Positions 1-64,000 of a stretch of DNA of 64,000 nt are shown here, piece after piece (position 1 is the stretch's first letter; each line of letters begins with the position of its first letter). The notes beneath the pieces were generated by a model that saw nothing but the letters and a program-made list of their open reading frames with translations, made no database searches and had not been told where the DNA came from. The position numbers were made by a program, and so were the translations under genes. The stretch is from an uncultured Poribacteria bacterium (GTDB lineage Bacteria; Poribacteria; WGA-4E; WGA-3G). The stretch is from positions 160,001 to 224,000 of the forward strand of contig CATQHZ020000001.1 of the NCBI GenBank assembly GCA_958296135.2, written 5' to 3'.

Positions 1-214
1 ACGAAAAAAGACCTTTTTTTTAGTATTTTTTCACTATTTTTCACTATTTTTTTTAAAAAAGGTGTTTTTTTTATGATTTTCGTGGTTGAGATGCAAAAAA
101 CGCGCGAATTGCGCGCGTTTTCCGCGCGCCGCGCGCGTGTTTTTTGGCAGCCAGGCAAAAACAGGCAAAAAACGCAGGGCTCGTTTCTCGCTCACCTCGA
201 AAACCGCCGATTTC

Positions 215-660
215 ACCGTAGCGCGGGTGCCCGGCGATCGCAAATCGCCGAGGGTTCCCCCCGCGATCTCCCGCCCGACACGAAAAACGCCACTGTTACC
301 GTAGCGCGGGGGCCGTTACGCCGAAACGCTGGCATCTCTGCCGCCTCGCTGCCGAGATGTCCACTGTCCCTCGCGATCTCTCGATCTACGCGAAAACCGT
401 CCGCAGCTCAGAGGCCCCGGACGGTTTTTCTTTAGACCGATGCATGGCGAGGGACAGGCCCTCGCCCTACGGGCCGCGGGGCCGCTTTGCTTCCGCTCAT
501 CGACACGAAAAACGCCACTGTTACCGTAGCGCGAGGGCCTGTCCCTCGCGATCCCCCGACCGACACGAAAACCGTCCGGGCCCTGGGCTTCGGCTGTTTT
601 TTGATGCGATCGAGCACGGCGAGGCACAGGCCCTCACCCTACGGGCTGCGGGGCGTTTTC
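215..660. repeat. Array of GTAG REP-like/REPIN-like composite repeats
   Basis: Repeated gtagcgcgagggcc..tgtccctcgcga and inverted ggcgagggacaggccctcgccctac units; about 365-500 is nearly identical to about 61201-61336. Confidence 0.85.
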
Positions 661-1230
661 CTACTTCCGAATTACCATCTTCCGCGTCGCAGAGAAATCT
701 CCCGCCTGCAGCGTATAGAAATAGACACCGCTCGCAACCGGCTCTCCTTGTGCATTGCGGCCATCCCAATACGCCGCGCGGGCCTGAGCCTGATACACAC
801 CCGCAGGCATCTGTCCTAACGCCAGCGTGCGCACCAGTTTCCCATCCGCCGAATAGATGGAGACCGCGACTTCCGCAGCCTTCGCCAACTGATACGGTAT
901 CCACGTTTCTGGGTTAAACGGATTGGGATAGTTGGCAAGCAGCGCGGTTTGTTTCGGCGTTAGACTTGCGAGGAGCTGCTGCAGCACGGCAATGCCGCGC
1001 CGATACGCAGGGTTTGCGCTGTCCAGCCGTCGCGCCTGCGCGAGCCACTGTTGCACATCCGCCGCCCGTAGGAGAGACCTCCCAGTCTCGATTTCCCTCC
1101 CGGTCTCGATGCTCCTCCCGGTCCCGATATGCCCCGGCGCGAACCCCGGCGCGCCGGCTGCCACCAACACCAGATCCTGAATGCTGACAACGCCATCACC
1201 ATTAACATCAGCGGGATTGGCTTCACTCAT
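661..1230 (-). CDS. C-terminal part of split WD40 surface protein: dockerin/EF-hand-like repeat plus FlgD-Ig/T9SS-A-like C-terminal domain
   Basis: DVNGDGVVSIQDL and ANYPNPFNPETWIPY...GVYFYTLQAGDFSATRKMVIRK; nearly identical to the C-terminus of 61439..63985; ATG at 1230 overlaps the upstream stop. Confidence 0.75.
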   Translation of the reverse strand: MSEANPADVNGDGVVSIQDLVLVAAGAPGFAPGHIGTGRSIETGREIETGRSLLRAADVQQWLAQARRLDSANPAYRRGIAVLQQLLASLTPKQTALLANYPNPFNPETWIPYQLAKAAEVAVSIYSADGKLVRTLALGQMPAGVYQAQARAAYWDGRNAQGEPVASGVYFYTLQAGDFSATRKMVIRK

Positions 1231-2194
1231 CTCTAAAGACAAAGAGGATTTGGCGTGTATTGCCGGTGGCAATATCCCACAGCCGGACGGTGCTGCCCCG
1301 ACTGCCACTGGCGAGTGTTTTTCCATCGGGGCTGAACGCAACGCTCCTGACATCGTCCGTACGTCCGGTGAGTGTTTGGCGTGTATTGCCGGTGGCGACA
1401 TCCCACAGATGGATGGTGCTGTCCCGACTGCCACTGGCGAGTGCGGCACCCTCCGGGCTGAACGCAACGCTAGTGACCCAGTGGGTATGTCCGGTGAGTG
1501 TTTGGCGTGTGTCACCGGTGGCGATATCCCACAGCCGGATGGTGGTGTCAACACTGCCACTGGCGAGTGTTTTTCCATCGGGGCTGAACGCAACGCTAAA
1601 GACGCTGTCGGTATGTCCGGTGAGTGTTTGGCGTGTATTGCCGGTGGCGATATCCCACAGCCGGATGGTGTTGTCCGAACTCGCACTGGCGAGTGTTTTT
1701 CCATCAGGGCTGAACGCAACGCTTAAGACATTGCCGGTATGTCCGGTGAGTGTTTGGCGTGTATTGCCGGTGGCGATATCCCACAGCCGGATGGTTTTGT
1801 CAACACTGCCAGTGGCGAGTGTTTTTCCATCGGGGCTGAGCGCAACGCTAAAGACGCTGTCGGTATGTCCGGTGAGTGTTTGGCGTGTATTGCCGGTGGC
1901 GATATCCCACAGCCGGACGGTGTCGTCCTCACTCGCACTTGCGAGTGTGTTTCCATCAGGGCTGAACGCAACGCTCCGAACATTGTCGGTATGCCCGGTG
2001 AGCAGTGCCACTTCTTGGTAGGTTGCGGTATCGTAGAGCCAAATCCCGACGGAACTCGCAACCGCTAGCAGGGTGCCATCGGGAGAATACGCTATCTCCC
2101 AGATGCGTGGTCCGTCGATAATTACGGGTGATCCCATCAGTGCCATCGTGGAAGTCAATAGCAGCGTGAAGGTTAAAAGCGTTAATTTTTTCAT
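1223..2194 (-). pseudogene. N-terminal part of split/frameshifted WD40 repeat protein (signal peptide plus about 7 blades)
   Basis: GHT..V.SVAFSPDG.TLAS.S.D.T.RLWD repeats end abruptly at NTRQ-ILFVFRDE*; frame changes at about 1235-1250 relative to the intact paralog 61439..63985. Confidence 0.7.
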
Positions 2195-2212
2195 CTGGAT
2201 TTCTCCTGTTGC

Positions 2213-2947
2213 GTATCGGGACCGGGATGTCCCTCCTACTGTTCGGGACAAGGATGTCCCTCCTACTGAAGCGCGAGGGGACAGGCCCCCGCGATCTCGC
2301 GACCGAAACGAAAACCGTCCCTTTCACCGTAGCGCGAGGGCCGTCACGGTCACGCCTACAGCAAACGTGCGTGTGTCGCCCCGCGTAAACACGCTACCTT
2401 TAACGCTATCATCTCTGCAGCCTCGCTGCAGAGATGTCCACTGTCCCTCGCGATCCTTCGATCGAAACGAAAACCGTCCCTTTTACCGTAGCGCGAGGGC
2501 CGTCACGCCGAAACTTTGTCATCTCTGCAGTCCCGCTGCCGAGATGTCCACTGTCCCCCGCGATCTCCCGAACTGCCCGGAAACCGTCCGCAGCCCCGAG
2601 GCCGCGAACGTTTTCTGGTGCGATCGATGCATGGCGAGGGACAGGCCCGCGCCCTACGGGAAAAGGAACGCGCGCGGCCCGGCGAGGGACAGGCCCTCGC
2701 CCTACGGTGAAAGGAACGCGCGCGGCCCGGCGAGGCTCAAGACCGCGCCCTACGGGAAAAGGAACGCGCGCGGCATGGCGAGGGACAGGCCCTCGCCCTA
2801 CGGTGAAAGGAACGCGCGGCATGGCGAGACACCAGACCGCGCCCTACTGGAAAAGGAACGCGCGCGGCCCGGCGAGGGACAGGCCCTCGCCCTACGGTGA
2901 AAGGAACGCGCGCGGCATGGCGAGACACCAGACCGCGCCCTACGGTA
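2213..2947. repeat. REP-like cluster including 7 tandem ~48-bp units (2633-2946)
   Basis: Units start at 2633, 2681, 2729, 2777, 2823, 2871 and 2919 (ggcgag..gccctacgg.aaaggaacgcgcgcggc); upstream REPs carry cargo. Confidence 0.9.
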
Positions 2948-3223
2948 TCATTCGCCTATGCCGCCACTGATAGCAGGGAGAAAGTGAATCTCCGCATCTG
3001 CATCGAGGCGTTCGCGCAGCCCTTCGCGGGTAGTGAGGATACCGTCAATATAGACAGCGATGCCGGGTTTGATGCGTCCCTCTTCGCATAACCGCGCTTT
3101 GACACCGGGATAGCGGTGCTCTAAATTGTCGATGACTTCGCGGACAGTGTTGCCGGGGACGGTGACATGCTCTCTGCCCGCGGTCAAATTGCGCATGAGG
3201 GAGGGAATGGCTACGTGTGGCAT
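2948..3223 (-). CDS. moaD: MoaD/ThiS family sulfur carrier protein
   Basis: 91 aa beta-grasp-like, ...FLPAISGG(IGE) terminus, next to a molybdoenzyme operon. Confidence 0.8.
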   Translation of the reverse strand: MPHVAIPSLMRNLTAGREHVTVPGNTVREVIDNLEHRYPGVKARLCEEGRIKPGIAVYIDGILTTREGLRERLDADAEIHFLPAISGGIGE

Positions 3224-3423
3224 TTTTGTTGTTCCTAGCGGTAGTTCAGCTTCGTCTGGGTAGGTAGTTTTGACTTACCAGGCCGTTTTGACGTTGTCAA
3301 GACTTCCCTCTCTGGGATGCAAGCATCGCCAACGGTGATGTGGCCTGATGCGTCAACCCGGACAAGCGAGGCGGGTAGGCGCGCTTGCAAAGCGCGCCTA
3401 CGGGAATTTGAGGATGGATGAGC

Positions 3424-5679
3424 CTAGATTTTGCCCATCGCTTTCAGCATCCGGTCGGGTGACATCGGCAGTTCTGTCATCCGAATGCCAATCGCATCGT
3501 AGATGGCGTTGGCGATGGCCGCGGGCGGCGGCACAATCGGCACTTCACCGACACCGCGCACGCCATACGGATGTCCCGGATTCGGCACCTCAACGATGAC
3601 GGTGTCTATCATCGGTAGATCCAAGCATGTCGGGATGCGGTAATCGAGGAAACTCGCGTTTGTCATCGTGCCCTCGGCATTGTAGATGTATTCCTCGTTC
3701 AATGCCCAGCCGATGCCTTGGACAACGCCGCCCTGAATTTGCCCCTCAACATAACTCGGATGGATGGCTTTTCCGGCATCCTGTGTTGCAGTGTAGCGGA
3801 GAATCTGCACCTTGCCGGTATCCTCGTCTACCTCCAGGTCTACGATGTGGGTTGCAAACGCGCCGCCAGCACCTGGGGGATTCACGGCAGCACTGCCAAC
3901 GACGGGGCCGCCTGTTTCACCGAGTCGCGCCGACAAATCGTGGAAGCTGAGCTGCGCTTCCTTGCCATTGATGCAGGAGAATTCGCCATCGGCGAACTGC
4001 ACATCTTCTTCATCAACTTCCCAGAGTTTCGCTGCACGTGCGATGAGCTGTCGTTTGACATCTTGCGCGGCTTCATAAGCGGCGTAACCGGTCGCGAACG
4101 TCGTGCGGCTGCCGCCTGTCACGGCGGTGTAGCCCACAGAATTGGTATCCACGACGCTCGGATTGACAGATTCAGCGGGGATACCGAGCACTTCCGCCGC
4201 CTGCATGGCAATAGATGCGCGCGTGCCGCCGATATCCGTTGAACCTTCGACAAGGTTAATCGTGCCATCGGGATTGACGCTGATGGAGACACTGGATGCC
4301 AAGCCGATGTTGAACCAGAAGCCGGATGCGACACCGCGTCCGTGGTGCTTCTTGCCGTTCGGCGAGGTGTAGTGCGGATGCTGTTTCGCCGCTTCAACGC
4401 TTTCAATAAAGCCGATGCGCGGGAAAACCGGGCCGTCTGCGCGCTTGACACCCTCTTTGGCACCGTTCATGATGCGGAATTCCAGCGCGTCAATATTCAG
4501 TTCCTTCGCGAGTTCATCAATCACCGTCTCTGAACCGAACGCGGCGTTGGTTGCACCGGGGGCGCGGTAAGGCGCGCTCTTCGGTTTATTGACGACGACA
4601 TCGTAGCCGTCAATCAGGACGTTCGCAATGTCGTAGGGTGCGAAGATGCACATCGCGCCCGCACCGACAGGCGAACCAGGATACGCCCCTGCTTCAAAGG
4701 CGAGGTGCGTCTGCGCCGCGGTGAGTTTGCCATCCTTCGTGGCACCCATTTTGACGCGGATGAAAGACGCAGGTGTCGGGCCAGTGCCTTCAAACACATC
4801 CGCGCGGTTCATCAGCACCTTCACCGGTTTGCCTGTCTTCTTGGCGAGCAGGGCCGCGACCGGTTCCACGTAGACGTTGATTTTGCCGCCAAAGCCGCCC
4901 CCAATCTCCATCGGCACCACCTTAATCTTGGAGATAGGATACTGAAGGATTTCGGTGAGCTGTTCGCGCACAGTAAACGCGCCTTGCGTGCTACACCACA
5001 CCGTCAACTGCCCATCAGGGTTGTAAAGTGCCGTGGCGTTGTGCGGTTCAATGTAACCTTGGTGGACAGTGCCGGTGACGAACTCGCGTTCAATGATGAC
5101 ATCCGCCTCGGCGAACCCTGCCTCGATATCTCCCTTCTTGTGCTGGAGATGGCTGGCGACGTTGCTAGGTTCTTCGGCGGTTTCGCCCAGCGAGCCGGTC
5201 TTCAGAGTTTCGTGGAGGAGCGGTGCAGCCGGCTCCATCGCTTGACGCACCTCTAGGACAGGCGGCAGCACTTCATAGGCCACATCGATGAGCGCGCACG
5301 CTTCTTCTGCGATGTGTGCGTTCGTCGCGGCAACAGCGGCGATGGCGTGTCCCTTGTAAAGTGCCTTGTCACTAGCGAGAATGTTATCACATAGGTATTT
5401 GAGATGGACCGCGCCTTCACCCAAGTCGGCGACTTTGTCTGCCGCATCAGGCAAATCTTTGGCGGTGACAATCGCTTTGACACCGGGGTATGCTTCGGCG
5501 CGGCTCGTGTCAATGGAGAGGATGCGCGCATGGGCATGCGGGCTGCGGAGCACCCTGCCGTGCAGGAGTCCCGCGGTGTGGAAATCGGCACCGTATAGCG
5601 CACGCCCGGTGACTTTGTCCACACCGTCGTGCCGGATGGGCCGGGTTCCGATAACTTTGTATTCTTTCTTTTCGGGCAT
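3424..5679 (-). CDS. Xanthine dehydrogenase family molybdopterin-binding subunit
   Basis: DGVDKVTG, RSPHAHA, GGGFGGK, TGGSR, GVGE motifs. Confidence 0.93.
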   Translation of the reverse strand: MPEKKEYKVIGTRPIRHDGVDKVTGRALYGADFHTAGLLHGRVLRSPHAHARILSIDTSRAEAYPGVKAIVTAKDLPDAADKVADLGEGAVHLKYLCDNILASDKALYKGHAIAAVAATNAHIAEEACALIDVAYEVLPPVLEVRQAMEPAAPLLHETLKTGSLGETAEEPSNVASHLQHKKGDIEAGFAEADVIIEREFVTGTVHQGYIEPHNATALYNPDGQLTVWCSTQGAFTVREQLTEILQYPISKIKVVPMEIGGGFGGKINVYVEPVAALLAKKTGKPVKVLMNRADVFEGTGPTPASFIRVKMGATKDGKLTAAQTHLAFEAGAYPGSPVGAGAMCIFAPYDIANVLIDGYDVVVNKPKSAPYRAPGATNAAFGSETVIDELAKELNIDALEFRIMNGAKEGVKRADGPVFPRIGFIESVEAAKQHPHYTSPNGKKHHGRGVASGFWFNIGLASSVSISVNPDGTINLVEGSTDIGGTRASIAMQAAEVLGIPAESVNPSVVDTNSVGYTAVTGGSRTTFATGYAAYEAAQDVKRQLIARAAKLWEVDEEDVQFADGEFSCINGKEAQLSFHDLSARLGETGGPVVGSAAVNPPGAGGAFATHIVDLEVDEDTGKVQILRYTATQDAGKAIHPSYVEGQIQGGVVQGIGWALNEEYIYNAEGTMTNASFLDYRIPTCLDLPMIDTVIVEVPNPGHPYGVRGVGEVPIVPPPAAIANAIYDAIGIRMTELPMSPDRMLKAMGKI

Positions 5680-5752
5680 TGCGAATTTCCTCCGATGCGC
5701 GCTTAGAAAGCGCGCCTACGCGTTTGTAGCCATCGCGCTCAGGAGATTGCGT

Positions 5753-6223
5753 CTACATGGCTGCGGCCGCGTCAAGCACGGCACGAACGATTTTATCGTA
5801 ACCGGTGCAGCGGCACAGGTTGCCGGCTAACCAGTATCGGACTTCGGGCTCCGTCGGGTTCGGGTTATTATCAAGCAGTGCCTTTGCACTCATGAGAAAC
5901 CCGGGTGTGCAGATACCGCATTGGAGCGCGGCGTTTTCGAGGAAGGCATCCTGAATCGGATGCAGTCTGTCGGGTGCAGCGAGGCCTTCCACGGTTTCAA
6001 CAACTTTGCCCCCGGTCTCTACACCGAGGACGAGGCATGAATTGACGAGCCTGCCATCTAAGATGACACTGCAGGCACCACAATTCCCGTTGTTGCATCC
6101 CTCTTTGGCACCGGTGAGTTGGAGTTCGTCGCGGAGGACTTCCAAAAGACTCTGCCGTGCTTCGCAGAGGAATTCAACGGAGTCGCCATTGATTTGGGTT
6201 TGAACGTGCGTTTTTCTCGCCAT
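5753..6223 (-). CDS. Xanthine dehydrogenase family (2Fe-2S) subunit
   Basis: KEGCNNGNCGAC, QCGICTPG, GNLCRCTGY; start MARKTHV at 6223 with RBS. Confidence 0.93.
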   Translation of the reverse strand: MARKTHVQTQINGDSVEFLCEARQSLLEVLRDELQLTGAKEGCNNGNCGACSVILDGRLVNSCLVLGVETGGKVVETVEGLAAPDRLHPIQDAFLENAALQCGICTPGFLMSAKALLDNNPNPTEPEVRYWLAGNLCRCTGYDKIVRAVLDAAAAM

Positions 6224-6314
6224 ATTGTGGGCTCCTTTTTTTGTAGGCGTTGCGCGCTTTGAAAGCGCGCCTACCGGTTGGTGAATGCGTACCGCGCCTA
6301 TCGGCGCACCGGGA

Positions 6315-7190
6315 TTAGGCATCCAAGACTCGCTGAATTGCTCCCTTTAAGGCGCGGCGGGTTAGCACACCGACGAGATGCGTTCTCTGTTCGGCGGTGC
6401 CGCGCATGTCACTGATGGGACGCGCAATGGCTTGCGCCGCGGCTGCCGCTTCGTCAATCGCTGCGTCAGAGATTTCTCTGCCGGCGAGCAGCGCGCTCGC
6501 TTCTTCTGCAAAAAGCGGCGTGGGAGCAACGGCTGCCAACGCGATGCGTGCAGAGACAATCGTCTCTTGCGCAGCATCAAGCGTCACGGCCGCACCCGCG
6601 CCGACAACAGCAATATCCATCTCATTGCGCGGGATAAATCGGAGATAGTAGGAACTGGAATGGCTGGACGGCTGCGGTATCTTCAGGGCTACCAGCATTT
6701 CACCTCTCTCCAAGGCTGTCTGTCCGGGCCCCGTGCAAAACGCCCCGACAGGAAGTTCTTTCTCACCGCCCGGGCCTGCGATAACGCAGATGGCGTTGAG
6801 GACGATGAGCGGCGGAATGCAATCCGCGGCGGGGGAGGCGTTACATAAGTTCCCGCCGACGCACGCACGCCCCTGAATCGCGGTGCCGCCGATAATTTTC
6901 GTCGCATCGACTAAGGCTGGAAAACTCTCGCAAATGGACTCTGTACCGTAAATCTGATAACACGGCACAGCGGCTCCGAGTCTGAGTCCGTTTTGCGAGT
7001 CGTGGGTGAGGACATTCACTTCGGGGATGGCTTTGATGTCCACCATCCAGTCAACGTCGCGCTTGGCCTCCCTGACTTGGACGATGAGGTCTGTGCCGCC
7101 AGCCAGGACCCGGGCCTGTTGTCCTTTTTCTTTAAGAACCGCGACGGCCTCCGGCACCGTTTGCGCGGCGACATATTCAAATGCTTGCAT
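6315..7190 (-). CDS. Xanthine dehydrogenase family FAD-binding subunit
   Basis: AGGTDL, GGNLCNASPAAD, ISDMRG motifs. Confidence 0.93.
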   Translation of the reverse strand: MQAFEYVAAQTVPEAVAVLKEKGQQARVLAGGTDLIVQVREAKRDVDWMVDIKAIPEVNVLTHDSQNGLRLGAAVPCYQIYGTESICESFPALVDATKIIGGTAIQGRACVGGNLCNASPAADCIPPLIVLNAICVIAGPGGEKELPVGAFCTGPGQTALERGEMLVALKIPQPSSHSSSYYLRFIPRNEMDIAVVGAGAAVTLDAAQETIVSARIALAAVAPTPLFAEEASALLAGREISDAAIDEAAAAAQAIARPISDMRGTAEQRTHLVGVLTRRALKGAIQRVLDA

Positions 7191-7318
7191 AACCGGTCTC
7201 CATTGCTATCCTTCCGCTCCGCTGGAGCGGGTTAAAGAGATAGTGAAAAAGTAGTTGCGTCTCTAATATGCTATTATAGCAAAAACGCAAAAATATGCAA
7301 GAATTTTTTTTAAGGCAT

Positions 7319-7738
7319 TTAATCCCTTTCGCCGGCCTGCTGTAATGCTTCCTCAATAACCGATTTCCCTAAATAGATTCCGTTCGTCTGCATCTGGATT
7401 AAAAGCGGGATGTGTTGCGCATACCGTCTGGCTCGTTGCTCATCAATAATGACGAGGCGCGCGTTGTGTTCTATTGCCAGGGCAATGACTGCGGCTTCGC
7501 CCGGGTCGAGTTTTATCGGAATCAAAGGGGGTGGCTGAACTACCTGCGGAAATGTTCGGAGCCACGGTGCAGTTTTGAGGGCATTCTGGCGGGCTGTCGG
7601 CTCAATCCCAAGAAACTCCTCTTTAACCTCTTCAGGCATCCACACCTCTGTGTAGAGGGCGCGTAGCAGCGGCAGGTGGTTGAGCATCCATAGCGCAACG
7701 AGTGGGCTATTATTGATAATTACTGGATGTATGGGCAT
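7319..7738 (-). CDS. DUF3368-family PIN-domain protein (toxin-like), apparently with an internal deletion
   Basis: IINNSPLVAL...PEEVKEE...LDPGEAAVIALA...IIDEQRARRYA; the usual GTLG segment appears absent; start overlaps upstream gene. Confidence 0.7.
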   Translation of the reverse strand: MPIHPVIINNSPLVALWMLNHLPLLRALYTEVWMPEEVKEEFLGIEPTARQNALKTAPWLRTFPQVVQPPPLIPIKLDPGEAAVIALAIEHNARLVIIDEQRARRYAQHIPLLIQMQTNGIYLGKSVIEEALQQAGERD

Positions 7739-8921
7739 TCTCGCTTTTTTTGCCAGTGGCAAAGTCCGCTGCAAGTTCCCCTGGCGTTTCTCCGAAAGGA
7801 GAAAGTCGGTATTTCCCCATGAAACCCATGAACTCGCCATACGGCATGCATGCCAGCCGTGCCGCAAGCCCGATGCTGAGTTCATGGGTTTTGTAGTATT
7901 TCAACGCTAACATCACGCGAGTCTCCTTTTCACGTTCACCCGGGTCTTTCTTGGGAGTCAGCAACGCGGCGATGTCGCCTGGCAGTTTAACGCCGGTTTT
8001 CCGTTCAAAATGGACAACGCTTTTGTAGGAACCACGGAACGCGGCGATGATATCCAGCACCTTGAACTTGGCGGCCCCCAAGTCTGCTTTTGCCTTTTCC
8101 CATTCGCGCAGCCGTAACCACGCTTCGCCGCGGTAGTAATGCGCCTCGGCAGACTCCGGGTTGAGGGTTATCGCCGTGTCCTGGTCCTGTATCGCGCGTT
8201 GGGCATCACCCTTGTGAAGGTAAGCCACACCACGATTGTTGTAAGCCATCGGTGCCTCCGGGGCAAGAGCGATTGCGCGATTATAGTCCGCGATGGCACG
8301 TTCAAGCTCACCTTTGCTATCGTAGACAATGCCTCGATTAATATACGCCTCGGGGCAATCTGGTTTGAGCATAATTGCAGTGCTATATTCTGCAATAGCA
8401 ATCGCAATTTCCCCTTTTTTCCACAAAGCGGTGCCGCGGTTGACATACGCCTCGGCAAGTTTGGGGTTCAATGCTATCGCTGTGTTATAGTCTTCAATAG
8501 CGGCAGCCATCGCGGAATGATAGGCAGTTTCGCTGCAGCCGCTAGCGGCCGAGTGCAGACCCACGGGGATGTGATAGCGCTTAAGGATTGCGTCAACCTC
8601 GCCGTTTTTTTCGTAAGCGATGCCGCGATTGACGTAAGCCGCTGCAAACGTCGGCTCTAATGCAATCGCCTGGCTCAGAGATGCAATAGCCATGTCATGG
8701 CAGCCGCATTTGATGGAATCCAGCCCGAGATTGTAGTAGGCTTTAACGGAATCCGGTTGCAATTCGAGTGCCTGCCTGAAAGCACTGGTTGCCAAACCGT
8801 GCTCGCCTTCTTGGCTATAAGCGATACCGCGGGCGTTACGTGCCTCGGCCGGGGCCACTTTTTTTAGTGCATCTGTAGGTACAGCAAACCCGACGGGAAC
8901 TGCAATGAGTTCTCGCATCAC
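7710..8921 (-). CDS. TPR repeat protein with C-terminal UPF0175-like (antitoxin-like) domain
   Basis: Multiple AY.NRG...AI.DY..AI.L.P repeats; C-terminal ALKYYKTHELSIGLAARLACMPYGEFMGFM. Confidence 0.8.
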   Translation of the reverse strand: MMRELIAVPVGFAVPTDALKKVAPAEARNARGIAYSQEGEHGLATSAFRQALELQPDSVKAYYNLGLDSIKCGCHDMAIASLSQAIALEPTFAAAYVNRGIAYEKNGEVDAILKRYHIPVGLHSAASGCSETAYHSAMAAAIEDYNTAIALNPKLAEAYVNRGTALWKKGEIAIAIAEYSTAIMLKPDCPEAYINRGIVYDSKGELERAIADYNRAIALAPEAPMAYNNRGVAYLHKGDAQRAIQDQDTAITLNPESAEAHYYRGEAWLRLREWEKAKADLGAAKFKVLDIIAAFRGSYKSVVHFERKTGVKLPGDIAALLTPKKDPGEREKETRVMLALKYYKTHELSIGLAARLACMPYGEFMGFMGKYRLSPFGETPGELAADFATGKKSENAHTSSNYQ

Positions 8922-9018
8922 TTTTTCTCCTTTAGAAAGTTGATTTGTTGGGAAATATGGTAACCTATTTGGCGGCTAGAAGTCAAGCGAATTTCACAGT
9001 TCGTCTGAATCAGGTTTT

Positions 9019-12000
9019 TTATTCACTACTGAGGCCATAGAGCGCAGACACCTCCCGCTCCAACGCAGCCTCAAGCCCAGACACATCCGCCGCAAAATCC
9101 GCGTGCTTCGCAGACAGAATCGCATCAACTAACGCAACAACCGGTGCCTGCTGCGCCGGCGAAACATCCGGAATCGGCAGCTGCTTCCAATCATCAGGAT
9201 AGATATGGATATTGCTCCGACGATTCGCCATTAAGAAATCACGCGCAACGCGGGAATTCATCACGCCAAGAAGGAACTTCACGGAAAACCGACGACTCAT
9301 TTCTTCCAATTCTTCGCGACGCGGGAGTTCCGGACGCTGCGGCTTTTCATCACGATAACGAGCCTTCTGTTTTATCGCTCTGTTCCGCACGCCTGCTAAA
9401 TCGTGCCAAAGCGTGAAGGACCAGGCTGATTGATTATGACGGAGGTGCCGGTCATCGTAGGAGACCTTTAATTTTTTCACGCCGGCCGCCATGTCCGCCG
9501 AAATTAATCTCTCCGCGACTTCGTATAATTCGGGGAACGTTGTTGACGTGAACAAGGCAGGCGCACGCTCTGTCCCCCACTCCAGCCATTTATTTGTCGC
9601 AGGGAGCCATCTCGCGAGATGCTTCCCTTCTACAAACGGCTTCGGGTGAGTTTCGTCGTGGACATCTGAAACCAGATCTCGGACACCGAATGCCCCGCGC
9701 GCTTGCTTGTTCGCATGCACTACCATCCCAACCGAAATATAGCAAATGGTGTCAAGCGTCACCGTTGGAACAGTGAATTGTTGAACTTCAGTATCTTCTG
9801 GGAAAAAGAGACGATGGGTGAGGTTCTGTTGCGCATCAGTTGACAATAGGGTAACGTTACCAAATTCAGGAGCGTGCACGCGGCGTTCCGGCTCATGCTC
9901 GCTCCCAGCAGCTCTCTGAAACAGATAGGTGATATTCCGCACAGCGGCATCGAAGATTTGAATATCCCGGAAGAAGTTAAGACAGCATATCCGGCTATTC
10001 TCCCGAAACCACTCCTGCGATTTCAAGGCATACTTCGCGTGGCAATAAGCATCCGAGACGATGAGCGTCGTGAAACCACCGGGCTTGAGTAGTTTGTAAC
10101 TCCGCTCAATGAACGGAATATAGAGGTCCCACTTTCCGAAGAGGGTTTCGTACTGCGCGCTATCCTTAATTGCCTGACGCAGTGCCTGTTGCCCAGGGGC
10201 ATCCGCTCTGACATAAGGCGGATTGCCAATCGTAATATCAAACCCCTCTGAAATCCCAAACATCCATTCCGCATCGAAGAAATCGGCAACAGCGTTTTGG
10301 TTATAGGGCTCCCACGCTGCGAGCTCTTGTGCAGTGCCGCTCGGCAAACCTAAATCGCGCAACAACGCGCTTATCTCCCGACGAAGCCGCGCATCCTGCT
10401 GACGATACCGTTCCTTCGTCTGAGGCGTGCGAGCGGTGAAATGACGACGACGCACCTCTGCTAACTGCCGCTCTTTCTCACTAATTTCAGTACTGCGGAG
10501 AGACAATTGTCCTTCAATGCCGAGCAGCGTATTCGCCGCGACGAACTTCGTCTCCAGATTCGGCAGGGGCCGCACGCCGCGGTTCGCCTTCGTGTCGTCT
10601 AGCCGCTGCTCAACGATGAGCGAGATGAAGAAGCGCAGTTTGGCAATCTGCGTCGCAATCGGCTGGATATCCACGCCGTAGATGCAGTGCTCTATCAGGT
10701 AGAGTTTCCTGCCGTAGTCTAACTCGTTCCGTTCAAATGCCTCATTAATGCTCTCTATCTCGCGTTCAAGTTCACCGATGGTGCTTTCGCGGAAGGTGCT
10801 GTCGTCAATCTGCTCAGCGGCGGCGATAGTGCGGCGCACCCTGTCTATCTGGCGTTGCCGCCACTGCGCATTGCCCGGGTCCAGTTTGCTCAACAGAAAG
10901 ACGAGTTTGTGCAGGATGCCCATCGGGAAGGCACCGGAGCCGCACGCCGGATCGAGGATTTTGAGCGAGTCAATTGCATGAATGAGCTGCGCGGTTTCTG
11001 CTTCGGTGAACCGATGCGGTTCATCGGTATAGGCGAGCAGGTGCAGCAGGGCTGCGTCCAAATCGGTGCGTTCTACCCCCCCCCTCATATCTGTTAAGCC
11101 TTAAGGCACTCTTGAGATACGCCATCAGCGATGCGTCTACCATGTAATTGACGATTTCACGCGGCGTGTAGAAAGAGCCTGTCTGCTTGCGCGCGGTGGT
11201 GCCGGTTTCGGGATTATAGGCGGCAAGGAGGTTCTCGAAGACGCGCCCGAGCAGCTCGGGGTCCAACGCGACTTCCGCCTCAATCGGCGTGTTCTCGGCC
11301 ATCGTGAACTTATAGCGGTTGAGGATGTTGAGGATGCCGCGCACGGTATAGCGTCGGTTTTTTGTGCCGTAGACAGCGTTGAGCTCCACCTCCTGTTCTG
11401 CGGCGAAGAAGAGTTCGTTGGGGACATGGAGAGGGTTTTCCTCCCGGTCTGAAAAACCGTCAACCCGTAAGAGGCGTTTTGGACGTTCCGCATCGGGTTT
11501 GTCAAGGCACTCAAACAGTCCACCGTTGAGGAACGGAATGGACTCAAACAGACGAAGTGCTCCCTCTGCATCCCGGAAATAACGTTTGTATCGGTAGCGC
11601 GACGTGATGTTATAGTGCTGCCGCCCATCGCCGCGAAACTTGCGCCGCGTCGGATGTGCCGGCGTGTTCATCTCCTGATTGAGAGTGGCGAAAAATAGGT
11701 TCTGGAGAATGGCTTGGTAGTAGGTGCTCTCGTGCGGCGGCATCGCGCCCGGAAGGTCGCGCCGACCGGTAAGGAGTTTTTTTATCTCCGTTTCGTCAAA
11801 GAGCGCATCCGGGACGAGCCCTTTCTCCTTCAGAAACCAGACGAAGATGAGACGCGTAATCAGCCGAATGACGCACGTCGCGTTGCGCACGGCGACATCC
11901 TCACCGGCATCCGCGGGAAAGGTGACGTTCTCGACGGCCCAGAAATACCAGTCAGCGAGTTCGCGGAAGAAGCGTTTATTGAGCACCGAACTATCCAACG

Positions 12001-12643
12001 TTTTCTGCCATGCCTGATGCAATTCAAGGAAATTGGTAAAGCCGTGCGCGCGATGCAGTGCGCCGAGGGATAAGTCGGCGAGAATCTCAACGTGCGCACG
12101 ATGCGGGGTGACAACGTCAATATCCTTGATGAGGCTGACTTTTTCAAGGACATCGCGTTCTCCGTCGCGTCGGCTCGGACGGCGGTGGATGATGGCGAAA
12201 GTGAGCGACTGTCCGTGCTGGAAAAGGAGCAGCGCGGGTATAGCGAAGACTTTGTTGACTTCGCGGGTGATGCTGGCAAGCGCGGTGCGGCTGTAAGTGC
12301 TTCCCTTCAATTTCACGGCAAGGAAGAGATAGGAACGGTAGATGGCCGGATCGACCGTGGTGTGCGTTGCGAGCTCGAACCCCGAGGGCATTCCTTCAGT
12401 AATTTCCTTTTCGGTGAGTTGGAAGAGGAAGTCGACGGTGTGCCATTCGGGGAGCAATGCCTTTTCCGGATGGAGTTGCCACCGCGCGAGGAATCCCTCG
12501 GCGGTGTTGGGTTCAATGTGAAGCGTTCGGTTGCTTGCGTAACCTAACACGCGGAAGAGATGACGCGCATTCTCGGCAAAATGCCCGGCGGTGAAGCCGT
12601 GGAGTGCCGCTTTAATCTGTGCTTTGTGGGATATGTCGTTCAT
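9019..12643 (-). pseudogene. Eco57I-like type IIG restriction-modification/N6-adenine MTase, frameshifted at G9 tract (11076-11084)
   Basis: ORFs 11021..12652 (FLNGGLF, LLGRVFENLL, GSFYTPREIV) and 9019..11088 (DPACGSGAF, GNPPY, TaqI_C-like TRD) join if the tract is G8. Confidence 0.85.
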
Positions 12644-13649
12644 AAGTCTCATTTAGGAAAGCCGTGAGTTCCTCGAAGTTATCAAAGATGCGCTCGCATA
12701 AGTTTTCAAAGAAAATGCTCCGCTCGCCGCTGTAAACAGCGTAGACAGGCTTGTTATAGCGAGAGGCGTAGTTCATCTCACTCAGCACGCCGGGCGACAG
12801 TTTGTCGGTGGGGTAGATAACGACGACGAAATCGCTCTGATGGAGGAACTGATAATCGCGTGAGATGGTGCGCGTCTTAATCTGCTCAATGACTTTCTCA
12901 TCAATCGTCGGGAGGCGGCGGTCCAACCCTATCGTAGAAGATTGGCTTTCTCGGACGAGAGCCATGTCCTTGATAGAGAGCGGGTCGAAGACAATAAATT
13001 CCGTTCGTAGTTTTTCGCCGAGGGCACGAATCGCCTCAATCTCCTCCGGTGTCTCTGTCAAAATCGTAATCGGGTAACTGAGATACAGCGTCGGTTTTGA
13101 GGAGAAGAGCAGTTCGTAAAAGTTGTCGAGTGGGTGCTGGCGCGCGACGGTGTAGTGCGGTTTCTGATAAAGATTCGCGAGCTGCTTCGTCAGGAATTCC
13201 TCTTCGTCGAGCCAGACGTTGAGCGTGTCATGTCCGACATTGTTCCATTGCGGATTGTTCGCCATCCGGTTGGCGATGTCGGCGATGTTGTCAACAACGT
13301 TGATGAAAAGATCCGGTGGGAAGCACTCGATGTCCTTAAACGAGATGCCTTCCAGGAGGGTGCCTCTCCAGCGGAAGCAGGCGTGTAGCCCGATGACAGC
13401 GTGTTCGGAGTCGTCGGCGCGGCTGGCGATTTCATAGAAAGCAGCACGGCGCGCGAGAGATAAGACGGCCGGGTCGGAATCAAGCACCTTTTCGGTGAAT
13501 CGGATGCCGGATGCGGCGGCTGCGCGATGCATGAAATCGCCGACGTTAAAGAAGCCGATGTCCGTCTCTTTTTCGAGACAGAGTGCCTCAAAATCGGCGA
13601 TGAGTTCTTTGCGGCCGGCGCAACTGATGCCAGTGCAGATGATGTTCAT
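12612..13649 (-). CDS. P-loop nucleotide-kinase-like domain fused to nucleoside 2-deoxyribosyltransferase-like domain
   Basis: N-terminal IICTGISCAGRK; C-terminal SRDYQFLHQSDFVVV..SPGVLSEMNYA..KPV; start ATG 13649. Confidence 0.6.
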   Translation of the reverse strand: MNIICTGISCAGRKELIADFEALCLEKETDIGFFNVGDFMHRAAAASGIRFTEKVLDSDPAVLSLARRAAFYEIASRADDSEHAVIGLHACFRWRGTLLEGISFKDIECFPPDLFINVVDNIADIANRMANNPQWNNVGHDTLNVWLDEEEFLTKQLANLYQKPHYTVARQHPLDNFYELLFSSKPTLYLSYPITILTETPEEIEAIRALGEKLRTEFIVFDPLSIKDMALVRESQSSTIGLDRRLPTIDEKVIEQIKTRTISRDYQFLHQSDFVVVIYPTDKLSPGVLSEMNYASRYNKPVYAVYSGERSIFFENLCERIFDNFEELTAFLNETYERHIPQSTD

Positions 13650-13665
13650 AGTTTTGTTCCTTCGT

Positions 13666-13772
13666 CCGTAGAGTGCGAGTTCTTGTCCCGCGCGAGTCCG
13701 TTCGTCCGTAGGGCGAGGGAAAACCCGGCGAGCGCGAATCGCCGAGGGTTCCCCTCGCCCTGCCGCCCCTAC
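13666..13772. repeat. REP-like cluster
   Basis: gtagagtgcgag.., gtagggcgaggg..cggcgagcgcgaatcgccg..cctcgccc, ..cccctac. Confidence 0.7.
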
Positions 13773-14554
13773 GAAGATAATTGGGCTAGTGCCTCCTGCT
13801 CTTCTATTTGCCACGGGCGGTGTGCCGGTGTCTCTAATTTTCTCGGCGGGCCACCGAAAACGAGGATGTAGGCACGCCGCACTTGCGCGGTGCTATTCGG
13901 TGCAGAATAGTGCAAAGTCCGACAGTGATGGAACGTGGCACCTCCGGCCGGTAGCGGACACGCGACTGCCGCCGATGTATCCACATCGTCCGTGACTAAG
14001 CCATGGACGAGCGGATCGTTGTCGATATGCCGATGCCACCGCACAGCACCTTTGTGGGACTTCGGAATGAATTGCAGGCAGCCACTCTCCACCGTCGCCG
14101 TGTCAAGCGGCAGCCAGACACTGAGACTGTGCGGCAAGACTTCGGGATTCCAGTACGCTTCGTCTTGGTGCCACGGAGTTTCGTTGCCATAGTGCGCCGG
14201 CTTCAAGATCATGTGCCCGCCACCGTTGACTTTGTCGCTATCAACACTGAGCAGTGCGGCGGCGAGCCGGTGCGCGTTTTGGAAATAGAACGTCTCGCGC
14301 AGTGCCGGGAATTGTGCCTCCGGTCCGAGCACTTGGGGCAGCGTTTCGCGGCCTTTATGTGCACGGGGGCCGGCAAGATCGAAGTAGCGTCCCTCCGCTT
14401 CGCCGGTGCGCTCCGTGAAAAGTTCGTCGTAGATGCCTTTTAGGTACTCTACCTCTTCATCCGTCGTGATGCGCGGGATGCTGAGGTATCCGTTCGCCTG
14501 AAAGAATGCGACTTGTTCGTCTGTTATGTCAACGTGGAAGTTATTAGGTTTCAT
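13769..14554 (-). CDS. Phytanoyl-CoA dioxygenase (PhyH) family 2OG-Fe(II) oxygenase
   Basis: TPWHQD, WLPLD, GCL.FIP.SH, HHCRTLHYS.PN...RRA. Confidence 0.9.
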   Translation of the reverse strand: MKPNNFHVDITDEQVAFFQANGYLSIPRITTDEEVEYLKGIYDELFTERTGEAEGRYFDLAGPRAHKGRETLPQVLGPEAQFPALRETFYFQNAHRLAAALLSVDSDKVNGGGHMILKPAHYGNETPWHQDEAYWNPEVLPHSLSVWLPLDTATVESGCLQFIPKSHKGAVRWHRHIDNDPLVHGLVTDDVDTSAAVACPLPAGGATFHHCRTLHYSAPNSTAQVRRAYILVFGGPPRKLETPAHRPWQIEEQEALAQLSS

Positions 14555-14613
14555 ACATTCACCGAAAAATGTGAATCCACTATTCCGTAGGCGCGCTTTG
14601 TAAGCACGCCCAT

Positions 14614-16389
14614 TCACCGAATTAAAATATCATAAGGTAAAATAGTGAGGACATGCTCGTTTTTGAACAGACTCAGCATCACCGAAATATAATGCCACTG
14701 CGCTTGCATCGCCGGGATAGGGAGATGAGTAGACAGCGAGATTTTCGCGCCCGGTGCTTCTATCATGTTCTCTAGCATCCGTTCAAAGAAGGTTCGCGGT
14801 TTCGGCAGCACGATGAGTTGCGGTTCATCTTCCTCGTCGAAGCCGCCCTGTTGCTTGGCGATGGCGAGTGCCTTCTCCAAGCCGCCGAGCTCATCGACGA
14901 GGCCGAGTGCTTTCGCCTGCTTCCCTGTCCAAACTCTCCCCTGTGCGATGGTGTCGATTTCGGCATAAGACTTGCCTCGGCCTTCTGCCGCTTTGCGAAC
15001 AAAATCTTGGTAGACGGTTTTCATCAACTTCTCGACGCGTTCGCGTTCTGTCGCAGTGAAACCGCCGTAATCGGAGTAAAGCGTGGCGTTCGTGCCGTGC
15101 GCGAGGATTTCCTTCGTCAAACCGACTTTGTTATAGAGCCCTTTCAGGTTGAGTTTGCCGCCGAACACGCCGATGGAACCGGTGAGCGTCCCCGGTTGCG
15201 CAACGATGGTGCCTGCCGCCATGGCGATGTAGTAACCGCCGGAGGCAGCAGTATCGGACATGGAGACGATGACAGGCTTTTCGCGCTGCGTTCGCACCAC
15301 CTCGCGCCAAATCAGATCGGCGGCGAGAGCAGAACCGCCAGGGCTATCCACGCGTAGCACGACTGCATGCACCAGTTTGTCCTCGCGCGCCTTTTGAAAC
15401 GCTGCCCGCAATTCGCCCGGGGTAATCACGGCGGAAGTGGCGAAAATGTCGTCAACGCCTGTCAGAATCGGGCCACTCGCATAGATGAGGGCGAGTTTCG
15501 GTAATTCCGTTTTCGGCTGGGCACGCTGCGAGGAGCTCAGCATTGAGAACAACTGCATAAACCCCGCGAAACCGTTCATATTCGGCACTTTCCGCGCCCG
15601 TTCGCTGTCAGGAGTATAGATTTGGACGGTTTCATCGGTTTTGAGCGCGGCGAGGAATTCGTCGTAATATTGCAGCGCGTCGACGAGGTTCGCCGCGCGC
15701 GCTTCTTCGGCCGTGAAAGGCCCTTGATTTATCAGTGCCGCAACCGTTCCCGGGTCTACTCCGGCGCGCCCTTCCGCCACCATGGCACAGAGCTGTCCGT
15801 AAAGCTCATCAAGGAGTGCTGTCATTGATTCGCGAAAGGAATCAGACATGCTGTCGCGCGTATAGGGTTCGGTGCCGGATTTGTATTTTCCCACCGCGAG
15901 CATATCGGCGTGGACATCCAACTTCTCCAACAATCCTTTGAAGAAGAGGATTTCGGCGCGCAACCCGGTGAGGTTCAGGCTGCCGCTCGGCATCAAGAGG
16001 ATGCGATTCGCCGCCGCGGCGAGAGCGTACTCGGCTGTGCCGCCGCTCTCCAGATAAGCGATAGTATCTTTCCCAGCGGCGCGAAGTTCAAGCAGTTTGT
16101 TTTGAATCTCCTGCAGTTTCGCCCATCCGACGCTGACATCCTTGATTTTCAAGATGATACCTGTCAGTTCGTCATCGCCTCTGAACCCTTCGAGTTTTTT
16201 GAGGAGCCCACGAAGGGTTTGCGTTGACGAATTCCCGAAGACACTGACGATTTTGACATCGGGATAGGAGCCGCTCAGCGTGAGTTCAACGTAGTTCTTC
16301 GCCGCCGGCGGTGTGGCCTCGATGCTCTCTTCGGCGAACACAGGTGAGACGATGAGGAGGAACGCGATAAGTATGTATAACGATTTCAT
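14614..16389 (-). CDS. sppA: Signal peptide peptidase SppA (67-kDa type)
   Basis: GKYKS, RVDSPGGS, AASGGYY, TGSIGV, QGRVWTG motifs. Confidence 0.92.
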   Translation of the reverse strand: MKSLYILIAFLLIVSPVFAEESIEATPPAAKNYVELTLSGSYPDVKIVSVFGNSSTQTLRGLLKKLEGFRGDDELTGIILKIKDVSVGWAKLQEIQNKLLELRAAGKDTIAYLESGGTAEYALAAAANRILLMPSGSLNLTGLRAEILFFKGLLEKLDVHADMLAVGKYKSGTEPYTRDSMSDSFRESMTALLDELYGQLCAMVAEGRAGVDPGTVAALINQGPFTAEEARAANLVDALQYYDEFLAALKTDETVQIYTPDSERARKVPNMNGFAGFMQLFSMLSSSQRAQPKTELPKLALIYASGPILTGVDDIFATSAVITPGELRAAFQKAREDKLVHAVVLRVDSPGGSALAADLIWREVVRTQREKPVIVSMSDTAASGGYYIAMAAGTIVAQPGTLTGSIGVFGGKLNLKGLYNKVGLTKEILAHGTNATLYSDYGGFTATERERVEKLMKTVYQDFVRKAAEGRGKSYAEIDTIAQGRVWTGKQAKALGLVDELGGLEKALAIAKQQGGFDEEDEPQLIVLPKPRTFFERMLENMIEAPGAKISLSTHLPIPAMQAQWHYISVMLSLFKNEHVLTILPYDILIR

Positions 16390-16479
16390 GGGGTTCTCCC
16401 TATTATTTTGATGTATTTATTCTAGCATGAAGGTTGGTTTTGTGTCAAACGTTTTTTAATGATGCATGTTCGGTTCAGT

Positions 16480-17066
16480 TGCGCCGCCTTAGTCCGTATC
16501 GCGTTGGCTTGTCCTCCGCGATGTCGCGTTCATCTGCGCCTCCTTAGTCCGTAGCGCGGGGGCCGTCACGGTCACGCCTACAGCAAACGTGCGTGTGTCG
16601 CCCTGCGTCAACACGGTCACGTCTACAGCAAACGTGCGTGTGTCGCCCCGCGTAAACACGCTACCTTACTTTAACGTTGTCATCTCTGCCGCCTCGCTGC
16701 AGAGATGTCCACTGTCCCCCGCGATGCCGCGTTCAGTTGCGCCGCCTTAGTCCGTAGCGCGGGGGCCGTCACGGTCACGCCTACAGCAAACGTGCGTGTG
16801 TCGCCCTGCGTCAACACGGTCACGTCTACAGCAAACGTGCGTGTGTCGCCCCGCGTAAACACGGTCACGTCTACAGAAAAAGTGCGTGTGTCGCCCCGCG
16901 TAAACACGGTCACGTCTACAGAAAAAGTGCGTGTGTCGCCCCGCGTAAACACGCTACCTTACTTACTTTAACGTTGTCATCTCTGCCGCCTCGCTGCAGA
17001 GATGTCCACTGTCCCCCGCGATGCTCCACGCGCCCAACACGGCGAGGGCCCGTCCCTCGCCCTACG
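16480..17066. repeat. REP-like units containing 45-bp tandem repeats
   Basis: acggtcacgtctacag.aaa.gtgcgtgtgtcgccc.gcgt.aac occurs 2 times (about 16568, 16613) and 4 times (16771, 16816, 16861, 16906). Confidence 0.9.
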
Positions 17067-17084
17067 AGTGCCGGACAAGTTCGT

Positions 17085-19181
17085 CTATTTGCCAATCTGA
17101 TTCGCAATGAGGGTTAAATCTAAGATGTTGACGATACCGTCACCGTTCAGGTCTGGTGAAGTCTCACCGAAGCGAGAAGCGACTTGCTGCAGATCTAAGA
17201 GGTTAACGACTTCATCACCGTTGACATCTGCCAGAATGTGGATGCGATACGGCGCGATGTCCCACAGGATGAGTGTGCCGTCATAACTCGCGCTTATCAG
17301 CGTGGTGCCATCCGGTGAGAAGCCGACGGTAGTGATGGCAGCGGCGGCGGAAAACGAAAGCAGGTTCGTGTGCCCGGTAAACAAGGCGAGCTGTTTGCCG
17401 GTGGATGCTTCCCAGAGTCGGACGGTGTTGTCGTGGCTGCCGCTGGCGAGCAGTGTTCCATCGGGTGAAAAGGCTAACGTGGTGACATCCTGGGCGTGGC
17501 CGCTGGGATAGATGTCGAGCGGCTTCCCAGTCTCTACGTTCCAGAGAAGAATCGCGCCGCGATAGGTGCCGGTGGCGACGATGCCCTGGTCTGGCGAGAA
17601 CGCGATGGGTGTGGGTAATCCACCGGAGACGCTTTGGAGATTTTGAGGTGGTTCCGCTGCTTGTTCGGTATAGGTATCCCACACTTGCAATGAAACAGGC
17701 CACCCCGTCAATGCGTTCTCATGGCCCCATCCACCAGCGAGCAGGCTTCCCGCTGCTGTCCACGTTATGCCTTCAACCAGCTGTTTGTCAAAGGTAGTCT
17801 GCAGTGTGTCTGTGTACGGTGGAAAGCGCGCGTTCCATACCCGAATTGTGTCGTCCTTACTAGCACTAGCGAAGGTGGTTCCATTGGGGGAGAAAGCGAG
17901 AGCAAACACTTCCGCTGTATGTTCAGAAAGTGTTGCGCGTCGGTGTTGCGTCTGCATATCCCACAGGTGCATTGTGCCATCCCCATCTGCGCTGACGAGG
18001 AGTCTGCTATCCGGGGAAAAGGCGACAGCGGTGATGGCGCGCGTATGTCCTTCAAGCGTCGCCATCAGTTCATACGTGTGTGCATCCCACAAATAGAGGC
18101 GGCTGCGAGAACGGCTTCCATCGGCAGCGATAGTTTTTCCATCGGGAGAGATGGCAAACGTGCCGATGCCCTCAGTCCAGCCGGTGAGAGGGGTTTGGCG
18201 TTCGCCGGTGCGCAGATTCCAGAAGTGCAAGGTGCTGTCTTCTGCTGCACTGACGAGGGTTTCTCCATCAGGAGAGAAGGCTATTGCGCGGAGTTCGACT
18301 GCATGGCCGTCAAACGTTGTCTGGAGCGCACCGGTGTGCGCATGCCACAGGTGAATCTTTCCCTCCCAATTTCCACTGGCGAGTGTCGCACCGTCTGGGG
18401 AGAAGGCAATCGTCCGAATACCTATTGTACCTTCTGGCGACATGAAAGTAGATATCGGGCGGCCGGTCTTCACATTCCACAGCCGAATCATGTTTGCATG
18501 GCCTGCACCGGCTAAAGTTTTTCCATCAGGTGAAAAGGCCAACGTATAATTTCGGACCCAGTCTGTCTCAAGTGTTGCCTTCCTTTCACCTGTATATGGA
18601 TTCCACAAATGGATTGCGCCGTCCCACCACTCTCCACTAGCTAAGGTTTGCGCATCCGGTGAAAAGGCTAACGTCCAACTCCCATTCTGATGTTCGGTGA
18701 GGTGGTATTGTTGTCTACCGGTGTGGGCATCCCACACGCGAATGCCCTCAGAATCTCCGCTGGCGAGCGTTGTGCCATCAGGTGAGAACGCGAGGCTATA
18801 CAGCCATTCTTCATGTCCAAAAAGGGTGCTGCGGTGTTGTCCGGTTTTGGCATCCCAAAGCCGCACCGTCCTGTCAACACTCGCGCTGGCAAGCGTGTTG
18901 CTGTCCGGCGAAAACGCTACCTTGCGTACCCACCCGGTATGTCCTGTCAGCAAGGAGATTTCCTCATAAGTGCTTGCATCATAGAGCCAAATCCCGATGG
19001 AACTCGCAACAGCAAACTGCGTGCCATCTGGCGAAAAGGCGATGTCGGTGATAAAGCCTTTGCCGAGGCGGGCAAGCGCGCCTTCGGGCAATGCTGCCTG
19101 GGCGCGCGAAACCCAAATTGAAGCGGAGATGAGGGTGAACAGTAGGAAAGCCATCCGGTTCCTGAGAAGTGGGTATCTCAT
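17085..19181 (-). CDS. Secreted WD40 repeat protein with C-terminal dockerin-like domain
   Basis: Signal peptide, LPEGALARLGKG, about 13 WD repeats, DVNGDEVVNLLDL/DLNGDGIVNILDL. Confidence 0.9.
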   Translation of the reverse strand: MRYPLLRNRMAFLLFTLISASIWVSRAQAALPEGALARLGKGFITDIAFSPDGTQFAVASSIGIWLYDASTYEEISLLTGHTGWVRKVAFSPDSNTLASASVDRTVRLWDAKTGQHRSTLFGHEEWLYSLAFSPDGTTLASGDSEGIRVWDAHTGRQQYHLTEHQNGSWTLAFSPDAQTLASGEWWDGAIHLWNPYTGERKATLETDWVRNYTLAFSPDGKTLAGAGHANMIRLWNVKTGRPISTFMSPEGTIGIRTIAFSPDGATLASGNWEGKIHLWHAHTGALQTTFDGHAVELRAIAFSPDGETLVSAAEDSTLHFWNLRTGERQTPLTGWTEGIGTFAISPDGKTIAADGSRSRSRLYLWDAHTYELMATLEGHTRAITAVAFSPDSRLLVSADGDGTMHLWDMQTQHRRATLSEHTAEVFALAFSPNGTTFASASKDDTIRVWNARFPPYTDTLQTTFDKQLVEGITWTAAGSLLAGGWGHENALTGWPVSLQVWDTYTEQAAEPPQNLQSVSGGLPTPIAFSPDQGIVATGTYRGAILLWNVETGKPLDIYPSGHAQDVTTLAFSPDGTLLASGSHDNTVRLWEASTGKQLALFTGHTNLLSFSAAAAITTVGFSPDGTTLISASYDGTLILWDIAPYRIHILADVNGDEVVNLLDLQQVASRFGETSPDLNGDGIVNILDLTLIANQIGK

Positions 19182-19183
19182 TG

Positions 19184-20323
19184 TTATGACTCTCCGATTT
19201 GATTCGCGATGAGCATCATATCTAGAATGTTGACAATTCCATCGCCGTTCAGATCTGGCGATGGCTGTCCGATACGTGATGCCACGAACGTTAAGTCCTG
19301 AATGTTAACGCTGCCGTCGCCGGTGACATCATAACGGTTTGGCGACGTGTAATCCCACAGCAAGATGGTGTTATCCAAACTGCCGCTCGCGAAGGTGGTG
19401 CCATCGGGTGAGAAAGCGAGGGAGGTGACAGAAGCCGTGTGTCCGTAAAGCGTGCTGCGGTGTGTGCCAGTATAGAGATTCCATAGCCGAATTGTTTCGT
19501 CTCGACTCCCGCTAACGATTGTCATGCCATCAGGCGAAAAGGCGACTGCATAGACACCCCCGGTATGCCCTGCCAGAAGAGCGAGAACTTCGCCTGTGCT
19601 GACATCTGACAGTCGGAGCATGCCATCCAAACTTGCACTCGCGAGGATACGGCCATCTGGCGAAAACGCGATGTCTTGAACGCTGTCCGTGTGTGCGGTG
19701 AGCGTAAGGCGCGGCCTGTCTGTCAGCATAAACGCGCCCCGCGCGTCCCACAATCGAATCGTGCCATCCCTGCTGCCGCTGGCGAGCAACGTTCCATCCG
19801 GCGAGAAGGCCAACGCGTTCGTCCAGCGCGTATAGGTTTCAAGCCTTCCGATTTGCTGCGCGATTGCTGTATCCCACAGGCGGATGTGCGTGTCTTCCCA
19901 TCCGCTGCCACTGGCAAGGGTTTTTCCGTCAGGTGAAAAAGCTACGGACAAGGTTTCTCGAAACCGCCCTTGGAACGTCGCCTTCAATTCATAGCGGTGT
20001 AGATGCCACAAACGGATTGTCCTATCCCAACTTGCGCTGGCGAGCGTTGTGCCATCGGATGAAAGGGCCAACGTGGTAATCCTGTCGGTATGTCCTTCAA
20101 GAGTGGCAATGCGTTCGCCGGTGTGTGGATTCCACAATTGGATGGTATTTTCATTTCCCGAACCACCGCCGCTGACAAGGAAGGTTCCATCAGGTGAGAA
20201 GACTGCCTTGCTTCCCACCGATATAGTCACTCCCTGAATAACGAGGCGTGGGGTTTCTGCGGCGAACCCGTTCAGTGGAAATATGATGGAAATGGAGATG
20301 AACGTCACTATAAAGTATTTCAT
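19184..20323 (-). CDS. Secreted WD40 repeat protein with C-terminal dockerin-like domain
   Basis: Signal peptide MKYFIVT.., 7 WD repeats, DVTGDGSVNIQDL/DLNGDGIVNILD. Confidence 0.9.
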   Translation of the reverse strand: MKYFIVTFISISIIFPLNGFAAETPRLVIQGVTISVGSKAVFSPDGTFLVSGGGSGNENTIQLWNPHTGERIATLEGHTDRITTLALSSDGTTLASASWDRTIRLWHLHRYELKATFQGRFRETLSVAFSPDGKTLASGSGWEDTHIRLWDTAIAQQIGRLETYTRWTNALAFSPDGTLLASGSRDGTIRLWDARGAFMLTDRPRLTLTAHTDSVQDIAFSPDGRILASASLDGMLRLSDVSTGEVLALLAGHTGGVYAVAFSPDGMTIVSGSRDETIRLWNLYTGTHRSTLYGHTASVTSLAFSPDGTTFASGSLDNTILLWDYTSPNRYDVTGDGSVNIQDLTFVASRIGQPSPDLNGDGIVNILDMMLIANQIGES

Positions 20324-20328
20324 CGTTA

Positions 20329-21294
20329 TCAATACCACGCCGCCTTATTGACGACATTTCGCAACGGCTCACCTGCCGCAAACCGACGCGCGTTCGCTAA
20401 TAAAATCTCAAACCGACGCGCCGGAACGTTCGCCGCATCTTTCACGGCAATGTGCGGCGTGAGCAACACGTTCGGTAACTGCCACAGCGGACTCTCCGCA
20501 GGCAACGGCTCTACTTCAAACACGTCTAAACCGCACCCAGCGATGTTGCCGTGCGTCAGGGCCGCCACCAACTCGGCGAGTCTCATCGTTTTGCCGCGCC
20601 CGATGTTGATGAAATAGGCAGTCCGTTTCATTAACGCGAAGCGGTTTTTGTTCCACATCCCCTCCGTTTCAGGCGTGTGCGGCGTGGTAGCTATCACAAA
20701 GTCAGCGCGCGGCAGCAGCGCATCCAATGCCGCCGGTTCGTGTTTCTCAACGAAAGGCACATCGTATTCCCACCTCGGGTCGACACCGATGACCTTCATG
20801 CCGAACGCATCGCAGCGGCGCGCTGTCTCCTGTCCAATGCCGCCGACACCGACAATCAACGCTGTCGCCTGCGCCAAATCGATGTATCCGTGTTTGCGCG
20901 CATCTTTGTCCCAGATTCCTTCGCGCTGTGCATCCATATAGTAGGGTAAGCCGCGAGCGAGCGCGAGCACAAACATCATGATGTGCTGCGCGATATGGTC
21001 ATTGTAGATACCGCGCGGGTTACAGACTACCACGGGGTGTTCAATCAACGCCGGGTAATAGTAGCCGGGGAAGGGACCTGCGGCGGGATTTTGTAACCAG
21101 CGCAGATTGCCCGCTAACGGCAGTTGTTCCGGCGATACCCAGCCGTAGACAGCATCTGCATCGGGGAGATGCTGCCGGACCTCTTCGGCTGTTGTCGGTA
21201 AGACGATGTCGTAAGTTGGCAATTCGGTTTGAATGCGGTGTGCCCAATCCTGCGATTCGGCATTTTGGGGCGGCATCATGATTAATTTTGGCAT
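20329..21294 (-). CDS. D-2-hydroxyacid dehydrogenase
   Basis: GVGGIG, INIGRG, GLDVFEVEPLP, LTPHIA. Confidence 0.92.
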   Translation of the reverse strand: MPKLIMMPPQNAESQDWAHRIQTELPTYDIVLPTTAEEVRQHLPDADAVYGWVSPEQLPLAGNLRWLQNPAAGPFPGYYYPALIEHPVVVCNPRGIYNDHIAQHIMMFVLALARGLPYYMDAQREGIWDKDARKHGYIDLAQATALIVGVGGIGQETARRCDAFGMKVIGVDPRWEYDVPFVEKHEPAALDALLPRADFVIATTPHTPETEGMWNKNRFALMKRTAYFINIGRGKTMRLAELVAALTHGNIAGCGLDVFEVEPLPAESPLWQLPNVLLTPHIAVKDAANVPARRFEILLANARRFAAGEPLRNVVNKAAWY

Positions 21295-21438
21295 CGGGGT
21301 TGCTCCTATTTAGCGGGCGCGGGGGAAACCCTCGGCAGTTAGTGACTGCCGGGCCCCCGCGCTACGGTATTCTTGTACGACATATTTAGGGTTTGTGGCA
21401 TATTTTATCATGATTTCAGGTGAAAGACAAGCGTTATA

Positions 21439-21468
21439 TTGACATTATCTCTCGCAATGTGATACTAT
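21439..21468 (+). promoter_or_regulatory. Sigma70-like promoter of the AAA gene
   Basis: TTGACA 21439-44 followed by a gatact/tactat -10 candidate. Confidence 0.5.
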
Positions 21469-21524
21469 AAATTGTTGAAAGTTTCAAAGCGACGCTGTCC
21501 ATTCAGACTACTTGAGAGGAGGAA

Positions 21525-22712
21525 ATGATGCGAACGTTTGAGACCCGAGGGCCCGTGACTCCCGAAAAGAATTACGTTGTCCGCCGCCAGGCAGAGTTGG
21601 CGGATTTCATTTGTCGCGTGAAGGAGGGCCGCTATATTGTCATTTTCGCGCCGCGGCAGACAGGCAAAACGACTTTTTTCCGCGCGGCTCTCCAAACTCT
21701 CGCCGTGGAAGAACCTACCTACTTCCCGATCGAACTGAATTTCCAAGTGTATAAAAACGTCGCGCCGAATGCATTCTACGGCCGCGTTTACAGAAAGATT
21801 CGCCAAGAAATTGAGGGCGTTTTTCACCAGCGCGGGCAGACGCTTTCTGATACGTTGAATCAATTTTTGCGGAACGGCTCGATGCACGATCATCTTTCAC
21901 TGCTAGACTTCTTTGAACAACTCGCAGGCTTCCTAGCACCGCAGCGGGTTGTGCTCATCATTGACGAGTTTGATGGGATGCCGGCCACCGCCGTGAGCGA
22001 TTTTTTGTATGCACTCCGTGACATCTACCACTCCAAGGCGACAACTCCCTGTCCCTATAGCATCGGCATCGTTGGGGTCAAAAACATTACGCAATTGAAC
22101 TATGACCGGTCCATCTCGCCGTTCAATGTCCAAGATGAGTTTGCTTTGCCGAACTTCACGCTTGAACAGGTGCAGGAACTGCTTGGGCAATATACCGATG
22201 AAGTGGGGCAAACGTTCGATCCTGATGTTATCGCGCTACTGCACCGCCAGACAGGGGGACAACCATTTCTTGTCAATCGACTTGCGCAAATGCTCACCGA
22301 GGATATGGACATTCCGAAGGCGGAGACGATTGCGATGCCGCACTTCGCAGCGGCACATCGGCAACTTCTTGAAGAAAGGAACGTCAATATCACACACCTT
22401 ACCACCAATATCCGCAGGGATCCGCGCTTTCAACGTCGTCTGATGCAAATCACCTCCTACGATGAAAGCGTGAGTTTCAATCTGGACGACGACATCCTTA
22501 GTGAACTTGCCACCTACGGTGTCATCGCGAAAGGCACGGATGGTATGTGTGAGATAGCGAACCCGATTTATCTCTACCGCATCCTACAAACGTTCCAGCC
22601 GCTAATAAACGGGCTGGAGGAAGAATACTACTCCCAAGACACAGGCAGCGGGTATCGCGATTACCTCACGCCTGCAGGGCAGATTCGTATGGCTGGGCTC
22701 TTGGATAACTAA
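21525..22712 (+). pseudogene. AAA-like ATPase paralog truncated before the PD-(D/E)XK domain
   Basis: APRQTGKTT, LIIDEFD; stops at MAGLLDN* where paralogs continue LLDNFRDFIARAG. Confidence 0.8.
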
Positions 22713-22779
22713 GGACGGATTTCTAGGGTTTCCGCACGTGGACGAAATTTCGCGCAAATGGAATCCTCAAATTTTTAAG

Positions 22780-22809
22780 TTGACATTTTAGGGCAAAAGG
22801 TGGTATAAT
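22780..22809 (+). promoter_or_regulatory. Consensus sigma70 promoter
   Basis: TTGACA-18-TATAAT; further promoter-like elements near 22887-22915. Confidence 0.65.
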
Positions 22810-23195
22810 TTGCCAACATTTGGGCAATTAATACCGAAATCCACACTCGGAGAACCGTTATCAAGGAATCTCTCGCGAAAGAACGGTTGACTCACATTTG
22901 GGTTTTGGGTAGAATGCAATTGCTGATGACGTATCGGCGCAATTTAGCAACCGTTTTTTCTTGCGATTTTTCGCGTATTTGTGCTATGCTATCTGATACG
23001 TTATCAATTACGTGTGTTCGTGACGGCCGCGGTTAATGGGCGGCTCTCGGGCACCACCGATACGAATGAACTTGCACACAACGATGGAGGCAGTCAACTT
23101 GCAGACGAAGTCCGTAGCATGCGGTGTTGCAACTCTGGAAGAGTTTGTTCGTAGGTAGTCTATTTTCACGTAATCTGGAAGCCGTAAGGACTGAT

Positions 23196-25490
23196 ATGAC
23201 ACCTGAAGGAATAGTGGTTGAGGAAGTGGTTCGCTACTTCTCCGACCCGGGGTTCCAAAAGTTCTCGATAAAGAGAGAATATCCGATTCAGATGGGCTCT
23301 GACAACCGCAGAGCCGATGTTGTGCTGATTGATAGCGCGGATAACCTCGTCGCCGTTGCGGAATGCAAGCGGGTCGGGGGAGAAGGGCGGGGACTGGATC
23401 AGTTAAAGTCTTACCTCAGTGCAACGGATACGCGTTTCGGGATATTCGCCAATAGCACCAATCCTGCTGCTTGGGATTTTTACGAGAACTTGGGACGAAA
23501 TCAGGTTAGACCGATGACGCGCTCTGAATTTGAAAAGCGCGTTAAAAAGGATGCTAATGTGATAAATCGTGTGTTGAATTTTTTCAAGAACATGTTCCGT
23601 CCGTCCGATAAGCGAGAAGACACCGAGGAACCGACAGGCACCACACCTGATGTGACAACCGAACCGGAGTCTAACACGCCGGTGTTCCGTCCGCCCGCGA
23701 ATCCTAACAGTCCTGAAGGCATTACGGAAACTGAACCTGTTAGAAAACCTGTTGTATCTCCGCCACCAATGCCGGGGGTACCCGACACGGAAGGATACTC
23801 ACCCTTGCAAAGCGAATATAGAGACAATCCGGGTGCGCCAAGTTTGAATGGCGAGCCTTACTACAGCGAAGATAACGGTTTTTCTTGCGCAGTCGCGCTC
23901 CGTGGGATACCTGAAGGTTTACCTGCTCATATTGACCGGATTATCCGTGACGAACGATTAGCAGTGGCATATAGTCGCGAGCAACTTCAGGCAGAAATTG
24001 AGTCGTTAGAAGGCGAGAAATCCGAACTTGAGATGGAGAAGCGCGGTTATGAATCGGAAATCGCTTCTCGCGCCGAAGAACTCGCGGGAAAAAAGGAGGA
24101 GTTGGCCGGTTTGCAAGTCCAATGGCACGCGCCAGTGGGAACCGGACTAGACTCATCGCAGCCTGTTACGGGCACTTCTGGAGAATCCGCAGTTGAATTC
24201 GCTTCTCTTCCGCAAGAAGAAATACCTGATGTCCCGTTTAGACAACAGATTGAGGCAGAGGTCGAAGAGTTGATTCACGAGAAGGATCGCCTTGGTCAGC
24301 AACTCGGTCAGAAGACTGAAGAGTTGGCTCGCAAGAAAGAAGAACTTGCGGGACTTGAAGTCCAAATAGAAGCACCGACGGAGACAGAATTAAATCCGCC
24401 ATCTGTTGAAGGTGCTGCCCCCGTTCCTTCTAAACAGCAGTTCTCTGTTCTTCAGTTGATTTTTGCAAGTTTTACCACATTTGCGGTGGTTGGCCTGCTT
24501 TTTTACCTATTTATTTTTTATTCTTCGGCTGGTGATAAGGCTTTCGGTTCAGGACGCGGCTCAGTCCAGGAAAAGTTAAATGAGATCGTTAATCATGCCG
24601 CTTTCTTTCAAGCGTGGCAGGAGCCAATGAACCTGTTTGTAATTACGTTCCCTTTTATTTTTCTCGTTCTTGCTGTTGTGACTCACCTCTGTTTGGAGCA
24701 CAGAAGATGGGTTTACTTGGGAGTAGTTATCTTATCTACTCTCGCGCTTGATGCCGTAATTGCAGTCAAGATTTCGCAAAATATTCATGAAAATAAGGAG
24801 GCAAGAGGGCTGCTGCCAGAAGGAGCAGAGTGGTCCTTATTGGATATCAATATCTTTGCTGTCCTTTTGTTAGGATTTGCAGTTTCTCTATTGCTAGGTT
24901 TTGGTTTCTATTGGGTTACGGAATTGTGGAAGAGTGTGCGGCCGCACCGTAACGAATCTACGGAATTCGATTTGCGGAGGAAGGTCGAAAAGAATGAACG
25001 CGAGGTTCAATTAGCCACTTTAAGAACCCAAATGGATAACTTGCACACCAAGATTGACTCACTCAATGGGGATATCGCAGTCACTCAGCAGAAGATTGAC
25101 GAGCGTCAGGCTAAAGTTGAGGAGTTGTCAAGGCAACAGCGGGAAGCTGGAGAGAAAACTGCAAAGCTGCCTCTTAACGTTCAACTCGCTGTCTTAAAAA
25201 CTGGAATGGAGAACTTGCAAAACGAGATTAACCAGTTCAATGAGAGACGGAACACCGTTCAGCAGGAAATTCAGGACCGTCAGACTAAGATAGAGGCGTT
25301 GAAGGAGCGGCGACGCATAAAGTTAGTCGACCTTAATAAGATCGAATGGCAAGTTAGCCAATTCGTGAGCGGGTGGTGCCGCTATATTGCCCACAGTAAA
25401 ACCGAGACTGATGATGCATCGGCCAAAATCGAAAGGGTTCGGCAAGTCAAAAATGATACACTTGCCCAATATTTCGAGACTTTACGGTAG
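23196..25490 (+). CDS. HsdR_N-like PD-(D/E)XK nuclease domain + coiled coils + 4 TM helices + coiled coil
   Basis: REYPIQMG..RADVV..AECKR..DQLKSYL..GIFAN; four hydrophobic segments; heptad-rich flanks; ATG 23196 with AAGGA RBS. Confidence 0.75.
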   Translation: MTPEGIVVEEVVRYFSDPGFQKFSIKREYPIQMGSDNRRADVVLIDSADNLVAVAECKRVGGEGRGLDQLKSYLSATDTRFGIFANSTNPAAWDFYENLGRNQVRPMTRSEFEKRVKKDANVINRVLNFFKNMFRPSDKREDTEEPTGTTPDVTTEPESNTPVFRPPANPNSPEGITETEPVRKPVVSPPPMPGVPDTEGYSPLQSEYRDNPGAPSLNGEPYYSEDNGFSCAVALRGIPEGLPAHIDRIIRDERLAVAYSREQLQAEIESLEGEKSELEMEKRGYESEIASRAEELAGKKEELAGLQVQWHAPVGTGLDSSQPVTGTSGESAVEFASLPQEEIPDVPFRQQIEAEVEELIHEKDRLGQQLGQKTEELARKKEELAGLEVQIEAPTETELNPPSVEGAAPVPSKQQFSVLQLIFASFTTFAVVGLLFYLFIFYSSAGDKAFGSGRGSVQEKLNEIVNHAAFFQAWQEPMNLFVITFPFIFLVLAVVTHLCLEHRRWVYLGVVILSTLALDAVIAVKISQNIHENKEARGLLPEGAEWSLLDINIFAVLLLGFAVSLLLGFGFYWVTELWKSVRPHRNESTEFDLRRKVEKNEREVQLATLRTQMDNLHTKIDSLNGDIAVTQQKIDERQAKVEELSRQQREAGEKTAKLPLNVQLAVLKTGMENLQNEINQFNERRNTVQQEIQDRQTKIEALKERRRIKLVDLNKIEWQVSQFVSGWCRYIAHSKTETDDASAKIERVRQVKNDTLAQYFETLR

Positions 25491-25572
25491 CATCGCCGAG
25501 TCTTGAATCAGGTCTTCCCTTATGTGGTGACTGTATGACGTAAGTGGAGACAACCTAAAAAAGGAGCCATAT

Positions 25573-26481
25573 ATGGCACAAATGAAGATTTTTGGCATTG
25601 TATTCGCTGTGTTTTTCGTTTTCCTAGTCGGTTGCAAATCAGAGTCGTCTGAAGCCGTCGGGAAGGAATCAAAATCCGCTGCGTCTAAAGCCTTAAATAT
25701 CGTTGTCATCCTTGATACATCGGATCGAATTTCAAAAGAAAAACATCCCGGCCAAGTTCAAAGAGATCTTGATATCGTGACAGGTATCGTTGATTTCTTT
25801 GAAAAACTAGTCCGTGATGAACTCGCTGAAAGCGAGAAAATCGAGTACCTGCACCGGCTGACCTTCGTGGTTCCGGAACAGCCCAGGGTCCCCCAGATTC
25901 CTTTGGACATTATGGAAAAACTGACAATTGAGGATTCAGGGAATGGACGCAGTTTCCCAGAGTTCAAAAAACAGAAGTCAGAATTGCTTCCGGCGGTCAA
26001 GAAATTATACGAATTTGTTCAGGGGCACGGGCAATTCACCGGATCCGATATTTGGGGTTGGTTTCGGTCCAAAGCGGAATTTTATTTGCAAGGTGACCAT
26101 AACTACATCATCTGTGTTTCGGATGGTTACCTTAATTTCGATCGGGACATTGAAGCGAAGCGGCGCAAAGGGACATACATGCGGGTTGGCGAACTTCGCC
26201 ACGTCGAAAATTGGCAAGACAAATTCCGCCGAGAAGGATACGGATTCTTGCCTATTAAAGAAGAAAATTTCAGCCGTTACAACGTGAAATTCTTAATGGT
26301 TGAAATCGCCCTCCGGCGCGAGCAGACTACCGGCGTTGTTTATACGCAGGACACTGATATTATCAAAGAATACTGGGGAACATGGTTGACATCAATGGGA
26401 ATTACTGATTCCCAATTCATAGAGCAACTTAATCCCGAAATCCTTCAAAAGGAGATTAAGGCGTTCATTTTGTCCCTTTAA
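25573..26481 (+). CDS. Lipoprotein with vWA-like domain
   Basis: Lipobox LVGC; LNIVVILDTSDRIS (MIDAS-like) and IICVSDGY. Confidence 0.7.
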   Translation: MAQMKIFGIVFAVFFVFLVGCKSESSEAVGKESKSAASKALNIVVILDTSDRISKEKHPGQVQRDLDIVTGIVDFFEKLVRDELAESEKIEYLHRLTFVVPEQPRVPQIPLDIMEKLTIEDSGNGRSFPEFKKQKSELLPAVKKLYEFVQGHGQFTGSDIWGWFRSKAEFYLQGDHNYIICVSDGYLNFDRDIEAKRRKGTYMRVGELRHVENWQDKFRREGYGFLPIKEENFSRYNVKFLMVEIALRREQTTGVVYTQDTDIIKEYWGTWLTSMGITDSQFIEQLNPEILQKEIKAFILSL

Positions 26482-26522
26482 TTTCTTGGGTTTCCACGGC
26501 GATAAGTCGGCGAACGATAAAG

Positions 26523-26732
26523 GTGAACATCCCAACGATGCTCACTAAAAACATGAAGGAACTCCAGTATCGCGAACCGCAGTTGCACGCGGTGTTGGAT
26601 AAAGTCCTTCAGCATCCAGGCGGTAAAGGCGTTTATTCCGCAGACCTGCACCGCCTGCCCGAGCCGGATATCCAGACGATTGTAACGGAAATTCAGCAAG
26701 CGCGTCAGGCAGAAAAGCGGCGTGCCGGCTAG
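26523..26732 (+). CDS. Small hypothetical protein
   Basis: 69-aa ORF, plausible composition. Confidence 0.4.
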   Translation: MNIPTMLTKNMKELQYREPQLHAVLDKVLQHPGGKGVYSADLHRLPEPDIQTIVTEIQQARQAEKRRAG

Positions 26733-26756
26733 AGCTGCAGGCGGCGCGCGGGAAAT

Positions 26757-27040
26757 ATGCTCCCGCACGTGACGCACGGCAGCACCGCACAAGTTGTCTC
26801 GCTGTTTGTGGTGTTGCTCGTCGCCTTAATCACCTGGGGATTCAAAAAGTGTTATTCAGAATCAAGGAGCGAGAGGAGTTGAAAGATCTCATCGCCAAAC
26901 AGGCCGCGCAAATTGCAGAACAGGCCGCGCTCATCAACGATTTGAAAGCAAGTGCTGAAAAAGTGCCTGCCTTGGAGCAGCAAATCGCCGAACTGGCTGC
27001 CCAACTGGAGCACCAGAAGGGACAGCAGTCACCGCGATAA
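26757..27040 (+). pseudogene. Small TM + coiled-coil protein, frameshifted at A5 (26844-26848)
   Basis: MLPHVTHGSTAQVVSLFVVLLVALITWGFKK joins VLFRIKEREELKDLIAKQ.. if one A is added. Confidence 0.4.
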
Positions 27041-27139
27041 GAACGGGAAGCCGGCGAGGGAATTGGGCTGGAAGCGTCCTTGCCGGCACCCCCTAGCCTC
27101 TTTTGCAAGCGTTGCGACACAAGTCAGGAGCCACGTCTC

Positions 27140-28534
27140 ATGGAAACCCCACTCCACATCGCTTTTGATAAAGGCACCCTCATCCTCCAACATGTCCCAA
27201 AGGCACTCCAGCCGCACTTAGCAGAACTCCGCTGGGACGAACGCACCCTCACCTATCGCGCCCCCGCCTATCGCTATCGGCAGATTGTCTCGCACCTGCT
27301 GGCGCACAACATTCCCTATCAGGACAACGCGAGGCAATTCACTATCGAACCGTTCGTGCTCCAAAAGACTTTACCGCCGTATCCTTACCAGACCGAGGCA
27401 ATCGACGCGTGGCACGCCAACGGCAAGCGCGGTGTGATGAGTCTCCCTACCGGTGCTGGCAAAACCTTCATCGCCGTGATGCTCATCGCCGATATGCAAC
27501 GTCCCACACTTGTGCATGTGCCCACCATCGCTCTAATGCATCAGTGGTATACTGTCCTGCGCGAGTATTTCGGCACCGAGGTGGGGCTTTACGGCGGCGG
27601 TTATCATGAATTGGCATCGCTCACCGTGACGACATATCAATCCGCTGTCATGCACGCGCCCTATTACGGCAATCGGTTCGGCCTGGCGATTTTTGACGAG
27701 TGTCATCACCTCCCCGGTCAGCAGTATCAATACGCCGCTATCAGTAGCATCGCGCCGTTTCGGCTGGGGTTAACGGCAACGCCTGAACGGACAGATGGCG
27801 GAGAAACCCGGCTGTATTCTCTCGTCGGCGAGTGTTGTTATGAGGCGAAGGTGCAGGAACTCTCCGGCAAAACGTTGTCGCCGTATCGCGTTGTCACGAT
27901 TGCGATTGAGATGGAGGACACGGAGCGGGTTCGTTATGAGGAGGCCCGTTGCACTTATCTGGATTTCCTCAAGAAGGCACACATTAATATGGGCGCGGGC
28001 CGGGGTTGGCAGACGTTCCTCTGGAAGTCTTCTCAAACGGCTGAGGGACGCGAGGCGTTTAAGGCGTATCTAACCCAGAAGCAGCTCAGTTTCGCTTCCA
28101 CTACCAAGCAGGAGTGGGTGTGGAAGTTAATCCAGCGGCACCGCGGCGACCGGATTCTCATCTTTACGCAAGATAACACCACGGCGTATCAACTCGGCGG
28201 GCGGTTTTTCCTCCCCGTCCTGACACATCAGACGAAGCTGAAGGAGCGGAACGCCTTTTTGGAGAACTTCCGCGATGGCACGTATGCTATCCTCGTCACG
28301 TCTAAAGTGCTCAATGAGGGGGTGGATGTGCCGGAGGCGAACGTGGCTATCATCGTTTCGGGGAGCGGAAGTGTGCGGGAGCATGTGCAGCGGTTAGGAC
28401 GTATCTTGCGGAAACGTGAGGGGAAACAGGCGGTACTTTACGAGTTGATTTCCAAACAAACGGGTGAACATTTTGTGAATAAACGGCGGCGGCAACATCA
28501 TGCTTACGAAAGCTCTGATTCGGTATCACATTGA
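27140..28534 (+). CDS. XPB/Rad25(Ssl2)-like superfamily 2 helicase
   Basis: PYPYQ, LPTGAGKT, DECHH, LTATPER, LNEGVDVP, VQRLGRILR. Confidence 0.9.
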   Translation: METPLHIAFDKGTLILQHVPKALQPHLAELRWDERTLTYRAPAYRYRQIVSHLLAHNIPYQDNARQFTIEPFVLQKTLPPYPYQTEAIDAWHANGKRGVMSLPTGAGKTFIAVMLIADMQRPTLVHVPTIALMHQWYTVLREYFGTEVGLYGGGYHELASLTVTTYQSAVMHAPYYGNRFGLAIFDECHHLPGQQYQYAAISSIAPFRLGLTATPERTDGGETRLYSLVGECCYEAKVQELSGKTLSPYRVVTIAIEMEDTERVRYEEARCTYLDFLKKAHINMGAGRGWQTFLWKSSQTAEGREAFKAYLTQKQLSFASTTKQEWVWKLIQRHRGDRILIFTQDNTTAYQLGGRFFLPVLTHQTKLKERNAFLENFRDGTYAILVTSKVLNEGVDVPEANVAIIVSGSGSVREHVQRLGRILRKREGKQAVLYELISKQTGEHFVNKRRRQHHAYESSDSVSH

Positions 28535-29768
28535 AAATGGGCACATCGTGCCGCAATTCGTAGAGCCCACCGATGCGGCGTTGTTGGCTATTGCAGAGCA
28601 ACTCATCGCTGTTTTCGAGAATTCGCCCGGCAAGCCGCGAACCGCGGTCTTGGAGGAAAGCAAGCAGATTATCGATGCCGCATCGGGGATAATGGTAGTC
28701 AAGCGCGGACTTGAAAAATTGTTGTTGGACCGGACGGAGTTTGACACCGCACCGAATGAAGAACTCATCGCGTTTCGGGAGAAGTTGTTTACGGAGACGA
28801 GTCGGTTGCTTGCAGGGGAACCGTTTCAGGATTACGCGGCGTATCGTCGGCGTGTGGAAGAAATAGCGCGCTTGGAAAGCGCGCCTACCGGACCGGAGGA
28901 ACTGAGCGCGAAACTTTACGCTGATCTGCCGAGTTGTCAGCCTGTCGTGGCGTTCAAAACACTTTCGCCTGAGCGGCTGCTTCATCGGTATAATTGCGCG
29001 CAGGTGCAGGGGTTGCTGCTGCATTGCAATACGTTGACATTGCGGCTTGCAGATTCGATGACAGCCGAGTTGCGGCAGCTGTTTAAGTATTTGCGGTTCA
29101 ATCAGTTGTTATCGACGATTCAGAAAGAGGCGCGCTTGGAAAGCACGCCTACCGGTGCTTTGACTGAGAATCTCTATAAGATCACCGTGGACGGACCGCT
29201 GAATCTGTTTTACAAAACGAAGCGGTATGGGATGAATCTGGCGAATTTCTTTGTCGCCGTGTTGCATCAGCAACAGTGGGAGTTGACTGCAGAGCTCCAG
29301 CTTCGGAATCAGCCGAGCTATCGGCTACGGTTAGATGATTCGTGCGGGATCAAGCCGATTTCGCAGCAGTTCCTCGCCTACATTCCGGAGGATATCCAAC
29401 TTTTTCAGACGATGCTTCACAGTAAGACAGATGATTGGCGCATTACGCCGGGTAGTCATTTCTTCCCGTTGGCGGGCGATTTCTACTGTTTTCCGGATTA
29501 CGCGCTGGTGCATAAGAGCGGGGTGGAAGTGGCGATTGAGTTGTTTCATCCGTGGCATCAGGCGCACCTCATCGCGCGGCTCAACACGCTTGCGGAACAG
29601 CCCTCTACAAAAAACCTGATTCTAGGAGTCTCTGCCGAGTTATCAAAAAAGCCGATGATTGCGGAAGCATTAGAGGCATCGGCGTATTTCTCGGCGTTGG
29701 GGTTTACGTTCCGTTCTGTCCCAACGATGGGGGCGTTGCTCCCGATTTTGGAGTCGCTGATACATTGA
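28500..29768 (+). CDS. DUF790 family (Bax1-like) endonuclease
   Basis: MLTKAL.., GLEKLLLDR, LYADLP, RYN.AQVQGLL, VDGP.NLF..TKRYG, FPDY; overlaps the XPB-like gene. Confidence 0.85.
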   Translation: MLTKALIRYHIENGHIVPQFVEPTDAALLAIAEQLIAVFENSPGKPRTAVLEESKQIIDAASGIMVVKRGLEKLLLDRTEFDTAPNEELIAFREKLFTETSRLLAGEPFQDYAAYRRRVEEIARLESAPTGPEELSAKLYADLPSCQPVVAFKTLSPERLLHRYNCAQVQGLLLHCNTLTLRLADSMTAELRQLFKYLRFNQLLSTIQKEARLESTPTGALTENLYKITVDGPLNLFYKTKRYGMNLANFFVAVLHQQQWELTAELQLRNQPSYRLRLDDSCGIKPISQQFLAYIPEDIQLFQTMLHSKTDDWRITPGSHFFPLAGDFYCFPDYALVHKSGVEVAIELFHPWHQAHLIARLNTLAEQPSTKNLILGVSAELSKKPMIAEALEASAYFSALGFTFRSVPTMGALLPILESLIH

Positions 29769-29792
29769 AAACGGGCGCCGGTGCTAAAAAAC

Positions 29793-29822
29793 TTGACTTT
29801 GCGTTCCGAATTCTGATACAAT
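29793..29822 (+). promoter_or_regulatory. Sigma70-like promoter of AAA array
   Basis: TTGACT-18-TACAAT with TG extension. Confidence 0.55.
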
Positions 29823-29866
29823 AGTTGATGAGACATCTGAACGTCGCTGGAAATGAGGTGAGAGAG

Positions 29867-31465
29867 ATGAGATGGTTTGAAACCCGAGGGCCCGTGAACC
29901 CTGAGGATAACTATGTCGTTGCCCGTCCGAAGGAGACAGCGGATTTCATCAAGCGAGTGGAGCGGGGGCGTTATATCGTGCTCTTTGCGCCGCGGCAGAC
30001 GGGGAAGACGACGTTCTTCAAGACAGCACTTGAGCGGCTTGAAACCGCGGCAGCAGGGGCCTATTTCCCCATTCAACTCAATTTTGAGATTTACGAAGAC
30101 TATGGCCGTGCGGAGTTCTATGGCAGTCTTCGCGAACATATTTGTATGGAAATAGCGACAGTTTTTCGGCAGCGTTGCATCCCGATTGCAGAGGAGTTGG
30201 CACACTTTTTGGAGAACGCGCCGCTAACAAATTCGCTTTCACTCGGCAGTTTCTTGCGTCAACTCGGGCTGTTGCTCACCCCGCAGCGGGTTGTCCTCCT
30301 CATTGACGAATTTGATGGCATCCCGCGGGAGGAATTGCGCAATTTTCTGCATACGCTTCGTCACATCTACCTTCTGGGGCGAACGCAGCGGTGTCCCTAT
30401 AGTGTCGGCATCGTTGGCGTGAAGAGCATCACGCAGTTGAACTATGACAGGACGATTTCTCCGTTCAATATTCAGGATGAATTCCACCTGCCGAATTTCA
30501 CGTTGGCGGAGGTGCGAGAACTGCTTGGGCAGTATACAGCAGAAGTGGGTCAGGTTTTTGCGCCGGCGGTCCTCGCCACCCTTCATAGGCAGACAGGTGG
30601 GCAGCCGTTCCTTGTGAACCGGCTTGCGCAGATACTCACCGAGGAGATGGACATTCCGAAGACGGAGCCGATTACCTCGGCACACTTCGCGACCGCGCAT
30701 ACCGTGCTCCTTGAGGAAGAGAACGTCAACTTTGCGCATCTCCTCACCAATATCCACCGAGACGCTCGCTTTGGAAGCGTTCTCATGCGAATCACCTCTT
30801 ATGATAAGGGGGTGCGCTTCAGACCGGGGAACGAAGTCCTTCGCGAACTTGCAACTTATGGTGTCATCGCGAAAGGCTCAGAGGGCCTCTGTGAGATTGC
30901 GAACCCGATTTATCTTTACCGCGTGCTGCAAGAGTTACAACCACTTATTAACGGGCTGGAGGAGGCATACTATCCTCAACAATCGCGCGGGTATCATGCG
31001 TATCTTACTGCGTCCGGGGAGATTGCGATGGCGCGGTTGCTGGATAACTTCCGTGATTTCATTGCGCGTGCTGGGTTCCGCATCTTGCAAGTGCCGTCGA
31101 CGCCGCGGGAATATGTTGGGCAGTATCTGCTTTTTGCTTATCTGGACCAGTTTGTTCGGCAAGTGCGGGGTGCGATGCATCTAGAAGTGCAGACTGGGCG
31201 GGGTCGCGCGGACTTGGTGATATTCCATGAGGGTAGGAAACATATAGTGGAGACGAAGCTTTGGCAAGGTGCGTTGAGTTATGCGGCGGGCAAGGCGCAG
31301 CTAGCTGCGTATCTGACGTTAGAAGGCGTTCAGGAGGGCTACTACATCGTGTTCGATCACCGTGAGGTGCCGGTGCCGCGTTCGGAGACAGAGCAGGTGT
31401 CTGGGGTGACGATTCGGAGTTATGTCATTCCGGTGCTGCAAGAGCGGCCCTCAACAGTGGGCTGA
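29867..31465 (+). CDS. AAA-like ATPase with C-terminal PD-(D/E)XK nuclease (tandem copy 1)
   Basis: APRQTGKTT, LLIDEFD, EVQTGRGRADLVI..IVETK..QLAAYL. Confidence 0.85.
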   Translation: MRWFETRGPVNPEDNYVVARPKETADFIKRVERGRYIVLFAPRQTGKTTFFKTALERLETAAAGAYFPIQLNFEIYEDYGRAEFYGSLREHICMEIATVFRQRCIPIAEELAHFLENAPLTNSLSLGSFLRQLGLLLTPQRVVLLIDEFDGIPREELRNFLHTLRHIYLLGRTQRCPYSVGIVGVKSITQLNYDRTISPFNIQDEFHLPNFTLAEVRELLGQYTAEVGQVFAPAVLATLHRQTGGQPFLVNRLAQILTEEMDIPKTEPITSAHFATAHTVLLEEENVNFAHLLTNIHRDARFGSVLMRITSYDKGVRFRPGNEVLRELATYGVIAKGSEGLCEIANPIYLYRVLQELQPLINGLEEAYYPQQSRGYHAYLTASGEIAMARLLDNFRDFIARAGFRILQVPSTPREYVGQYLLFAYLDQFVRQVRGAMHLEVQTGRGRADLVIFHEGRKHIVETKLWQGALSYAAGKAQLAAYLTLEGVQEGYYIVFDHREVPVPRSETEQVSGVTIRSYVIPVLQERPSTVG

Positions 31466-31502
31466 TGCTGTGAGCGGCTGTAAACGTTGAGAGGAGCGAG
31501 AG

Positions 31503-33104
31503 ATGAGATGGTTTGAAACGCGAGGGCCCGTGAATCCTGAGGATAACTATGTCGTTGTCCGTCCGAAGGAGACAGCGGATTTCATCAAGCGAGTGGAGCG
31601 GGGGCGCTATATCGTGCTGTTTGCGCCGCGGCAGACAGGAAAGACGACGTTCTTCAAGACAGCACTTGAGCGGCTTGAAACCGCGGCAGCAGGTACCTAT
31701 TTTCCAATTCAACTCAATTTTGAGGGGTATAAAAATCTGGCCTGTCCTGATTTTTACGAGGGGCTCTACGAAGATATGCGCGAAGAAATAGGAGCCGTTT
31801 TTCAGCGGCGGGGAACAGTGCCGCCAGCTGCATTAACGGCCCTCTTGGAGAGCACAACACTCACGACGGCTTTCTCGATGAGAAGGTTCTTGACGCAACT
31901 GGGGAAATTGCTGGCCCCGCAGCGATTTGTCGTCATCATTGATGAGTTTGATGGGATCCCGCCAGCCGCCCTGAGCGATTTTCTGCATACGCTTCGTCAC
32001 ATCTACCTTCTGGGGCGAACGCAGCGGTGTCCCTATAGTGTCGGCATCGTTGGCGTAAAGAGCATCACGCAGTTGAACTATGACAGGACGATTTCTCCGT
32101 TCAATATTCAGGATGAATTCCACCTGCCGAATTTCACGTTGGCGGAGGTGCGAGAACTGCTTGGGCAGTATACAGCAGAAGTGGGTCAGGTTTTTGCGCC
32201 GGCGGTTCATGCCACCCTTCATAGGCAGACAGGTGGGCAGCCGTTCCTTGTGAACCGGCTTGCGCAGATACTCACCGAGGAGATGGATATCCCGAAGACG
32301 GAGCCGATTCACTTGGAACACTTTGCCGTGGCGCATCGGCACATCCTTCGGGAACGCAATGTCAACGTCCAGCATCTGACTACCAATATTCGGCGAGATC
32401 CGCGCTTTCAACAGCGGCTGATGCAAATCACGGCTTACGATGAAGGCGTAGACTTCAATCTTGATGACGATGTTCTCAGTGAACTTGCGACGTATGGTGT
32501 GATTGTAGCCGGTGAAGATGAGATGTGTGAGATTGCGAGTCCGATTTATCTTTACCGGATTTTGCGGGTGTTCCAACCGCTCATAAACGGGCTGGAGCAA
32601 GAATACTATCGGCAAGATACGGGCAATGGGTATCATGCGTATCTCACTGCGTCAGGGGAGATTGCGATGGGGAGATTGCTGGATAACTTCCGTGATTTCA
32701 TTGCGCGTGCTGGGTTCCGCATCTTGCAAGTGCCGGAGACGCCGCGGGAATATGTTGGGCAGTATCTGCTTTTTGCTTATCTAGACCAGTTTGTTCGGCA
32801 AGTGCGGGGTGCGATGCATCTAGAAGTGCAGACTGGGCGGGGTCGCGCGGACTTGGTGATATTCCATGAGGGTAGGAAACATATAGTGGAGACGAAGCTT
32901 TGGCAAGGTGCGTTGAGTTATGCGGCGGGCAAGGCGCAGCTGGCTGCGTATCTAACCTTAGAAGGCGTTCAGGAGGGCTACTACATCGTGTTCGATCACC
33001 GTGAGGTGCCGGTGCCGCGTTCGGAGACAGAGCGGGTATCTGGGGTGACGATTCGGAGTTATGTCATTCCGGTGCTGCAAGAGCGGCCCTCAACAGTGGG
33101 CTGA
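31503..33104 (+). CDS. AAA-like ATPase with C-terminal PD-(D/E)XK nuclease (tandem copy 2)
   Basis: Same motifs; N- and C-terminal DNA nearly identical to copy 1. Confidence 0.85.
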   Translation: MRWFETRGPVNPEDNYVVVRPKETADFIKRVERGRYIVLFAPRQTGKTTFFKTALERLETAAAGTYFPIQLNFEGYKNLACPDFYEGLYEDMREEIGAVFQRRGTVPPAALTALLESTTLTTAFSMRRFLTQLGKLLAPQRFVVIIDEFDGIPPAALSDFLHTLRHIYLLGRTQRCPYSVGIVGVKSITQLNYDRTISPFNIQDEFHLPNFTLAEVRELLGQYTAEVGQVFAPAVHATLHRQTGGQPFLVNRLAQILTEEMDIPKTEPIHLEHFAVAHRHILRERNVNVQHLTTNIRRDPRFQQRLMQITAYDEGVDFNLDDDVLSELATYGVIVAGEDEMCEIASPIYLYRILRVFQPLINGLEQEYYRQDTGNGYHAYLTASGEIAMGRLLDNFRDFIARAGFRILQVPETPREYVGQYLLFAYLDQFVRQVRGAMHLEVQTGRGRADLVIFHEGRKHIVETKLWQGALSYAAGKAQLAAYLTLEGVQEGYYIVFDHREVPVPRSETERVSGVTIRSYVIPVLQERPSTVG

Positions 33105-33141
33105 TGCTGTGAGCGGCTGTAAACGTTGAGAGGAGCGAGAG

Positions 33142-34764
33142 ATGAGATGGTTTGAAACGCGAGGGCCCGTGAACCCTGAGGATAACTATGTCGTTGTCCG
33201 TCCGAAGGAGACAGCGGATTTCATCAAGCGAGTGGAGCGGGGGCGCTATATCGTGCTGTTTGCGCCGCGGCAGACGGGGAAGACGACGTTCTTCAAGACA
33301 GTGCTTGAGCAGCTTGAAACCGCGGCAGCAGGTGCCTATTTCCCTATTCAACTCAATTTTGAGATTTATGAAGATTGGAGCGGTTCTGAATCGGAGTTTT
33401 ACGGCGTTTTCTACAAGCGCGTGTGCCAAGAAATTGCGAACGTTGCCCACGCGCGGAAACTGCAGACCGGTGAAGCCGCCTTAACGCAGTTTTTGGAGAA
33501 CACCCACATAACCGACCGGTTCTCACTGCTCGAGTTTTTTGAATCTCTCGGACAGTTGCTCAAAAACCTGCCGGTAGTCCTTATCATTGACGAGTTTGAC
33601 GCTATTCCGCCGACTGCAGTGAAAGGGTTTCTCCGCACTCTCCGGCACATCTATATCTCAGGCAAACCTCGGTGTCCGCACAGCGTCGCCATTGTCGGGG
33701 TGAAAAACATCACGCAGTTGAACTATGACAGGACGATTTCTCCGTTCAATATTCAGGATGAATTCCACCTGCCGAATTTCACGTTGGCGGAGGTGCGAGA
33801 ACTGCTTGGGCAGTATACAGCAGAAGTAGGTCAGGTTTTTGCGCCGGCGGTCCTCGCCACCCTTCATAGGCAGACAGGTGGGCAGCCGTTCCTTGTGAAC
33901 CGGCTTGCGCAGATACTCACCGAGGAGATGGACATTCCGAAGGCGGAGACGATTGCGATGCCGCACTTCGCAATGGCACACCAGCAACTCCTGGGCGAAG
34001 AGAACGTCAACCTTGTGCACCTCCGGACGAATGTCCGCCGAAATCCGCGCTTTCAACGTCGTCTGATGCAAATCACCTCCTATGATGAAGGCGTAGATTT
34101 CAATCTGGACGATGAGGTGCTCAGCGAATTGGCTACCTACGGTGTCATTGCAAAAGGGGCAGGCGGCCTGTGTGAGATTGCGAGTCCGATTTATCTTTAC
34201 CGGATTTTGCGGGTGTTCCAACCGCTCATAAACGGGCTGGAGCAAGAATACTATCCACAAGATACGGGCAATGGGTATCATGCGTATCTCACTGCGTCCG
34301 GGGAGATTGCGATGGAGCGGTTGCTGGATAACTTCCGTGATTTCATTGCGCGTGCTGGGTTCCGCATCTTGCAAGTGCCGTCGACGCCGCGGGAATATGT
34401 TGGGCAGTATCTGCTTTTTGCTTATCTGGACCAGTTTGTTCGGCAAGTGCGGGGTGCGATGCATCTAGAAGTGCAGACTGGGCGGGGTCGCGCGGACTTG
34501 GTGATATTCCATGAGGGTAGGAAACATATAGTGGAGACGAAGCTTTGGCAAGGTGCGTTGAGTTATGCGGCGGGCAAGGCGCAGCTAGCTGCGTATCTAA
34601 CCTTAGAAGGCGTTCAGGAGGGCTACTACATCGTGTTCGATCATCGTGAAACGCCGGTGCCGCGTGCGGAGACAGAGCGGGTATCTGGGGTGACGATTCG
34701 GAGTTACGTCATCCCGGTGATGCAGGAGCGGCCCTCAACACCGACAACGGAGGAAGTATCATGA
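33142..34764 (+). CDS. AAA-like ATPase with C-terminal PD-(D/E)XK nuclease (tandem copy 3)
   Basis: Same motifs; identical intergenic spacer tgctgtgagcggctgtaaacgttgagaggagcgagag. Confidence 0.85.
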   Translation: MRWFETRGPVNPEDNYVVVRPKETADFIKRVERGRYIVLFAPRQTGKTTFFKTVLEQLETAAAGAYFPIQLNFEIYEDWSGSESEFYGVFYKRVCQEIANVAHARKLQTGEAALTQFLENTHITDRFSLLEFFESLGQLLKNLPVVLIIDEFDAIPPTAVKGFLRTLRHIYISGKPRCPHSVAIVGVKNITQLNYDRTISPFNIQDEFHLPNFTLAEVRELLGQYTAEVGQVFAPAVLATLHRQTGGQPFLVNRLAQILTEEMDIPKAETIAMPHFAMAHQQLLGEENVNLVHLRTNVRRNPRFQRRLMQITSYDEGVDFNLDDEVLSELATYGVIAKGAGGLCEIASPIYLYRILRVFQPLINGLEQEYYPQDTGNGYHAYLTASGEIAMERLLDNFRDFIARAGFRILQVPSTPREYVGQYLLFAYLDQFVRQVRGAMHLEVQTGRGRADLVIFHEGRKHIVETKLWQGALSYAAGKAQLAAYLTLEGVQEGYYIVFDHRETPVPRAETERVSGVTIRSYVIPVMQERPSTPTTEEVS

Positions 34765-35246
34765 AGGGAATTATCGTGTTAAGTTTACTACTGTGCCTCG
34801 CCGCGTGCGGCCCGAAAAGCATTCCCTATTCGGACAGCACGGGCGCACCGGAACCCAGCGATGTCGCAAAATCGCACTACAACTGGGGCATGGAAGCCGC
34901 CCAAAATGGCGACCTGGCGCAAGCAATTATTGAACTGAAATTGGCGATTCAAAATGAACCGCGCTGGGCAATGCCCTATTTCTCCCTCGGGGTTGTCTAC
35001 GGAAATCAGGGAGAGCTCGACCGGGCTATCCCCGCGTGGGAGCGCGCAACCCAACTGGACACCGACTTTGCGAAGGCGCATTACAACCTCGCTGTCGCCT
35101 ACTCGGTGAAGAAACAGAAAACGTTGTCCGTTGCATCGCTGCGCGAAGCAGCGCGGTTAGATAAAGCGGCACTGTCTGCCGCGAAGGCGGAACCCGGATT
35201 TGATAACATCCGGGATATGCCGGAATATCAGGAATTGGTGCAATAG
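34761..35246 (+). CDS. TPR repeat lipoprotein
   Basis: Lipobox LAAC; about 3 TPRs; ATGA overlap with AAA copy 3. Confidence 0.8.
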   Translation: MKGIIVLSLLLCLAACGPKSIPYSDSTGAPEPSDVAKSHYNWGMEAAQNGDLAQAIIELKLAIQNEPRWAMPYFSLGVVYGNQGELDRAIPAWERATQLDTDFAKAHYNLAVAYSVKKQKTLSVASLREAARLDKAALSAAKAEPGFDNIRDMPEYQELVQ

Positions 35247-35259
35247 GAGGCAACACAAC

Positions 35260-36704
35260 ATGAGAAATGCCCTCTACTTTGGCGATAACCTCCAGGTGAT
35301 GCGCGAGATGCAAACCGCACGCTACCACACCTGCTACCTCGATCCGCCGTTCAACAGCGGCCGCACCTACAACATCTTCCTCGCCGGCTCCAAGGCGCAA
35401 CGCAAAGCGTTTGATGATATCTGGCGGTGGGACGACGCGGCGCGCCAAAATCAAGACGCTGTCCTCCACTACGATGGGCGGCATCCCGAACTGGTTGAAA
35501 CGATGGACAATGTATCAGATTGTTTATCAGGGTTTAACTATTGGTTAACAAGGGGGGGGGTAAAGCAGGAGAATCGATGCGTGCCTATCTCGCCTTCATG
35601 GCACCGCGCCTGGCGGAGATTTGGCGGTTGCTGCGGCCGGACGGGTGTGTCTATTTACACTGCGATGCGCACGCCAGTCACTATCTGAAATGCATGATGG
35701 ATGCGATTTTTGGCGCGGCGCATTTCCGGAACGAGCTCGTGTGGGGATATCGGACAGGCGGCGTGAGTAAGAAGCACTGGCCCCGAAAACATGATACGCT
35801 GCTGTTCTATGTCAAGTCGGGTGCTTATCAGCACAACCCGTTGCAAGAGCGCATCTACTACGATAAGCCATTTTTCACGGCGCAACAAGATGAGCAAGGG
35901 CGTTACTACGCCGATGTGTTTGTCCGAGATGTGTGGGAGGACATCAAACCGCTCATTAATGTCTCCAAAGAGCGTCTCGGCTATCCGACGCAAAAGCCGC
36001 TCGCGCTTTTGGAACGCATCATCAAAGCCTCCACGAATCCCGGTGATATCGTCTTCGATCCGTTTTGTGGCTGCGGCACCGCGTTAGATGCAGCGCATGG
36101 CCTCAACCGGCACTGGGTAGGCATCGATTTGACGGTGCTCGCTTTGGAACCGATGGAGCGGCGGCTGCGCGAACGCCACGGGCTTGTCCCCAAAGTGGAT
36201 TACGACATTGAGGGATACCCAACAACGCGTCAGGATGCCATGCTGCTCGCTGAACAGAACCCACACGACTTTGCAAACTGGGCTGTCACCCGATTGGGAC
36301 TTGCGCCAACAGCTAACAGCAACGATGGCGGGTTCGATGGCACGGGGAAGGTGCTGCTTTGGGAAAACAGCAGCGCGGCGACGCAGCTGCCTGTCATCGC
36401 GGAAGTGAAATCGGGGAGGAGTCTGTCTCCCAATCAGGTGCGCGCGTTCCGCACGGCGATGCAGGATACGAACGCCGCCATCGGGATTTTCATTACGTTG
36501 CACCCTGTCACGCGCGGAATGCGGCATCTCGCCGAGGCAGAAGGTGCAATTGAGCATAACGGGCGACGGTATCCTCGGTTGCAATTTTGGCAGCTAACGG
36601 ATACCTATTTTGAGGCGGGCCTCATCCCCGTGAACTTGCCGTGGCAAGTAGATGAACGTCCAAAGGCCGAACGGCACTACGGTGCGGAGCAAACCTATTT
36701 CTGA
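35260..36704 (+). pseudogene. Beta-class N6/N4 DNA methyltransferase fused to Mrr-like endonuclease, frameshifted at G9 (35552-35560)
   Basis: LYFGDNL, YLDPPFNS (first frame); YPTQKP, FDPFCGCGT, DGGFDG..EVKSG (second frame); G10 restores the frame. Confidence 0.85.
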
Positions 36705-37654
36705 TGGCGAATTACACCACACTTTCACCTACATCCCTCGCGGAAGTTGTGTCCCATTACACAATCGGCGAAGCGCAGCGGCTTGAAGAGATTCCCGGCG
36801 GATTCGGAAACAGCAACTTTAAGTTGACGACGACAGATGGCGCGTTTCTGCTGAAAATTTGTGATGAGAAAAATGCGGCGGAACTCCAGATACAACTCAA
36901 ACTGCTCGCGCATCTGCAGGAGCATGCTTATCCGACAGCGTATCCCATTTTGCAGAAGAACGGCGAGGCTGTCTACGTTAGCGCGCCCACAGAATACCGC
37001 ATCATGCTCTATCCGTTTTTGCCGGGGGGCACGCCGCAACTCTCACCAAAGGTGCTAGCGCAGCTCGGCGAGGCGTTGGCAAAACTGCATTGCATCCCGC
37101 CGATTGCAGGACTGCCGCGCTTTCCGATGGGAATGTCGCAAATCGTCCCTTTTTTAGTGGAAGTGCAAACGACACAATTTGCGGCGCACCCGTTTATCAA
37201 CTGGATGAACTCGCAGCTTGAATGGATGGAACCGCAACTCAATGAACCGTTGCCTACTGGGCTTTTGCACGGAGATCTTTTTGCAGATAATACCCTTTTT
37301 GAGGATGAGCAACTCGTCGCGATTCTTGACTTTGAGGAGGGGTGTCACGATACCTTGCTCATTGATGTCGGCATGACAATTGTCGGGTGCTGTTATTCGG
37401 AGCGGCATGAATTGCGCGCGGAATGGGCGCGCTGTTTTTTAACTGCCTACGATGCACTGCGTCCGTTAACGCCGCGCGAATGGGAATGTTTGGACTGTTT
37501 TGTTCGCTACGCCGCCCTTGCTATTGCTTTCTGGCGATTCCGACAATTCAACATCCGCCGCCCGGATGCGCGCCGCGCGGATATGTATCAGGAGATGGTA
37601 ACCCGCAGTGCCGCGTGGCATGCCGTTTTTCCAAAAACTCACAGACACCCATAG
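36704..37654 (+). CDS. thrB: Homoserine kinase type II (APH/phosphotransferase family)
   Basis: MANYT.L, G..NSNF, LHGDLFADN, ILDFE. Confidence 0.75.
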   Translation: MANYTTLSPTSLAEVVSHYTIGEAQRLEEIPGGFGNSNFKLTTTDGAFLLKICDEKNAAELQIQLKLLAHLQEHAYPTAYPILQKNGEAVYVSAPTEYRIMLYPFLPGGTPQLSPKVLAQLGEALAKLHCIPPIAGLPRFPMGMSQIVPFLVEVQTTQFAAHPFINWMNSQLEWMEPQLNEPLPTGLLHGDLFADNTLFEDEQLVAILDFEEGCHDTLLIDVGMTIVGCCYSERHELRAEWARCFLTAYDALRPLTPREWECLDCFVRYAALAIAFWRFRQFNIRRPDARRADMYQEMVTRSAAWHAVFPKTHRHP

Positions 37655-37859
37655 GGCACCGCTAGGAACGACAAAAAACCGATAGCCAAGGCTTGCTGAC
37701 AAGACGCATCCTATCTGCCCAGACGCAGTTGAACCACCGCTAGGAACAACAAAAAGCCGATAGCCAAGGTTTGCAAGTCTTGACAACGTCAAGACGGCCT
37801 GATAAGACGCATCCTATCTGCCCAGACGCAGTTGAACCACCGCTAGGAACAACAAAAGT
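37653..37859 (+). repeat. Tandem leader-like repeat (ccgctaggaacaacaaaa module, 3 copies)
   Basis: Duplicated aagacgcatcctatctgcccagacgcagttgaaccaccgctaggaacaacaaaa; homologous to the reverse complement of 3224-3306. Confidence 0.8.
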
Positions 37860-39584
37860 ATGTCACTCATTCATTTAGAACACGTCACGAAATTATATGA
37901 TCCGGCACTCATTTTGGACGATATTTCTGTCTCAATTGAGCACGGAGACCGGATTGGGTTAATTGGCCGTAACGGAACCGGAAAAACAACGTTAGTTAAA
38001 ATTATCGGGAGAGAGCTGCACGATTTTAAAGGGCGCGTTACCGCGTCAAAAGGATTGCGCATCGGCTACCTGAGTCAAGAGGCAGAGTTTGAGCACGACC
38101 GGACGCTGCGGCAGGAAATGCTGCAGGTGTTTGAGGCGCGGCGCACGCTAGAAGATGAGATGCTCCTGCTCGCAGAGGAAATGGAGATAGAAGATAACCC
38201 ATCGCTACTAGCGCAATATGCGCAGCTGCAGGAAAAGCACGAACGCCTCGGCGGCTATGACTATGAGGCTCAGATAAACCGAATCCTCGGCGGCTTGGGG
38301 TTCAGCGAATTGGATTTCACGCTACCCCTGCGGGTCCTCAGCGGCGGCCAGAAAAGCCGCGCGATGCTCGCAAAACTGCTCTTGGAAACACCAGACCTGT
38401 TGCTTTTTGACGAACCGACGAACCATCTCGACATCAACGGGATTCAGTGGCTCGAAAATTACCTGAATACCGAATACACCGGCGCGGTTCTTGTTGTGTC
38501 GCACGACAGGTATTTTTTAGATAAGGTTATTCGGAAGGTCTGGGAATTAGAGGCGCACTCCATCAAGATATACCGCGGGAATTATTCAAAATATGTGGAG
38601 ACCAAGGCGGTGGAGCAGTTAGTCGGCGCGCGCGCGTTCAAGAAGCAGGAGGCGTTTATCGCGCACGAGGAAGATTTTATCCGCCGCAACCTCGCAGGAC
38701 AGCGCACCCGCGAGGCACAAGGCAGACGCAAAAAATTGGCGCGGTTGGCGCGAGTTGAAAAACCGAGGGCTGACTCGCCGACACTCAAACTTGACTTTAC
38801 GCCGAAGACCCGAGGAGGGAATGATATTCTGCGATGCCAAAACGTCGGCAAACAGTTCGGCGATAAGGTGGTTTTCACGGGGCTGGATTGTGAAGTGTTC
38901 CGGCGCGATGTCATCGGGATCCTCGGCGCGAACGGCACCGGGAAAACGACGCTGTTCCGCATGATTTTAGGACAAGAATCGCCAACGCAGGGGGAACTCT
39001 GGGTAGGGCCAACGCTGAAGTTCGGGTATTACACACAAGAATTAGAAGGGCTCAATCCGGACAATGAAATCATTGAAGAGATTTCAGAGCACCGGCCGAA
39101 GTGGACACTAGGGGAACTCCGCAGTTTTTTAGCCCGGTTCCTCTTCATCGGCGATGAGGTGTTCAAACGGGTGGGTGATTTAAGCGGCGGCGAACAGAGC
39201 CGCGTGTCGCTCGCGAAGTTGCTGTTAGAGAACGCGAACGTCCTGCTACTCGATGAACCGACGAACCACTTGGACATCCCGGCGCGCGAGGCACTGGAAT
39301 CCGCACTCGCCGAGTATCCGGCCACGCTTTTCATCATCTCGCATGACAGGTATCTCTTGAACGCGCTCGCAACAAAACTGCTCATTTTTGAGAAGGGCAC
39401 CGCGGCCCTTTTTAAAGGCACCTACGCCGACTATGAGGCGCAACAGCAACAAACCGCCGTGAAAAAGGTGAGCGCGGAAGTTGCGCAGCAACCGCAGCCG
39501 AAACGCGTGCCACTCGCAAAACGGAAGTCAAAATCCAAGCGAAAACGACATATTAAGGCGCAACGTTTGATCGATAGCGATTAA
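37860..39584 (+). CDS. ABC-F family ATP-binding protein
   Basis: Two ABC cassettes (GRNGTGKT, LSGGQ, DEPTNHLD twice), no TM segments. Confidence 0.92.
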   Translation: MSLIHLEHVTKLYDPALILDDISVSIEHGDRIGLIGRNGTGKTTLVKIIGRELHDFKGRVTASKGLRIGYLSQEAEFEHDRTLRQEMLQVFEARRTLEDEMLLLAEEMEIEDNPSLLAQYAQLQEKHERLGGYDYEAQINRILGGLGFSELDFTLPLRVLSGGQKSRAMLAKLLLETPDLLLFDEPTNHLDINGIQWLENYLNTEYTGAVLVVSHDRYFLDKVIRKVWELEAHSIKIYRGNYSKYVETKAVEQLVGARAFKKQEAFIAHEEDFIRRNLAGQRTREAQGRRKKLARLARVEKPRADSPTLKLDFTPKTRGGNDILRCQNVGKQFGDKVVFTGLDCEVFRRDVIGILGANGTGKTTLFRMILGQESPTQGELWVGPTLKFGYYTQELEGLNPDNEIIEEISEHRPKWTLGELRSFLARFLFIGDEVFKRVGDLSGGEQSRVSLAKLLLENANVLLLDEPTNHLDIPAREALESALAEYPATLFIISHDRYLLNALATKLLIFEKGTAALFKGTYADYEAQQQQTAVKKVSAEVAQQPQPKRVPLAKRKSKSKRKRHIKAQRLIDSD

Positions 39585-39649
39585 AAAGGGCGGAAATTTT
39601 GAAAAATGCGCCGAATTTGTCAAAAAAGAGATGTTTTTTGCATTTTAAT

Positions 39650-39678
39650 TTGACATTCGGCGAAAAATCGTGTATAAT
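39650..39678 (+). promoter_or_regulatory. Consensus sigma70 promoter of marR-like gene
   Basis: TTGACA-17-TATAAT; imperfect inverted repeat 39610-39661 overlaps the -35. Confidence 0.7.
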
Positions 39679-39768
39679 TATATCGTATACGACGGATTTA
39701 CTTCGGATATAGGACGTTTTTTAGGTTCGGGCTGAAGTCTCGCTTCTAGCCCATATTGCGAGGAAAGG

Positions 39769-40632
39769 ATGTCTAAAGATAGGGAGTTTCATCAGGAAAT
39801 TGATGTTGTGATACGCGTGATGCGTCACGCGCAAGCAGCAGTCAAATCCCGGTTCATTCAGGAAGTCGTCCCCAATCGGCTGACGATTGTCCAATTCAAC
39901 GCGCTGCAACACTTGCACTGGTACGGACGTAATGCCGGCATGTCTGTCAGCGAATTAGGCGAGCACCTGGGGCTCGCGCATAATACCGCCTCCGGGCTCA
40001 TCGACCGGCTCGAACGGCACGGTTGGGTTGTCCGTCGTAAATGTCAAGAAGACCGGCGGCGGAGCCGCATTGAGCTCACACCGCAGGCTACGGAGCTTTT
40101 CCGTGAACAAGTGGAACATGCAACGAACTTTTGGCACTGCACCTTCGGGCAGCTCTCAGCCGAAGAGCAGACGAACCTGATTGAAAGCCTGAAACGGCTG
40201 AAGCAGGTGATGGCGCAACCAGTGTGGCCAAGTTACGCCCAGTTACACCCGCGCGATGCAGCGCATGTGCAAGAACGGTTTGAAACCGAACTTGACGCGC
40301 TCGCACAGGCGAAACTCAAACTCATCGGAATGCGGTTCATCCTCGCGCATCTCGCCGAACGGCGGAATGAACATGAACTCGCAGCATACCTGAATCAGGC
40401 AGCCTCCGAGGAAATTCGCCATACAAACCAGCTGTTTGCGACGCTCGGCCATGGAGAAAATTTCGAGACGCTCCTCGCCGCGCTCGTTCAGGAAGACCGG
40501 GTAGTCTACGAGGAAATGCTCTCCCTACTCGAAGGTGCACCGGATGCCCAAGAAAAGAGTGAGGAGATCACACTCCTCCAACAGATGGCTCAAGATAGCG
40601 AACGTTATAGCCGTTGGTTTCGCACGGCTTGA
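39769..40632 (+). CDS. MarR family regulator with C-terminal ferritin/rubrerythrin-like domain
   Basis: LTIVQF..L, SELGEHL, IDRLE..GWV.R..EDRR; C-terminal AASEEIRH. Confidence 0.75.
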   Translation: MSKDREFHQEIDVVIRVMRHAQAAVKSRFIQEVVPNRLTIVQFNALQHLHWYGRNAGMSVSELGEHLGLAHNTASGLIDRLERHGWVVRRKCQEDRRRSRIELTPQATELFREQVEHATNFWHCTFGQLSAEEQTNLIESLKRLKQVMAQPVWPSYAQLHPRDAAHVQERFETELDALAQAKLKLIGMRFILAHLAERRNEHELAAYLNQAASEEIRHTNQLFATLGHGENFETLLAALVQEDRVVYEEMLSLLEGAPDAQEKSEEITLLQQMAQDSERYSRWFRTA

Positions 40633-40904
40633 TTTCTTGTATTGGCGCAAAGCGTTCAAGGATAGTTTCTTGTGCAAAGCAAAGCCGTCTTCACAGTAGT
40701 CACAGAGAAGACTCGCCCGTTTTTGTCGCTTCACCTGAGAAGCTCAAAAACCGAAAACTAAATGTCTCTGTGTCGCCGGATAAGAAGGGCAAACAACCTA
40801 GTCATCATCAACGACGATGACGACAACGGGAAGACAACCGCCACAGCACCAGAAATCCCCGCCGAACGTCTTGCGAACCACAGAAAAGGTTTATAGAGGA
40901 AAAT

Positions 40905-41528
40905 ATGCAGTCCCAAAGCCCCGAAAGTCTCCCTCCAGAGTGTTACGATGATGCCGAACTGATTGAGCAGTTTCAGAACGGCGATACCGACGTGTTTGAC
41001 ACGCTTTTCACCCGATACCAGAAACGGACGTATCGCCTCGTGCAGCGGTTCGTCTCTAACCATGAAGATGCCCGCGATCTGACGCAAGACGCGTTCATCC
41101 GCGCCTACCAGGGGCTCGCTGATTTCAAGTGCCAGTGCCAGTTTTACAGCTGGCTCTACCGCATTACGGTGAATCTCTGTATCGATTTCTTACGGAAACA
41201 GGCGCGCTCGGAAGTGATGCTTTACGAGTCCGATGAATCCGAGGAATTGCCGATGGCAAGTGTCCCCGACCTACGCTCCGAATCGCCTTCCAAGGCACTG
41301 GAGAATAAGGAATTGCGGGCGCAACTTCGGAAAGCCATCCGGCGACTCCCGCCGAAGCAACGCCAGATCTTCACCTTGCGACACTGGGACGGGTTATCGC
41401 TGAAGGACATTGCGGCTACCGTCGGCCGGTCGGATGGAACCGTCAAGGCACATCTGTTCCATGCACACCGGAATCTCCGCAAACATCTGCGTTCTTACGT
41501 GCAGGAAGCCGGGCTGCTGTCAAAGTGA
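40905..41528 (+). CDS. ECF sigma-70 factor
   Basis: DARDLTQDAFIRAY, FYSWLYRITVN, LPPKQRQIF.LR, GTVK. Confidence 0.92.
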   Translation: MQSQSPESLPPECYDDAELIEQFQNGDTDVFDTLFTRYQKRTYRLVQRFVSNHEDARDLTQDAFIRAYQGLADFKCQCQFYSWLYRITVNLCIDFLRKQARSEVMLYESDESEELPMASVPDLRSESPSKALENKELRAQLRKAIRRLPPKQRQIFTLRHWDGLSLKDIAATVGRSDGTVKAHLFHAHRNLRKHLRSYVQEAGLLSK

Positions 41529-41559
41529 GTCGCCGCCCAGCAGGACAGAGCCATGCATA

Positions 41560-41585
41560 GGTAGAGCTCTCTCGAGAGCTCTACC
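41560..41585. repeat. Near-perfect palindrome (REP-like/possible terminator) between convergent genes
   Basis: ggtagagctctc-tc-gagagctctacc. Confidence 0.6.
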
Positions 41586-41602
41586 AACGAAGGGTATCTG
41601 GA

Positions 41603-42628
41603 CTACGTCTCTGTCCCTTCCGATGCGAAGAGGGCAGCGACGAAGTCGGCAGCGGCGAAATCGCGCAAATCGTCAAGCCGCTCGCCAATGCCGATGAGTT
41701 TGACAGGCGCACCGATTTCTGCCTTCACAGCAATGACGATGCCGCCCTTGGCAGTACCGTCTAGTTTCGTCACGGCGACACCGGTAATCGGCACTGCTTC
41801 GTTGAATACCTTCGCTTGTATGAGCGCGTTCTGTCCAACGGTGCCGTCGATGACGAGGAGCACTTCGTGCGGCGCGCCTTCATGCGCACGCCCCATGACG
41901 CGCCCGATCTTCGCAAGTTCATCCATCAGTGGTTTTTTCGTGTGTAACCTGCCAGCAGTGTCTACTATCAGCACGTCGGCATCGCGATGTTGCGCCGCGT
42001 GAACCGCGTCAAAAACGACAGATGCCGGTTCTGCCTGCTCGCCGCCCCGGATAAGTTCTGCGCCCGCCCGTTCACACCAGATAGCGAGCTGGTCTTCGGC
42101 TGCAGCGCGGAAGGTATCGCCTGCCGCAACGATGACGTGCTGGCCCTCCGACCGGAAGCGGCTCGCCAGTTTCCCTATCGTCGTCGTTTTCCCCGCGCCG
42201 TTCACACCGAGGACTAAAATGGTATACGGACTCTCGGCTGGCACGCAAGCGAGCGGCGTGTCTTCGCCGAGCAGGTTGAGAATCTCCGCTTTGAGCACGC
42301 TTTCCAATTCCGAGGCATCGCCCAACCCTTTCGCCTTGACCGCGGCTCTAACGTTGTCCATAAGTCTCAGCGTCGTTTCTACCCCGACATCCGATTGGAT
42401 GAGAATCTCTTCGATCTCCTCCATCAGTTCTTCGTCAATCTTCCTGCCTATTTGGAGGAGGCCTGAAAGTCGCGAGAAAAGCTGCTTTCGGGTTTTTGCC
42501 AAACTTGACTTAAGGCGTTGAAACCAGCCGCCTTGTTGCGCGCCGCTCTCCGGCGCGGCTTGAGACGAATCGCCACCCTCCGCCGCCGCGCGACTTTTAT
42601 CCCTGCGTTTCAATAAGTTTTTGAGCAT
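41603..42628 (-). CDS. ftsY: Signal recognition particle receptor FtsY
   Basis: GVNGAGKTTTIGKLA, DTFRAAA, DTAGR, TKLDGTAKGG. Confidence 0.96.
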   Translation of the reverse strand: MLKNLLKRRDKSRAAAEGGDSSQAAPESGAQQGGWFQRLKSSLAKTRKQLFSRLSGLLQIGRKIDEELMEEIEEILIQSDVGVETTLRLMDNVRAAVKAKGLGDASELESVLKAEILNLLGEDTPLACVPAESPYTILVLGVNGAGKTTTIGKLASRFRSEGQHVIVAAGDTFRAAAEDQLAIWCERAGAELIRGGEQAEPASVVFDAVHAAQHRDADVLIVDTAGRLHTKKPLMDELAKIGRVMGRAHEGAPHEVLLVIDGTVGQNALIQAKVFNEAVPITGVAVTKLDGTAKGGIVIAVKAEIGAPVKLIGIGERLDDLRDFAAADFVAALFASEGTET

Positions 42629-42950
42629 GCATGCATCTCCTTTTTGCCAATTTTAATGCCTATATGATATAATAACGTAACGGAATCCGAAAAGGCAAAC
42701 GAAAATGTGTCAGAAGCATGTAGTTTATCCCAGGGCTGGCGTTCGGGGCCGCAACCCGCCGATGTGAATCACATCGGGATTACGCACGCTCAGGCGAGCT
42801 GGGTTCCCTACAAAGGCAAAAATTTGAAAACTGAATCGCGCTGAAAATGTGTTGACTCGTTTGCACTTCCGGGCTATACTGAAGCAAGATAGGAAAAGAA
42901 ACCATGCCGATAAACGTGCTTTATGAAGTTTCAGTAATTAAGGGGCTCGG

Positions 42951-44497
42951 TGCAGTGGCGAGAACTCTATGAGAATCTAGCAGAACCTACCCTAATCTAT
43001 CTCCGATTTTTGCGCAGTGTCATTCGCAAAGCCGAATGACACATCTTCGGCATGCTTGGCTTTCGCAAGCATGCCTACGCAAAAATCGGCAGATGTGCAT
43101 TTTGACTTGCAGTCGGCTTGGATTTGTGGTAGAATATAGTTACCGTTGTGGGCGAGACATCCAAGCACGGCATCCCGCCGTGTCTCTCGCCCAACCTACC
43201 TTGGATGGAGGTTAACCAACGGCGAACGGTGACGCTCTATGACATTGAAAACGCATTTAATGGCGTTGGACCCGAATAATAAGCAGGCGACGCTGCTTGC
43301 AAAGCACTGCGGCTATGCCCGCGTGGCACGTAACCATGCGCTCTCGGAATTCAAGGCAGGACTCGACCGCGATGAATTCCTATCCGATATGGACTTGCGC
43401 AAACGGTTCAACGCCGTGAAAGATGAACGCTACCCGTGGTGCCGCGAGCTCAGTCAAAATGCATCGAAGAATGGGATTTGCAACCTCGGTGATGCAGTGA
43501 AACGCTGGATATCTAAACAAAACCGTTTCCCGCGCTATAAGAACCGATCTGGTAGGAGTTCCTACCAAGCTGACAACGGCGCAGGCACGGTAAAGGTGGA
43601 GAAAAAGCGTGTCAACCTTCCGAAGATAGGCTGGGTTCGGATGCGCGAGAAGTTGCGTTGGCGTGGCGAGATTCGGCGGTGTGTCGTCTCAAAACGTGCG
43701 GGCAGGTGGTTTCTATCGGTTCTCGTGAAGGTGGTTTCCGACAGTGCACCACGTGTGCGTTCTCCGCGCGGTCCTGTGCGTGTGGTTGGTGTCGATGTTG
43801 GCATCAAGACACTTGCTGTGACATCCGATGGTGTTGAGTTTGAAAACCCGAAGGCATTGTATCGATACCTGCGGAAGTTGCGGCGTGCGCAGCGTCAGCT
43901 CTCTCGTTCGGTTTACCGAAGCAGGAATTGGTATCGGAAGCAGGTGCGCGTGCAGCAGATTCACTATCGTATCTGCTGTCTGCGTGAGGATGCCCATCAC
44001 AAGGCAAGCACGGCGATTGTAAAGTCGGCTGACGTTCTCGGCATCGAGAGTCTTCGTGTGGCAGGCTTGTTGAAAAACCGCCGTCTTGCAAAGGCGTTGA
44101 GCGATGCGTCATTAAGTGGTTTCCTGACGATGCTTCGGTATAAGGCGGAGGCGCGTGGTGTTGAGATTATCGAAGCACCGTTGAACTTCCCGTCATCGAA
44201 GACGTGCAGTGCTTGCGGGAAGAAGAAGACGAAGTTGTCCCTCTCGGAGCGGACATATCACTGCGAGGCATGTGGCGCGGTCCTCGACCGCGACTTGAAT
44301 GCCGCGTATAATTTAAGAAACCTCGCCGCGAGCTTGACGGAGAGGGAAAACGGCTGCGGAGCGACTATAAGCCCTCATAGTAGGCACACCTCGTGTGTCT
44401 CGGAGGCACGCCGCATTGAAACAGCAACTACGACAGATAAGAGGACAGGTCAGCTTAGGATAGATTTGTCCAGAGGATCATAAGTTCTAGGGAGCGG
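42951..44497 (+). mobile_element. Non-autonomous IS607-like element carrying tnpB only
   Basis: Subterminal ~10-bp-period repeats at both ends in opposite orientation; GG at both junctions; no tnpA. Confidence 0.55.
43239..44483 (+). CDS. tnpB: RNA-guided endonuclease TnpB
   Basis: RuvC GVDVG / GIESL / DRDLNAA intact; Zn ribbon CSAC..CEAC; N-terminal LDPNNKQ..LAKHCG.AR. Confidence 0.92.
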   Translation: MTLKTHLMALDPNNKQATLLAKHCGYARVARNHALSEFKAGLDRDEFLSDMDLRKRFNAVKDERYPWCRELSQNASKNGICNLGDAVKRWISKQNRFPRYKNRSGRSSYQADNGAGTVKVEKKRVNLPKIGWVRMREKLRWRGEIRRCVVSKRAGRWFLSVLVKVVSDSAPRVRSPRGPVRVVGVDVGIKTLAVTSDGVEFENPKALYRYLRKLRRAQRQLSRSVYRSRNWYRKQVRVQQIHYRICCLREDAHHKASTAIVKSADVLGIESLRVAGLLKNRRLAKALSDASLSGFLTMLRYKAEARGVEIIEAPLNFPSSKTCSACGKKKTKLSLSERTYHCEACGAVLDRDLNAAYNLRNLAASLTERENGCGATISPHSRHTSCVSEARRIETATTTDKRTGQLRIDLSRGS

Positions 44498-44623
44498 TTA
44501 TTTTCGCAACGCGCGCACGCTTGTGAGTGTAAGGGCGGATGTCTCTAACCGCCCGCCGGGAATGCCTTGTTCCTTTTCTGAATCTTCATTTAGCACTTAA
44601 TATCTATAGGGAAGGACTCCGAT

Positions 44624-45193
44624 ATGCGAGAACAAGCATTGAAAGCGTTCGCGAGCATCTGGCTGTTGCTCTGCTTCGCAATTTTTAACGCCTGCGTGGA
44701 AGAAAGCCGCGTAGAAGAAATCATCGATGAAACCGAAATAGCAACCGAACCTGTCGCCCCTGAAGAGGGAGCGATACCTGTCGTCGCCTTGCCAGGACTC
44801 CCTAACGATGTCGCCGGGTATGAAGGCTGGCTCAAACTCAACGCCGAACCGATACCGCCGGCCGCTGGCGGGGACCCGCACCGCGGCACCAAAAACGTCT
44901 ATGTCAACCAAGCGCGGGATGCCATCGCACCGAATGGCGAGCAAGTGTTTCCCTATCCCCATGGCAGCATTGTCGTGAAGGAGGCATACCGCCCAGGCAA
45001 GGATTACATCGGACTCATCGCTATCATGCGGAAAATTGCCGGGAGCGATGCCGAGCACAACGACTGGAAGTTCGTCGAATACACCCGAAATGCACCCGAT
45101 GCCGAATTCAGCATCATCGCCGCCGACGGCATCTGTTGGGGATGCCACGCACGCGTGGAAGATATTGACTACGTCTTTACCGAATTGGATTAA
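44624..45193 (+). CDS. Cytochrome P460 family (lipo)protein
   Basis: C-terminal CWGCH...DYVF, GSIVVKE, IMRK..DWKF; signal with FNAC. Confidence 0.75.
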   Translation: MREQALKAFASIWLLLCFAIFNACVEESRVEEIIDETEIATEPVAPEEGAIPVVALPGLPNDVAGYEGWLKLNAEPIPPAAGGDPHRGTKNVYVNQARDAIAPNGEQVFPYPHGSIVVKEAYRPGKDYIGLIAIMRKIAGSDAEHNDWKFVEYTRNAPDAEFSIIAADGICWGCHARVEDIDYVFTELD

Positions 45194-45342
45194 TTTGTAT
45201 GGGCCCAAGGCGTTTGGTAAGAGGCCCCGGTTTGATACCGCTGTCTTAACCGCTCGCGATGCCTACGTTCCCGGTAGCGCGCCGATAGGAGCGCGACGGC
45301 TACCGCCGAACACATTGCGACATACAAAAAAGGAGACTATTT

Positions 45343-46506
45343 TTGAAGATATATCACAATTGGATGCGAAAGGCGACGCTATTCTTGCTGTGTGTCTGCT
45401 TGTGGGGCCCGAACGCCGCGAACGCACGCCCCGAATTCGCCACAGAATTGGATAAGGACTGCAACTTTTGTCACATCGACCCGGGCGGCGGCGGACCCCG
45501 CAACCGCATCGGCGAAATTTTTGAGGAGAACTACTTTGAATTCCCCGAAGATTTTGACATTGCGGCAGTAACTGAAGAAGCAACAGAAATCGTCAAGAAG
45601 CTGACAACGTCGCTTGATTTGCAGACAGCGTTCATCAAAACGATGCACGTTGACGACGAGGAAAACACCCTCGCCTCCTGTAATTCGTGTCACTCCTCTG
45701 TTGACCGGTTTCTGCTGATGCAAGCCGAGGTCACCTTCAACGCGCAGGCATCGGAGCACGTGCGGTTGACGCTCTCGAACAATGCCGGCACAACGCTCAA
45801 CGCCTTCGCAACGGTGGATGCGATTCCAAAGCATCTCTACGTCAAGGTAGGGCAGTTTCGTCTCCCGTTCGGCATCAAGCAGAAGGACCACAATATGCTC
45901 GTCCGCGAAGGCTATGGCATCGGTTCTAACAAACGGGATGTCGGCGTGGAACTCGCAGGCACGGCCGGCAACGTTTTCTATAACGCCGCGTTTTTTAACG
46001 GCGGAAACGCAGCAGCGAACGGCGTGCTGGCAACCCTCGGCAGTTCACTCGGCCCAATGCGTGCCGGGGTCTCGGGAATTGTTGAACAGACGACTGAAGA
46101 CTGGCACCGCCACATCGGCGTATTCCTGACAGCCGCTTATGCCGGGGTAAGTGTGGAAGGAGAGTTCAACTTTGGCAACCTTGGAGAAGTGGGCTCGTTC
46201 TCACCGGAAGAGGTCGACTCCAAAGGTTACTACATCGGCGCGAAATACCGCGTGCATCCGCGCCTCACCCTCGGCGGACGCTACGGCCTCTTTGACCCGG
46301 ATCGGACTCTCAAAGGCGATGCAGCGCAGCGAATCACGCTGAATGCGCAATACAATTTCATGGAAAACGGCGCGATTTCCCTCTTTTTCTGGGAAAATAT
46401 CGCTAACCCCGACCGGGGGGCAGACGAGACGATTCGCGATAAAGGCAGGTTACGACAACTCCAAGGCACAAACCAGTTGATTGTAATGTCACGCTTCTGG
46501 TTTTAA
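45343..46506 (+). CDS. Cyc2-like cytochrome c-porin fusion with two CxxCH motifs
   Basis: Signal peptide, RPEFA..CNFCH..N.IG..F..N.F, second CNSCH, VKVGQFRLPFG and amphipathic beta strands, terminal Phe. Confidence 0.65.
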   Translation: MKIYHNWMRKATLFLLCVCLWGPNAANARPEFATELDKDCNFCHIDPGGGGPRNRIGEIFEENYFEFPEDFDIAAVTEEATEIVKKLTTSLDLQTAFIKTMHVDDEENTLASCNSCHSSVDRFLLMQAEVTFNAQASEHVRLTLSNNAGTTLNAFATVDAIPKHLYVKVGQFRLPFGIKQKDHNMLVREGYGIGSNKRDVGVELAGTAGNVFYNAAFFNGGNAAANGVLATLGSSLGPMRAGVSGIVEQTTEDWHRHIGVFLTAAYAGVSVEGEFNFGNLGEVGSFSPEEVDSKGYYIGAKYRVHPRLTLGGRYGLFDPDRTLKGDAAQRITLNAQYNFMENGAISLFFWENIANPDRGADETIRDKGRLRQLQGTNQLIVMSRFWF

Positions 46507-46530
46507 TTTCTCGTCGGCGTTGCGTGGTCC

Positions 46531-46622
46531 TGTAGCGCGAGGGAGTCACTTTATCCCGTATCGCGAGGGAAAACCTGTCCCTCGCGTTTGCCCCGTATCG
46601 CGAGAGCCCGTCCCTCGCGCTC
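46531..46622. repeat. REP-like cluster
   Basis: Three gta(g/t)cgcgag..tccctcgcg-type units. Confidence 0.7.
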
Positions 46623-46697
46623 AATAATCACAGAAACTACGTCAGGAGGCGTGCTTGCAAGGCAAACGTTATCAAGCACCTTGCACCAATACGAAAA

Positions 46698-49600
46698 ATG
46701 GTAACGAAACTCTCGAAAACATTCTTAATCGGTGTCATCGGATTGCTCTCACTGATTATCATCGCAGGCATCTTCTATATCGTGCGCGAAAATACCGGGA
46801 CTCAGACGCGCTACAGCGTCAACGCCTTCACCCCACAAGGCGATGTCCCGCAATGGGTAGATTTCTCGTGGACTTTTTCGGAACCGATTGTCGACAACGC
46901 TAGCATTGGAGCGGAAGTACCGCAGCACGCCATCCGCTTCACGCCGGCCGTGGAAGGAAAAGCGCGCTGGGTAGCCCGCGATAGCATCCGCTTCACACTG
47001 GATAGCCCGTTGGCACCTTCGGCGCGATACACGGTTGAACTCTCCTCACGCCTCAGCCCTTCTGGCAGTTTTGTGCTCACCGGGCGACGGCAGTTTGCCT
47101 TTGCAACACGGCGGTTTGAAGTCACAAACACCTCCTTTGAATTCCGATACAACGCCGGGAGACAGAAGGCGAATGCCATCGGCACCATCGCCTTTAACTA
47201 TCCTGTCAACATTGCCGATTTAAAGGCGCACCTATCTATCCTGCTTGATGGCGACACCGAAATTCCTTATCATCTGCTCACCGAGACATCAACCGCGCGC
47301 ACGGTAACGCTTGAAACCGGGGAAGTTGAACGCGGACGCGAAGACCGGGTGCTCACCGTGCGGATACAGAAGGATTTCAAATGCACCGGCGGACAACTCG
47401 GACTGGAGACAGCAAGCGTTACGCCGGTAATTCTGAGCGGCAGCGGCATCCTCGGCATCACCTATTGCAATGTGGAAGAAGAGGCAGGCAGGCCCTATAT
47501 CGCACTCCGATTCAGCACGCCTGTCCCACCACTCGCCGCTGCACCCTATCTCCAGCTCAAACAAGGCGATGCATCGAACGCTCTCCAAAACGTCCAGGTA
47601 GTTGAACAATACGGGGATATTCAGATTCACGGCGATTTCAAGCGGCGCGCAACTTACACCCTCACGATTCAGGAGGGACTGACAGCGCGCGACGACTCAG
47701 TGCTCAAAAAACCATACACCGCACGCCTCACTATTCCTGATCTACCGCCGACAGCGCGGTTCCTCGGCGGACACAGGGGCGGCGCAGGCTTCCTCGCAAG
47801 AGAAGGCGCCTTGAACATCGGCGTTGCAACCATTAATATCAACCGGCTAGAACTTGAAATCGAGAAGGTTTTCGCCAATAACCTCATCTATCTCGCCAAA
47901 GTAGAGGCGTGGAGCCGATGGAGCTCTCGGCACATCGGCACTCCCGTGCATGAAGAAATCCTCGCCGTGGACGCGCGATTAAACGAGGAGGTTACCACAC
48001 CCATCCCCCTCGGCAATTATCTAGCGGAAGACCCGGGCATTTTCAAAATCGTCGTGCGAGATGCTGAAGATAGAAGGGTGAGCGCAAACCAGTGGGTGCT
48101 CATCACCGACCTGGGACTGCTCGTCAAGCGCATCGGCGATTCGCTCTACGTCTGGGTGAAATCCTTGGAAACGCACGAACCGGTGCCAGCCGCACGCGTC
48201 AAACTCATCAGTGAGAACAACCAGACGCTCCTCACCGGCACCACAAACTGGGCCGGGTTTGTCAAGTTTACCCAAAACGTCGTCTTTGACACCCCCGAAA
48301 TGCAAGACTTGACAACGTCAAATCGGCCCGGTAAGGCCACGACATCAAACCAAAAACCTTTTATGCTCACCGTCGCGAAAGACGATGATCTGGCGTTTCT
48401 CCAACTCGACCGGGATGAGCGCGCCACCGCCGATTTCAACGTCGCCGGCCCCGCCTATCTCGAAAAGGGTTACGAAGCGTTCTTGTGGACAGGGCGCGGT
48501 GTCTATCGTCCGGGTGAGACAGTCGAACTTGCTGGCATTGTGCGAGGGCCGCAGCACACCATCCCGCCGCCTCTCCCCGTGCATCTTGAGGTGCTTGCCC
48601 CGGATGGCAGAATCTTGCGGGAAGCGCGCCTCAAGACATTGAAGAGCGGCGCGTGCGAGGTGCGCATCCAGATTCCGGCCTACGCGCAAACAGGCGGCTA
48701 CATCGCCACACTCCGCATCGCCGAAAAGGTGGTTGGGCGCACCCGCTTTCAAGTAGAAGAATTTATGCCAGACCGGATGAAAGTGAAGGTGACAACCGAC
48801 AAACCCGCTTATACGCTCGGCGATACCGTGGACGTTGAAGTCACCGCCGTTAACCTCTTCGGACCGCCTGCCGCCGAACGGCACGTAGAAGCGAATTGTG
48901 AACTGACCGCGGTGCCGCTGACGTTTGCAAACTGGGAAGGATTCACCTTCGGCGAACCTTTGAAAGAAGTTTTCGGGACGCAGCGCATTGCGTTAGGCGA
49001 AACAAAAACGGATGAAGTGGGGAAAGCGAGTTATCCGTGGAAAGTGCCGGAGATGCAACAGCCGCCGGCTCGGCTCCGCGGGGTAATGACTGCAACCGTG
49101 CGCGAAGTCGGCGGTAGAGCCGTCACTGCATCGCATGCTGTCGAGATCCATCCTTACTCGTACTACGTCGGGCTGCGCCGCGCCGCACCTGATGCGCAGG
49201 GTGAACCAAACACACCAATGGCCATAGATGTCATCGCTGTTGACGCGACCGGGGCAGGTGCCGAGGGGCGTACACTCACGCTCACGCTCCGCAAGGTACA
49301 GTGGAACACGCTCCTCCGGCAATCTGTGCAAGAATCGTATCGCCAGGGAACTTATGCCTATATCTCTGAAGCAGAAACGGAGGCAGTGGAGAAACGCACG
49401 ATAACCTCAGCGGCGCAGATAACCCGTGTGACGTTAACACCGCCCGATGCAGGCGACTATCGGGTGAGCGTGGTGGACACCGGCACCGGCGCACGAACCG
49501 AACTCGGCTTTTCTGTCGGTGGATGGGGGTGGATACCTGCAGCCATGTCACATCCGACACGGCTGGACATGTCGCTTGATAAACCGACGTACCGCCCAGG

Positions 49601-52301
49601 GCAAACGGCGAAACTGCGGATTCAGGCACCATTCCCCGGCACGCTCCTCCTCACTGTGGAACGTGAGAAACTGCTCAGTTACCGTACGGTAACGTTGACA
49701 GGCAACACCGCCACGCTGGACATCCCTGTCTGGCGCGGTTACGCACCGAACGTCTACCTCTCTGCTACCTTAATCCGAGCCGCACCAGCCCCGCAACCTG
49801 GCGAGGAAAACCTTAGCGACGGCGCAACCCGCGTAAGCGGAGACGCAGGGAACGTTACCCTGAAGAAACAAGCCTTTCCGAACGCTTGGCGAAACGACGA
49901 AAAACGCGCGTTTGGAGTTATCCCGTTGACACTCGATGCCGAACGCAACCGACTCTCGATTGAGATGGATATCCCCGAAGAAGTGCGGCCGAACAGCGAG
50001 GTGGAAATCGCCTTTCAAGTGAGAGGGACGCGGCGGCAGCAGTTCCATGTGTGTATCGCCGCTGTTGATGAAGGCATCCTCGCGTTGACAGATTTCCAAA
50101 CGCCGCGCCCGCACGACTATTTTTATCGGCAACGGGGACTGGAAACGCGCACGTTCGATCTGTATGGCGCACTTTTACCCGAACGTCCGGGCGCGGTGCA
50201 GCGCGTACCGCTGCACCCCGGTGGCGATAGTCAGGCGATGGCGCAGCAGCGGGTGCGGCGGCTCAGCACTGCAAGTGCCATGCGCGTCAAACCCGTTTCA
50301 CGTTGGGCAGGTATCGTGAAAACCGACACCCGCGGCCGGGGCACTGTCCGTTTCACACTGCCGCAATTCAACGGCACCCTGCGGCTCATGGCTGTCGCGT
50401 TCGCCGGCGCGACGTACGGTGCAGCAGAAGCATCGCTCCGCGTACGCGAACCCATTGTACTCACCCCGACGTTCCCGCGCTTCCTCGCCGGCGGCGATAA
50501 GATTCGCGTGCCGGTTACACTCGCTAATGGCACCGGGGCAGATGGCACGTTCACGGTGAAACTGACAGCAACCGGGGCAGTGCAGCTGCTGGATAGCGGC
50601 GAACACCAAGTTGCTGTTGCATCGGGTGCCGAAGGACACGTCGCTTTTGACGTGCGCGCACACGATGCGATAGACACTGTCGTTTTCACCCTAGTCGCAG
50701 CGGGCAATGCCCAGACAACACATCAGGAGGTGACACTACCGCTGCGTTCCGCTACACCGCCGATAACACAGACAGGACAAGGCGTTGTCCGCGCAGGCGA
50801 ATCCGGTGATTTCGTTTTCCCTTCAAACCTGATGGCAGAATCGTCCGAATTCTCGCTGACGCTCTCGCCGTTTCCGGCCGTAACGTTCGCGGAAAGCCTA
50901 CGATACCTAATCGGATATCCTTACGGATGCGTGGAACAGACGACGAGCCGGGTCTTCCCGCTCCTCTATTTCAGCCAGCTCGCAGAAGTGGTGGAACCCA
51001 CGCTTGCGAAAGATGGCAGCGTCGAACGTTACATTCGCACCGGCATCACCAAATTGGAGAGCATGCTCCTCTCTTCCCACCATTTCGCCTACTGGCCGAA
51101 TGGCACTTACGTCAACCCATGGAGCAGTCTCTATGCAGCGCACTTCCTCGTCGAAGCACGGAAAGCAGGCTATGCTGTAGCAGACCGGGTTTATGCTGAC
51201 ATGCTCCTCGGCATGCGAGCACTCGCAAAGTTGTCCACACTGCAGAACAAGGAACCGGCGATGGAGGAACTCTCTCTCGCCGCGTACGCCTGTTATGTCC
51301 TCGCCGCCGCAGGAAAGCCCGAAAAGGGCGCAATGCACTACCTGAAAGACCGGGGACTCAGCGGCCTCAGCCAATACAGCCATTTTCAACTCGCCGGCGC
51401 GTTTGCCCTCAGCGGCGGATTGGAGACAGCCCTCTCCATGCTCCCGGTTTCTGTCTCACCCCAAACCTCCAAGAGAGAGACTGGGGGGACACTCAACTCG
51501 CCAGTTCGAGCGCAAGCCATTATGTTGGATGTGCTAGCAGAGGTGAACGAAAACCATCCCTCACTTCCAACGCTCGTTAAGAATCTGGCAGATGCCGCAT
51601 CAAAAGGGAACCGGTGGGGCACGACACAAGAGAACGCCTTCGCCTTCCTCGCGCTCGGCAAAATTATGCAGAAACAAAAGTCGCGCGACATCACCGGCAC
51701 CCTCACCCTCAACGGCGAACATTTCGCTGAACTTGACGCTACAGAAAAGCGTTACACCGACGATGCTTGGGACGGAACGAAGGTGCAACTCACAGTTGAG
51801 GGTGAAGGAGACTGCTACTATTATTGGACTGCCTTCGGCATCCCGCGCGATTCGTTTATTGAGGAATACGCCCGCGAACTGCAGGCGCGACGCCGCTATT
51901 TTGACAAACATGGCGAAGAACTGACACACACCTTCCAGCACGGCACCCTGGTCGTGGCGGAAATTACCGTAAAGGCTCTCACTGAATCGCTAGAGAACGT
52001 CGTTGTCGTAGACATGGTGCCCGCGGGGTTCGAGATTGAGAATCCGCGGCTGGAATCGCGCGCCGAGATCCCGTGGATAAAAGCAGGCGAGTTCAAACCT
52101 GACTATGTGGACATCCGGGACGATAGGCTTATCTTCTTCGGCAACTTCCCGCGCCAACGCGAACGCAAATTCTATTACGCGCTTCGCGCTGTCACGCAAG
52201 GCGAATTTATCTTGCCACCGCTCGCAGCAGAGGCAATGTATGACGCGACAAAATCTGCTGTCGCTGGCAGTCGGCGAATTGAAATTGTTGCATCGGAATA
52301 A
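46698..52301 (+). CDS. Bacterial alpha-2-macroglobulin (YfhM-type)
   Basis: GVYRPGE, VEEFMPDRM, AVDEGIL, YPYGCVEQTTS thioester motif, DIRDDR, AEAMY. Confidence 0.93.
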   Translation: MVTKLSKTFLIGVIGLLSLIIIAGIFYIVRENTGTQTRYSVNAFTPQGDVPQWVDFSWTFSEPIVDNASIGAEVPQHAIRFTPAVEGKARWVARDSIRFTLDSPLAPSARYTVELSSRLSPSGSFVLTGRRQFAFATRRFEVTNTSFEFRYNAGRQKANAIGTIAFNYPVNIADLKAHLSILLDGDTEIPYHLLTETSTARTVTLETGEVERGREDRVLTVRIQKDFKCTGGQLGLETASVTPVILSGSGILGITYCNVEEEAGRPYIALRFSTPVPPLAAAPYLQLKQGDASNALQNVQVVEQYGDIQIHGDFKRRATYTLTIQEGLTARDDSVLKKPYTARLTIPDLPPTARFLGGHRGGAGFLAREGALNIGVATININRLELEIEKVFANNLIYLAKVEAWSRWSSRHIGTPVHEEILAVDARLNEEVTTPIPLGNYLAEDPGIFKIVVRDAEDRRVSANQWVLITDLGLLVKRIGDSLYVWVKSLETHEPVPAARVKLISENNQTLLTGTTNWAGFVKFTQNVVFDTPEMQDLTTSNRPGKATTSNQKPFMLTVAKDDDLAFLQLDRDERATADFNVAGPAYLEKGYEAFLWTGRGVYRPGETVELAGIVRGPQHTIPPPLPVHLEVLAPDGRILREARLKTLKSGACEVRIQIPAYAQTGGYIATLRIAEKVVGRTRFQVEEFMPDRMKVKVTTDKPAYTLGDTVDVEVTAVNLFGPPAAERHVEANCELTAVPLTFANWEGFTFGEPLKEVFGTQRIALGETKTDEVGKASYPWKVPEMQQPPARLRGVMTATVREVGGRAVTASHAVEIHPYSYYVGLRRAAPDAQGEPNTPMAIDVIAVDATGAGAEGRTLTLTLRKVQWNTLLRQSVQESYRQGTYAYISEAETEAVEKRTITSAAQITRVTLTPPDAGDYRVSVVDTGTGARTELGFSVGGWGWIPAAMSHPTRLDMSLDKPTYRPGQTAKLRIQAPFPGTLLLTVEREKLLSYRTVTLTGNTATLDIPVWRGYAPNVYLSATLIRAAPAPQPGEENLSDGATRVSGDAGNVTLKKQAFPNAWRNDEKRAFGVIPLTLDAERNRLSIEMDIPEEVRPNSEVEIAFQVRGTRRQQFHVCIAAVDEGILALTDFQTPRPHDYFYRQRGLETRTFDLYGALLPERPGAVQRVPLHPGGDSQAMAQQRVRRLSTASAMRVKPVSRWAGIVKTDTRGRGTVRFTLPQFNGTLRLMAVAFAGATYGAAEASLRVREPIVLTPTFPRFLAGGDKIRVPVTLANGTGADGTFTVKLTATGAVQLLDSGEHQVAVASGAEGHVAFDVRAHDAIDTVVFTLVAAGNAQTTHQEVTLPLRSATPPITQTGQGVVRAGESGDFVFPSNLMAESSEFSLTLSPFPAVTFAESLRYLIGYPYGCVEQTTSRVFPLLYFSQLAEVVEPTLAKDGSVERYIRTGITKLESMLLSSHHFAYWPNGTYVNPWSSLYAAHFLVEARKAGYAVADRVYADMLLGMRALAKLSTLQNKEPAMEELSLAAYACYVLAAAGKPEKGAMHYLKDRGLSGLSQYSHFQLAGAFALSGGLETALSMLPVSVSPQTSKRETGGTLNSPVRAQAIMLDVLAEVNENHPSLPTLVKNLADAASKGNRWGTTQENAFAFLALGKIMQKQKSRDITGTLTLNGEHFAELDATEKRYTDDAWDGTKVQLTVEGEGDCYYYWTAFGIPRDSFIEEYARELQARRRYFDKHGEELTHTFQHGTLVVAEITVKALTESLENVVVVDMVPAGFEIENPRLESRAEIPWIKAGEFKPDYVDIRDDRLIFFGNFPRQRERKFYYALRAVTQGEFILPPLAAEAMYDATKSAVAGSRRIEIVASE

Positions 52302-52402
52302 TGTGGGAAAGGGCGATGGACGGATATGGACATCCGCCTTTACAGGGAAGTGTGTGGCAGAGGCGATGTATAATACCAAACGCCTTGCGAACAACGAAAA
52401 AC

Positions 52403-54796
52403 ATGAATTGGAAAAAATGCATCAGGATAGGTATATTTGTGGTTATCGGCGTGCCTGTGTTGCTGTTCGTCCTCTTGAACGCCTGCTTTCCATTACCGGC
52501 ACGCCGACTCCATCCCCCGCCATCCGCGCTCGTTTTGGACAGAAACGGACAGGGGCTCCGCGCCTTTTTAGCAACTGATGGCATGTGGCGGATGCCCGAA
52601 CCCGAACTCAGCCGCGTCTCACCGGGGCTCACGCAAGCGGCGTTAGCGGTGGAAGATAGATGGTTTCATTATCATTGGGGTATCAACCCGGTGTCCCTCG
52701 CCGGGGCAGCGTATGATAATCTTCGCGCAGGGAAGGTGGTGCGCGGCGGCTCAACGATTACGATGCAGCTCGCGCGTTTGATGGAACCGAAAGCGCGCAC
52801 ACTGCCCAATAAGTGTGTTGAGATGTTCCGCGCCCTCCAGTTAGAACTCACCTACTCCAAATCGGAAATTTTAACCTTTTACTTTAACATGCTCCCCTAC
52901 GGCGGCAACATCGTCGGTTCGGCGGCTGCGGCGCGGCTCTATTTTAACAAACCGCAGCAGGCGATGAGCCTTGGGGAGGCAGCCCTCCTCGCCAGCATCC
53001 CGAATGCGCCGGAACATTTGCGGCCCGACAGATTCCCAAAGCGCGCCCGAACGGCGCGGAATAAAGTGCTCGCCCTTCTCCTCGCACGCAGGCAGATTGC
53101 GCAAAGCCAATGGCACGAAGCACGGCAAGAACCGATTCCCACACGGCGGCATCCGTTGCCTTTCAAGGCACCGCATCTCGCGCGGCTGCTGGCGAAAAAG
53201 CAGACACGCAAAGACGGACGGATATATACCACGATTGATGCGCACATACAAGAGACTGCCGTTCGGATACTGCAGCAAGCAGTGGAAGCACAGTATAGAA
53301 CCGGCTCGCCTGAGCACGTTAACGCTTCCACCGGTGCAGTGGTTGTAATGGATACGCAGCATCGCGAGGTGTTGGCACTCGTCGGTTCTCACGATTTTTT
53401 TGACAGCACGGCTCTAGGACAAGTCAACGGCGCGCTCGCACCGCGCTCACCCGGCTCTGCACTGAAACCTTTCGTCTACGCGCTCGCCATCGAACGGGGG
53501 GTGATAACGCCAGAGACGTTGCTCTTCGATGTACCTGTCTCCTACCGCGGCTATCGGCCCGTGAATTACGATGGCACTTACAGCGGCTACGTCTCCGCGC
53601 GCGAAGCACTGGCGCGCTCGCTCAATGTCCCAGCGGTGAATCTCGCCGCACAACTGGACACGTCGCTGGAAGGATTTCTCAAGCAGGCAGGTATCTCAAC
53701 CCTATCCGATGCCAGACGGTATGGGCTCTCAATGGTTCTCGGCGGATGTGAGGTGAATCTGTTGGAGTTGACAACGCTCTACGCCGGATTGGCAAACATG
53801 GGCGAATTCGCGCCGTATCAGCTCAGGTTCTCTGGACACACCGGGCTACGGCTCGGCACAGGGATGAACGCCCACCCTACAGAGCAAAGCGGGCCATCCT
53901 TGCTCCGTCCTGAAACGTGTTATATAGTGCTAGAGATGTTGACGACACTAGAGCGTCCCGATTTTCCAAAAGCCTCTTTTGACAGAACAGTGAATCTCCC
54001 CAAAATCGCGTGGAAAACGGGGACATCCTTCGGGCATCGAGATGCATGGAGTCTCGGCACGTCTCCAGAGTTGACGATTGGCGTATGGCTCGGCAATTTC
54101 AGTGGGAAGGGCGCGCCGAATCTCAGCGGCGCGGAAGCAGCAACGCCAATTCTCTTTGCACTTTTCAACGCGCTCACGGCGGAGAAAACACACCGATGGT
54201 TTCCGCAACCCGAAGGCGGACTCCGAGAACGGCAGGTGTGCGCGCTGAGTGGACAGCCCCCCTCAGCACAGTGTCCAGCACAGAAAACCGATGTCTATAT
54301 GCCGGGGGTTTCACCCGTCAATGTCTGTTCATTGCATCAACAGGTGTGGGTAGATAAGGCTACAGGGTATAGCGTCTGTCCGCAGTGTGCCAGTCCGAAG
54401 AATGAGAAACCTGGGAATTATGAGGAACGAGTGCTGACAGAATGGCCCGCCGAGGCGGCGACATGGTTGGCCGAAAACGGGTTTGCGGTGCCCGTGTTTC
54501 CGCCTCATAACCCCCGCTGCACCGCGCCGCGGCCCGGGGATGCTCCGGTTATCCTGTCGCCGGAAGAGGATACCGTCTATACCCTTCGCACAGGCGTGCC
54601 ACGAGAGTATCAGAAGATTCGGCTCGCTGCATCGATTTCTAATCGGACACAGGAACTTTTTTGGTTCCTTGATGGCGAGTTAGTTTCAACCGCGCCGACG
54701 TTTTTTCTCATGCCGGTTGTCGGACAGCACACGGTGACGTGTGTTGATGGCGATGGGCGCGCGACGAGTCGTCACCTTGTTATCAAAACGTGGTAG
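52403..54796 (+). CDS. pbpC: Penicillin-binding protein 1C
   Basis: EDRWF, GGSTITMQLAR, RSPGSALKPF, SLN, WKTGTS; follows alpha-2-macroglobulin; likely start ATG 52403. Confidence 0.92.
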   Translation: MNWKKCIRIGIFVVIGVPVLLFVLLNACFPLPARRLHPPPSALVLDRNGQGLRAFLATDGMWRMPEPELSRVSPGLTQAALAVEDRWFHYHWGINPVSLAGAAYDNLRAGKVVRGGSTITMQLARLMEPKARTLPNKCVEMFRALQLELTYSKSEILTFYFNMLPYGGNIVGSAAAARLYFNKPQQAMSLGEAALLASIPNAPEHLRPDRFPKRARTARNKVLALLLARRQIAQSQWHEARQEPIPTRRHPLPFKAPHLARLLAKKQTRKDGRIYTTIDAHIQETAVRILQQAVEAQYRTGSPEHVNASTGAVVVMDTQHREVLALVGSHDFFDSTALGQVNGALAPRSPGSALKPFVYALAIERGVITPETLLFDVPVSYRGYRPVNYDGTYSGYVSAREALARSLNVPAVNLAAQLDTSLEGFLKQAGISTLSDARRYGLSMVLGGCEVNLLELTTLYAGLANMGEFAPYQLRFSGHTGLRLGTGMNAHPTEQSGPSLLRPETCYIVLEMLTTLERPDFPKASFDRTVNLPKIAWKTGTSFGHRDAWSLGTSPELTIGVWLGNFSGKGAPNLSGAEAATPILFALFNALTAEKTHRWFPQPEGGLRERQVCALSGQPPSAQCPAQKTDVYMPGVSPVNVCSLHQQVWVDKATGYSVCPQCASPKNEKPGNYEERVLTEWPAEAATWLAENGFAVPVFPPHNPRCTAPRPGDAPVILSPEEDTVYTLRTGVPREYQKIRLAASISNRTQELFWFLDGELVSTAPTFFLMPVVGQHTVTCVDGDGRATSRHLVIKTW

Positions 54797-54863
54797 GAGA
54801 GCTCTCCCGGTCCTGATACCGACGCGTCAAAACCGGGAGGCCTCTCCTACAGCAACATTGGGA

Positions 54864-55616
54864 CTACTGAGATTTCAACCGTCCCCAAGTCGTTGTCACC
54901 TTCCCGCGGGCGTTGACAGCGAGGGCCTTCTCCATGTTTGCCGTCACCTCTTCTGCGGTGAGCGCGACGCTCCAAATCTTGAATTCGTCTATCATGCCGT
55001 TGAAGAAGTTGGCGTTCCCTTGATTCGCGGCGATAGACATGCCTTGCGTGCCGAAGTCCATCCGCGCAGCACCGCCGGACTTCGCCTCGCCATCCACTTC
55101 GCCGTTGATATACATCACCGCATTGCTCTTGTCCTGCGTACCGACGAAGTAGTGCCATTCCGGTTCAAACCCGATTTTCTGGGTGAGTGCCTCTAACTCT
55201 GCGCCTTGCGTCGCAAAGTAGAAGCCGAATAAAACGCCGCCGCGGTTGAAGGTAATATGCGGCCGCCCACCCCCCGTGAGACGATACAGCAAATCGATGC
55301 GGTTGCCGCCCTCAATCTTGTCGTCCGGTTTGAACCAGAACTCTACCGTCATCTCCTTCGGCTCGTCAATCTTGAGCGCATCGACGTTGACGCTGCCGTT
55401 GTCAAAATGAAGGGCCTGCCCGACGACACCCTCCACCCAATCGGCGTTTTTGATGTCGCCGGTGAAGCCGTGCGGGCCGGTGTCTTCAGCTTTGTTCCCC
55501 TTCCCTTCATCGAACGGGAAATAGAGGAGGATGTCTGTGGCTTCATCGGCGGCGTGCGCATGTGTCAAGCACAGCAGGAACACAGCCGCGGTAAATAAAA
55601 AGAGAATTTTTTGCAT
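54864..55616 (-). CDS. Secreted LamG-like jelly-roll protein with TWG C-terminal motif
   Basis: LYFPFDEG, TVEFWFKP, WHYFVGT, YING, GMIDEFKIW; ends AVNARGKVTTTWGRLKSQ. Confidence 0.85.
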   Translation of the reverse strand: MQKILFLFTAAVFLLCLTHAHAADEATDILLYFPFDEGKGNKAEDTGPHGFTGDIKNADWVEGVVGQALHFDNGSVNVDALKIDEPKEMTVEFWFKPDDKIEGGNRIDLLYRLTGGGRPHITFNRGGVLFGFYFATQGAELEALTQKIGFEPEWHYFVGTQDKSNAVMYINGEVDGEAKSGGAARMDFGTQGMSIAANQGNANFFNGMIDEFKIWSVALTAEEVTANMEKALAVNARGKVTTTWGRLKSQ

Positions 55617-55653
55617 TTTCACTCCTATAAACATGTCGTGCCTAACGGCACTG

Positions 55654-56490
55654 TTATTGAACGCGCTTCAGGTGTCCCCACGTCGTCGTTAATTTCCCTG
55701 TGGGTTCAACCGCTAGCACTTCAGGGACATAATAGTTGACAATAAATTCACCCATAATCTTGCCCCAGGAAACGCCGGGGTGCGGGACATCGCCGACGTA
55801 AGCCTGCACGAAGATGCCGAGGCGGCCACCTGTGTCCTCGTTGATTAAGACAGCGGGTTCAACACGCGGGTCTTCATCGTTATTCTCGGCGAGCGCGATG
55901 TCAAGTTTCCACGCCGTCTTCGCGTAATCGTCAAGATGAAACGGATACGAGGTGTTGTACTTTTTGAGGCTCGGCACATACTTTTCGCCTTCAGCGGTGG
56001 GTGTCATCTCCACCGGATTTTCTTGCCAATTGTCGGGTCCTTTGCCTTGCCAGACGAAGGCGTTAGGAACATCAATGATGTTCGGTAAGCCTTGTTGTCC
56101 GTTCGTTTCAGCGGGGCCTTCAGACGTGTAGAAGGTATACTCGCCGGTGTTGAAAATCGTGTTGCCGGCATCGAGGAATTCTTCCAGAAGAGAACCGTCG
56201 GGTTTGGCGTTACCGGGCGGATAAATCGTTGACGGCGTAATGCCGGTGAGAATCAGCGTGTTACCGCCGCCATCGGTATGTTCTTCTACCCATTTCGCTA
56301 ACCCCTTGATATCCTTCGGGTCAAACACCGCGAGGTTTTCTCCATCAAGAATTTTGATGAGCGTGTCGATTTCCTTTTGCGCGCCTTTCGCGTCTTCGCG
56401 TGCCCACGGATGTGAGTCTGTATGTAGCGCGAAGTCGAATCCTGTGGAAAGGACGACAAACAAGAAAAGTAAACTCAGTTTTCTAGTCAT
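55654..56490 (-). CDS. Secreted hypothetical protein with TWG C-terminal motif
   Basis: Signal peptide; ends AVEPTGKLTTTWGHLKRVQ. Confidence 0.8.
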   Translation of the reverse strand: MTRKLSLLFLFVVLSTGFDFALHTDSHPWAREDAKGAQKEIDTLIKILDGENLAVFDPKDIKGLAKWVEEHTDGGGNTLILTGITPSTIYPPGNAKPDGSLLEEFLDAGNTIFNTGEYTFYTSEGPAETNGQQGLPNIIDVPNAFVWQGKGPDNWQENPVEMTPTAEGEKYVPSLKKYNTSYPFHLDDYAKTAWKLDIALAENNDEDPRVEPAVLINEDTGGRLGIFVQAYVGDVPHPGVSWGKIMGEFIVNYYVPEVLAVEPTGKLTTTWGHLKRVQ

Positions 56491-56573
56491 CTTCGCCTCC
56501 TATAAACATGCAGTCCGAATGGCATCGCGGGCGGAGATAGAAAGAAATCCGCCCTTACACTCGGGGTTGGACT

Positions 56574-57251
56574 TCATTGGTGTTTCAAGGCACCCCATGT
56601 GACAGCCAGTTTCCCTACCGGTTCGACGGCCGTTGGCGGAATGCCGGGTCCGTTGATTTCAACGTATTCATAAAGCACTGTTGAATCCCTACCGCCGAGC
56701 CCCGGACGGCCTTCGGCGTAGGTTTTATCCTCTGATTCAACCATCTGTTTCCCATCGATGTAGGTTCTGAGGGTTTGACCTTGGGTTTCAAAGACGAGGG
56801 TGTAAGCATCGCCGCCTTTGGTATCTTTCGAGTCTGGGCGTTGGGGACGCGGCCCGCCGGTAATCTCGTTCGCATTCCCACCTTCAAACATGAACAGCGA
56901 GGTGGTATGCGAGTTGTAACTAATTTCCATAAAATAGAAATCGACGTTGGGTTCTTGCGTCCGAACAAACAGATGGAAATAGGGCCCAGCCAGTTTTCGG
57001 GCTCGGACTTCCATGCGATAATCGGTCCAGTCATCTTCGCCGAAATAGATGCCGGAGTTTTGTCCGCCGCCGACGATGAGTTCAAGGGCACCGTTTTTCA
57101 CCTTGGCGGTTGCCTGCGGGCCCAGTTCCCAATCGGCAATCTCTTTGTCGCTGTCGAATTCGTAGCGAATTGCCTGTGCGGTATGTGCCATCAGCATGAT
57201 GAAGCACAAGCATCCGAATAGGCACAGCCGTTGGATATCATGTCTTTTCAT
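56574..57251 (-). CDS. Secreted ConA-like/DUF1080-like protein with TWG C-terminal motif
   Basis: GEDDWTDY, FVR.Q....Y, YIDGK, GRPGL; ends AVEPVGKLAVTWGALKHQ. Confidence 0.75.
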   Translation of the reverse strand: MKRHDIQRLCLFGCLCFIMLMAHTAQAIRYEFDSDKEIADWELGPQATAKVKNGALELIVGGGQNSGIYFGEDDWTDYRMEVRARKLAGPYFHLFVRTQEPNVDFYFMEISYNSHTTSLFMFEGGNANEITGGPRPQRPDSKDTKGGDAYTLVFETQGQTLRTYIDGKQMVESEDKTYAEGRPGLGGRDSTVLYEYVEINGPGIPPTAVEPVGKLAVTWGALKHQ

Positions 57252-57485
57252 CGCAATGTCCTCCTTTGTCAATAGGACTGACGCGGCACCACCCCCTACC
57301 GGGGCTTGTAGGTTTTTGCGTCAGGCCTGGCCAGTGAGAGAGATAACTTTTCAGTTCATGCCGTGAAAAATTGAGACATCGTTTGAACAGCGCGCTGTAA
57401 ATGCAACTACAACGCGAGGTTGATACGTTAATTTACCAAAAAACGCAATTAACGTCAACATGAAATTGCCGCAGCCCCTATCCCC

Positions 57486-57854
57486 TCATTGCCGCAGGGC
57501 GGCTATCATCAGACATGCCCATCCGGCAATGAATGCCAGGCCGCCAATCGGCGTAATTGCCCCAAGCCAGCGAATACCGGTGAGACTCAGCACGTAGAGA
57601 CTCCCTGAGAAAATCAGGATGCCGACGATAAAGCACCATCCCGATGCAGTGATGAACGGTGTCTGCCATTGCGTGTCTGCCCACGCAGCGGCGATGAGGG
57701 CAAGGCTATGATACATCTGATAACGGACTGCGACTTCAAACGTCTCCAGCATTTCGGGTGACAGCGTATTGCGGAGCGCGTGCGCGCCAAACGCGCCAAA
57801 AACAACGGCGAGCAACCCGAAACCTGAACCGAATATAAATAAAAGGTTGGGCAT
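57486..57854 (-). CDS. DUF423 (YgdD/TMEM256) membrane protein
   Basis: GAFGAHAL, YQMYH, FSGSLY, GAITPIGG. Confidence 0.92.
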   Translation of the reverse strand: MPNLLFIFGSGFGLLAVVFGAFGAHALRNTLSPEMLETFEVAVRYQMYHSLALIAAAWADTQWQTPFITASGWCFIVGILIFSGSLYVLSLTGIRWLGAITPIGGLAFIAGWACLMIAALRQ

Positions 57855-57883
57855 TGTTTCTTCTCCTTAACCACCTCGTGGCC

Positions 57884-58553
57884 TGTAGCGCGAGGACCAA
57901 TCCCCCGCGAGTGCCGTTCTTCGTCCCGTAGCGCGAGGGCCCGGCGATCGCAAATCGCCGAGGGTTTCCCTCGCGATCCCCCGACCTGAGCGAAAACCGT
58001 CCGCATCCCCGCGGCCCCTGCCGTTTTCTGGTGCGATCGATGCCTGGCGAGGGACAGGCCCTCGCCCTACGGTATCAATGGCTTGTTCTGTTCCGTAGGG
58101 CGAGGGCCCGGCGATCGCGAATCGCCGAGGGTTTCCCTCGCGATCCCCCGACCTGAGCGAAAACCGTCCGCATCCCCGCGGCCCCTGCCGTTTTCTGTGA
58201 CGCTCGCTGCCTGGCGAGGGACAGTGGACATCTCTGCAGCGAGGCGGCAGAGATGACAACGTTTCGGCGTGACGGCCCTCGCCCTACGGTATCAATGGCT
58301 TGTTCTGTTCCAGAGCGCGAGGGCCCGGCGATCGCGAATCGCCGAGGGTTTCCCTCGCGATCCCCCGACCTGAGCGAAAACCGTCCGCATCCCCGAGGCC
58401 CCTGCCGTTTTCTGGTGCGATCGATGCATGGCGAGGGACAGTGGACATCTCTGCAGCGAGGCGGCAGAGATGACAACGTTTCGGCGTGACGGCCCTCGCC
58501 CTACGGTATCAATGGCTTGTTCTGTTCCAGAGCGCGAGGGCCTGTCCCTCGCA
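57884..58553. repeat. Tandem REPIN-like composite repeats (3 units)
   Basis: Left REP with cargo B, conserved spacer, right REP with or without cargo A, linker tatcaatggcttgttctgttc. Confidence 0.9.
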
Positions 58554-58619
58554 ATCCCTCCACCTGAATGGCGGTTAATGCTATTATACCTTAAATCGGC
58601 AGCATTTACCAAAAAAATC

Positions 58620-58648
58620 TTGACATTTTCGTCACACTTTGCTAAAAT
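58620..58648 (+). promoter_or_regulatory. Sigma70 promoter of EF-G paralog
   Basis: TTGACA-17-TAAAAT with TG extension. Confidence 0.65.
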
Positions 58649-58687
58649 AGATTAGTTTAATAGCAAAAGGAGAAATTTTTAACCCGC

Positions 58688-60757
58688 ATGAAACAATACA
58701 GGACGGACCAGATCCGAAACATTGGCATCATCGCGCACTCCGGCGCGGGCAAGACATCCCTCGTTGAAGCGATGCTCTTCAACGGGGGAACCATTGAGCG
58801 CATGGGTGCCGTCGATAACGGAAATTCCGTTGCGGACTACGCCGACGACGAAATCGAACGCAAAACGACTCTCAACTGCTCCGTGTGTATCGCCGAGTGG
58901 GAAGGACAGAAACTCAATCTGATTGATACCCCCGGCGCAGCGGATTTTTACGGAGACCTGCACAGCGTCCTACGCATCGTCGATGCCGTCATCGTCGTCG
59001 TTGATGCAACAACCGGCGTTGAAGGCGGAACTGAAAAGGTCTGGGAGATAGCCGATAAGTATGAACTGCCACGGCTGATCTTTATCAATAAGATGGATAA
59101 AGAGAACGCCAGCTTTGAAAACGCACTCGCAAGCATCGAGGAGATTCTTGAGACACGGGCAGTCCCGATCCAACTGCCGATTGGGGAAGAGGCGCAGTTT
59201 TCGGGCATCGTTGACTTCGTGCAGATGGGCGCATTCCTGCAACCCGATAGCAGCAAGCGCACCGCCAAAACGGACATTCCAGAACCACTCGTAGCACCAG
59301 CCGAAGAAGCACGCGAAGCACTCGTGGAAGTCGCCGCCGAAAGCGACGACGCGCTAATCGAAAAGTTTTTTGAAGGCGAACTCTCCGACGAAGAAATTCA
59401 GACCGGCCTAAAAATAGGAATTTTCGAGAACCAGTTTGTCCCCGTACTCTGCGGCTCCGCCTTGGAGAATATCGGCGTGCAGCAAGTCATGGATATGCTG
59501 ATTAACTGCCTCCCGTCGCCCGTGGATGCCGGCGCAGTTGAAGGCATTGCTGATTCCGAAACGCGCGAACCCTCCACCGATGAACCGATGGCAGCCTTGG
59601 TGTTCAAAACCATCGCAGACCCGTTCGCGGGGCAATTGAGCTTCTTCCGCGTCTACTCCGGCACATTGCACGGAGATTCCCAAGTCAGCAATTCAACACG
59701 GGAACAGATAGAACGCCTCGGCAAGACAACGTTCATGAACGGGAATAGCCCGATTAACACGGCGCACGTCCAAGCAGGCGATATCGGCGCACTGACGAAA
59801 CTCTCTGTCACCCAAACCGGCGATACACTCTGTGATAGAGATGCACCGATTCAGCTACCCGGTGTTGAGTTCCCGCCATCGGTTATCTCTTACGCCATCC
59901 GGCCGACACGCGATGGCGAAGATGAAAAAATGATCAGCGCGCTCACCCGCATGTCCGAAGAAGACCCGGTTTTCAGAATCGAACGCGACGAAGAAACGAA
60001 GCAACTCCGCATCTCCGGACTCGGGGACCTGCACCTCACCGTCAACCGCGCACGGATGACTGATAAGTTCGGCGTGCAAACAGAGCTCTCGCCACCGAAA
60101 GTACCGTATCGCGAGACAATTCGCCGAAGCGTCCGGAACATCAACGGCAGACATAAACGGCAGTCTGGTGGTAGAGGGCAATTCGGCGATGTCTGGATTA
60201 ACCTCGCACCGGCTCAGCGCGGCGAAGGATTTGAATTTATCAATAACATTGTCGGCGGCTCCATTCCGCGCAACTATATCCCCGCGGTTGAGAAGGGCAT
60301 CCGTGAAAGAATGGAGCGAGGACTTGTCGCCGGGTATCCCGTGGTAGATCTCCAGATCGACCTTTACGATGGCAAGCATCACCCGGTGGACTCATCAGAT
60401 ATGGCGTTCCAGATCGCTGGTTCTATCGCCTTTGCGGAGGCAGCGGAACAGTCAGACCCGGCATTGCTGGAGCCGATCATGAACGTCACGATTACGGTGC
60501 CGGAGCAATTTATGGGGAGCATCATCGGCGACTTGAACGGCCGGCGTGGGCAGGTGATGGGAGTGGAGCAAATAGGCAAGCGGCAGGTAATCCAGGCGCA
60601 TGTACCGTTAGCGGAGATGCTTCGTTACTCGATCGACCTGAAATCGATGACGAGTGCGCGTGGCAGTTTCACGATGGAATTCGCGCGTTATGAAATCGCG
60701 CCGGATGATGTGGCGCAGAAAGTGATTACTGCTTCAAAGGCTGAAGCGGAGGAGTAA
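58688..60757 (+). CDS. fusA: Elongation factor G paralog (EF-G2-like)
   Basis: AHSGAGKTS, DTPGAADF, NKMD, PYRETI, QSGGRGQFG, VDSS. Confidence 0.85.
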   Translation: MKQYRTDQIRNIGIIAHSGAGKTSLVEAMLFNGGTIERMGAVDNGNSVADYADDEIERKTTLNCSVCIAEWEGQKLNLIDTPGAADFYGDLHSVLRIVDAVIVVVDATTGVEGGTEKVWEIADKYELPRLIFINKMDKENASFENALASIEEILETRAVPIQLPIGEEAQFSGIVDFVQMGAFLQPDSSKRTAKTDIPEPLVAPAEEAREALVEVAAESDDALIEKFFEGELSDEEIQTGLKIGIFENQFVPVLCGSALENIGVQQVMDMLINCLPSPVDAGAVEGIADSETREPSTDEPMAALVFKTIADPFAGQLSFFRVYSGTLHGDSQVSNSTREQIERLGKTTFMNGNSPINTAHVQAGDIGALTKLSVTQTGDTLCDRDAPIQLPGVEFPPSVISYAIRPTRDGEDEKMISALTRMSEEDPVFRIERDEETKQLRISGLGDLHLTVNRARMTDKFGVQTELSPPKVPYRETIRRSVRNINGRHKRQSGGRGQFGDVWINLAPAQRGEGFEFINNIVGGSIPRNYIPAVEKGIRERMERGLVAGYPVVDLQIDLYDGKHHPVDSSDMAFQIAGSIAFAEAAEQSDPALLEPIMNVTITVPEQFMGSIIGDLNGRRGQVMGVEQIGKRQVIQAHVPLAEMLRYSIDLKSMTSARGSFTMEFARYEIAPDDVAQKVITASKAEAEE

Positions 60758-60771
60758 GTGATTTAGCGGAA

Positions 60772-61422
60772 CGTCGCGCGGGGGCCCGGCGAGCGCGAAT
60801 CGCCGAGGGTTCCCCCCGCGATCCCCCGACCTGCCCGGAAACCGCCACTTATTACGTAGCGCGAGGGCCGTTACGCCGAAACGTTGTCATCTCTGCAGTC
60901 CCGCTGCAGAGATGTCCACTGTCCCTCGCGATCTCCCGACCTGAACGAAAAACGCCCGCAACCCAGAGGCCACGAACGCTTTCTAGTGCGATCGATGCAC
61001 GGCGAGGCACAGGACCTCGCCCTACGGTTTGAGCGGCACTTTTAGTCCCCGTAGCGCGACGGAAAACCTGTCCCTCGCGATCTCCCGACCTGAACGAAAA
61101 ACGCCTGCAGCCCAGCGGCCGCGGACGCTTTCTGATGCGATCGCTGCACGGCGAGGGCCTGTCCCCCGCGATCGCCTCTCACTACCGTAGCGCGAGGGCC
61201 TGTCCCTCGCGATCTCTCGACCTACGCGAAAACCGTCCGCAGCTCAGAGGCCCCGGACGGTTTTTCTTTAGACCGATGCCTGGCGAGGCACAGGACCTCG
61301 CCCTACGGGCTGCGGGGCCGCTTTGCTTCCGCTCATCGAAACGGAAAACGCCTGCAGCCCAGCGGCCGCGAACGTTTTTTGATGCGATCGAGCCTGGCGA
61401 GGCACAAGACCTCGCCCTACGG
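60772..61422. repeat. REP/REPIN-like composite array
   Basis: Same modules as 215-660 and 57884-58553. Confidence 0.88.
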
Positions 61423-61438
61423 TAACAGTGGCGTTTTC

Positions 61439-63985
61439 CTACTTCCGAATTACCAGCTTCCGCGTCGCCGAGAAATCTCCGGCCTGCAGCGTGTAGAAAT
61501 ACACGCCACTCGCAACCGGCTCTCCCTGTGCATTGCGGCCATCCCAATACGCGGCGCGGGACTTGCCCGAATATACGCCCGCCGGAACTTGGCCCAACTC
61601 CAAGGTGCGTACCAGTTTCCCATCCGATGCGTGAATCCTGACGGTGACCTCCGCAGCCTTTGCCAACTGATACGGTATCCACGTTTCCGGGTTAAACGGA
61701 TTCGGATAGTTGGCAAGCAGCGCGGTTTGTTTCGGCGTTAGACTTGCGAGGAGCTGCTGCAGCACGGCAATGCCGCGCCGATACACAGGGTTTGCGCTGT
61801 CCAGCCGTTGCGCCTGCGCGAGCCACTGTTGCACATCCGCCGCCCGTAGGAGAGACCTCCCGGTCTCGATTTCCCCTTGTAGGAGAGCCCTCCCTGTCTC
61901 GATGCTCCTCCCTGTCCCGATATGCCACCGCGCGAACCCCGGCGCGCCCGCTGCCTCCCCAAACGCCGCTGCCACCAACACCAAATCCTGAATGTTGACA
62001 ACGCCATCACCGTTGACATCAGCGGGATTATCTTCACTTGTCTGTCCGAACTGCGCGGCGACAAGCGTTAAGTCCAGAATGTCCACCACGCCATCGCCGT
62101 TGATATCTGCGGCGACTTGCACCGGTGTGGGTGCAGACGGTGCGATGTCCCAGAGGAGCACCGTGCCGTCCCAACTGCCAGTGGCGAGTGTGTTTCCATC
62201 GGGGCTGAACGCAACGCTCTCGACATCGTCCGTATGTCCGGTGAGTGTGTTTAGTGTGTCGCCGGTGACCACATCCCACAGACGGATGGTTTTGTCATAA
62301 CTCGCACTTGCGAGTGTGTTTCCATCTGGGCTGAACGCAACGCTCTCGACACCGTCCGTATGGCCGGCGAGTGTGTTTAGTGTGTCGCCGGTGACCACAT
62401 CCCACAGACGGATTTCTGCATAACTGCCACTTGCGAGTGTGTTTCCATCTGGGCTGAACGCAACGCTATAGACATACCAGGTATGGCCGGTGAGTGTTTG
62501 GCGTGTGTCGCCGGTGGCGACATCCCACAGCCGGATGGTGTAGTCCCAACTCGCACTTGCGAGAGTGTTTCCATCCGGGCTGAACGCAACGCTATTGACA
62601 CTAGAGGTATGGCCGGTGAGTGTGTTTAGTGTGTCGCCGGTGACGACATCCCACAGACGGACGGTGCTCCCACTCCCACTTGCGAGCGTGTTTCCATCCG
62701 GGCTGAACGCAACGCTATTGACACTAGAGGTATGGCCGGTGAGTGTTTGGCGTGTGTCGCCGGTGGCGACATCCCACAGACGGACGGTTCTGTCATAACT
62801 CGCACTTGCGAGTGTGTTTCCATCTGGGCTGAACGCAACGCTAACGACATCCCAGGTATGTCCGGCGAGTGTGTTTAGTGTGTCGCCGGTGGCCACATCC
62901 CACAGCCGGACGGTGTCGTCATAACTCGCACTTGCGAGTGTGTTTCCATCCGGGCTGAACGCAACGCTATAGACACCGCTCGTATGGCCGGTGAGTGTGT
63001 TTAGTGTGTCGCCGGTGGCGACATCCCACAGACGGACGGTGTCGTCCCAACTGCCACTTGCGAGCGTGTTTCCATCGGGGCTGAACGCAACGCTTCTGAC
63101 CCAGTCCGTATGTCCGGTGAGTGTGTTTAGTGTCTCGCCGGTGGCGACATCCCACAGCCGGACGGTGTCGTCCCCACTCGCACTTGCGAGCGTGTTTCCA
63201 TCAGGGCTGAACGCAACGCTATAGACATTGTCCGTATGGCCGGTGAGTGTGTTTAGTGTGTCGCCGGTGACCACATCCCACAGACGGACGGTGTCGTCCC
63301 CACTCGCACTTGCGAGTGTGTTTCCATCCGGGCTGAACGCAACGCTATAGACACCGCTCGTATGGCCGGTGAGTGTGTTTAGTGTGTCGCCGGTGGCGAC
63401 ATCCCACAGACGGACGGAGCCGTCCCAACTGCCACTTGCGAGCGTGTTTCCATCGGGGCTGAACGCAACGCTTCTGACCCAGTCCGTATGGCCGGTGAGT
63501 GTGTTTAGTGTGTCGCCGGTGACCACATCCCACAGACGGACGGTGTCGTCCCAACTGCCACTTGCGAGTGTGTTTCCATCCGGGCTGAACGCAACGCTCC
63601 TGACATTGCCCGTATGTCCGGTGAGTGTGTTTAGTGTCTCGCCGGTGGCGACATCCCACAGACGGACGGTGTCGTCCCAACTGCCACTTGCGAGTGTGTT
63701 TCCATCGGGACTGAACGCAACGCTAATGACAGAGCCCGTATGGCCGGTGAGCAGTGCTACTTCTTGGTAAGTTGCGGTATCGTAGAGCCAAATCCCGATG
63801 GAACTTGCAACCGCTAGCAGGGTGCCATCGGGAGAATACACAATCTCGTTGATCCAGCCTTTGCCGAGGCGTAAGGTTGCACCTTCGGGTAAGTGCCACT
63901 GTGGAGAATCTTGGGCGGTGGCGGGTGTCAGTGCCAAGGTGGCGGTTAATAGCAGGGTTAAGGTTAAAAGCGTTAATGTTTTCAT
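61439..63985 (-). CDS. Secreted WD40 protein (1 divergent + 13 near-identical repeats) with dockerin-like and FlgD/T9SS-A-like C-terminal domains
   Basis: Signal peptide, 126-bp DNA repeats, DINGDG/DVNGDG, NYPNPFNPETWIPY. Confidence 0.93.
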   Translation of the reverse strand: MKTLTLLTLTLLLTATLALTPATAQDSPQWHLPEGATLRLGKGWINEIVYSPDGTLLAVASSIGIWLYDTATYQEVALLTGHTGSVISVAFSPDGNTLASGSWDDTVRLWDVATGETLNTLTGHTGNVRSVAFSPDGNTLASGSWDDTVRLWDVVTGDTLNTLTGHTDWVRSVAFSPDGNTLASGSWDGSVRLWDVATGDTLNTLTGHTSGVYSVAFSPDGNTLASASGDDTVRLWDVVTGDTLNTLTGHTDNVYSVAFSPDGNTLASASGDDTVRLWDVATGETLNTLTGHTDWVRSVAFSPDGNTLASGSWDDTVRLWDVATGDTLNTLTGHTSGVYSVAFSPDGNTLASASYDDTVRLWDVATGDTLNTLAGHTWDVVSVAFSPDGNTLASASYDRTVRLWDVATGDTRQTLTGHTSSVNSVAFSPDGNTLASGSGSTVRLWDVVTGDTLNTLTGHTSSVNSVAFSPDGNTLASASWDYTIRLWDVATGDTRQTLTGHTWYVYSVAFSPDGNTLASGSYAEIRLWDVVTGDTLNTLAGHTDGVESVAFSPDGNTLASASYDKTIRLWDVVTGDTLNTLTGHTDDVESVAFSPDGNTLATGSWDGTVLLWDIAPSAPTPVQVAADINGDGVVDILDLTLVAAQFGQTSEDNPADVNGDGVVNIQDLVLVAAAFGEAAGAPGFARWHIGTGRSIETGRALLQGEIETGRSLLRAADVQQWLAQAQRLDSANPVYRRGIAVLQQLLASLTPKQTALLANYPNPFNPETWIPYQLAKAAEVTVRIHASDGKLVRTLELGQVPAGVYSGKSRAAYWDGRNAQGEPVASGVYFYTLQAGDFSATRKLVIRK

Positions 63986-64000
63986 TGGATTTCTCCTTTT

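Follow-up and report, generated by a model that had tools for sequence, protein, structure and literature searches.

Two adjacent genes of an uncultured Poribacteria bacterium, designated gene 1 and gene 2, are best read, on comparison with their relatives, as one copy of a widespread and unnamed module that would span the cell envelope. In this module, an inner-membrane protein (N-proximal motif, coiled coil, four transmembrane [TM] helices, second coiled coil, and C-terminal motif) always adjoins, and is sometimes fused to, an exported protein with a vWA fold, and the inner-membrane core carries or neighbors interchangeable DNA-targeting modules. That this is a conserved module with a swappable nuclease is very probably real. 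The window analyzed is a stretch of 64,000 nucleotides, and the coordinates of the features discussed below are collected in Table 1.

RESULTS

The two genes are conserved as a pair

The first-pass annotation of this region supposed that a protein with four TM helices (4TM) and a vWA protein would be conserved together, and the pairing holds well beyond the genome in which it was noticed. In Poribacteria, gene 2 is immediately preceded by the gene 1 core at 6/6, 11/11, and 20/20 loci (overlapping sets), and at 80 loci from Bacteroidota, Ignavibacteria, Desulfuromonadales, and Oligoflexales, every upstream open reading frame (ORF) longer than 350 aa is a homolog of the core (72/72, with HMM E-values of 7e-30 to 3e-11). 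Two fusion proteins (P0305 and P0306) join the core, one extra TM helix, and the gene 2 domain in a single chain. Prediction of a complex between the products of genes 1 and 2, which had been suggested as a check, gave a weak signal in favor of the pairing, with a score of 0.42 compared to 0.08 for the best control, in a range where passes are often wrong.

The family is large: clustering at 50% identity yields 784 clusters, species-representative genomes hold 435 loci, and the carriers include culturable Flavobacterium, Tenacibaculum, and Capnocytophaga. The module has an accessory character, being single copy and patchy in distribution: it is present in 55 of 151 Poribacteria genomes, with gene fragments in 6 genomes, is absent from one genome of the same genus (G080), and is found in 23 of the 201 genomes of a Flavobacterium-containing family (that of G151). 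GC content is 0.46 to 0.50 across the module compared to 0.53 to 0.60 around it. Phage records yielded no match to the module, just one of 72,556 plasmid records matched, and weakly, and the one match among viral contigs lay at a contig end; because of this near-absence from all three kinds of record, a phage or plasmid origin was rejected.

Gene 1 encodes a putative nuclease tethered to a 4TM core

Gene 1 starts at a GTG (23124) in the ORF list; the ATG at 23196 is likely the true start, because close homologs begin at MTPEG. The parts named from the letters alone were recovered in the encoded protein, including the Pro-rich linker (28% Pro plus Gly), the two duplicated coiled coils, and the 4 TM helices, which appear as hydrophobic peaks centered at residues 425-438, 485-493, 513-519, and 553-566. 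The linker opens with a junction helix (..NRVLNFF..) that is common to the HSDR_N_2 and T5orf172 forms described below. Across 62 core sequences, a Gly of the N-proximal motif is kept in 60, Y442 and G560 of the TM region and G726-W727 of the C-terminal motif are invariant, and the residue at position 519 in TM3 is acidic throughout (D in 60, E in 2). The two coiled-coil arms of the gene 1 family change length together, a pattern carried by a few clades and seen in the 118 sequences, out of 209, for which anchoring succeeded.

AAGGA ribosome-binding sites precede both genes, as had been noted. The accompanying claim that both genes stand behind consensus promoters agrees with pattern matches upstream of gene 1 (the 6 promoter-like sites in the region are no excess over shuffles, which gave 4.4, SD 2.3) and fails for gene 2, which has no site of its own. 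Since no promoter-like site was called in the 82-nt gap before it, gene 2 looks cotranscribed with gene 1.

Table 1. Features of the two-gene module and its upstream region, in window coordinates
Feature	Position	Strand	Basis
Sigma-70-like promoter, 12/12 consensus positions, TG extension, ~385 nt upstream of gene 1	22780..22809	+	Pattern match only
Promoter-like site 2, 10/12, upstream of gene 1	22887..22915	+	Pattern match
AAGGA ribosome-binding site, gene 1	23186..23190	+	Read from sequence
Gene 1, membrane-anchored PD-(D/E)XK protein, 764 aa	23196..25490	+	ORF list, homolog starts
Gene 1 N-terminal HSDR_N_2 PD-(D/E)XK domain, residues 1-130 (Pfam match 16-95; E28, D41, E56, K58, Q69)	23196..23585	+	Pfam, alignment
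Gene 1 Pro/Gly/Thr/Glu-rich linker, residues 131-215	23586..23840	+	Composition
Gene 1 core, N-proximal conserved motif (..PYYSEDNGF..A..RG..)	23841..23981	+	Alignment
Gene 1 N-side coiled coil, two repeat units (residues 294-313 / 375-394)	23982..24377	+	Sequence
Gene 1 four-TM region, residues 418-573	24447..24914	+	Hydrophobicity peaks, alignment
Gene 1 C-side coiled coil, two repeat units (residues 604-616 / 662-674)	24915..25355	+	Sequence
Gene 1 C-terminal conserved motif (F..GW..Y) plus stop codon	25356..25490	+	Alignment
AAGGA ribosome-binding site, gene 2	25561..25565	+	Read from sequence
Gene 2, exported vWA-fold (lipo)protein, 302 aa	25573..26481	+	ORF, structure model
Gene 2 signal peptide, residues 1-21, lipobox L-V-G-C at 18-21	25573..25635	+	Read from sequence
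Gene 2 vWA-fold domain, residues 37-302	25681..26478	+	Model, Foldseek, VIA, alignment

The N-terminal domain had been described as an intact-looking PD-(D/E)XK domain of the HsdR_N type, and the Pfam comparison points the same way. PF13588 (HSDR_N_2) matches it with an E-value of 1.7e-9 and 38.2 bits against a gathering cutoff of 25, and the putative catalytic residues D41, E56, and K58 are present, with the motifs AD, ECK, and QLKSY at residues 40-41, 56-58, and 69-73. The triad is kept in 92/92 fused homologs, a set chosen by the pattern [ED]C[KQ], so that the conservation of E56 and K58 is partly by construction. PDB sequence matches of the domain are weak (Card1 nuclease domain, E 0.33; HsdR 3h1t, E 0.56). 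The Pfam-passing HSDR_N_2 match and the D...ExK triad are shared with the N-terminal nuclease domain of type I HsdR, whereas gene 1 differs from a type I R subunit in having neither a helicase motor nor an HsdM/HsdS partner and in being tethered to a membrane protein. With no helicase family among its Pfam or NCBIfam matches, identity as a type I restriction R subunit was rejected.

No family in Pfam, NCBIfam, or PADLOC covers the core or gene 2, and a PDB search with the core profile returned coiled-coil matches only. The only family other than generic coiled coils to be matched repeatedly was DUF4407 (PF14362, function unknown), in 7 of 62 core relatives at E <= 0.1 (best E 4.5e-10; P0167 and L039 at 33.9 and 32.5 bits, cutoff 31.3); the gene 1 product itself did not match it at E <= 0.1. 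DUF4407 appears from these matches to be a distant relative of the core, and it receives passing mentions only in the accessible portion of the literature.

Gene 2 encodes an exported protein modeled as a vWA fold

The description of gene 2 as a lipoprotein is consistent with its N terminus, which, read by eye from the translation, starts with a segment containing K and continues with a hydrophobic core and the apparent lipobox. Among 152 gene 2 homologs, an N-terminal hydrophobic stretch is found in 150 and a lipobox-like motif in 64.

The remainder of the protein is confidently modeled as a vWA fold. The model has a pLDDT of 86.6, all 24 of the Foldseek matches inspected at E <= 1e-3 are vWA-type domains, and the best 50 rows of the VIA comparison are vWA-fold structures (Z 12.5-10.2, rmsd ~3-4 Å over 164-224 residues), with Z values of 12.0 for 4fx5_A, 11.6 for NorD (9qh8_G), and 10.8 for BatB (3ibs_A). 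In hhalign comparisons with VWA_2 domains from the same genome, the larger alignments gave a P value of 2.4e-4 (controls, 0.16 and 0.37), and a smaller comparison (44 gene 2 sequences with 10 VWA_2 domains) gave a probability of 1.1%. Gene 2 has no match in Pfam, NCBIfam, or PADLOC, no Pfam VWA model reaches its cutoff, PF00092 is matched weakly by 5 of 44 relatives (best E 0.011), and PDB sequence searches with gene 2 profiles returned nothing usable. The ESM Atlas returned unnamed Bacteroidota clusters only, with VWA_2 as the nearest named cluster at 0.81, which we take as a lead only.

A MIDAS-like DTSDR motif had also been claimed for this vWA protein. The fold is upheld by the model, Foldseek, and VIA, whereas the motif (residues 48-52) makes for a noncanonical MIDAS, DxSxR (R52 in 152/152) as opposed to the canonical DxSxS ... 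T ... D. D48, S50, R52, D65, and D184 are invariant in 152/152 sequences; D184 keeps the later (S/T)-D-G Asp, and the Thr position has no clear alignment. The fold is shared with the bacterial vWA proteins BatA/BatB, NorD, and TerY, and BatA/BatB are membrane anchored in Bacteroidota, as is the gene 2 type. The gene 2 locus differs from those of known vWA proteins and TerY-P in its DxSxR MIDAS and in having no conserved MoxR ATPase, kinase, or phosphatase nearby. TerY-P combines a TerY vWA protein with a PP2C phosphatase and a Ser/Thr kinase. Identity with TerY-P was rejected, as gene 2 has no PADLOC match and a kinase or phosphatase is absent from the conserved neighbors.

The cytoplasmic module is exchanged between loci

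In Poribacteria, the cytoplasmic module alternates repeatedly between HSDR_N_2 and T5orf172. T5orf172 is encoded by a separate gene at 15 of 20 loci and fused to the core at 1, and HSDR_N_2 is fused at the other 4; when the T5-fused state is mapped onto a tree of the core, at least five changes across well-supported branches are needed. Proteins P0350 and P0326 are alike in the junction and almost everywhere else, which we count in favor of head swapping. In Bacteroidota, the core is ~420 aa long and has no nuclease, with a TerB-like gene as its cytoplasmic neighbor. The nuclease on the core is an add-on of one phylum, and most lineages have a core without one. The earlier proposal of swappable N-terminal effectors is thus borne out by the exchange of HSDR_N_2 and T5orf172 and does not extend to the family at large, as the nuclease is confined to one phylum.

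T5orf172 domains can bind DNA rather than cut it, which counts against a nuclease-defense reading. According to the accessible part of a preprint, one protein that contains T5orf172 is CapR, which binds DNA (bioRxiv 10.1101/2021.07.12.452122).

Neighboring genes differ between lineages

The neighbors in the window include genes for an XPB helicase (27080-28534) and Bax1/DUF790 (28500-29768) and three AAA_35 ATPase genes. Across 20 Poribacteria contexts, the module's own genes alone are common to all. Conflict-type genes occur among the Poribacteria neighbors (Uma2 three times, DUF559/MTES_1575 twice, a toxin-antitoxin pair, and HSDR_N+DUF4268), and many others serve housekeeping functions (SHMT, Mur ligase, H+-PPase, PAPS reductase, and MoaE), which counts against defense. 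Outside Poribacteria, SNase, EEP, or HSDR_N genes lie within ~5 genes at 32/80 loci; a signal-bearing SNase is directly downstream at 8/79 loci, an EEP nuclease lies at most 4 genes away at 15, and an Excalibur protein is found at 12. A TerB-like gene is directly upstream at 50/79 loci, and response regulators (34) and histidine kinases (28) recur; the presence of these three near the core suggests a regulated envelope or stress function. TerB reached the Pfam cutoff in only 1/3 proteins tested.

Comparison with known defense systems

As the first-pass annotation had expected, PADLOC did not recognize the pair: gene 1 had only coiled-coil matches (LmuB/JetC), gene 2 had none, and no Zor or Kwa model matched at E <= 0.1. 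Identity with ZorA/ZorB of Zorya was rejected on the lack of a Zor match and the absence of PF01618 (MotA_ExbB) from the Pfam matches. The genome itself holds only 2 MotA/ExbB genes. Identity with KwaA/KwaB of Kiwa was rejected, as the PADLOC Kwa models had no match. No description of the module was found in the literature covered, which lies mostly outside subscription journals.

DISCUSSION

The recurrence of this module in hundreds of species, together with the swapping of nucleases, suggests an undescribed defense against invading DNA. In the mechanism we propose, the gene 1 protein would have its nuclease domain and its two coiled coils in the cytoplasm. All that faces outward would be the vWA lipoprotein and two short loops of the gene 1 protein (~34 and ~20 aa). 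The vWA protein, via its D-S-R-D-D site, would register an envelope event such as DNA injection or conjugation, which the 4TM bundle would co-register via the conserved acidic residue of TM3. The joint length changes of the N-side and C-side coiled coils suggest that the two pack into a single stalk. This stalk would relay the signal inward, and the tethered PD-(D/E)XK nuclease would then cut DNA at the cytoplasmic surface of the membrane. Indirect signs in favor of this explanation are the pairing and occasional fusion of the genes, the exchange of heads, the patchy presence and lower GC content of the module, and the nuclease and conflict-type genes nearby. The shortness of the exposed gene 1 loops counts against it, as do the lack of a specific PADLOC match, the near-absence from phage, plasmid, and viral records, and the core without a nuclease in most lineages.

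By analogy, such an anti-phage or anti-plasmid system would resemble Zorya or Kiwa in logic while being built from unrelated parts, and we give the defense mechanism as proposed about an even chance of being correct. More tentatively, and with considerable doubt, the module might represent a new class of immune sensor that spans the envelope in more than 400 species. The exported vWA protein would work with a 4TM bundle, ion-coupled through its TM3 Asp, to detect incoming DNA, and a length-tunable, two-armed coiled-coil stalk would relay this to interchangeable DNA-targeting heads (PD-(D/E)XK or GIY-YIG-like inside, SNase or EEP outside), a Zorya-like strategy of independent origin from unrelated proteins.

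In the part of the published account available to us, Zorya (ZorAB with ZorC/ZorD) is an inner-membrane complex with a wall-facing partner, a length-sensitive cytoplasmic coiled coil, and a nuclease near the membrane (PMC11946911). On that partial account, the module would be alike in its inner-membrane complex, wall-side partner, long coiled coil, and nuclease against invading DNA near the membrane, and would differ in having a vWA lipoprotein in place of a MotB-like peptidoglycan binder, a stalk seemingly made of the N-side and C-side arms of one chain, and a nuclease that is fused or encoded by a small adjacent gene. Ion-driven stators carry a conserved Asp in a TM helix, to which the acidic TM residue of the module may be likened. 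Kiwa (KwaA/KwaB), in the portion of a preprint that is accessible, couples a sensor embedded in the membrane, said to respond to changes that phage or conjugation induce there, to a DNA-directed partner in the cytoplasm (bioRxiv 10.1101/2023.02.26.530102), and a membrane sensor coupled to a cytoplasmic DNA-directed part would be the feature in common with the module. Kiwa, to our knowledge, has neither an exported partner nor a coiled-coil stalk, both of which the module would have.

The same features could serve a function in envelope or ion stress that follows Ter-like logic and involves no defense, the 4TM protein with its acidic TM3 residue serving as a sensor or a channel. The ligand of the vWA protein would be a metal or a component of the envelope, and the TerB-like, T5orf172, and HSDR_N_2 parts would act as cytoplasmic adaptors or DNA anchors. 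Ter stress systems pair a vWA protein (TerY) with TerB, and a TerB-like gene directly upstream at 50/79 loci, a two-component system nearby at 28-34 loci, an acidic TM3 residue in 62/62 sequences, and frequent housekeeping neighbors in Poribacteria would all fit. We nevertheless consider this unlikely, as it leaves unexplained the repeated swap between two nuclease folds whose catalytic residues are retained, the patchy presence of the module, and the recurrent SNase, EEP, and HSDR_N neighbors, and TerB itself passes the Pfam cutoff in just 1/3 proteins. Use of envelope-localized DNA handling for the cell's own ends (uptake, scavenging of extracellular DNA, or turnover of biofilm DNA) could account for the signal-bearing SNase (8/79 loci), EEP (15), and Excalibur (12) genes, yet seems decidedly improbable for a patchy, single-copy module with which competence and transporter genes are not conserved and whose nuclease domains in Poribacteria are predicted to be cytoplasmic.

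Abortive infection with the roles reversed would have the nuclease-like domain sense foreign DNA and the 4TM bundle depolarize the membrane as the effector. Membrane effectors are frequent in defense systems, and the TM3 Asp/Glu and further TM residues are conserved. The occurrence of T5orf172 in DNA-binding CapR, as far as the accessible text of that preprint goes, also fits a sensing role (bioRxiv 10.1101/2021.07.12.452122). In known systems, it is usually the effector that varies, whereas here the membrane core stays constant; the exported vWA partner would be left without a role, and the PD-(D/E)XK triad is fully kept, all of which make the reversed arrangement improbable. A chance juxtaposition of two unrelated neighbors is contradicted by their adjacency across phyla in every locus with a full-size upstream ORF and by the existence of the fusion proteins, and we give it almost no credence.

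If the module does act in defense as we favor, it would be a third unrelated design, beside Zorya and Kiwa, among membrane-embedded systems at the site of DNA entry and the first of these whose partner is an exported vWA protein. A large unnamed family would thereby gain a function, one that is testable in culturable Flavobacterium, Tenacibaculum, and Capnocytophaga, and the matched lengths of the coiled-coil arms constitute a structural prediction open to direct test. For the Poribacteria, which are uncultured sponge symbionts, the results point to a lineage-specific expansion of the module with swapped nuclease heads.

Architecture of the two genes

For gene 1, which encodes the membrane-anchored PD-(D/E)XK protein, the first-pass annotation had described an HsdR_N-type nuclease domain with its motifs, a Pro-rich linker, four TM helices, and duplicated coiled coils on both sides of them, and each of these elements was found, the nuclease domain as a Pfam HSDR_N_2 match above its cut-off. 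The ATG is likely the start, as close homologues share the first residues MTPEG and stop codons lie upstream of it in the window; the ORF finder gave an alternative GTG at 23124. Both termini of the protein should be cytoplasmic, given its four TM segments, a nuclease domain on the cytoplasmic side, and the EHRRW sequence in the turn from TM2 to TM3; only loops of ~34 and ~20 residues would face outward. AAGGA precedes both start codons, as annotated, and of the consensus promoters claimed for both genes, those of gene 1 were recovered but no promoter-like site was called just before gene 2, which is therefore probably transcribed together with gene 1. A leader of ~385 nt (22810-23195) separates the perfect promoter-like site from the gene 1 ATG; the ORFs of two homologues, P0125 and P0153, reach 30-40 aa further upstream, and stop codons occupy the matching window stretch. 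The GC content of the module, that is, the gene for the core described below plus gene 2, is 0.46-0.50 (22001-26000), compared with 0.53-0.60 elsewhere in the window.

Features of the module and its surroundings (nt, window positions; aa, residues)
Feature	Position	Detail
WD40-repeat proteins, two	17085-20338 nt (-)	698 and 384 aa
AAA_35 ATPase genes, three	21525-22712, 29825-31465, 31503-33104 nt	first shorter, 395 aa
Promoter-like site	22780-22809 nt	12 of 12 (perfect)
Promoter-like site	22887-22915 nt	10 of 12
Gene 1	23196-25490 nt (+)	764 aa, ATG
HSDR_N_2 (PF13588)	gene 1, 16-95 aa	38.2 bits, cut-off 25
AD, ECK, QLKSY	gene 1, 40-41, 56-58, 69-73 aa
Head-core junction	gene 1, 123-131 aa
Linker	gene 1, 131-215 aa	Pro+Gly 28%
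Motif ..PYYSEDNGF..	gene 1, after linker	conserved
N-side coiled coil	gene 1, 294-313 and 375-394 aa	two near-identical units
TM region	gene 1, between ~418 and 573 aa	four hydrophobic segments
C-side coiled coil	gene 1, 604-616 and 662-674 aa	two units
Motif F..GW..Y	gene 1, last element	conserved
Gene 2	25573-26481 nt (+)	302 aa
DTSDR	gene 2, 48-52 aa
63-aa ORF	26849-27040 nt	between gene 2 and XPB gene
XPB-type helicase, Bax1/DUF790 nuclease	27080-29768 nt	same strand as gene 2

No curated family covers the core, which is gene 1 without its nuclease head (N-motif, coiled coil, four TM, coiled coil, C-terminal motif); DUF4407 is the only specific family matched by its relatives (7/62), and the window's gene 1 fails to reach it. 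Y442, G560, and G726-W727 do not vary among 62 diverse cores, in which residue 519 in TM3 is always acidic (D in 60, E in 2). The distances from N-motif to TM1 and from TM4 to the GW motif covary (Pearson r 0.83; anchoring succeeded for 118 of 209 sequences, which are not phylogenetically independent), with classes of ~120-140 and 80-100 residues, ~200-220 and 140-160 (the window's), and ~360-380 and 255, and the forms of 1,013-1,041 aa simply carry four repeat units per side. As the two arms change length together, we infer that they pair into a single cytoplasmic stalk with both conserved motifs meeting at its tip.

Gene 2 carries the features for which it had been called a lipoprotein with a MIDAS-like motif, namely an N-terminal signal peptide closing with L-V-G-C and the DTSDR sequence. 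It has no match in Pfam, NCBIfam, or PADLOC, sequence searches of the PDB returned nothing, PF00092 matches weakly in only 5 of 44 relatives, and a first profile comparison, made before the alignments were enlarged, gave a probability of 1.1%. With the larger alignments, hhalign aligned 155 columns of gene 2 with 17 VWA_2 domains encoded in its own genome (P 2.4e-4; controls, Response_reg P 0.16 and HAD_2 P 0.37), setting its DxSxR strand against DxSxS and its SDG against (T/S)DG. AlphaFold2 gave a confident model (pLDDT 86.6, pTM 0.83; low only at residues 1-36), and Foldseek returned 24 matches at E <= 1e-3, all vWA-type among the matches listed (including collagen VI, TFIIH p34/p44, C2a, integrin beta, Sec23/24, Ku80, and a Bacteroides BatA-like protein), at modest TM-scores of 0.3-0.5. 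The best 50 of 48,161 chains compared by VIA-align were exclusively vWA-fold domains (Z 12.5 to 10.2), and the agreement of these approaches confirms the proposed vWA fold for the predicted structure. Because D48, S50, R52, D65, and D184 are invariant in 152/152 homologues, they appear to form a conserved site, which may or may not bind metal; the MIDAS itself is non-canonical.

Conservation of the pair

Searches with the gene 2 profile yielded 784 cluster representatives (E <= 1e-3) and, among species-representative genomes, 435 loci, with hosts mostly in Bacteroidota (Flavobacterium, Tenacibaculum, Capnocytophaga, Chitinophagaceae, Prevotellaceae, Alistipes) and also in Ignavibacteria, Desulfuromonadales, and one Oligoflexales genome. 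The predicted conservation of a 4TM and vWA pair was borne out. A core homologue lies directly upstream of gene 2 in 6/6, 11/11, and 20/20 Poribacteria loci (overlapping sets, in which L002 and L020 are probably one contig). Outside Poribacteria, 72 of 80 loci have a same-strand ORF of >350 aa upstream, the other eight being cut by contig ends or having shorter ORFs, and 72/72 of these ORFs match an HMM of the Poribacteria core (E-values 7e-30 to 3e-11). The two genes are further tied together by the single-chain proteins P0305 (735 aa) and P0306 (724 aa), in which coiled coil, four TM, coiled coil, and GW-type motif are followed by one extra TM and the gene 2 domain; the extra TM places the vWA domain across the membrane from the C-side coiled coil.

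Complex prediction with the TM region (residues 191-386 of the core alignment) and mature gene 2 protein lends weak support to a physical complex. Three runs scored 0.42, 0.01, and 0.46, a median of 0.42 against 0.08 for the best of three controls, with partner pLDDT >=78 and at least 10% of contacts agreeing between runs. The score mark used is reached by 116/157 solved complexes and 2/215 mismatched pairs, but scores <=0.60 belong to only 18 of the 157 and to both of those mismatches, and one run fell to 0.01.

Exchange of nuclease heads

The suggestion that the N-terminal domain is swappable held. Among 20 Poribacteria contexts, 15 have a separate small T5orf172/MUG113 gene before the core, one a fused T5orf172, and four a fused HSDR_N_2; T5orf172 is fused in L003-L006 and split off in L002 and L007, and database homologues carry mostly PF13588 and, in several, PF10544/PF13455. 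A maximum-likelihood phylogeny of 136 cores requires at least five changes of the T5-fused label across well-supported branches and 13 changes of all head labels together, against a shuffled mean of 37.2; the labels were assigned by pattern, in agreement with Pfam for the proteins named. P0350 (T5orf172) and P0326 (HSDR_N_2) are sisters whose near-identity starts at a common junction helix (..TRVSxFF..), a junction also found in the window's gene 1. All of 92 HSDR_N_2 fusions retain D41, E56, K58, and Q69, and 98% retain E28, which argues for an active nuclease; as the set was picked by [ED]C[KQ], the selection itself accounts in part for E56 and K58 but not for D41, E28, and Q69. GIY-YIG-like positions are kept in 14 aligned T5orf172 sequences. 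T5orf172 domains may instead bind DNA, as the one in CapR does (bioRxiv 10.1101/2021.07.12.452122).

Distribution and gene neighborhoods

The module is accessory: it occurs in 55/151 sampled Poribacteria genomes, with fragments in 6, was not found in the sole other genome of the window's genus, and occurs in 23/201 genomes of the family of the Flavobacterium locus L050 (11 candidates per genome scored). Only its own genes are common to all 20 Poribacteria contexts, any other neighbor occurring in <=8. Phage records gave no match, 72,556 plasmid records one weak match, and viral contigs one match, at a contig end, so the module is not taken to be of phage or plasmid origin.

Poribacteria neighbors are mixed: many are housekeeping genes, and others include Uma2, DUF559/MTES_1575, a toxin-antitoxin pair, and the RNA-repair pair Pnkp-Hen1. 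This last pair is found <=3 genes from the module in 3/20 loci (L022, L029, L032), Uma2-family "putative restriction endonuclease" genes adjoin the module in three others, and in one genome (L003:856-3469) genes for a TIR_2-domain protein and for an FRG-TPR protein come immediately before it. The XPB-type helicase (with XPB damage-recognition domain) and Bax1/DUF790 nuclease downstream of gene 2 recur in 2/20 other loci (L035:5781-8432, L039:9964-12751), one with an HSDR_N_2 and one with a T5orf172 head, and could reflect shared regional ancestry or a functional extension of the module. The intervening 63-aa ORF is rich in coiled-coil-like A/Q/E/L. The three AAA_35 genes are paralogous and overlapped by long antisense ORFs, the second resembling Cas4 weakly in PADLOC toward its C-terminus (E ~0.01). 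The two WD40 proteins have signal-like N-termini and C-terminal D-x-N-G-D-G-x-V-N repeats that look dockerin-like.

Outside Poribacteria, the core is ~420 aa and without nuclease. A TerB-like protein of ~135 aa is its same-strand upstream neighbor in 50/79 loci (of three proteins compared with Pfam TerB, one scored 31.1 bits and two scored 17-18 bits, below cut-off). A signal-bearing SNase lies directly downstream in 8 loci (9 in total), an EEP nuclease is near in 16, and a standalone HSDR_N protein in 11; combined, 32/80 loci have one of these, many being related Flavobacteriaceae and so not independent, with the SNase also in Chitinophagaceae, Sphingobacteriales, and Oligoflexales. LuxR-type response regulators (34 loci), TPR histidine kinases (28), and Excalibur proteins (12) are also frequent.

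Possible function

We give an even chance to the module being a defense mechanism against invaders. Sensing would then fall to the constant membrane-spanning pair, and the membrane would be the site of nuclease action. This reading draws on that constant pair, the patchy presence, low GC, variable context, and fragments, and on two unrelated nuclease folds having replaced each other repeatedly while retaining their catalytic residues. The mixed neighbors in Poribacteria, many of them housekeeping genes, count against it, as do the links to TerB and two-component genes, which hint at a different role. We hold an envelope or ion-stress module to be rather unlikely. A reversal of roles, with a DNA sensor coupled to a membrane effector, seems quite improbable, and DNA handling for the cell's own use is the least probable of these.

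As an anti-invader system, the module would have relatives in design. Zorya couples a membrane complex, whose partner faces the cell wall, to a nuclease and has a long coiled coil in the cytoplasm (PMC11946911); the module resembles Zorya and also Kiwa in architecture, but has no detectable homology to either. The first-pass annotation knew of no named system with this architecture, and neither the literature searched nor Pfam, NCBIfam, or PADLOC describes or names one. What is new would be a module assembled from unrelated parts, of a membrane-embedded, nuclease-coupled kind that is already known.
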